Made by a program: the position numbers and the translations under genes
In this document: piece by piece, positions 1 to 9,583 of the stretch
How positions within the stretch are numbered: the stretch's first letter is position 1
How the letters are laid out: each line of letters starts with the position of its first letter
The notes under the pieces: generated by a model
Database searches by the model: none
Seen by the model: only the letters and a program-made list of their open reading frames with translations
Told to the model about the DNA's origin: nothing
Source of the DNA: a virus
Taxonomy: Duplodnaviria > Heunggongvirae > Uroviricota > Caudoviricetes
Strand: one strand, 5' to 3'
DNA length: 9,583 nucleotides
Virus record (IMG/VR): IMGVR_UViG_2617271049_000002

Positions 1-11
1 CGCATCCAGCA

Positions 12-491
12 TTATCCCGCCCCCGTCATACCCGTGAATTTAGTCGCCATACTGCCAGCCTTACCGATGAGCGATTCCGCCTGTTTACCGATATCGCCAT
101 AAAGCGCGGCCAGTGATTCATCAACGCGGGTGAGCGACAGCGTAAAATCAATTTTCCGGGGTGTGCCGTCTGCAAAGAAAATACTCCCTGTTTCACTCAC
201 CCTGCTGATGACATACATGCCGTAAATCATGCCGGTGCCATCCAGCAACGGCCACGCCCGGCCTTCCTCTGCCATCAGCCTGAGCGTGGTCATCGTCAGC
301 TTGCCGCCGGTCAGTTCGGGATAAAGCACGCCGGCAAGCGTGATGTTTTCCTCACCCACACCGAGAAACTGGTAGGCATCCCGTTTACCGATACGGGAAT
401 TTGACGGCCAGCGATAATCTGATTCACGCTGCATGGTCTGGTGTGGCAGCGTCTGGCGCATAAAAACAAACATACCTAACGCGAGCATCAT
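12..491 (-). CDS. U: Tail protein gpU (P2 U-like tail terminator / tail completion protein), 159 aa
   Basis: Complete ORF with a TAA stop at 12..14, lying directly downstream of the tape measure gene as in P2 (T-U-D). Its size and sequence (…YRWPSNSRIGKRDAYQFLGVGEENITLAGVLYPELTGG…) match my memory of P2 gpU. The start could be either of the two adjacent Met codons. Confidence 0.88.
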   Translation of the reverse strand: MMLALGMFVFMRQTLPHQTMQRESDYRWPSNSRIGKRDAYQFLGVGEENITLAGVLYPELTGGKLTMTTLRLMAEEGRAWPLLDGTGMIYGMYVISRVSETGSIFFADGTPRKIDFTLSLTRVDESLAALYGDIGKQAESLIGKAGSMATKFTGMTGAG

Positions 492-505
492 TTTTCGTCA
501 CCTCC

Positions 506-2803
506 TTAACCGTCATGCATCATGCTGGCACGGGCGCGCGCACGTTTATCCCGCTCGTATTTTTCGAGCGCATCCTGTAACTGGCGGTCAAGCTGTGTCC
601 CCGGCGCAGTACCACCGGTCAGGCTGATGTGATATTCGTTTTTACTCTGGTCCACATAAGAGCGGCCAGCCGGTGCCGTAACCGGCTGATAAGCCTGATA
701 GCCTGCATAAGAGCTGGTCGCCGGAATATAACCACCGGTGCCATACGTGGCGGCATTAGTCCTTGCGGCGGTCTGGTCAAGTGTGTCTGACTCTTTGTTG
801 ATGACACCGAGTTTTTCCAGTACCCAGTCAATACCACTGCGCAGTTTGTTGAACGCATTAAGCGGCAGCATCAGCGCGTCAGNNNNNNNNNNGACCGGGG
901 CAATCAGGTTTTTAAACCACTGCCACGCGGCCTGTAACTTTTCACCCAGCCAGTCAAACACCGGTTTAAGTGGCGTGAACAGTTCCCCCACCGGCGCAAA
1001 TGCCGCTTTCAGCCCTTCCACCACACCGCCAAAGAATGCGCTGACAGGCTCCCAGTATTTACGGATAAGCAACGCCCCGGCGACAATGGCAGCCACCACG
1101 GCCACAACCGGCCAGCTAATCGCACCGATGGCCGTCATAACGGCACTACCAACCGTCGTGAAGATTGCCCCCATTGCGCCTGCTGCCGCGATAATGGCAT
1201 TGATGCCGGTGATAACCGGCCAGGCTACAAGACCAATGGCACCGATGATGCCAGTAAGCGCCAGCGCGCCACCGACAATGAGGCCGATGGTTGACGCCAG
1301 TGATTTGTTTTTCTGGATCCAGCCGTCGAGTTTTAACACATACTTTGTGGCCGTCTGCGTGAGCTTACGCAGTGCGCCTTCCTGCTGGTCAAACAGGTCA
1401 GTCCCCACCGCCTCATAAGCGGACTGAAACTCCTTAAAGTCACCGCCAAGGTTGTCCTGCATGATATTTACCAGTTCTGCGGTCTTTCCGTCTGAGGCTT
1501 TAAACGCAGCGGTCAGTTTGTCCAGCTTTCCGGTTGACGCGGCAGTCATCAGCACAGCGGCGGCTGAGCTGGCCTCCTCCCCGAAAATGGTTTTCATGTA
1601 TTCGGCCTGCTGGGCAGTACCGAGCCGGTTTTTCTCAAAACTGGCCTGCATTTCTTTCAGAATGGTGAACAACGGACGCATATTTCCCTTTTTGTCCGAG
1701 GTTTTAACGCCAAGCTCTTTGAGTGCATCCCATGCTTTTCCCGTCGGTGCCTGCAGGCGGCTTAACACGGCACGGCTTCCCGTCCCCGCCATTGAACCGG
1801 TAATTTTTGCATCATGCAGCGCCCCGACCATTGCGGCGGTTTCTTCAATGCTGACACCAGCATTTTTTGCCACAGGTGCGGCATAGGTCAGCGCATCGCT
1901 CATGCCATCAAAATCGGCGGCGGTTTTGTTCATCGTCATGGAGAGAACATCCCCGATATGAGCGACCTTATCGTTTGAAAGCTGAAAGGCGGATTTCATC
2001 CCCATCAGCAGGGCGGCGTTTTCTTCCATCGTGCGACGGTTCGCCAGCGCCATATTCAGCGTGACCGGCGTTGCCGCCTGAATGGCATCAACATCCCCAC
2101 CGGCTTTCGCGATAATAATCTGCGCACCGGCTGCATCATCCGCCGAGGCGGCGGTATTGTCGCCGAGCTGGCGCGCCTGCTTGCGTAGTGCAGCCANNNN
2201 NNNNNNCGCCGCAATCCCCACACCGGCAGCGCCTACTGAGGCCATATTTCCGGCCAGTTCCTTTCCGGCCTGATAACGCTGTTTGACTGCGTTAAGTTTT
2301 GCCTGTTGCACACTGACACGCGCCAGCGCGTCGCGCTGACGGTTAAGCTGTGCGGTGGTTTCACTGATACGGTTTTTCAGTCCCTGCTCATCATGTGCAA
2401 GATTGCGGGTATTAATTCCCACAGCGGCCAGTTCCCGCTGCTGGCGTTTAACGGAATCCGTCAGGCGGTTATATTTCGCCTGTAAGTCCTCCGCCGCTCG
2501 CTTTGCGGATTCCAGCACTTTCGCCTGAGCACGGGTCGGACGTTCGGTGTTTTTAAACTGTGTGGCAAGGGCTTCGGCTTCCTGCCGTGCCTTTTCAAGT
2601 GCATGACCAGTCACGGCAAGCTGTGCACTGGTCTTGCGGAATCCCTCAATACGGGATGCGTGACCGTTCAGCTCGCGCAGTGATTTTTGTGTTTCCCGGA
2701 TATCCCCCGACAGCGACCTGCTCGCTGTGCGGATGGATTTAAACGGGCGGGATGCCTGGTCAACAGCCCTGAGCAATACCTGTAATTTTACATTGTTACT
2801 CAT
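506..2803 (-). CDS. T: Tail tape measure protein gpT, 765 aa as given (contains two masked 10-N runs)
   Basis: Long ORF directly after E/E'. It has a coiled-coil-rich N-terminal part (…LQAKYNRLTDSVKRQQRELAAVG…) and a long Gly/Ala/Ile-rich hydrophobic segment (…LIVGGALALTGIIGAIGLVAWPVITGINAIIAAAGAMGAIF…) typical of tape measure proteins. Its ATG (2803..2801) overlaps the E' stop in the motif AATGAGTAA. The frame is maintained across both N runs. Confidence 0.9.
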   Translation of the reverse strand: MSNNVKLQVLLRAVDQASRPFKSIRTASRSLSGDIRETQKSLRELNGHASRIEGFRKTSAQLAVTGHALEKARQEAEALATQFKNTERPTRAQAKVLESAKRAAEDLQAKYNRLTDSVKRQQRELAAVGINTRNLAHDEQGLKNRISETTAQLNRQRDALARVSVQQAKLNAVKQRYQAGKELAGNMASVGAAGVGIAAXXXXAALRKQARQLGDNTAASADDAAGAQIIIAKAGGDVDAIQAATPVTLNMALANRRTMEENAALLMGMKSAFQLSNDKVAHIGDVLSMTMNKTAADFDGMSDALTYAAPVAKNAGVSIEETAAMVGALHDAKITGSMAGTGSRAVLSRLQAPTGKAWDALKELGVKTSDKKGNMRPLFTILKEMQASFEKNRLGTAQQAEYMKTIFGEEASSAAAVLMTAASTGKLDKLTAAFKASDGKTAELVNIMQDNLGGDFKEFQSAYEAVGTDLFDQQEGALRKLTQTATKYVLKLDGWIQKNKSLASTIGLIVGGALALTGIIGAIGLVAWPVITGINAIIAAAGAMGAIFTTVGSAVMTAIGAISWPVVAVVAAIVAGALLIRKYWEPVSAFFGGVVEGLKAAFAPVGELFTPLKPVFDWLGEKLQAAWQWFKNLIAPVXXXXDALMLPLNAFNKLRSGIDWVLEKLGVINKESDTLDQTAARTNAATYGTGGYIPATSSYAGYQAYQPVTAPAGRSYVDQSKNEYHISLTGGTAPGTQLDRQLQDALEKYERDKRARARASMMHDG
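883..892. other. Run of 10 N (masked or unresolved bases) inside gene T
   Basis: Literal nnnnnnnnnn in the sequence. The T reading frame continues unbroken on both sides (XXXX in the translation). Confidence 1.
2197..2206. other. Run of 10 N (masked or unresolved bases) inside gene T
   Basis: Literal nnnnnnnnnn in the sequence. The T reading frame continues unbroken on both sides. Confidence 1.
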
Positions 2804-3223
2804 TCGTGTTTCCGCTTCGCCGGAGCGCCTTTTCGCGCCATGTGATGAGTTCGGTCAGGCTCATGGGATACAGTTCTGATGGCGGCCAGTGAAATATCAC
2901 TGCCACATCCGCCATCAGGTCATCGACCGAGAGATTTTTTGGAAACGTCACTGCACCGAGTTCGGCGACAAAAAACCGACCACCTTACCGGCCAGCGCCA
3001 CAAGGTCAGGCAGTTCCAGCGCGGCGACTTCCTGCTCGGTCAGCATCGGTGCCGTCATGCGCGGCAGCACCTTAATCAGTGCATCGACTTCGGAGTTCGC
3101 GACCGCTGCCAGACTGACACCGCGCAGCGTCCCGGCATTGGGTTTCATCAGCGTGACCTGTTCGATAATCTGCTCACCACGTTTGACCGGATTGTCCAGG
3201 GTAATGACGTTTTCTTTGTTCAT
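2796..3223 (-). CDS. E+E': Tail assembly chaperone gpE+E', 142 aa, made by a programmed -1 ribosomal frameshift at T_TTT_TTG (2975..2969)
   Basis: Hand translation: the zero frame reads …GTC GGT TTT TTG TCG…TGA. Slipping -1 on T TTT TTG continues as GTC GCC GAA CTC… = VAELGAVTFPKNLSVDDLMADVAVIFHWPPSELYPMSLTELITWREKALRRSGNTNE*, which is 57 codons with a TAA at 2798..2796. Total is 85+57 = 142 aa, the size I recall for P2 E+E'. The stop overlaps the T start codon. Confidence 0.8.
2948..3223 (-). CDS. E: Tail assembly chaperone gpE, 91 aa (zero-frame product)
   Basis: 91-aa ORF between the tube gene and the tape measure gene, with the same size and position as P2 E. It ends …GKVVGFLSPNSVQ* and contains the slippery run GGT TTT TTG near its 3' end. 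Confidence 0.88.
   Translation of the reverse strand: MNKENVITLDNPVKRGEQIIEQVTLMKPNAGTLRGVSLAAVANSEVDALIKVLPRMTAPMLTEQEVAALELPDLVALAGKVVGFLSPNSVQ
2969..2975 (-). promoter_or_regulatory. Slippery heptamer T_TTT_TTG for the E to E+E' -1 frameshift
   Basis: Minus strand reads gg-T TTT TTG-tcg in the E frame (plus strand caaaaaa at 2969..2975). It has the X_XXY_YYZ form and the -1 frame stays open for 57 further codons. Confidence 0.8.
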
Positions 3224-3279
3224 GGTTTTCTCACTTCTGAATCGGGGTTAACCGGTCAGCCAGGCTGACCGGATGAAAA

Positions 3280-3798
3280 TCACAGGCCGATATTGCGGCG
3301 GTGTTGCTCCAGCCGGTCGACGCCGTTCACCTTCTCAATCATGTTGATGGTGTCAATTTCGACCAGCTCCTTACCGTCCATCGTCAGCCGGAAATAAGTG
3401 CAGACCACGGAGATTTTCGACTCGGTATCTTCTCCCTGTTTCCCCTCGCCGGTGTCGATTTCTTTCTGACGTCCACGCATGACCACCTCGACGGCCACCG
3501 TTTCGCCGGTATCGTCGCGCTGGTAAGAGCCTGCAAAACGAATCGGTACGGCATCCACACCGGTTGCGGCGTAAAGTTCCCAGATAACCGAATCCGGGAA
3601 GCCCCCGAGCGACCACTCCATTGACAGCGCATCGTCATCAAGGCCGAGGTCTACCGGTGCGCTGCCGTTCATCCCCGCACCGCGATAGTTTTCGAGCTTA
3701 CGGGTCAGTTTTGGCAGCGTGACGGACTTTGCAACGCCCTGATAGCTGTAGCCGTTCAGAAAGACGTTCATTAACTTGAGTTTGCGCGGCATTGCCAT
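3280..3798 (-). CDS. FII: Major tail tube protein gpFII, 172 aa
   Basis: 172-aa ORF immediately after the sheath gene (12-nt gap), with the size and position of P2 FII. Sequence MAMPRKLKLMNVFLNGYSYQGVAKSVTLPKLTRKLENYRGAGMNG… is typical of contractile-tail tube proteins. Confidence 0.9.
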   Translation of the reverse strand: MAMPRKLKLMNVFLNGYSYQGVAKSVTLPKLTRKLENYRGAGMNGSAPVDLGLDDDALSMEWSLGGFPDSVIWELYAATGVDAVPIRFAGSYQRDDTGETVAVEVVMRGRQKEIDTGEGKQGEDTESKISVVCTYFRLTMDGKELVEIDTINMIEKVNGVDRLEQHRRNIGL

Positions 3799-3810
3799 CG
3801 GTCAGGCTCC

Positions 3811-5001
3811 TTAATTGCTGTTAACCGAGGTGACCAGATTTGCCAGATATTTATCAGTAATACGCTGGCGCAGGGTCAGGTTTTCGAGAGGAGGCACCGG
3901 GGTATAGTCATAGTCGATATACAGTTTTCCGGCCTTGAGGGTTTCCGCATCGTTGGATTCTTCGCTGAACCAGCAGGTCGCATCCACGATATAGCCGTTT
4001 GTTTTCAGCTCACGGAATTTGGCATTGATGCCGTCAACGATGTCGCGAATCAGCGTTGCGGTGATGGGCTTATCCACCGCCCACATGTGCGCCTCAGCCA
4101 TCGTGTCGGCCAGCACCTGCGCGGTGCGGGTGTAGTTTTCAAAGAGGAACAGTGGGTCATCAGAGCAGGTACGGTTACCCCAGAAGCGGAAACCGTCACG
4201 GCGAATCAGCGTTGTGACACCTGACTCGTTCAACAGGTCAGCATCGGTGCCGGACTCCTGCAAATCCCAGAATACAGAGGCGCTGATGCCGGTAACACCG
4301 TTTACCCCGACATTGGACAGCGTTTTATGCCAGCCCTGCTCCTGGTCGATTTTAGCGCGCAGACCCAGCGCACGGGCGGTGGCATACGCGGTGGCGGTGG
4401 TGCTGCTGACCGTATCCCATGCGAGGAAATCCGGCCAGATGACCATCAGCTCACGCTGGCTGAAATTCTGGCGGTAGGCTTTCACCTCGGAAATAGTCTT
4501 ACAGCCCCATGCGCTGATATATCCGAAAGCGCGCAGCTTCTGACAGACGGATGCCAGTGCAACAGCCACCTCTTTGGTATCCAGTCCCGGCACACCGAGA
4601 ATACGCGGTTTAACACCGGTTACCGACTCCGCCGCCAGCAGGGCTTTCAGTCCGGTGTACTGACCGTTTTCGTCGGTGGTGCCGATGATATTGGAAACGG
4701 TCTGCGCGAGTTTCGTTTCTTCGTCATCGCCGGTGCCGTCTTCCACGCGCACGACAACGGTGACCGGTTTTGACTGGTCGGCGATGGCCTGCAACGATGC
4801 CGCCAGCGTGCCTTTTTTACCGGCCTTTGCAATTGCGCTCTGCACATTGGTAATCAGCACAGGTTTATTGAGGGGGAAGGTTTCCGCATCCGCATCGCTG
4901 GCCGTGCAGACCATGCCGACAATGGCCGTGGATACGGTGGAAATGACGCGGGTGCCGTCGTTAATCTCCAGCACCTGCACGCCGTGATGATAGTCGCTCA
5001 T
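3811..5001 (-). CDS. FI: Contractile tail sheath protein gpFI, 396 aa
   Basis: 396-aa ORF starting MSDYHHGVQVLEINDGTRVISTVSTAIVGMVCTASDADAETFPLNKPVLITN…, which I recognise as near-identical to P2 FI. A GGAG Shine-Dalgarno lies 8 nt upstream of the ATG (minus strand caccGGAGttaaacggATG). Confidence 0.93.
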   Translation of the reverse strand: MSDYHHGVQVLEINDGTRVISTVSTAIVGMVCTASDADAETFPLNKPVLITNVQSAIAKAGKKGTLAASLQAIADQSKPVTVVVRVEDGTGDDEETKLAQTVSNIIGTTDENGQYTGLKALLAAESVTGVKPRILGVPGLDTKEVAVALASVCQKLRAFGYISAWGCKTISEVKAYRQNFSQRELMVIWPDFLAWDTVSSTTATAYATARALGLRAKIDQEQGWHKTLSNVGVNGVTGISASVFWDLQESGTDADLLNESGVTTLIRRDGFRFWGNRTCSDDPLFLFENYTRTAQVLADTMAEAHMWAVDKPITATLIRDIVDGINAKFRELKTNGYIVDATCWFSEESNDAETLKAGKLYIDYDYTPVPPLENLTLRQRITDKYLANLVTSVNSN

Positions 5002-5024
5002 CCGTTTAACTCCGTGGTTAATGG

Positions 5025-5095
5025 GTGCAACTATTTTCTGTTGTGCAGAGCATGAGACGCTATTTGACCTGGCTGGTCAGGGGATGAAACAACAG
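5025..5095 (-). promoter_or_regulatory. Putative late promoter region for the FI operon (P_F equivalent), with a dyad TGACC-N5-GGTCA at 5065..5079
   Basis: In P2 the FI-FII-E-T-U-D operon has its own Ogr-activated late promoter. Here a 15-bp dyad (plus strand tgacctggctggtca, 5065..5079) lies about 65-80 nt upstream of the FI ATG, and a weak -10-like gaaaat lies at 5038..5033. It does not match the textbook TGT-N12-ACA perfectly, so this call is positional only. Confidence 0.3.
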
Positions 5096-5123
5096 ATAAA
5101 GAAAATGCGGGCAATTCGCCCGC
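5095..5123 (-). terminator. Rho-independent terminator closing the island (or H-G read-through) transcript
   Basis: An all-G:C 6-bp stem gcgggc/gcccgc (5107..5112 pairs with 5118..5123) has a 5-nt loop. On the minus strand it is followed directly by ATTTTCTTTATCTGTT. It lies between the stop of the second island gene and the FI promoter region. Confidence 0.55.
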
Positions 5124-5184
5124 CTGTCCTGATTTGTACTCACTCATTTTCCGCCTGACAATTTACATAGCCCAAATGCTATCA

Positions 5185-5219
5185 AATCTGACAGTCTGCT
5201 TTGAGCGAGGAGCGGAAGT
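5185..5219. repeat. Left arm of a 35-bp imperfect inverted repeat flanking the AT-rich island
   Basis: aatctgacagtc-tgctttgagcg-aggagcggaagt compared with the reverse complement of 7458..7492, aatctgacagtc-cgctctgtgcc-aggagcggaagt. The two 12-nt blocks are identical and the middle block matches 7/11, giving 31/35 overall. Confidence 0.75.
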
Positions 5220-5276
5220 TCGCTTTGCTCCCGTGTTAATAGTGGGTATTAATCAATCGGGAGCATAACCATAGAA

Positions 5277-6434
5277 TTAGCTGTTTGATTCAGCATCAGC
5301 AACTTTTCTATATTTAGTAAGCAATTCTACTTTACGTAATTCAATCTCACGCATAATGTTTGATTGAATATCATGTATTTTAGAGGGCGACGCACCTTTA
5401 ACCTTTATATTTATAAAGGTAATGCACAATTCAGGATTAACAGGGGTTTTTCTTCCATATTCACTAAACTCGTATGCAACCTTACATTCACCTGAATAGG
5501 ATTCATAGCTAATTGTGTAACTTGCGACAACCTTAGTAACACGTACATACGGGTGTATGTGTTTCCATTTGATAGATATTATATTCTCTAGATTTCCTTT
5601 GACTCTATACTGGTCAATATCTTTTTCGAGAAAATTAGTCACAGCATCTGATTGTTTTTCGTAACCAGTAGAATGATCCGGATTAAAATGAACATCATCT
5701 ATTTTTTGATGGTAGAATAAGTATCCAATATGAAGGGATGCTAATTCATTAAGGAATTTTACTCTGTTTTCATTTTCAAAATCATCCATCAGAACTCTAC
5801 CTCGATGAGGCGAATGTTCAATTATATTATTTCTTTCCAAATGCTCCTCTATCAAGGTTATGACATTTTCAGCTATTTCTTTAGTTTCCGGAGATGTGTG
5901 ATTTAGTTTTACATTCATTAAAAGCTGGGAGTTACCAGTGATGCCATTAACGTCTTTCTTGATTTCCACAGATCCTTTAAAGAACTTCTCAGTTATATAC
6001 CAATCATCTAGAATATCTGTCTTGCAAATTTCGAACTCCATTATTACGGAATTATTACTTCTACCATCTAGAGATGTAAAATCGCTAAAATCTGATATCT
6101 CATAATTAATGTAACCATTTTTTGTGATTTTACTAACATCTACAAACCCACTAACTTCACCAAGCAAATCAACATCTTGCTTAAGATCAAAATTCCTGAA
6201 ATTTACTTTATCTAATTTTTCCTTTGTTTTAATACTGCTTAGTAAATCATAAGATTCATCAGGGCTTAGTAAAGAGGTGATCAAGTTTGGAACTGTGCCT
6301 GATTTTTCAGACACTCCGCAAAAAAGCCCTCTTTCTTTAAGTAGATTATTGATCATTGTAGAGCTACAGTTCTGCTGGCTCACAAGATTTTTCAGTTCAT
6401 CTCCGGAGGGGATGAAATCAATATCATTTTTCAT
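5277..6434 (-). CDS. Island gene B: hypothetical protein, 385 aa, no recognisable domain (candidate partner in a defence system)
   Basis: Long uninterrupted ORF in AT-rich DNA. The preferred start is the ATG at 6434..6432 (MKNDIDFIPSGDELKNLV…), because it is preceded by AGGAG at 6447..6443 with an 8-nt spacer. That start overlaps the stop of gene A by 11 nt. The track's longer start at 6470 has no RBS and would overlap gene A by 47 nt. I found no Walker A, HxH, HEPN (Rx4-6H), TIR or helicase motif. Confidence 0.8.
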   Translation of the reverse strand: MKNDIDFIPSGDELKNLVSQQNCSSTMINNLLKERGLFCGVSEKSGTVPNLITSLLSPDESYDLLSSIKTKEKLDKVNFRNFDLKQDVDLLGEVSGFVDVSKITKNGYINYEISDFSDFTSLDGRSNNSVIMEFEICKTDILDDWYITEKFFKGSVEIKKDVNGITGNSQLLMNVKLNHTSPETKEIAENVITLIEEHLERNNIIEHSPHRGRVLMDDFENENRVKFLNELASLHIGYLFYHQKIDDVHFNPDHSTGYEKQSDAVTNFLEKDIDQYRVKGNLENIISIKWKHIHPYVRVTKVVASYTISYESYSGECKVAYEFSEYGRKTPVNPELCITFINIKVKGASPSKIHDIQSNIMREIELRKVELLTKYRKVADAESNS

Positions 6435-7350
6435 CAGAAATGCTCCTGAAGGTGCTATTATAAGAATCAACGATTAATGTAATATCTCCAACGACATCCT
6501 CAGAGCCATCTTCAAAATTTTGCGCCATTTTGACTTCATCAACTGAAGGGGAGTCTGTGAGTTTATTATATTTATTGAAATAAATCTCATAATGATTTGC
6601 GAAATCGGAACAAAGCTTTCTAGCTAATTTATACACCAACCCTAGTGATTCTTTACTGTAATTAAAATCGCAAAGTAATATAAATTTTCGCCCATTATCA
6701 TCAGGCACAGAAATGGGAATTATTGGAGAGGTAATGTATTCAACAGGCATTATTTTAGAATGTCTTGTTGAAGATGAAACATTTAAGGTAGTGTTAAGAC
6801 AGAAAAAAGATATTTCACCATGCTTTTTCTTGATAAAGCTTATCGAGTTGTATAAAAATTTTGCTCTTGCGTTATCAACGAGATGTATGGCGTTGAACTT
6901 GAGGGTAGAATCGATTCTATGATTGATGATTTCACCTTTAATATTATCATTTGAATCGCTTTCATCATTATTTAAATAAAACAAAACCCCAATATCTTCT
7001 TTTCTTGAACTACCTGGAAATTGTCTTGTTATGGTTCTTTTAAACTGGGATTTTGAATAACATTCAATGGTGTGTGCCAAGTCTTTGAAATGTGAGCGAA
7101 AAGTAGTTTTGACTTTATCGTAAGGTACTGATGAATACTTTGCAGAAACAACAACGCTTACTAATGATTGTTTTTGAAGCATAGAGTTGTAGACATACAA
7201 AGCATCTATTCCATGTGTCTTTTTAGCATGTTCTCCCACGCAGCAATCTAATTGCTTGTTACTACATAGGTTTTTCCATCCAAAGAGTTTCAGAAAGTCA
7301 TTGACTATCTCTTCGCCCACCTCGCCGACATATTTTGAGAACTCGCCCAT
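6424..7350 (-). CDS. Island gene A: hypothetical protein, 308 aa, with an N-terminal PD-(D/E)xK-like (Mrr/DUF4365-like) putative nuclease core
   Basis: Long ORF in AT-rich DNA. The N-terminus reads GEVGEEIVNDFLKLFGW (acidic helix ending in G-W), then HGID49ALYVY (beta-strand Asp), then SLVSVVVS69AK71Y (hydrophobic strand followed by S-x-K). This is the order and spacing of restriction-endonuclease-fold cores (E…D…(E/Q/S)xK). The C-terminal ~220 aa are unassigned. Confidence 0.8.
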   Translation of the reverse strand: MGEFSKYVGEVGEEIVNDFLKLFGWKNLCSNKQLDCCVGEHAKKTHGIDALYVYNSMLQKQSLVSVVVSAKYSSVPYDKVKTTFRSHFKDLAHTIECYSKSQFKRTITRQFPGSSRKEDIGVLFYLNNDESDSNDNIKGEIINHRIDSTLKFNAIHLVDNARAKFLYNSISFIKKKHGEISFFCLNTTLNVSSSTRHSKIMPVEYITSPIIPISVPDDNGRKFILLCDFNYSKESLGLVYKLARKLCSDFANHYEIYFNKYNKLTDSPSVDEVKMAQNFEDGSEDVVGDITLIVDSYNSTFRSISDEK

Positions 7351-7385
7351 TACCTAAACCGCCGTCTATTAAATTATAATTCTTT

Positions 7386-7414
7386 ATAGTATTAATCTTA
7401 TTCACATTTATCAA
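7386..7414 (-). promoter_or_regulatory. Putative sigma70 promoter of the island operon (TTGATA-N17-TACTAT)
   Basis: Minus strand reads TTGATA (7414..7409), a 17-nt spacer, then TACTAT (7391..7386), about 36 nt upstream of the gene A ATG. A perfect TATAAT also occurs at 7378..7373 but has no good -35. AT-rich DNA produces such matches by chance. Confidence 0.45.
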
Positions 7415-7457
7415 CATTAGGAGTAAGCAAGACGAATTAGTAGTGAGTCATCAATCG

Positions 7458-7492
7458 ACTTCCGCTCCTGGCACAGAGCGGACTGTCAGATT
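7458..7492. repeat. Right arm of the 35-bp imperfect inverted repeat flanking the AT-rich island
   Basis: acttccgctcct-ggcacagagcg-gactgtcagatt is the reverse complement (31/35) of 5185..5219. It overlaps a local hairpin with a perfect 9-bp stem, ggcacagag (7470..7478) pairing with ctctgtgcc (7501..7509). Confidence 0.75.
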
Positions 7493-7532
7493 AGGCTTTA
7501 CTCTGTGCCATAGATATGTAAGCTAATACAAC

Positions 7533-8060
7533 TTATTGCGGCATTTCCGGCCATTCAGGATTTGCAGGATCCACACGACTGACCAGAACGCTGTAGCGTT
7601 CCCATGATTCCAGTCGGCTACGCTCCTCATCTGTTGCCATGTTCAGTCTGACCGCGCGCTCCAGCGGCAAAATCACGGATTCAGCATCTGCAAGAAGTCT
7701 GGCTTTCTGAATTTCTGCCTGCTGCTGTAATTCCTCTGCCGTATAAATGCGTTTAATCACTTTGCCGTCCTTAAACATCCAGTTCCCTGAAATGTCCGCC
7801 CGTCGGTTAGCAGTAATATCCGCCACTTCAACAACACTTAATCCATCCGGTCTGATAGCTGTCACATCCTTTTCCACATAGTGGATGATATTATCTTTGT
7901 CGTACGCTATTTTTATCGTGTCATCAGCAAAATACTTTTGTTCTTCGTACCAGTTCTTACCATCTTCTGAAAAAAACCAGACAACATCAAAGTCCTTTGT
8001 CAATTGATATTGTTCAACCGTTTTTGGATTACCCGCCGTAATATTTTTTAAATGCTGCAT
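7533..8060 (-). CDS. G: Tail fibre assembly protein / chaperone gpG (Tfa family), 175 aa
   Basis: 175-aa ORF 3 nt downstream of the tail fibre gene, with the same size and position as P2 G. The C-terminal …[27 protein letters not shown] is typical of Tfa-family chaperones. Confidence 0.88.
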
Positions 8061-8063
8061 AAA

Positions 8064-9583
8064 TTATACCTGCGCCACGTTATACCATGTCCCGTTAATG
8101 TATTTCTGCACCGGTCTGTAATATACGCCACCAATGTTATCGGCAGAGTTTGAGCCGGTATCCTGAACAATAATGCCGGTATATACGCAACCTGACGGAG
8201 CCTGATGCGTCCATGTAGTACCATTATTTGCTGGTTTATATGTAGATGCACCGCCCAGCCGCATGTCTCTCACATAACGTGAATCTGATTCAGCTTTGGT
8301 GTATGCACCAACATCTCCCGCTGAGGGTTTATGAGCAGTTGTATATAGTTGCGCCCATCCAGACCAGTTAGCATCTGTGGTATCTCGTCGGGAGCGAATA
8401 TATGCCGGAGCATGAGCACCGCTGGTTCCACTCCAGCCAATAAGTAACTCACCCTCTCCTACTGCGGTTACGCCAGTGAGATGAAGCACATTACCATAGG
8501 CTGTTGGGTAGCCATTGTTGTATGCCTCATACATCTGAATACCTGGTGTCCCCTTTACGCTCCCACCTAATGCAGTAACACGGTTTCTGGATACCAGTGT
8601 ATTAATATTTATATCAGCAGAGCCATCAAATCTGACACCATTAATATTTCTTGCGTTCGCTAACTTCGTTGCTGTTGCAGCATTTCCCGAAAGGCTGGAA
8701 ATAAATGGATGTGAGCAGTAATAACCGCGCCCATTTTTAAAATCCAGAATAGCCTGTGCGTTCGTGCTTTCTGTAGCAGGATTAGTTGCCCCCCACTTAT
8801 ATGTCGTTTGACCGACGACATAATCCTCTGTCGGAACAATAACCGTTAGCCCTTCCTCTGCAAGAATTTGCACAGGGAAAGCTCTGGCTTCAACATAAAA
8901 AACACTACATACATCATCATCTTTCAGGCTTGTAACAATGGAATGGATTGAACGCTCATTAGTCTGATACGTCCAGAAATAACCTGCCGCATATGAACCA
9001 CGATCAGTCCAGCCTCCGGGCATAACCATGCCATTAAACTCGCAGTTATTCATTACATAATCGCTGTTATAACAACCAGTGGAAATAACGACGCGGGATG
9101 CCATTTCTCCTGAAAGGCTGGCAGCACGGCGAAAGATAACGGGATACCACTTCCCGGCAACGACATTTGCAGGGGCTGCAAACGAATACTTTCGCATTCC
9201 CTTTTTCTTATCCACTTCACCTTTGCTGTAAACATTAATGTTACTCAGGAAGCGTCCTTTATCAGGAATATCCGCACCGTTCTGATCTTTCTGAAGACGT
9301 TTTTCAGCATTGTCATAGGCAGACTTCACCGCTTTTGGTGTTGCGGCCTGCGTTTCAGAATCACTGTTGGTGGCGCTACTGAGCTGGACAAGGCCTTTCC
9401 GCGCGGTGGTGGCATCCTGTGCAGTGTATTTCCCGTTAGCAAGGTCATACGCTGTCTTAACCGCCTTTGGCGTTGCCGCAAGCGTTTCAGAATCGCTGTT
9501 GGTGACGCTACTGAGCTGGACAAGACCTTTTCGCGCTGTGGTGGCATCCTGTGCAGTGTATTTCCCGTTAGCAAGGTCATACG
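8064..9583 (-). CDS. H: Tail fibre protein gpH, C-terminal ~506 codons (5' end lies beyond the window)
   Basis: The track starts this ORF at a GTG (9329), but the same frame stays open up to the window edge. My translation of 9581..9330 is YDLANGKYTAQDATTARKGLVQLSSVTNSDSETLAATPKAVKTA repeated twice and running into …VKSAYDNAEKRLQKD. This is the conserved tail-fibre repeat motif shared by P2 H and related fibres. The gene is followed by the chaperone gene G. Confidence 0.9.
   Translation of the reverse strand, partial: YDLANGKYTAQDATTARKGLVQLSSVTNSDSETLAATPKAVKTAYDLANGKYTAQDATTARKGLVQLSSATNSDSETQAATPKAVKSAYDNAEKRLQKDQNGADIPDKGRFLSNINVYSKGEVDKKKGMRKYSFAAPANVVAGKWYPVIFRRAASLSGEMASRVVISTGCYNSDYVMNNCEFNGMVMPGGWTDRGSYAAGYFWTYQTNERSIHSIVTSLKDDDVCSVFYVEARAFPVQILAEEGLTVIVPTEDYVVGQTTYKWGATNPATESTNAQAILDFKNGRGYYCSHPFISSLSGNAATATKLANARNINGVRFDGSADININTLVSRNRVTALGGSVKGTPGIQMYEAYNNGYPTAYGNVLHLTGVTAVGEGELLIGWSGTSGAHAPAYIRSRRDTTDANWSGWAQLYTTAHKPSAGDVGAYTKAESDSRYVRDMRLGGASTYKPANNGTTWTHQAPSGCVYTGIIVQDTGSNSADNIGGVYYRPVQKYINGTWYNVAQV
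9318..9583 (-). repeat. Two tandem 132-nt (44-aa) near-identical repeats inside H encoding the conserved KGLVQLSS-TNSDSET-AATPKAVK-AYD fibre motif
   Basis: Copy 1 is 9581..9450 and copy 2 is 9449..9318, both beginning TATGACCTTGCTAACGGGAAATACACTGCACAGGATGCC. I saw only a handful of substitutions. A degenerate third unit starts at 9317 (YDNAEKRL…). Confidence 0.9.

Follow-up and report, generated by a model that had tools for sequence, protein, structure and literature searches.

Phage morons, a concept credited to Juhala and Hendrix, are said to be genes that lie between late genes and carry a promoter and a terminator of their own. Lysogenic-conversion cassettes of the P2 Z region were described by Nilsson, Karlsson and Haggard-Ljungquist (2004, Mol Biol Evol 21:1; AJ512676, AJ512677, AJ512680); a repeat-specific recombination mechanism was reportedly outlined in 2004. 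Exchangeable defence cargo of P2 and P4 prophages has since been surveyed in hotspot studies (Rousset et al. 2022, PMC9122126; Nucleic Acids Res 2026, PMC13586616), the latter of which does not mention GAPS4. The first description of the GAPS4 anti-phage system came from Gamma-Mobile-Trio islands (bioRxiv 10.1101/2023.03.28.534373), and its published mechanism is that of a DNase triggered by DNA breaks. Its representative GAPS4-RiKo was cloned with 182 bp of "native promoter" and 235 bp of "native terminator" (plasmid pGAPS4-RiKo; Mahata et al., bioRxiv 10.1101/2025.09.07.674715), and conferred up to 10^6-fold protection against phage from a low-copy pSC101 plasmid in a surrogate, P2-free E. 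coli. The need for both genes was shown with the Vibrio homologue.

Genomic setting of the island

The window (the whole analysed stretch of 9,583 nucleotides; IMG/VR virus record IMGVR_UViG_2617271049_000002) represents late-region DNA of a P2-like (Peduovirus) prophage and comprises the Z/fun cargo site between tail genes G and FI. The framing features are:

7533..8060, minus strand: gene G (tail fibre assembly; Pfam Caudo_TAP, E = 3e-34), last gene of the V-W-J-I-H-G late operon of P2
7458..7532, minus strand: left inverted repeat of the P2 Z-region, with inner arm 7458..7492; matched by the 'left inverted repeat' feature in AJ512680 and AJ512677
5127..5220, minus strand: right inverted repeat of the P2 Z-region, with inner arm 5185..5219; matched by the 'right inverted repeat' feature in AJ512680 and AJ512677
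5069..5095, minus strand: counterpart of the P_F activator (Ogr) binding site of P2, projected from features of NC_001895
3811..5001, minus strand: gene FI (tail sheath; Pfam Phage_sheath_1, Phage_sheath_1C and Gp18_domIII_N; PGAP), first gene of the F late operon

In a genome that shares the island stretch of the window at 100% identity, PGAP likewise annotates G as a tail fiber assembly protein. The P_F site and the P_F transcription start (projected at about 5027..5025) were obtained by aligning NC_001895 pairwise with the window and transferring its features 17555..17583 and 17626..17628.

Aligning the window with 10 P2-like phages whose cargo is different delimits the cargo-specific DNA to about 5221..7457. 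An earlier note on this DNA had set the island at 5095-7414; these limits require correction, the terminator included there being located outside the cargo in the phage backbone. The island has a GC content of 31-36%, compared to about 55-58% on the FI side, and its genes are co-oriented with the late genes. P2-like relatives harbour other cargo at this site, which is empty in phage P37. Its location in a P2-like phage between G and FI, together with the left and right inverted repeats on its flanks, makes the island a Z/fun-region cassette. Searching the whole window against Rfam yielded no family.

Identity of the cargo genes

The island encodes the already published two-gene anti-phage system GAPS4, in the order gapS4a-gapS4b:

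6424..7350, minus strand: gapS4a, PD-(D/E)xK-type nuclease subunit (NCBIfam NF047933, 291.3 bits versus a cut-off of 270, E = 8e-87; PGAP WP_028132563.1)
5277..6434, minus strand: gapS4b (NCBIfam NF047934, 323.9 bits versus a cut-off of 300; PGAP WP_028132564.1)

PADLOC-DB 2023 and Pfam returned a weak Hp1 match and nothing else for the two cargo proteins; it was NCBIfam that provided this identity. Three E. coli genomes contain the island at 100% identity, with its genes annotated as gapS4a and gapS4b, and both protein accessions are those of the tested GAPS4-RiKo, for which defence by the GapS4a/GapS4b pair was reported (bioRxiv 10.1101/2025.09.07.674715). The proposal that the cargo serves superinfection defence, made in the earlier note from the letters alone, is thus borne out. 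Near its N-terminus, GapS4a displays in translation a non-canonical PD-(D/E)xK motif, H46-G47-I48-D49 ... S69-A70-K71 (HGxD ... SxK), and the D49A exchange in GAPS4a-RiKo abolishes defence (Mahata et al., bioRxiv 10.1101/2025.09.07.674715). The two genes are arranged in tandem, the PGAP-assigned ATG start of gapS4b at 6434 resulting in an 11-nt overlap with gapS4a, which suggests a translationally coupled operon.

Correspondence extends to the DNA level, in that window positions 5042..7532 represent the insert of pGAPS4-RiKo base for base, with the cloning primers matching 7532..7503 and 5042..5066 without a mismatch. Since this fragment contains neither gene G nor P_V and nevertheless protects E. 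coli devoid of P2, Ogr-independent expression of the cargo has already been demonstrated, unless expression from the plasmid is due to read-through from the vector (pC-0_v5, Addgene 124425), which could contribute.

Predicted promoter of the cargo genes

Expression of the island may in principle start upstream, from the late promoter P_V, or within the cassette. In the region between G and gapS4a (7351..7532), no terminator-like site was found on the sense strand, the hairpins present there lacking a U-tract. The following promoter-related features are located in front of gapS4a:

7386..7414, minus strand: predicted cassette-borne sigma-70 promoter (-35 hexamer TTGATA at 7414..7409, 17-nt spacer, -10 hexamer TACTAT at 7391..7386; 9/12 consensus matches)
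7373..7378, minus strand: TATAAT hexamer, probably not a functional -10 element (2/6 columns invariant)

The TTGATA-N17-TACTAT motif is present exactly where the earlier note had placed it, with 9 of 12 consensus positions matched, and transcription would be predicted to start near 7379..7382. As a bare motif it is not above chance: the window contains 12 promoter-like sites compared to 13.5 +/- 3.7 in shuffled sequences, shuffling the 182-nt intergenic region produces a site with at least 9/12 matches in 30% of cases, and the coding region alone has six sense-strand matches that are equal or better. As a general observation, 9/12 matches are common in AT-rich DNA.

It is conservation that lifts the promoter motif, like the terminator motif described below, above chance. 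Among five cassettes from different genomic contexts, which amount to about four independent lineages as the cassettes L022 and L025 are near-identical, 23 of the 29 columns of the -35/spacer/-10 block are invariant and the spacer length is fixed, while the flanking non-coding DNA has diverged (10/43 invariant columns upstream, 13/35 downstream). A scan of genome contigs for the cassette added one further species only, so this footprint covers few lineages. Homology to three diverged cassettes residing in non-P2 or rearranged contexts (L022, L025 and L026) begins at 7415, and that to four cassettes with other genomic surroundings at or upstream of this position. Since the conserved block thus starts at the -35 hexamer in unrelated contexts, the predicted promoter belongs to the cassette. 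Phylogenetic footprinting narrows it down to TTGA(T/A)A-N17-TAC(T/C)AT. The earlier assumption of an own, Ogr-independent promoter for the cargo is therefore supported by two findings, i.e., a block travelling with the cassette and the function of 5042..7532 on a plasmid in cells without P2.

Two alternative readings have to be considered here. The functional -10 element could be TATAAT (7378..7373), accompanied by a weak or absent -35 element, in which case TTGATA-N17-TACTAT would not be a promoter. The earlier note rightly pointed out this perfect consensus hexamer, which is embedded in an AT-rich stretch and, combined with its best -35 partner ATAAGA at a distance of 17 nt, likewise scores 9/12. 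It is, however, not conserved: only two of its six columns are invariant, the homologues read TATAAC, TATAAC, TACAAC and CCTAAT, with the critical final T lost in three of the four, and a TG extension is absent. TATAAT was hence rejected as the -10 element, and its being the functional one is judged improbable. Even less credible is an island devoid of any working promoter, expressed only after induction, when the Ogr-dependent V-W-J-I-H-G transcript would include it at its 3' end. Cargo and late genes do share their orientation, no intrinsic terminator intervenes between G and gapS4a, and the promoter motif by itself is no better than chance; yet protection of P2-free E. coli from a low-copy plasmid by a fragment without G or P_V, and a conserved promoter block that marks the start of homology in contexts lacking P2 late genes, argue against this reading. 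With a cassette-borne sigma-70 promoter Ogr is not needed, so that GAPS4 can be made in a lysogen, and we infer its expression in the prophage state. The lysogen transcriptomics of Owen et al. 2020 contains nothing on this locus.

Predicted terminator and 3' end of the cargo

Two hairpins follow the gapS4b stop codon:

5227..5264, minus strand: cargo-borne hairpin GCTCCCG ... CGGGAGC just past the gapS4b stop codon (minimum-free-energy fold)
5097..5123, minus strand: predicted intrinsic terminator of the phage backbone (stem-loop 5123..5107, T-tract 5106..5097), top-ranked terminator-like site of the window

The distal element has the form of an intrinsic terminator. Its hairpin GCGGGCG-AAT-TGCCCGC (5123..5107) consists of 7 pairs, 6 of them G-C, with a stem folding at about -13 kcal/mol, and is followed by ATTTTCTTTA, in the transcript AUUUUCUUUA, with 7 U in 9 nt. 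Again, the bare motif is not above chance, the window containing 10 terminator-like sites versus 10.1 +/- 3.1 in shuffles. Hairpin and T-tract are, though, retained in all 14 other P2-like sequences compared, irrespective of cargo or cargo orientation, and the stem is maintained with differing sequences and registers, e.g., in EC46 and P37. In the empty-site phage P37, the hairpin is positioned 5 nt past the G stop codon and represents the sole terminator-like element after G. Judging from these alignments, the hairpin is part of the P2 backbone and not of the island, and probably marks where the H-G (V) operon ended ancestrally. The terminator reported in the earlier note at 5123..5095 is accordingly present as placed, but its assignment to the island is refuted by the backbone alignments and the empty site. 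The element (5097..5123) also lies inside the 235-bp fragment published as 'native terminator'.

The proximal, cargo-borne hairpin has a counterpart in the cassette L016 and, with altered stem bases, in L025. It lacks a U-tract and was not called as a terminator, and was thus dismissed as the terminator of the cassette; it may act as a stabiliser of the 3' end. In diverged copies, homology of the cassette stops at the gapS4b stop codon. A factor-independent terminator of its own was therefore not found for the cargo, the sole canonical one being that of the phage backbone.

The backbone hairpin might instead be mainly a structural part of the regulatory region upstream of P_F and terminate inefficiently, such that transcripts of the cargo and the V operon would enter the F operon. 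Its T-tract ends only 1-2 nt from the projected Ogr-binding site of P_F, and the P2 record annotates the V-operon terminator elsewhere, inside the fun(Z) cargo, leaving this hairpin unannotated. In addition, the copy in the window is weakened by a C-to-A exchange at 5106, unique among the 15 sequences compared, which abolishes one G-C pair; the 51-nt segment folds at -15 kcal/mol in the window versus about -20 in most others. Against this stand the canonical build, with 7 U among the 9 nt behind a G+C-rich stem, the preservation of the stem despite changed sequence and register, the lack of any other terminator-like element behind G in the empty-site phage, and the use of this region as native terminator in the published clone. 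We thus consider such a predominantly structural role unlikely and favour the hairpin as a functional terminator.

Probable late read-through and proposed transcription model

The view that the island is insulated from the late operons, expressed in the earlier note, does not hold on the 5' side, where an intrinsic terminator is absent between G and gapS4a. Late read-through is hence not visibly blocked, although Rho-dependent termination may occur in this interval, and late transcription starting at P_V probably extends across the island. Since nothing recognisable stops H-G late transcription, the island would probably also be part of the V-operon transcript during lytic growth.

Taken together, the model we regard as probable comprises GAPS4 in the Z/fun site with its own sigma-70 promoter, a terminator supplied by the phage backbone and probable late read-through. 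Host sigma-70 RNA polymerase would transcribe gapS4a-gapS4b from TTGATA-N17-TACTAT (7414..7386); the cargo transcript would continue across the right inverted repeat for about 150 nt until it stops at the phage hairpin and T-tract (5123..5097). The latter would end everything arriving from the G side, i.e., cargo transcripts as well as V-operon read-through, just before the activator site of P_F. Such late read-through would raise the question how a P2-like phage tolerates an over-expressed DNA-break-triggered DNase in its own lytic cycle.

Inverted repeats and possible mobility

The 35-nt inner arms of the two repeats (7458..7492 and 5185..5219) are 89% complementary. Ten P2-like phages with other cargo retain the left repeat segment, which contains a conserved hairpin, GGCACAGAG-N21-CTCTGTGCC, without a T-tract; no terminator-like site was detected in this segment. 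Of 5426 E. coli genomes, 1268 contain the right repeat, the median number of places being one. On this ground, an origin of the inverted repeats from a dispersed enterobacterial repeat of the ERIC/IRU type was rejected. The full-length example of the right repeat that was inspected lies in a P2-like prophage.

Some observations point beyond the P2 site. A Silvania chromosome carries the same GAPS4 cassette after the hyc operon, together with the inner ~30 nt of both arms, a non-P2 island of E. coli has a homologous 36-nt repeat pair around an unrelated SEC-C-domain gene, and a P2-like phage with neither repeats nor cargo exists. One may consider that left repeat, cargo and right repeat form a discrete mobile cassette carrier, rather than simply a P2 hotspot, which we hold to be a minority possibility. 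Repeat-specific recombination could in this way shuttle defence cassettes among phages, islands and chromosomes. More speculatively, the arms could pair in late read-through RNA (-51 kcal/mol) to form an RNase III-type duplex; if so, the duplex would separate read-through RNA from the cargo mRNA initiated at the cassette promoter, which is without the left arm.

Comparison with known systems

With P2 fun(Z) and, as far as their records go, the Z-region cassettes AJ512676, AJ512677 and AJ512680, the island shares the G-FI site and both inverted repeats, and cargo ORFs of the cassette records are likewise annotated with their own -35/-10 signals. Co-orientation with the late genes distinguishes the GAPS4 cargo from fun(Z), which lies antisense with a convergent terminator annotated beside it. 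As in the studies on P2/P4 defence hotspots, the defence cargo is prophage-borne, can be exchanged and works on pSC101 plasmids from native promoters; these studies, however, are centred on the cos-proximal A-Q (old/tin) hotspot (PMC9122126; PMC13586616).

The island resembles a moron in its position between conserved late genes, absence from relatives, deviant composition and own sigma-70 promoter, the latter indicated by a block that travels with the cassette and by the sufficiency of 182 bp on a plasmid, with a predicted start. In contrast to a moron, it uses a pre-existing terminator of the backbone and none of its own.

The closest system is GAPS4-RiKo, identical in protein accessions and, over window positions 5042..7532, in the cloned fragment (bioRxiv 10.1101/2025.09.07.674715). 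GAPS4 and its ability to function from its native flanks had been published before, as had the hotspot and the repeats on either side of it. In the GAPS4-RiKo paper, however, the word prophage is never used, and promoter and terminator are unmapped. Beyond it, the present analysis places GAPS4-RiKo as prophage cargo at the Z/fun site of P2, pins the predicted promoter by footprinting and assigns it to the cassette, and attributes the "native terminator" to the phage's own backbone, by which the island would be open to late read-through.

Genetic organization of the GAPS4 island

The window corresponds to the late region of a Peduovirus (P2-like) prophage; its genes, all on the minus strand, follow the order H, G (Caudo_TAP), two cargo genes, FI (sheath), FII, E/E', T and U. 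GC content is 31–36 % in the cargo versus ~55–58 % on the FI side. The cargo products score above the NCBIfam cut-offs for GapS4a (291 versus 270 bits) and GapS4b (324 versus 300 bits), and three complete E. coli genomes hold the island at 100 % identity, where the PGAP names are gapS4a (WP_028132563.1) and gapS4b (WP_028132564.1). All sequence tests for GAPS4, as well as all those for a P2 Z-region cassette, gave a positive result. The gapS4a gene starts with ATG at 7350 (minus strand) and gapS4b most likely with ATG at 6434, giving an 11-nt overlap. A Shine-Dalgarno-like AGG preceding gapS4a (7351..7370) is weak, closely spaced and not conserved in the homologues; its weakness may hold a potentially toxic DNase at low level. 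Outside the island, tandem 132-nt (44-aa) repeats are present in the 5' part of the tail fibre gene H (9306..9583), which runs off the window; they align with near-identical prophages in several shifted registers, so that the copy number may vary. Two 10-base N runs (masked sequence; 883..892 and 2197..2206) lie within the tape-measure gene T and appear as XXXX in its translation.

Ten P2-like phages with different cargo, in one or the other orientation (P2 fun(Z), NUDIX plus HAD hydrolases, various hypotheticals), were aligned with the region. Backbone homology extends from G to 7458..7469 on one side and from 5216..5226 into FI on the other. Since homology breaks off at these limits, the cargo-specific DNA spans ~5221..7457. 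The innermost backbone on both sides forms a 35-nt inverted repeat (7458..7492 versus 5185..5219, 89 % complementary), the arms of which fall in repeats that two GenBank records of the Z region, AJ512677 and AJ512680, call "left" and "right inverted repeat". Both records also annotate −35/−10 signals for "putative lysogenic conversion" ORFs. In read-through RNA from G, the two arms could pair as a 35-bp duplex (−51 kcal/mol); it is pure speculation that this duplex serves as a conceivable RNase III substrate missing from the mRNA of the cassette promoter.

Occurrence of the cassette and its repeats outside P2

The cassette recurs in four other genomic contexts:

L016: Silvania chromosome, downstream of hycE-hycI
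L022: phage, downstream of umuDC-like genes
L025: contig with the order resolvase-umuDC-GAPS4-SRAP
L026: contig with a PLD nuclease, a DUF1173 and a RES-domain gene

In Silvania hatchlandensis H19S6 (L016 3863..6158, equivalent to window 7488..5194), the cassette shares 94 % nucleotide identity and is located on the chromosome directly downstream of the formate hydrogenlyase genes hycE-hycI, outside any P2 prophage. Since homology takes in the inner ~30 nt of both inverted-repeat arms, with neither G nor FI, the repeat-bounded unit seems to move as a module. Repeats homologous to the Z-region arms also occur elsewhere: in E. coli P393-F10, a 36-nt inverted pair (L019 5010..5045 and 6502..6537) brackets a single SEC-C-domain gene within a non-P2 island with RepL and H-NS-like genes, and in a derivative of EPEC E2348/69 a single inner-arm match (L018 5001..5033) is located next to an island with type I restriction-modification and DarT. 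Such repeat-bounded cassettes outside P2 fit the idea of site-specific recombination raised in the title of a 2004 paper. In L022 (1088..2853) and L025 (700..2465), the cassette directly follows umuD/umuC-like genes (Peptidase_S24 and IMS polymerase), intriguing neighbours given that GAPS4 reportedly senses DNA breaks.

Likely promoter of gapS4ab

The primers TM712F and TM712R of the plasmid pGAPS4-RiKo match window positions 7532..7503 and 5042..5066 with their insert-specific parts (zero mismatches); the published clone therefore corresponds to 5042..7532. In surrogate E. coli, it protects by as much as six orders of magnitude, an effect abolished by the D49A exchange (Mahata et al., bioRxiv 10.1101/2025.09.07.674715). 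Since this segment lacks G, P_V (promoter of the Ogr-dependent V-W-J-I-H-G late operon) and the start of P_F (promoter of the F late operon) yet protects, an Ogr-independent promoter inside 7351..7532 is effectively demonstrated, barring vector read-through. Solely late expression of gapS4ab is thus very improbable, even if late transcripts reach the island (see below).

An earlier note had placed TTGATA (7414..7409), 17 nt, TACTAT (7391..7386) and a further TATAAT (7378..7373) on the minus strand, and these positions are correct. As plain motif matches, promoter and terminator show no excess over chance: the window contains 12 promoter-like sites versus 13.5 ± 3.7 in dinucleotide shuffles, shuffling the 182-nt intergenic region yields a match of at least 9/12 in 30 % of cases, and the AT-rich coding sequence contains six sense-strand matches that are equal or better. 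In the three diverged cassette copies (79–82 % nucleotide identity), however, homology opens at 7415, one base ahead of the −35 hexamer, and closes at the gapS4b stop codon. The −35/spacer/−10 block is invariant in 23 of 29 columns across five sequences, with fixed spacer length and the consensus TTGA(T/A)A-N17-TAC(T/C)AT, compared to 10/43 columns upstream, 13/35 between −10 and ATG, and 25/30 in the first coding bases. TATAAT reads TATAAC (twice), TACAAC and CCTAAT in the four homologues; although it is a perfect −10 consensus in the window, the critical last T is gone in three of them, rendering its function as −10 unlikely. Of the two candidates proposed, TTGATA-N17-TACTAT is therefore likely the promoter, based on block conservation, the onset of homology and the loss of TATAAT, and it moves together with the cassette.

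Predicted terminator and late transcription

The hairpin GCGGGCG-AAT-TGCCCGC (5123..5107, minus strand), followed by ATTTTCTTTA, is located downstream of gapS4b as the earlier note described. Terminator-like sites number 10 in the window versus 10.1 ± 3.1 in shuffles. Assignment of the hairpin to the island is not supported: hairpin and T-tract belong to the backbone and recur in each of the 14 other P2-like sequences compared (51-nt segment folding at −11 to −21 kcal/mol; EC46 and P37 differ in stem sequence or register). In Yersinia phage P37, the empty Z site (L015 503..635) consists of the G stop, 5 nt, the hairpin AGGCGGGCTTATTGTCCGC with TTTTTCTTT, and then P_F, without inverted repeats or cargo, representing either the ancestral state or precise loss. 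P2 annotation projected onto the window places the P_F activator-binding site at 5095..5069, abutting the T-tract, and the P_F start at 5027..5025. Backbone conservation, adjacency to the Ogr site and the empty-site phage indicate that the H-G operon probably ended at this hairpin ancestrally. Its position next to P_F could suit a regulatory element rather than an efficient terminator; this is improbable. The hairpin ranks as top terminator call in three other phages with co-oriented cargo. The cassette itself contributes only a hairpin without U-tract (5227..5264).

Directly past the terminator stem, position 5106 is A here versus C in all 14 other sequences; one closing G-C pair is lost, and the 51-nt segment folds at ~−15 versus ~−20 kcal/mol in most others. 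The V-operon terminator annotated in the P2 reference (NC_001895 15639..15666; L012 640..667) lies within the cargo, beside the 3' end of antisense fun(Z); the record carries no annotation for the conserved hairpin that precedes P_F in the backbone.

The proposed insulation from the late operons is not borne out on the upstream side. Since no terminator-like site was found on the sense strand between G and gapS4a, and the conserved left-repeat hairpins lack a U-tract, late transcription from P_V is, as to intrinsic terminators, probably not stopped ahead of the island and would enter it. Taken together, a model is probable in which a cassette-borne sigma-70 promoter would drive gapS4ab in the lysogen, the transcript would end at the shared backbone terminator, and late read-through would reach the island from upstream.

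Comparison with known systems

The island shares three of four defining traits with a moron and differs in the fourth, a terminator of its own. Known defence sites include the Z/fun locus and a hotspot among P2 tail genes, and cargo of P2 and P4 routinely functions from native promoters when placed on pSC101 plasmids (PMC9122126; PMC13586616). In view of this and of the GAPS4 and Z-region assignments, the finding as a whole is already known. The word prophage is absent from the paper on GAPS4-RiKo (Mahata et al., bioRxiv 10.1101/2025.09.07.674715); new here are the prophage setting of that system, the precise promoter and the reassigned terminator.

What the first reader, a model, noticed from the sequence alone, without database searches (positions are those of the whole stretch)
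5185..7492. AT-rich two-gene cassette in the P2 G/FI (Z/fun) hotspot: candidate undescribed anti-phage defence system
Seen directly: an otherwise canonical P2 tail block is interrupted between G (stop at 7533) and FI (start at 5001) by about 2.3 kb of compositionally foreign DNA. By-eye counts on individual lines give 28-35% G+C in the insert against about 63% in FI. The insert holds two co-oriented ORFs of 308 and 385 aa that overlap by 11 nt. Established knowledge: this position holds the non-essential Z/fun gene in P2 (T5 exclusion). In P2-like prophages the locus is a known variable hotspot where diverse defence systems are swapped, analogous to the old/tin locus. Inference: a nuclease-like protein plus an unknown partner, apparently with its own promoter and terminator so it could be expressed in the lysogen, fits a prophage-encoded defence or abortive-infection module. 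I cannot match either protein to a defence family I know (no helicase, ATPase, TIR, SIR2, HEPN, reverse transcriptase or methyltransferase signatures).
Basis: partly seen in the sequence, partly recalled or inferred. Interest (0 to 1): 0.9.

Follow-up and report, generated by a model that had tools for sequence, protein, structure and literature searches.

The report
Known GAPS4 defence system in P2 prophage
The AT-rich two-gene insert between the P2 tail genes G and FI is real, but it is GAPS4, an anti-phage system that is already named, annotated and tested in the laboratory with these exact two proteins, so it is not a new defence system.

Summary
About 2.2 kb of 33% G+C DNA lies between tail genes G and FI of a P2-like prophage. 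It carries two co-oriented, 11-nt-overlapping genes of 308 and 385 aa. The claim that it is undescribed fails. Both proteins pass the curated NCBIfam cut-offs for GapS4a and GapS4b. The region matches E. coli chromosomes annotated gapS4a/gapS4b apart from one synonymous base. The proteins are identical to WP_028132563.1 and WP_028132564.1. These are GAPS4-RiKo, which Mahata et al. (bioRxiv 2025) cloned with its native promoter and tested against 73 coliphages; a D49A mutant lost protection. They report a 2:2 complex whose PD-(D/E)xK subunit (HGxD-SxK motif; here H46-D49, S69-K71) degrades DNA non-selectively once DNA breaks are sensed, causing abortive infection. The G/FI (Z/fun) hotspot is also published. 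The finding's coordinates are the outer ends of a 35-nt inverted repeat. Inverted repeats around fun were reported in 2004. Here the repeat proved to be the inner part of roughly 86-nt terminal repeats (TGT...ACA). In other genomes these repeats are flanked by 7-bp target-site duplications and enclose varied cargo with no transposase. That side observation is the only possibly new element.

The parts
6424..7350 (-). gapS4a: 308-aa PD-(D/E)xK-type nuclease subunit of GAPS4, with motif H46-G-I-D49 and S69-A-K71
   Evidence: NCBIfam NF047933 GapS4a, 291.3 bits against a cut-off of 270, E 8e-87. Identical in protein sequence to the RefSeq CDS WP_028132563.1. Motif positions. Precomputed Pfam PF26115 PDDEXK_GAPS4.
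5277..6434 (-). gapS4b: 385-aa partner subunit of GAPS4; overlaps gapS4a by 11 nt
   Evidence: NCBIfam NF047934 GapS4b, 324.1 bits against a cut-off of 300, E 9e-97. Identical in protein sequence to WP_028132564.1. Precomputed Pfam PF26110 GAPS4b_N.
7386..7414 (-). Candidate sigma-70 promoter of the cassette (TTGATA-17-TACTAT), 36 nt upstream of the gapS4a ATG
   Evidence: Consensus scan, 9 of 12; weak on its own. DNA homology to a diverged (82%) copy in another phage context, L128, starts at 7415, right at the -35 element. The published RiKo construct was active from its native promoter.
7458..7492 (.). G-side arm of the 35-nt inverted repeat; contains the hairpin GTCCGCT-N10-AGCGGA
   Evidence: the repeat finder pair I1. 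Conserved at 80-99% per column across 43 different cargo types; conservation falls to random directly inside the arm.
5185..5219 (.). FI-side arm of the 35-nt inverted repeat
7457..7530 (-). Full G-side terminal repeat (74 nt here, with an ~12-nt deletion relative to the 86-nt consensus). Its outer end TGTATTAGC begins 2 nt after the G stop codon.
   Evidence: nhmmer with the TIR profile built from 12 ends; sequence read.
5135..5220 (+). Full FI-side terminal repeat (86 nt); its outer half has diverged (TGTACTCAC...)
5128..5134 (.). Left flanking 7-mer CCTGATT. It matches the right flanking 7-mer ACTTATT (7531-7537, which spans the G stop codon) at 5 of 7 positions, consistent with a decayed target-site duplication.
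   Evidence: Intact relatives elsewhere show perfect 7-bp duplications.
5107..5123 (-). Intrinsic terminator (GCGGGCGAATTGCCCGC followed by a T run). It belongs to the P2 backbone, upstream of the FI promoter region.
   Evidence: Scan. It lies inside the stretch 5002-5216, which is 96-99.5% identical in prophages carrying other cargo.
7533..8060 (-). P2 gene G (tail fibre assembly); flanking backbone
   Evidence: ORF; RefSeq annotation of the matching DNA; Pfam Caudo_TAP.
3811..5001 (-). P2 gene FI (tail sheath); flanking backbone

Best explanation
The insert is the two-gene anti-phage system GAPS4 (gapS4a and gapS4b). It is carried as cargo in the Z/fun accessory-gene hotspot between tail genes G and FI of a P2-like E. 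coli prophage. The mechanism below is taken from the published study of these same two proteins; none of it was re-tested here. GapS4a is a divergent PD-(D/E)xK nuclease with an N-terminal HGxD-SxK active site. GapS4b dimerises into a ring that docks two GapS4a subunits, giving a 2:2 heterotetramer. The complex is expressed from its own promoter in the lysogen. It stays inactive until DNA breaks or linear DNA appear, as during phage infection or after nalidixic acid or a T6SS DNase. It then degrades phage and host DNA without self/non-self discrimination, which is abortive infection. Phage homing endonucleases attenuate it, probably by masking the breaks. Shown here: family membership, protein identity to the tested system, the catalytic motif, gene order and genomic position. 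Inferred: that this copy is active in its native prophage context.
For: NCBIfam GapS4a scores 291 bits (cut-off 270) and GapS4b 324 bits (cut-off 300). Window 5001-7533 matches three complete E. coli chromosomes at full coverage, annotated gapS4a/gapS4b. It has one synonymous difference, at 6634, and both proteins are identical to WP_028132563.1 and WP_028132564.1. Those accessions are named as GAPS4-RiKo in bioRxiv 10.1101/2025.09.07.674715. That paper reports up to 10^6-fold EOP reduction from the native promoter against a 73-phage panel and loss of protection in D49A. It also reports degradation of phage and host DNA, triggering by nalidixic acid and by the PoNe DNase, a measured 2:2 SEC-MALS mass for the Vibrio homologue, and an AlphaFold3 model for RiKo. 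The motif HGID 46-49 and SAK 69-71 is present. The founding description of GAPS4 is in bioRxiv 10.1101/2023.03.28.534373. The exact GapS4a protein is indexed in 576 blocks of public assemblies. All 8 places inspected have GapS4b downstream and sit between Caudo_TAP (G) and the tail sheath gene. The pair also stays together at 96-97% identity in Silvania hatchlandensis and at 87-89% in another phage context.
Against: Nothing contradicts it. PADLOC-DB v2.0.0 (2023) gives only a weak N-terminal hit (Hp1, E 3e-5), and the local Pfam copy gives nothing. These libraries predate or lack the GAPS4 models; newer Pfam models PF26115 and PF26110 do hit. No solved structure is detectable by sequence. Activity in the native prophage was not tested by anyone as far as I could read; the published work used plasmids.
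Confidence: 0.97

Rival explanations
1. An undescribed defence or abortive-infection system.
For: No hit in the local Pfam copy, PHROGs or the PDB, and only a marginal PADLOC v2 hit.
Against: Curated NCBIfam models for both genes pass their cut-offs. RefSeq carries the gene names. Dedicated Pfam families exist. Two papers describe the system, one of them testing these exact proteins.
Confidence: 0.01
2. A non-defence moron, such as a toxin-antitoxin pair, a restriction-like nuclease for phage DNA processing, or a lysogenic-conversion gene unrelated to phage exclusion.
For: The same terminal-repeat-bounded slots in other genomes sometimes carry non-defence cargo: porin, channel and sulfatase genes in L091, and GrpB plus DUF4440 in L131.
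Against: The published plating, lysogenisation and DNA-degradation data for these proteins show phage defence that depends on D49.
Confidence: 0.01
3. A silent or decaying copy that no longer works in this prophage.
For: The promoter match is weak (9 of 12). Native-context expression was not measured.
Against: Both reading frames are intact and the proteins are identical to the active RiKo system. The exact protein recurs in hundreds of assemblies. The published construct used the native promoter.
Confidence: 0.02

Closest known systems
GAPS4-RiKo (E. coli RiKo 2299/09; WP_028132563.1 and WP_028132564.1), Mahata et al., bioRxiv 2025
   Same: Both proteins are identical. Same gene order, same 11-nt overlap and same catalytic D49.
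   Different: No difference at the protein level. The paper's Results and Discussion sections that I read do not mention the P2 G/FI location.
GAPS4-MAVP-R of Vibrio parahaemolyticus (WP_055466293.1 and WP_055466294.1), the founding member, from a GMT island
   Same: Same two-gene architecture, HGxD-SxK motif, 2:2 complex and DNA-break-triggered DNase activity.
   Different: Only about 31% and 25% identity to the RiKo proteins according to the paper. It is carried by a Gamma-Mobile-Trio island, not a P2 prophage.
Shedu and Hachiman (PD-(D/E)xK effectors that respond to DNA ends or aberrant DNA)
   Same: Same logic of sensing DNA integrity and cleaving DNA, as noted by the GAPS4 authors.
   Different: Unrelated sensor subunits and no sequence-family match. 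A weak SduA hit appeared only for a CBASS effector in another locus.
P2 Fun(Z), the reference occupant of the same slot
   Same: Same position between G and FI and the same flanking terminal repeats in NC_001895. It is also a lysogenic-conversion and exclusion gene.
   Different: A single 528-aa protein on the opposite strand, with no similarity to GapS4a or GapS4b.
Hp1 (PADLOC PDLC03004). From memory, unverified: a component of the three-gene '3HP' system from the other P2 hotspot (Rousset 2022).
   Same: Weak similarity over the first 176 residues of GapS4a, the nuclease domain (E 2.9e-5).
   Different: Far below family level, and the partner genes are different.
Mobile insertion cassettes and MITE-like non-autonomous transposons (comparison for the carrier, not for the genes)
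   Same: Terminal inverted repeats, target-site duplication, passenger genes and no transposase.
   Different: The transposase family is unknown. In P2-like phages the carrier is fixed and only the cargo changes. Nilsson et al. 2004 interpreted the inverted repeats as site-specific recombination sites, as summarised in PMC8987985.

Membership tests
GAPS4 (GapS4a/GapS4b) anti-phage system | GapS4a-family protein passing the curated model cut-off | tested here: met
   NF047933, 291.3 bits against 270, covering residues 1-280; PF26115 precomputed.
GAPS4 (GapS4a/GapS4b) anti-phage system | GapS4b-family protein passing the curated model cut-off | tested here: met
   NF047934, 324.1 bits against 300, covering residues 8-371; PF26110 precomputed.
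GAPS4 (GapS4a/GapS4b) anti-phage system | The two genes in tandem (a then b) or fused | tested here: met
   Co-oriented with an 11-nt overlap. The pair is kept together in all related loci examined.
GAPS4 (GapS4a/GapS4b) anti-phage system | N-terminal non-canonical PD-(D/E)xK motif HGxD-SxK | tested here: met
   HGID at 46-49 and SAK at 69-71.
GAPS4 (GapS4a/GapS4b) anti-phage system | Protection against phages that requires both genes and the catalytic Asp | not testable with these tools
   D49A dependence is published for the identical proteins; the requirement for both genes was shown with the Vibrio homologue. Protein identity was shown.
GAPS4 (GapS4a/GapS4b) anti-phage system | 2:2 heterotetramer; DNase activity triggered by DNA breaks | not testable with these tools
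   Published: SEC-MALS on the Vibrio homologue, an AlphaFold3 model for RiKo, and qPCR and nalidixic-acid assays. No multimer prediction is available here, and no PDB relative was found.
P2 Z/fun accessory-gene hotspot | Variable, AT-rich cargo between conserved G (tail fibre assembly) and FI (tail sheath) | tested here: met
   1335 E. coli genomes match the flanks and only 3 carry this cargo. There are 44 cargo clusters among 77 loci, with G+C of 0.32-0.45.
P2 Z/fun accessory-gene hotspot | Inverted repeats flanking the cargo (Nilsson et al. 2004, as cited in PMC8987985) | tested here: met
   Arms 5185-5219 and 7458-7492. The same arms flank fun(Z) in NC_001895. Homology between prophages ends at the inner ends of the arms.
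Transposon-derived non-autonomous cassette (MIC/MITE-like) | Terminal inverted repeats with conserved termini | tested here: met
   86-nt gapless alignment of 12 ends, all starting TGTATTAG. 220 near-complete copies in the loci fetched.
Transposon-derived non-autonomous cassette (MIC/MITE-like) | Target-site duplication of fixed length | tested here: met
   For relatives: 14 of 21 deduplicated intact pairs have a perfect 7-bp repeat and 4 have 6 of 7; the control 7-mers further out match at 3 of 7 at most. For the window itself the match is only 5 of 7 (CCTGATT against ACTTATT), which is inconclusive for this copy.
Transposon-derived non-autonomous cassette (MIC/MITE-like) | The same element at different sites | tested here: met
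   A 6.7-kb CBASS-carrying element, 98.7% identical in L201 and L178, with TSDs CATCACC and CTTTATC.
Transposon-derived non-autonomous cassette (MIC/MITE-like) | A cognate transposase, in cis or in trans | tested here: not met
   No recurring transposase-like ORF within 5 kb inside 220 repeats. None in the cargos inspected. The mobilising enzyme is unidentified.

The most novel reading that the evidence does not exclude
The genes are known, but their carrier may not be. The 35-nt inverted repeats that define the finding's coordinates are the inner ends of roughly 86-nt terminal inverted repeats (5'-TGTATTAGCTCA...) of a transposase-less transposable cassette family that makes 7-bp target-site duplications. 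Members carry GAPS4, a type II CBASS and many other cargos. They occur in P2-like phages, other prophages, phage-plasmids, integrase-bearing islands and a core-gene neighbourhood on a bacterial genome contig. On this reading the P2 Z/fun hotspot is one ancient insertion of such an element, just after the G stop codon. Its cargo is then swapped between fixed repeats by recombination with other copies. The evidence is that the same site and TSD can hold different cargos, and the same cargo can sit at different sites with different TSDs. [quoted passage not shown] The inverted repeats themselves were reported in 2004 and read as site-specific recombination sites. I could not read that paper, so part or all of this may already be described.
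Probability: 0.4. Interest if true: 0.6.

Novelty: already known. Interest (0 to 1): 0.15.

Why it matters
For the finding as posed, little changes. It is one more copy of a characterised defence system in a published prophage hotspot, already labelled by NCBI's pipeline. It does show that defence libraries from 2023 (PADLOC v2) and the Pfam copy used here miss GAPS4, so 'no hit' in those libraries is not evidence of novelty. The carrier is the part worth a specialist's attention. If the terminal-repeat and 7-bp-duplication elements really are a mobilisable cassette family, they offer a testable explanation for how unrelated defence systems reach, and are exchanged at, the same slots in phages, plasmids and chromosomes.

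Tried and rejected
1. Local Pfam, PHROGs and PADLOC scans gave nothing beyond a weak Hp1 hit. This reflects library age, not novelty.
2. No deposited phage genome in the INPHARED set carries the cassette; only the flanks match.
3. The arms as a promoter or terminator coupled to the cargo: rejected. Cargo orientation relative to the fixed arms is 26 one way, 16 the other and 2 mixed. The arm hairpins lack T runs, and folding z-scores are modest, -0.7 to -1.9.
4. Inner arm segments travelling with the cargo, or converted between the two arms: not supported. A permutation test gave P = 0.17.
5. The arms as a known RNA family: no Rfam match.
6. Literature search by the repeat's sequence strings and by '7-bp TSD plus defence' keywords found nothing relevant.
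7. Search for the transposase: clustering ORFs within 5 kb inside 220 repeats found only backbone genes. Small serine recombinases lie near some copies (L118, L131, L132), but serine recombinases (established knowledge) do not generate 7-bp duplications.
8. Nilsson et al. 2004, Odegrip 2006 and Christie & Calendar 2016 are not held in the library.
9. Structure prediction and the large protein searches were deliberately not run, because identity to an experimentally characterised system made them unnecessary.
Full report
OBSERVATION. The window is the tail-gene block of a P2-like prophage on the minus strand. It holds U (partial), T, E/E', FII, FI (3811-5001), then G (7533-8060) and H.

Between FI and G lie 2531 bp. 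This interval contains two co-oriented minus-strand ORFs, 6424-7350 (308 aa) and 5277-6434 (385 aa from the first ATG), which overlap by 11 nt.

G+C is 0.33-0.34 in the two genes.

The coordinates given, 5185 and 7492, are exactly the outer ends of a 35-nt imperfect inverted repeat (5185-5219 and 7458-7492, 89% complementary).

IDENTITY. NCBIfam places protein A in GapS4a (NF047933, 291 bits, cut-off 270). It places protein B in GapS4b (NF047934, 324 bits, cut-off 300).

Megablast of 5001-7533 against 5426 complete E. coli genomes finds three chromosomes matching at full coverage and reported as 100.0% identical. The features there are annotated 'gapS4b: GapS4b family protein | gapS4a: GapS4a family protein'. 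In NZ_CP063518.1 these CDSs are WP_028132564.1 and WP_028132563.1, at the corresponding coordinates. The window differs from that record by one synonymous base, at 6634. Both translations are identical.

The exact GapS4a sequence is indexed in 576 blocks of public assemblies. All eight places inspected show the same neighbourhood: Caudo_TAP, then GapS4a, GapS4b and the tail sheath gene. Their precomputed Pfam families are PF26115 PDDEXK_GAPS4 and PF26110 GAPS4b_N.

The local Pfam copy, PHROGs and PADLOC-DB v2.0.0 miss the system. The only PADLOC signal is a weak N-terminal match to Hp1 (E 2.9e-5).

WHAT IS KNOWN ABOUT IT. GAPS4 was discovered as cargo of Gamma-Mobile-Trio islands in Vibrio parahaemolyticus. 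It was shown there to protect E. coli against several phages (bioRxiv 10.1101/2023.03.28.534373).

A follow-up paper (bioRxiv 10.1101/2025.09.07.674715) cloned 'GAPS4-RiKo; WP_028132563.1 and WP_028132564.1' with its native promoter. Those are the proteins encoded in this window. The paper reports the following:
- Up to six orders of magnitude reduction in plating across 73 coliphages.
- Loss of protection in the D49A mutant.
- A requirement for both genes, shown with the Vibrio homologue.
- A 2:2 heterotetramer: SEC-MALS on the Vibrio system and AlphaFold3 models for both systems, with a GapS4b ring and GapS4a active sites facing outward.
- Degradation of both phage and host DNA.
- Activation by nalidixic acid and by a T6SS DNase.
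- Attenuation by phage homing endonucleases, independent of their catalytic activity.
- 1,639 non-redundant homologues in 59 bacterial orders.

The motif HGxD-SxK is present here as H46-G-I-D49 and S69-A-K71.

THE LOCUS. The G/FI position is the published Z/fun hotspot. Vassallo et al. [quoted passage not shown] Egorov et al. 2024 recover it automatically. A 2026 NAR survey of 1511 P2-like prophages lists a hotspot within the tail genes.

In my data, 1335 E. coli genomes match the flanks of this interval but only three carry GAPS4. Other occupants include an S1 peptidase, an HNH endonuclease and small hypothetical genes.

The strong terminator at 5107-5123 lies in sequence that is 96-99.5% identical among prophages with different cargo. 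It is therefore P2 backbone and not part of the cassette. The candidate promoter (7386-7414) lies inside the cargo. A diverged copy of the system in another phage context (L128, 82% DNA identity) begins its homology at 7415.

THE INVERTED REPEATS (side finding). Homology between P2-like prophages with different cargo stops at the inner ends of the 35-nt arms. An IMG/VR scan with the arm core returned 120 stretches. Together with the window and four E. coli loci, 77 loci carry one FI-side and one G-side arm in inverted orientation. These arms enclose 44 unrelated cargo clusters of 0.8-5.8 kb. Per-column conservation over 43 cargo representatives is 80-99% through the arms and drops to background directly inside them.

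[quoted passage not shown] 2004. The repeats as such are therefore known. I could not obtain that paper.

The arms are not specific to P2:
- 702 plasmid records contain the arm.
- Six of the 77 pairs sit in other contexts, including other tail modules, integrase-bearing islands and a locus next to a Hin-type invertase.
- In Silvania hatchlandensis a 94%-identical GAPS4 cassette sits downstream of hycH and hycI on a genome contig. It retains most of both arms and has no P2 genes nearby.

Aligning these non-P2 copies shows that each arm is the inner third of an 86-nt terminal repeat. The repeat starts 5'-TGTATTAGCTCA and holds two ATCTGACAG sub-repeats. The complete units are flanked by 7-bp direct repeats.

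Among 21 deduplicated pairs with intact TGTATT...AATACA ends, 14 have perfect 7 of 7 duplications of diverse sequence: AATGATA, CATAAAT, CTATATC, GCTAACT, ACTAACA, GATAAAG, CATCACC, CTTTATC, AATAATT, CTTAATA, TTTCATG, AATGAAC, GTTAACC, with GATAAAG seen twice. A further 4 have 6 of 7. The next 7 nt further out never match at more than 3 positions.

Two comparisons point to two processes:
- A 6.7-kb element carrying a type II CBASS (cyclase, E1-E2, JAB, SAVED-HNH effector and an exonuclease) occurs 98.7% identical at two sites with different duplications.
- One site (TSD GATAAAG) holds three unrelated cargos in three metagenomes.

The first comparison points to transposition of whole elements. 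The second points to cargo replacement between fixed repeats.

In P2-likes, including P2 itself, the G-side repeat starts 2 nt after the G stop codon. The FI-side repeat is degenerate in its outer half. The flanking 7-mers match at 5 of 7 positions in most P2-like loci examined (4 of 7 in others). This fits a single old insertion. No transposase was found inside or next to 220 repeats, so the mobilising enzyme is unknown.

VERDICT. Its interpretation as a defence module is right. The claim of novelty is wrong: this is GAPS4, identical at the protein level to the experimentally characterised E. coli RiKo system, sitting in a published hotspot.

Novelty class: already known. Interest is low.

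The only reading with residual novelty concerns the carrier. It appears to be a transposase-less cassette family with terminal inverted repeats and 7-bp duplications that ferries defence systems. Its inverted repeats were noted in 2004 under a different mechanistic interpretation.

Noticed in passing
window 5135-5220 and 7457-7530 (arms 5185-5219 and 7458-7492); related loci L072, L077, L102, L118, L129, L132, L133, L154, L172, L177, L178, L181, L201, L207: The 35-nt inverted repeat is the inner part of roughly 86-nt terminal inverted repeats (TGTATTAGCTCA...). In non-P2 contexts these are flanked by perfect 7-bp target-site duplications: 14 of 21 intact pairs, with control 7-mers matching at 3 of 7 at most. 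No transposase lies inside. Cargos include GAPS4, a type II CBASS, a DUF1311 protein, and sulfatase/porin/channel genes.
   Followed up: partly
L201:6598-13308 and L178:4447-11154; L172:250-3638 and L181:867-2266: The same 6.7-kb CBASS-carrying element (98.7% identical) sits at two different sites with different 7-bp duplications. One site (TSD GATAAAG, flanks 94-99% identical) holds three unrelated cargos. This points to both transposition and cargo replacement between fixed repeats.
   Followed up: partly
L125:5863-8158 (Silvania hatchlandensis NZ_JAMGZK010000044.1): A GAPS4 cassette, 94% identical in DNA to window 7488-5194 and including most of both arms, lies downstream of hycH and hycI and upstream of a TonB-dependent receptor gene. 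No P2 genes are within 6 kb. The outermost parts of the repeats are missing or decayed.
   Followed up: partly
blastn of window 7452-7500 against the plasmid collection; L129, L130, L131, L132: The arm sequence occurs in 702 plasmid records (Klebsiella 451, Pantoea 68, Escherichia 47, Enterobacter 47). These include a Klebsiella plasmid that carries phage tail-fibre genes, where a complete repeat pair encloses a DUF1311 gene. Small serine recombinase genes lie near some copies (L131, L132; a Hin-type invertase in L118).
   Followed up: partly
window 883-892 and 2197-2206: Two runs of 10 N sit inside the tape-measure gene T (ORF 506-2803, shown with XXXX). By comparison with L001 they replace about 65 and 106 bases. 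The 765-aa ORF is therefore a masked version of the 815-aa protein and not a real variant.
   Followed up: yes
window about 9306-9583: A tandem duplication of about 132 nt lies upstream of the 421-aa ORF, within the tail-fibre gene H region. It shows as offset self-matches in blastn against related loci and as a repeated peptide in the out-of-frame ORF 9326-9580.
   Followed up: no
L001:38328-40722 (NZ_CP063518.1, same prophage, outside the window): The same prophage carries a reverse-transcriptase family protein, an HTH protein and a hypothetical gene between the replication gene A and the portal gene, which is the old/tin hotspot. It therefore holds cargo in both P2 hotspots.
   Followed up: no
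window 6424-7350, residues 7-176: There is weak similarity (E 2.9e-5) between the GapS4a nuclease domain and PADLOC model Hp1 (PDLC03004). This may link GAPS4 to another defence system's nuclease. From memory, unverified: that system is the 3HP system from the other P2 hotspot.
   Followed up: no
L018:2332-2571 (also L043 and L094): A 240-bp unit made of two repeats facing each other with almost no cargo lies at the G side of a P2-like hotspot, and a further repeat copy lies 2.3 kb away. This suggests nested or empty (MITE-like) copies.
   Followed up: no

Follow-up and report, generated by a model that had tools for sequence, protein, structure and literature searches.

The inverted repeats that bound variable cargo in P2-like phages are probably the ends of a transposase-less IS481-type transposon

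The variable cargo between the tail genes G and FI of P2-like phages is bracketed by an imperfect inverted repeat, and its two 35-bp arms are probably the inner parts of ~85-nt terminal repeats belonging to a non-autonomous, IS481-derived cargo transposon of the mobile insertion cassette type. Such an element would have two types of ends (F-type and G-type) and TGT...ACA termini, and would duplicate a 7-bp target on insertion, with the transposase presumably supplied in trans; its likely source would be ~1.2-kb IS481-family insertion sequences (ISs) with the same first 26 nt and a 7-bp duplication. In the window, by which we mean the whole analysed stretch of 9,583 nt, the element would span positions 5135-7530, between the G stop codon and the G-operon terminator. 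It carries the anti-phage system GAPS4, the genes for GapS4a and GapS4b lying side by side as its only cargo and both products scoring above the curated cut-offs. The identification came from NCBIfam and from RefSeq, PADLOC and Pfam having given nothing useful on the window cargo; the function of the system is described in bioRxiv 10.1101/2025.09.07.674715.

The left arm (5185-5219, AATCTGACAGTCTGCTTTGAGCGAGGAGCGGAAGT) and the reverse complement of the right arm (7458-7492) are identical at 31 of 35 positions, and 2238 nt separate them. The composition of the match described in an earlier note on this DNA, two perfect 12-mers flanking a middle block of 7/11, was reproduced in full. The pair is by far the top inverted repeat of the window (the runners-up have 19-22 nt and 77-89%), and a binomial estimate puts the chance expectation for a 31/35 pair in 9.6 kb at 1.7e-7. 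Two local stems had also been proposed: the right-hand one, of 9 bp (7470-7478 with 7501-7509), is exact and present in the predicted fold, and the left-hand one forms, at only roughly the place then assigned to it. The left arm is identical at 35/35 positions to the F-type ends of two other loci (L111, from Lelliottia, and L114), and the outer part of the G-type end has in the window a 12-nt deletion relative to most copies at the P2 site. The features of the element and of its neighbourhood are collected in Table 1.

Table 1 Coordinates of the proposed cargo element and of the adjoining phage genes in the window
Feature	Position	Strand	Evidence or remark
FI tail sheath gene, backbone, downstream neighbour	3811..5001	-	Pfam Phage_sheath_1, Phage_sheath_1C, Gp18_domIII_N
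Terminator-like hairpin GCGGGCGAATTGCCCGC then ATTTTCTTTA, backbone, outside the element	5097..5123 (hairpin 5107-5123)	-	terminator scan
CCTGATT, putative FI-side copy of the 7-bp target duplication, decayed	5128..5134		5/7 vs ACTTATT at 7531-7537
F-type terminal inverted repeat, outer 50 nt, decayed	5135..5184		terminus TGTACTCACTC, 8/11 vs canonical TGTATTAGCTC
Left arm, inner 35 nt of the F-type terminal repeat	5185..5219		homology between cargo types starts at its inner end
gapS4b, cargo	5277..6434	-	NCBIfam NF047934, 324 bits (cut-off 300); RefSeq annotation of identical DNA
gapS4a, cargo	6424..7350	-	NCBIfam NF047933, 291 bits (cut-off 270); RefSeq annotation
Right arm, inner 35 nt of the G-type terminal repeat	7458..7492		homology among 33 cargo types stops at its inner end
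G-type terminal repeat, outer part, 38 nt	7493..7530		terminus ...AAGCTAATACA, 10/11
ACTTATT, putative G-side copy of the 7-bp target duplication	7531..7537		includes the G stop codon 7533-7535
G tail-fibre assembly gene, backbone, upstream neighbour	7533..8060	-	Pfam Caudo_TAP
Motif GATCTGACA			in the element terminus
Motif AATCTGACAGTC			in the arm

The earlier suggestion that the arms mark the cargo boundaries was borne out by the filled loci, since the arms bound the cargo in every one of the 49 two-armed loci at the P2 site, and homology between the 33 cargo types that these hold is lost precisely at the inner arm ends. None of the cargo was found in both orientations among the 49 loci, and cargo inversion by arm-arm recombination was rejected on this ground. 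At empty G-FI junctions the arms are missing and the sequence is CAATAA-A[T/C]-ACAGGCGGGC... (AATAAA[T/C]+ACAGG on the coding strand); filled ones read, on the coding strand, AATAAGT, then ~85 nt, the cargo and again ~85 nt, then AATCAGG-ACAGGCGGGC (AATCAGG+ACAGG). Because the empty junctions of otherwise identical phages are without arms, the arms are not phage backbone; they do abut the AT-rich cargo, as had been stated, and the description of them as backbone-like was wrong. A dispersed host repeat of the REP/ERIC kind, against which the earlier note had asked for a check, was rejected as well: the P2-type arm is present in 1150 of 5426 E. coli genomes, in a median of one and a maximum of three places, the canonical end of the element occupies 1804 places in 1612 E. 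coli genomes (median 1), and all inspected contexts are mobile elements.

Each 35-nt arm is only the inner part of a ~85-nt terminal repeat, and such ends also occur well outside the P2-like phages. An F-type and a G-type end flank cargo downstream of P2 gpA (L110), downstream of lambdoid Q (L099), in a lambdoid prophage in the interval from the Q region to the lysis genes, and downstream of island integrases (L114 and the tRNA-Leu islands of E. coli HS and O157:H7). Every complete pair whose ends type clearly has one end of each type. The canonical ends are TGTATTAGCTC...GAGCTAATACA (TGT...ACA), matched at 11/11 positions in most elements; the corresponding termini of the window element are TGTACTCACTC (8/11) and TGTATTAGCTT (10/11). 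Among 33 pairs with clear termini, 7-bp direct repeats flank the element perfectly in 19 and at six or more of the seven positions in 24, whereas perfect flanking repeats of other lengths were found in none of them at 5, 8 or 9 bp and in two at 6 bp; in the window the duplication is retained at 5/7. These flanking repeats vary in sequence between sites. The same 6.5-kb cargo, 98.8% identical, lies at two sites within different perfect duplications (CTTTATC in L139 and CATCACC in L148), and L179 and L193 likewise hold the same element at different sites. Conversely, different cargo was found at one site with the same flanking 7-mer (L139, L135 and L140). Tiny foldback relatives of 47 nt (L152) and 75 nt (L132) are present in metagenomes. 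At gpA-Q, the second variable locus of the prophage that holds the window, there are no arms, and no more than a degenerate stretch resembling a terminus is present.

The connection to the IS481 family is provided by the outermost part of the ends, the first 26 nt of which (TGTATTAGCTCAGACTTGATCTGACA) also terminate ~1.2-kb ISs (L171, L175, L220, L244). The sole open reading frame of these ISs encodes an IS481-family transposase (NF033577, 286-287 bits, cut-off 224), and perfect 7-bp duplications surround two of them, L220 (GATGAAG) and the Salmonella plasmid copy L244 (CATAATC). The family is known for TG..CA ends and for duplications of 2-15 bp (PMC10045372), a range into which 7 bp fits. 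ISs of this kind are common on enterobacterial plasmids, homologues of the transposase being found on 773 plasmids, mostly of Salmonella and Escherichia. A point against the connection is that the sequence common to the cargo elements and the autonomous ISs is limited to about the first 26-29 nt, and that positions 27-85 of the ends, the arms included, are specific to the cargo elements. No IS481-type transposase was found by tblastn inside any of the F/G cargo elements; an element without its own transposase would therefore have to be mobilised in trans, and we infer a putative IS481-type transposase acting on the F-type and G-type ends. An IS30-family transposase found beside the arms was considered as the mobiliser and rejected, as it belongs to a secondary insertion which splits an arm at ...TTTGAGC/GAGGAGC... 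and brings inverted repeats of its own together with a 2-bp duplication.

The insertion at the P2 site is probably old. The window element appears to be a fossil in which the duplication has decayed along with the outer 50 nt at either end: the outer 50 nt of its F-type end have an identity of 0.62 to the canonical ends, compared with 0.82 among the canonical ends themselves, and the window arms have an identity of 0.81 to canonical ends, reaching 35/35. The P2-specific outer parts of the ends are common to all 33 cargo types, and because they share this decay, cargo replacement at the P2 site is most likely to have proceeded by recombination in or near the arms rather than by a fresh transposition each time. 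Resident and incoming elements would thus have swapped their cargo by crossovers in or near the conserved arms, which are the most plausible candidates for the recombination anchors suggested in the earlier note. One junction maps inside an arm: the cargo common to L072 (P2 site) and L202 (another site) keeps ~93% identity over the innermost ~17 nt of the arm, after which the identity falls. Several points count against these proposals. The termini of the window element are weak (8/11 and 10/11), one of its ends carries the 12-nt deletion and its duplication is imperfect, so that the window alone would not prove transposition; the crossover-in-arm model is drawn from one mapped junction, and ~23 conserved nt are short for RecA-dependent recombination.

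The arms might instead be the target sites of a dedicated site-specific recombinase which swaps cassettes between phages and bacterial chromosomes, and site-specific recombination is reportedly how the repeats of the P2 Z/fun region were interpreted by Nilsson et al. in 2004. The annotation of these repeats in GenBank records, the razor-sharp cargo boundaries at the inner arm ends of 33 cargo types and the ability of one site with one flanking 7-mer to hold different cargo would all agree with it. However, no recombinase travels with the cassettes, the integrases differing between contexts or being absent from the vicinity; the flanking 7-bp repeats vary by site in the manner of target duplications and unlike crossover cores; and TG..CA termini are also found on an IS with a DDE transposase. 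The constant crossover core and the associated recombinase of a site-specific cassette, whether integron-like or of the kind proposed in 2004, were not found across the contexts examined, and as an account of the arms we regard this explanation as unlikely. For cargo replacement alone, a recombinase acting at the arms, or repeated site-specific insertion, could still hold, and such an enzyme may act in trans.

The two remaining explanations, both put forward in the earlier note, take the arms for nucleic acid structures or protein sites. That they once made up a long ancestral hairpin, such as the G-operon terminator, which the cargo split at its apex, is suggested by their inverted arrangement, as removal of the cargo would give a long stem, and by the tiny foldback relatives in metagenomes. 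Yet in six empty loci neither arm is traceable and a terminator-like hairpin comes immediately after the G stop codon. The empty loci yielded no uninterrupted palindrome, the window retains the same terminator hairpin intact and outside the element, and the arms are at least 838 nt apart in all 49 two-armed P2-site loci. We consider this origin the most improbable of all. Hardly more credible is a regulatory role, in which the arms would either bind proteins that loop out the island or, as stems in RNA or DNA, insulate the cargo from late transcription. Both arms are indeed intergenic, and a 6-9-bp stem is conserved within the G-type end. Covariation between the arms, apparent in a first table of the inner 12-mers, disappeared in a permutation test at the P2 site, where the 12-mers are alike at 8.21 positions within an element versus 8.02 between elements (p=0.18), and it is weak outside this site (permutation p=0.009); long-range pairing and regulator looping thus found no support. 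The G-end stem is kept as sequence and is almost without compensatory change (covariation term -0.19), the folds of both arm regions are not above those of shuffled sequence (z = -0.1 to -1.7), and the local hairpins were therefore rejected as functional structures. A comparison with Rfam gave no family for the arms or their vicinity, and the same ends adjoin unrelated genes in either orientation.

The 35-bp repeat is not new, as it is the same sequence in the same place as the Z/fun inverted repeats of P2. GenBank records AJ512676-AJ512685 already annotate a left and a right inverted repeat in that region, and the left feature (3..115) and the right one (91 nt) both contain the 35-bp arms, as boundary queries showed by their matches. 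The repeats also occur in bacterial genomes outside phages, as summarised in PMC8987985. The mechanism published for them is site-specific recombination, whereas here they are read as probable transposon ends; TG..CA termini, 7-bp duplications, the F/G polarity and the IS481 terminus are absent from the accessible part of the published Z/fun description. A full-text search of the literature, outside which Nilsson 2004 and Odegrip 2006 lay, did not turn up any account of a cargo element derived from IS481 at these loci.

Mobile insertion cassettes, such as MIC231 from the Bacillus cereus group, and MITEs derive from ISs, are not autonomous and may or may not contain passenger genes. The cargo elements resemble them in having terminal inverted repeats, a duplication of fixed length, passenger genes and no transposase, and in occurring at several sites. 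They differ in the IS481-family type of their ends, which are unusually long (85 nt) and of two distinct types, in a preference for insertion sites immediately 3' of genes, in prophages and in integrase islands, and in the turnover of cargo, at the P2 site, inside fixed and partly decayed ends. With an IS481-family IS, such as the 1,201-bp copy on the Salmonella plasmid NZ_CP033339.1 (L244, locus positions 535-1735), they share the first 26 nt, the TG..CA ends and the 7-bp target duplication; unlike them, the IS encodes a transposase, at locus positions 637-1677, and its inverted repeats are short (~26-30 nt). The 35-bp arm proper is found in the cargo elements and not in the IS, which has a related 12-mer ~48 nt in from one end, in the opposite orientation.

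Much of the anti-phage arsenal of E. coli resides in hotspots of prophages and satellites, and the fast exchange of their content is an acknowledged open question (Rousset et al. 2022, PMC9122126). The G-FI locus, like those hotspots, is a variable locus of a P2-like prophage with an anti-phage system. That study covered gpA-gpQ and psu-int, unlike G-FI treated here, and the L110 element lies just downstream of gpA, within the gpA-gpQ hotspot. It left the mechanism of exchange open, suggesting recombination at cos ends; transposons are never mentioned in it, and the word 'repeats' is used only for protein repeats.

The long-known Z/fun inverted repeats are here recast as the probable ends of a transposase-less IS481-type transposon. 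This would bring variable loci in P2-like phages, in lambdoid prophages and in chromosomal islands into one framework, would explain the sharp cargo boundaries and makes the mechanism of exchange directly testable. The 85-nt ends together with the 7-bp duplication provide a simple signature by which cargo cassettes, including those with uncharacterised defence systems, may be found in enterobacterial genomes and metagenomes. We propose tentatively, at somewhat less than even chances, that the cassettes are a general vehicle for accessory genes, many of them for defence, across Enterobacterales, reaching integrase islands, lambdoid prophages and, in P2-like phages, both G-FI and gpA-Q as variable loci; they would first be inserted by IS481-type transposition in trans, and their arms would then serve as portable homology for swapping the cargo. 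If true, this would explain in concrete molecular terms how prophage defence hotspots turn over so rapidly, a question that Rousset et al. 2022 left open.

On its minus strand the window carries a P2-like (Peduovirus) prophage tail module, with U, T, E, FII and FI, then G and H, identified by Pfam. A 2.2-kb stretch between G and FI has about 32% GC in a surrounding backbone of about 55% GC and encodes two overlapping minus-strand genes. In E. coli EH01-18-02 (NZ_CP063518.1) identical DNA is part of a complete prophage flanked by yegQ and yegR; the annotation there names the two cargo genes gapS4b and gapS4a, and NCBIfam confirmed both assignments above the curated cut-offs. GAPS4 is an anti-phage system, described as a DNase with DNA breaks as the trigger (bioRxiv 10.1101/2025.09.07.674715). 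The GAPS4 cargo is rare: out of 5,426 complete genomes of E. coli, only 3 have it. The EH01-18-02 prophage has a single 'hypothetical protein' gene on the opposite strand, between the baseplate gene V and a virion morphogenesis gene. It may mark a further moron site, although a terminal repeat was not detected around it. The H tail-fibre coding region, where the window ends on the right, contains two tandem copies of a 132-nt unit that are 88% identical.

The 35-bp imperfect inverted repeat described in the earlier note was reproduced: its arms match at 31 of 35 positions, with two perfect 12-mers flanking a 7/11 middle block. It is by a wide margin the strongest inverted repeat of the window (chance expectation about 1.7e-7). 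BLAST of both boundary regions against phage records retrieved AJ512676-AJ512685 ('proviral Z-region', P2-EC isolates), in which the matches fall under two annotated features, a 'left inverted repeat' (3..115) that starts where G ends and a 91-nt 'right inverted repeat'. These records belong to Nilsson, Karlsson & Haggard-Ljungquist 2004, and the repeat had already been recognised in the P2 Z/fun region. The 9-bp stem noticed at the G-side arm is exact; local folds at the arms were not significant, the G-end stem displayed no covariation and Rfam gave no match. An early impression of covariation between the two inner 12-mers was not supported (p=0.18 at the P2 site).

Coordinates of the features in the window and in related loci
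Feature	Sequence	Coordinates	Strand	Remark
FI	window	3811-5001	-	Pfam
G	window	7533-8060	-	Pfam
Left arm (FI side)	window	5185-5219		F-type
Right arm (G side)	window	7458-7492		G-type
Stem	window	7470-7478 / 7501-7509		9 bp
Element	window	5135-7530
Flank CCTGATT	window	5128-5134		FI side
Flank ACTTATT	window	7531-7537		G side; G stop codon within
Terminator-like hairpin	window	5107-5123	-	outside the repeat
G-side terminal repeat	window	7493-7530		outer part; 12 nt shorter
Tandem repeat in H	window	9306-9569
Hypothetical gene	L245 (NZ_CP063518.1)	18735-19520	+
Terminus-like stretch	L245	~29001-29040		Q side of gpA-Q locus
Foldback	L152	2726-2772		47-nt perfect palindrome, two termini back to back
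Foldback	L132	3287-3361		75-nt element, short loop
IS30-family insertion	L089	2417-3638
IS30-family insertion	L090	322-1542
Second terminus-like sequence	L171	8753-8790

The comparison drew on 80 viral contigs with FI proteins 86-100% identical to that of the window; both arms were present in 49 loci, a count that takes in the window and reference records. In these the FI-side arm always ended 182-187 nt ahead of the FI start codon, the arm-to-arm distance varied from 838 to 4,099 nt, and 33 unrelated cargo types were enclosed, none of them seen in both orientations. In alignments between cargo types, homology extended from G across a spacer of 40 or 52 nt and along the arm, exactly to the arm's inner end, and restarted on the FI side exactly at the inner end of the other arm. 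Six loci with the same FI leader were empty: the G stop codon (CAATAA) and A[T/C] are followed directly by ACAGGCGGGC...GCCCGCCTTTTCTTT, a terminator-like hairpin, and neither arm was found. The idea that the arms are halves of a terminator split by cargo proved wrong, since empty loci have no arms and the hairpin is also intact in the window; by the same facts, the arms belong to an insert, together with about 50 nt beyond each of them. In a third class of G-FI region, seen in FI-identical phages (L005, L006, L010, L025-L027, L029, L035 and others), the FI leader differs (about 300 nt upstream of FI) and a Hin/Gin-like DNA invertase gene (translation ...GALAEMERELIVERTRAGLEAARAKGRIGGRRPKL...) terminates immediately before FI; such phages presumably possess an invertible segment for the tail fibre.

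In canonical elements a conserved 50 nt, beginning with TGTATTAGCTCAGACTTGAyCTGAC, lies ahead of each arm, so that the terminal inverted repeat measures 85 nt with TGT...ACA termini. Immediately outside lies a 7-bp direct repeat whose sequence varies by site; among the first eight pairs it matched at 7/7 in five, at 6/7 in two and at 5/7 in the window. Scanning metagenomes for the terminus brought in 120 more loci, and of 33 pairs with clear termini in the combined set, 19 had a perfect 7-bp repeat and 24 a match of at least 6/7; perfect repeats of 6 bp occurred twice and those of 5, 8 or 9 bp never. The elements measured 731 to 7,510 bp. A 6.5-kb cargo, 98.8% identical at two sites, had its own different perfect duplication at each, which shows that the whole element moved. 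The empty P2 site reads ...gc-AATAAA[T/C]-ACAGG... and the filled one ...gc-AATAAGT-[element]-AATCAGG-ACAGG..., an arithmetic that fits insertion with duplication. The G-side terminal repeat of the window is without 12 nt (GAGCTCTGGTGT-like) found in most P2-site copies, a deletion shared with phage L-413C (L003) and L038. Tiny foldback relatives of the terminus (L152, L132) came from soil and other metagenomes; no clear 7-bp duplication was found around them.

The same ends occur elsewhere. A scan with the outer 22 nt of the arm, one genome per species, yielded 35 loci, mostly in Enterobacterales (Erwinia, Morganella, Pectobacterium, Raoultella, Yersinia, Pantoea, Serratia, Xenorhabdus, Citrobacter, Klebsiella, Kosakonia, Lelliottia, Enterobacter), almost none with G, FI or H close by and many with inverted pairs 1-6 kb apart. 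In the contexts identified, such ends lie immediately downstream of a lambdoid antiterminator gene, Q (L099), of a P4-type integrase beside cysS (L114) or of P2 gpA, within the gpA-gpQ hotspot of Rousset et al. (PMC9122126) (L110); in E. coli HS and O157:H7 downstream of the tRNA-Leu island integrase; and in E. coli ST2747 in a lambdoid prophage, between the Q region and lysis genes. F-type (...GTCTGCTTTGAGCG...) and G-type (...GTCCGCTCTGTGCC...) arms keep their distinct identity in all contexts, which accounts for the 7/11 middle block, and every complete pair whose ends are clearly typed consists of one F-type and one G-type end. A dispersed REP-like host repeat is excluded: the P2-type arm was present in 1,150 and the canonical end in 1,612 of 5,426 E. 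coli genomes, both at a median of one place per genome.

PADLOC and Pfam examination of 98 cargo ORFs revealed defence modules (OLD-like ATPase-Toprim, PARIS AriA and DUF4435 (AriB), RT-TIR, PD-T7-1, CBASS E1-E2 with effector and SAVED-HNH) and accessory genes (ArsB, LysR/MFS, hydrolases). The outer halves of the repeats, decayed and specific to the P2 site, are common to all 33 cargo types, as is the decayed duplication, which points to descent of the P2-site elements from a single old insertion and not 33 separate ones. In the window the outer 50 nt of the terminal repeat have 0.62 identity to canonical ends (0.82 among themselves), the arms have 0.81, and the F arm matches ends from Lelliottia and from a metagenome bin at 35/35. 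L072, a P2 site, and L202, an unrelated one, share a cargo gene whose identity of about 93% extends across the inner ~17 nt of the arm before declining. These identities fit exchange of cargo and inner arm by recombination, with crossover in the conserved part of the arm; a site-specific enzyme at the arms could also drive the turnover. The earlier idea of arms that mark the cargo boundaries and act as recombination anchors was broadly right, the boundary being marked by the homology breaks across 33 cargo types and the anchor role suggested by this one mapped junction. Outside P2-like phages, L139, L135 and L140 (and L183) occupy the same chromosomal site with the same flanking 7-mer CTTTATC and carry elements of 6,708, 3,389 and 1,400 bp, indicating cargo turnover in fixed ends there too.

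An IS30-family transposase (386 aa, NF033563) beside the arms was dismissed as a secondary insertion splitting the F-type arm at one dinucleotide (...TTTGAGC/GAGGAGC..., 2-bp GC duplication), in both orientations and in different species; the arm seems to be a hot target for this insertion sequence. The variant arm sequence also occurs in L085, L093, L108, L110 and L119, and some loci have only an IS-end-like TGTGAGTTCAAC after the arm, without a transposase gene.

For a subset of metagenome matches, similarity to the terminus was limited to its first 26-29 nt, and in seven of these a rve-type transposase gene of the IS481 family (NCBIfam NF033577, 286 bits; cut-off 224) ended 86-140 nt inside the terminus. 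These insertion sequences are about 1.2 kb, and that in L220 has a perfect 7-bp duplication. Homologues 88-89% identical, annotated 'IS481 family transposase', were found on 773 plasmids, mainly of Salmonella and Escherichia; the copy in Salmonella plasmid NZ_CP033339.1 (1,201 bp) has both termini and the perfect duplication CATAATC. The IS481 family has TG..CA ends and duplications of 2-15 bp, most often 6 bp (PMC10045372), a range that includes 7 bp. Judged from sequence, this insertion sequence is likely the autonomous relative of the cargo elements, which, as no IS481-type transposase was found inside them, would be mobilised in trans. L171 has another terminus-like sequence (TGTATTAGCTTAGACTTAAATTGATAG), 27 nt past the end of the autonomous IS481-type element and next to a P4-type integrase, as would be expected had the insertion occurred alongside an older element or become nested with one. 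In the EH01-18-02 prophage, the gpA-Q variable locus, which has a reverse-transcriptase gene, contains, between portal gene Q and retron-like cargo, a degenerate stretch resembling the terminus (TGTATAACGACGCAGACTTCCTGACAGTTCTATC); neither an arm nor a partner end was found for it at this locus.

No description of an IS481-type cargo transposon was found in the searchable literature, a scope outside which Nilsson et al. 2004 falls. On the best-supported reading, a non-autonomous IS481-type cargo transposon lies fossilised at the P2 site, and the arms form the inner portion of its terminal repeats.

Follow-up and report, generated by a model that had tools for sequence, protein, structure and literature searches.

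The window studied here (the whole 9,583-nt stretch of DNA that was analysed) covers tail genes of a P2-like prophage in minus-strand orientation, and they are interrupted by an island of two minus-strand genes, A and B, between the tail-fibre assembly gene G and the sheath gene FI. What do these two genes encode, where does the second of them begin, and how did they come to lie among tail genes? A preliminary description, made from the letters alone, had taken B for an orphan protein whose start should be re-annotated and had named it the most likely place for a genuinely new fold or function. We find instead that A and B are, with high confidence, gapS4a and gapS4b, the GAPS4 anti-phage pair, carried as AT-rich, horizontally acquired cargo of the Z-region of a P2-like prophage, with B beginning at ATG 6434. 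RefSeq, NCBIfam, Pfam and a mechanistic preprint already cover the pair of genes, the family, the start codon and the function.

Identity of the two island genes

The two genes and the active-site codons of the first of them are as follows.

5277–6434, minus strand: gapS4b (protein B), 385 aa, the non-catalytic GAPS4 partner, with its TAA stop at 5279–5277; NF047934, PGAP CDS WP_028132564.1
6424–7350, minus strand: gapS4a (protein A), 308 aa, the PD-(D/E)xK nuclease effector, ending in ...SISDEK* with TGA at 6426–6424
7204–7215, minus strand: codons of H46-G47-I48-D49 of GapS4a, which supply the HGxD part of the active-site motif; 28 homologues show no variation at H46, G47 or D49
7138–7146, minus strand: codons of S69-A70-K71 of GapS4a, which supply the SxK part; the 28 homologues do not vary at S69 or K71 either

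First, both proteins exceed the cut-offs of dedicated profiles. B scores 324.1 bits against the NCBIfam GapS4b profile NF047934 (cut-off 300), with positions 1–354 of the 355 in the profile aligned to residues 8–371, and A scores 291.3 bits against the GapS4a profile NF047933 (cut-off 270).

Second, the island DNA is 100% identical in three complete Escherichia coli genomes, in which PGAP names the genes gapS4a (WP_028132563.1) and gapS4b (WP_028132564.1); by tblastn, proteins A and B are both 100% identical to CDSs of those genomes.

Third, WP_028132563.1 and WP_028132564.1 were cloned together from E. coli RiKo 2299/09 as GAPS4^RiKo (Mahata et al., bioRxiv 10.1101/2025.09.07.674715). The accessions being the same, there is no difference at the protein level between GAPS4^RiKo and the pair in the window, and the two also share their gene order, their native upstream region and the HGxD-SxK motif with D49. 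The genuinely new function once expected of B had thus already been assayed, in an identical protein pair. The word 'prophage' is absent from that preprint, and the window shows where the pair naturally resides, in the Z-region of such an element of the P2-like type.

B is thus a member of a known family, GapS4b. When 1.84 billion representatives (clustered at 50% identity and carrying no genomic context) were searched exhaustively with a profile, 416 GapS4b family proteins were returned at E values up to 1e-3, 199 of them at E values up to 1e-30, and a word-indexed search returned 53 clusters, most of them labelled 'GapS4b family' with Pfam PF26110. The published count is 1,639 non-redundant GAPS4 systems across 59 bacterial orders (Mahata et al., bioRxiv 10.1101/2025.09.07.674715). 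That B is nevertheless a true orphan with a new fold and a function not known could draw on the empty result for B in our local scans of Pfam-A, PHROGs and PADLOC-DB v2, and on the finding that no solved structure matched it at the sequence level. The null Pfam result is a property of the library rather than of the protein, because the local copy misses PF26110 and PF26115, which precomputed annotations attach to every homologue. With the NF047934 cut-off passed, PF26110 on the homologues and both family and function identified, we give the orphan reading next to no chance. In PADLOC, A had a single weak match, 'Hp1' (E 2.9e-5).

The catalytic residues of the pair lie in A. A non-canonical PD-(D/E)xK motif, HGxD-SxK, is present near the N-terminus of GapS4a, and the top structural matches of A include the Shedu protein SduA. 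GapS4a has been described as a divergent PD-(D/E)xK DNase with this HGxD-SxK motif and the catalytic residue D49, and the D49A substitution abolishes GAPS4^RiKo defence (Mahata et al., bioRxiv 10.1101/2025.09.07.674715). The earlier reading of B as a protein without a catalytic motif therefore holds, since the nuclease sits in A.

Start of gapS4b and its junction with gapS4a

On the minus strand the junction between the two genes reads ...TTC AGG AGC ATT TCT GAT GAA AAA TGA, with the ATG at 6434–6432. The preliminary description had placed the start of B at this ATG, behind an AGGAG at 6447–6443 with an 8-nt spacer, with an 11-nt overlap with the TGA at 6426–6424 and a product of 385 aa; all of these coordinates are exact.

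6443–6447, minus strand: Shine-Dalgarno sequence AGGAG of gapS4b, inside the F-R-S codons close to the gapS4a C-terminus, followed by the 8-nt spacer CATTTCTG before ATG 6434
6424–6434, minus strand: overlap of the gapS4a stop with the gapS4b start, 11 nt, in different frames

From ATG 6434, the predicted N-terminal peptide of B is MKNDIDFIPSGD (MKNDIDF...). The competing start is TTG 6470, taken from a mechanical list of open reading frames, in which it is simply the first start codon past the upstream stop; it would give a protein of 397 aa. Five independent lines of evidence back ATG 6434.

First, the spacing of the Shine-Dalgarno sequence suits ATG 6434. The window contains four instances of the pattern AGGAG-N5-10-ATG where 1.4 ± 1.2 are expected, and 12 of 200 shuffles reach four. 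Genuine gene starts account for three of these sites: that of the open reading frame starting at 491, that of the tube gene FII at 3798 and that of B at 6434. For TTG 6470 it can be said that the frame is open from there and that a GGAG lies upstream, and the anti-Shine-Dalgarno pairing energies are similar (−6.6 kcal/mol for ATG 6434 and −6.4 kcal/mol for TTG 6470), but about 14 nt separate this GGAG from the TTG, which is outside functional spacing.

Second, in an alignment of the N-termini of 25 family members, with identity down to 22%, all 24 aligned homologues begin 4–9 residues ahead of a conserved FIPSGD block, and the 12 extra residues that would result from a start at 6470 have a counterpart in none of them.

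Third, in two distant homologous loci, L005 and L008, the frame of B opens just 1–2 codons upstream of the homologous ATG, so that a longer N-terminus is impossible there.

Fourth, the NCBIfam GapS4b profile aligns to the 385-aa form from residue 8 onwards.

Fifth, RefSeq and PGAP already start the gene at 6434 (WP_028132564.1, 385 aa). The preliminary start call is correct and there is nothing to re-annotate, 6470 occurring only in the mechanical list; a start at TTG 6470 is extremely improbable.

The arrangement of the junction recurs in other genomes. A scan of genome contigs gave seven other loci, a small sample for junction statistics, and in the window and in all seven of them gapS4a precedes gapS4b on the same strand with a tight junction: an 11-nt overlap in L002–L004, a 4-nt (ATGA) overlap in L005 and a 3–4-nt gap in L006–L008. 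The Shine-Dalgarno sequence of these homologous loci (AGGAG, AGGAA or AGAGGG) always lies within the conserved ...YNxxFR C-terminal codons of A. Natural a-b fusions of about 700 aa also exist: at least ten representatives match GapS4b in their C-terminal half only, and each of the four fusions that we checked consists of a full GapS4a as the N-terminal half and a full GapS4b as the C-terminal half. Such gene fusions indicate that GapS4a and GapS4b act together, and the conserved order, tight junctions and fusions support A and B as stoichiometric partners, a tightly joined, co-functioning pair. The earlier view of A and B as fixed partners thus stands. With the gapS4b RBS inside the last gapS4a codons, both proteins would be made from one mRNA and, judging from the layout of the junction, their translation is probably coupled. 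An 11-nt overlap in which the downstream gene has its own strong Shine-Dalgarno sequence would also allow independent initiation of B.

Activation of the complex and a possible ring of GapS4b

GAPS4 was discovered in Vibrio, among the cargo of Gamma-Mobile-Trio (GMT) islands (bioRxiv 10.1101/2023.03.28.534373). Its mechanism is described in a preprint (bioRxiv 10.1101/2025.09.07.674715), which is the source of the statements in this paragraph and the next. Expressed from its native promoter, GAPS4^RiKo protects up to 10^6-fold. With the Vibrio homologue, both genes are needed and either alone gives no protection; Vibrio GapS4a and GapS4b co-purify, and SEC-MALS gives about 164 kDa, which fits a2b2. 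[quoted passage not shown] The a2b2 stoichiometry is a measurement on the Vibrio homologue, and that of the E. coli RiKo pair is an AF3 model only.

Upon infection, GAPS4 degrades host and lambda DNA, and cells die at high multiplicity of infection. GAPS4^RiKo also makes cells more sensitive to nalidixic acid and the PoNe DNase. The system responds to nalidixic acid and to a delivered DNase toxin but is triggered neither by plasmid injection nor by lysogeny, and DNA breaks are therefore proposed as the signal. Homing endonucleases of phages weaken GAPS4, and they do so independently of their own catalytic activity.

For the pair in the window, which has the accessions of GAPS4^RiKo, GapS4a and GapS4b would accordingly be expected to assemble as a2b2. 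The complex would be silent until phage infection, nalidixic acid or a DNase toxin gives rise to DNA breaks, and once activated it would degrade phage and host DNA indiscriminately, so that the infected cell dies (abortive infection).

This mechanism differs from a toxin-antitoxin-like module, the second of two arrangements that had been suggested for A and B, in which a protein toxic on its own would be kept in check by its partner, at a ratio fixed by coupling. Two genes, a tight overlap and a nuclease component are what such a module would show, and an autoimmunity cost upon overexpression of GAPS4 is cited in the same preprint (bioRxiv 10.1101/2025.09.07.674715). Neither gene alone protects, however, and GapS4a and GapS4b stay together on purification, in a stable a2b2 nuclease complex; activation is by DNA breaks rather than by the loss of a labile antitoxin. 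The single-chain a-b fusions that occur naturally disfavour the module as well, because an antitoxin must be degraded apart from its toxin. We consider a toxin-antitoxin arrangement very improbable. The other suggestion, a sensor and an effector, is broadly right.

How the breaks would be sensed is less clear-cut, and here the shape of GapS4b offers a lead. In our single-chain AF2 model of B (pLDDT 76, pTM 0.72), about 70 residues at the N-terminus are helical and poorly defined, and the core, built of two beta-sheet-plus-long-helix modules, is modelled with confidence. We put forward tentatively, from this model, that GapS4b may belong, so far unnoticed, to the RdgC/RexA/Iml3 class of dimeric proteins that encircle DNA and may act as a break sensor that loads onto free DNA ends. 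RdgC dimerises into a ring and binds DNA by way of a pore of about 30 Å (PMC1885664), and such a dimer ring would fit the GapS4b ring of the authors' AF3 model; RdgC receives no mention in the GAPS4 preprint (bioRxiv 10.1101/2025.09.07.674715).

RdgC, lambda RexA and Iml3-Chl4 (CENP-L/N) are dimeric DNA binders, and GapS4b stands beside them without profile similarity or Foldseek support. With hhalign, GapS4b against RdgC gave a probability of 0.06%, which is no signal, and we therefore claim a resemblance of fold and not homology. The RdgC Pfam family had no match in 25 GapS4b family members at E values up to 10, the GapS4b family profile had none among PDB sequences at E values up to 10, and a Foldseek comparison of the B model with the PDB found nothing below an E value of 1e-3, the only matches being generic sheet-plus-helix (START/Bet v1-like) structures of low TM score. 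GapS4b further differs from this class in its extra helical N-terminal domain of about 70 residues, which is modelled with low confidence, and RdgC and RexA, unlike GapS4b, have no nuclease partner.

If this tentative reading is right, GapS4b would be a DNA-sensing scaffold, a dimeric ring of the RdgC/Iml3-like fold class. A ring alone does not explain specificity for DNA ends, because RdgC loads onto circular DNA too (PMC2965237). A free DNA end would be the only place at which a closed GapS4b ring could load, in the manner of Csn2 and Ku, and engagement of the ring with broken or linear DNA would then license the two outward-facing GapS4a nuclease sites. Csn2 and Ku are toroidal and thread onto double-strand DNA ends (Csn2: PMC3695520), and they serve here as a working analogy for a ring that reads ends; their folds are unrelated to that of GapS4b, whose end-threading is a hypothesis only.

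Alternatively, B would be a scaffold or inhibitor only, keeping GapS4a inactive or dimerised, and the breaks would be recognised by GapS4a or by a host factor. PD-(D/E)xK defence nucleases such as Shedu SduA, one of the top structural matches of A, sense DNA ends themselves, and B has neither a sequence-level link to any DNA-binding family nor a significant Foldseek match, all of which speaks for a scaffold. Shedu is a single-protein tetramer of SduA that senses ends itself, whereas GAPS4 is made of two proteins. The partner protein of Hachiman (HamA/HamB) offers a further comparison: HamB is a helicase, and GapS4b has no helicase or ATPase motifs and a different fold. We regard a purely scaffolding role for B as rather unlikely.

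The RdgC-like lead, tentative as it is, makes the genuinely new fold foreseen for B unlikely. It also supplies a testable idea for the physical recognition of breaks, a step that the preprint leaves open, and, if true, would establish a structural link of GAPS4 with lambda Rex exclusion and with RdgC, a host regulator of recombination.

A GAPS4 cassette in the P2 Z-region

The gene order in the window is tail fibre H (to 8064), G (7533–8060), the low-GC island, FI (3811–5001), FII (3280–3798), E/E' and the tape-measure gene (506–2803), and among the flanking genes Pfam recognises Caudo_TAP, Phage_sheath and Phage_tube. The GC content between two inverted repeats that bound the island is 33.5%, against 55.5% and 46.3% in the flanks.

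5185–5219, no strand assigned: inverted-repeat arm on the sheath (FI) side, 35 nt, the two arms being 89% complementary; the similarity to a Silvania copy ends at 5194
7458–7492, no strand assigned: inverted-repeat arm on the tail-fibre-assembly (G) side, 35 nt; the Silvania similarity ends at 7488
7386–7414, minus strand: sigma-70-like promoter candidate TTGATA-17-TACTAT, upstream of gapS4a and within the cassette; TTGATA-17-TACCAT in the Silvania copy

This position is the Z-region hotspot of P2, a known site of variable accessory and defence genes (PMC13586616; P2-EC58 and Wphi records). The Z/fun locus of P2 and the Z-region of P2-like coliphages occupy the same place between G and FI and have the same kind of flanking inverted repeats, and in the 'proviral Z-region' records of P2-EC58 equivalent left and right inverted repeats are annotated. 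What differs is the cargo: orf44 in Wphi, ORF1 in P2-EC58, genes for an S1 peptidase, HNH or DUF6615 proteins in other E. coli, and GAPS4 here. Only 3 of 5,426 complete E. coli genomes have the GAPS4 cassette, whereas about 1,000 of the 5,426 match the flanks only and hold other cargo there. Among 50,697 phage records none contains the cassette, and the P2 flanks alone match.

The cassette includes its own candidate promoter at 7386–7414. Promoter-like sites are not enriched in the region (9, against 10.4 expected from shuffles), so we treat this one as a conserved candidate only. Defence by GAPS4^RiKo was obtained with a 'native promoter' clone (bioRxiv 10.1101/2025.09.07.674715). A terminator-like hairpin at 5123–5107 was considered as that of gapS4b and rejected, because it lies outside the cassette, in the P2 backbone.

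As a discovery the locus carries little weight, the system being known down to identical proteins. Its value is as a clean natural case of GAPS4 in the P2-like tail-gene hotspot, bounded by inverted repeats. A second copy of the cassette, in Silvania hatchlandensis, is 94% identical to the window over positions 5194–7488, and both ends of this similarity fall inside the inverted-repeat arms. That copy sits after hycH-hycI on the chromosome and not in a phage; together, the prophage copy and the chromosomal copy in another genus illustrate the exchange of a defence cassette between mobile and chromosomal contexts.

Limits and surroundings of the GAPS4 cassette

The anti-phage pair gapS4a and gapS4b lies in a low-GC cassette inserted between the tail-fibre assembly gene G and the sheath gene FI, and a chromosomal GAPS4 cassette of Silvania hatchlandensis (positions 2947-5242 of its locus L002) has 94% nucleotide similarity to it. 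The exact ends of this similarity coincide with 35-nt inverted repeats at 5185-5219 and 7458-7492 of the window. In Silvania, the cassette follows hycH-hycI and is not within a P2 prophage. The repeats appear to move together with an exchangeable cassette, or to set its bounds.

E. coli EH01-18-02 shares the island at 100% identity, whereas identity to this strain is 99.7% for the flanking sheath protein (3811-5001) and 99.4% for the flanking tail-fibre assembly protein (7533-8060). The window therefore derives from a closely related yet different prophage or strain.

Two hairpins lie near the gapS4b end of the cassette, and the stem of the second is kept in the Silvania copy:

5107-5123, minus strand: terminator-like, G+C-rich hairpin followed by a T-rich tail (GCGGGCGAATTGCCCGC ATTTTCTTTA); it belongs to the P2 backbone, in the stretch that separates the cassette from the sheath gene
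5227-5264, minus strand: 7-bp stem GCTCCCG...CGGGAGC with a 24-nt loop, without a T-run, directly past the gapS4b stop

Family assignment and catalytic residue

A local Pfam-A scan gave no match for protein A (GapS4a) or protein B (GapS4b) (window 5277-7350), and none for the 25 members of the GapS4b family that were scanned. Every homologue nonetheless carries a precomputed tag, either PF26110 (GAPS4b N-terminal) or PF26115 (GAPS4 PD-(D/E)XK). PADLOC-DB v2 (2023), from which GAPS4 is absent, returned only a weak 'Hp1' match for protein A. Library date explains the null results from both resources.

The motif aspartate of protein A is residue 49 (HGID, residues 46-49). The E. coli catalytic mutant is given as D49A in the text of the preprint and as 'D59A' in some of its figure legends (bioRxiv 10.1101/2025.09.07.674715); the label D59 follows the residue count of the Vibrio protein.

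Other features of the tail region

Within the open reading frame at 9326-9580 (minus strand), the segment MTLLTGNTLHRMPP...SSSVA.PT.ILKR occurs two times in tandem. This frame probably reads a repeated segment of the tail-fibre gene H in another phase, because in the island-identical genome the RefSeq (PGAP) annotation has a single long tail-fibre coding sequence across the matching stretch.

Two 10-N runs of masked bases (883-892 and 2197-2206) fall within the tape-measure gene, whose translation shows XXXX at these positions. Between the tube and tape-measure genes lie two small overlapping frames:

2948-3223, minus strand: small open reading frame
2796-2951, minus strand: small open reading frame

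They are the equivalents of the tail-chaperone pair E / E+E' of P2, which according to the annotation of phage Wphi is made via a -1 frameshift.
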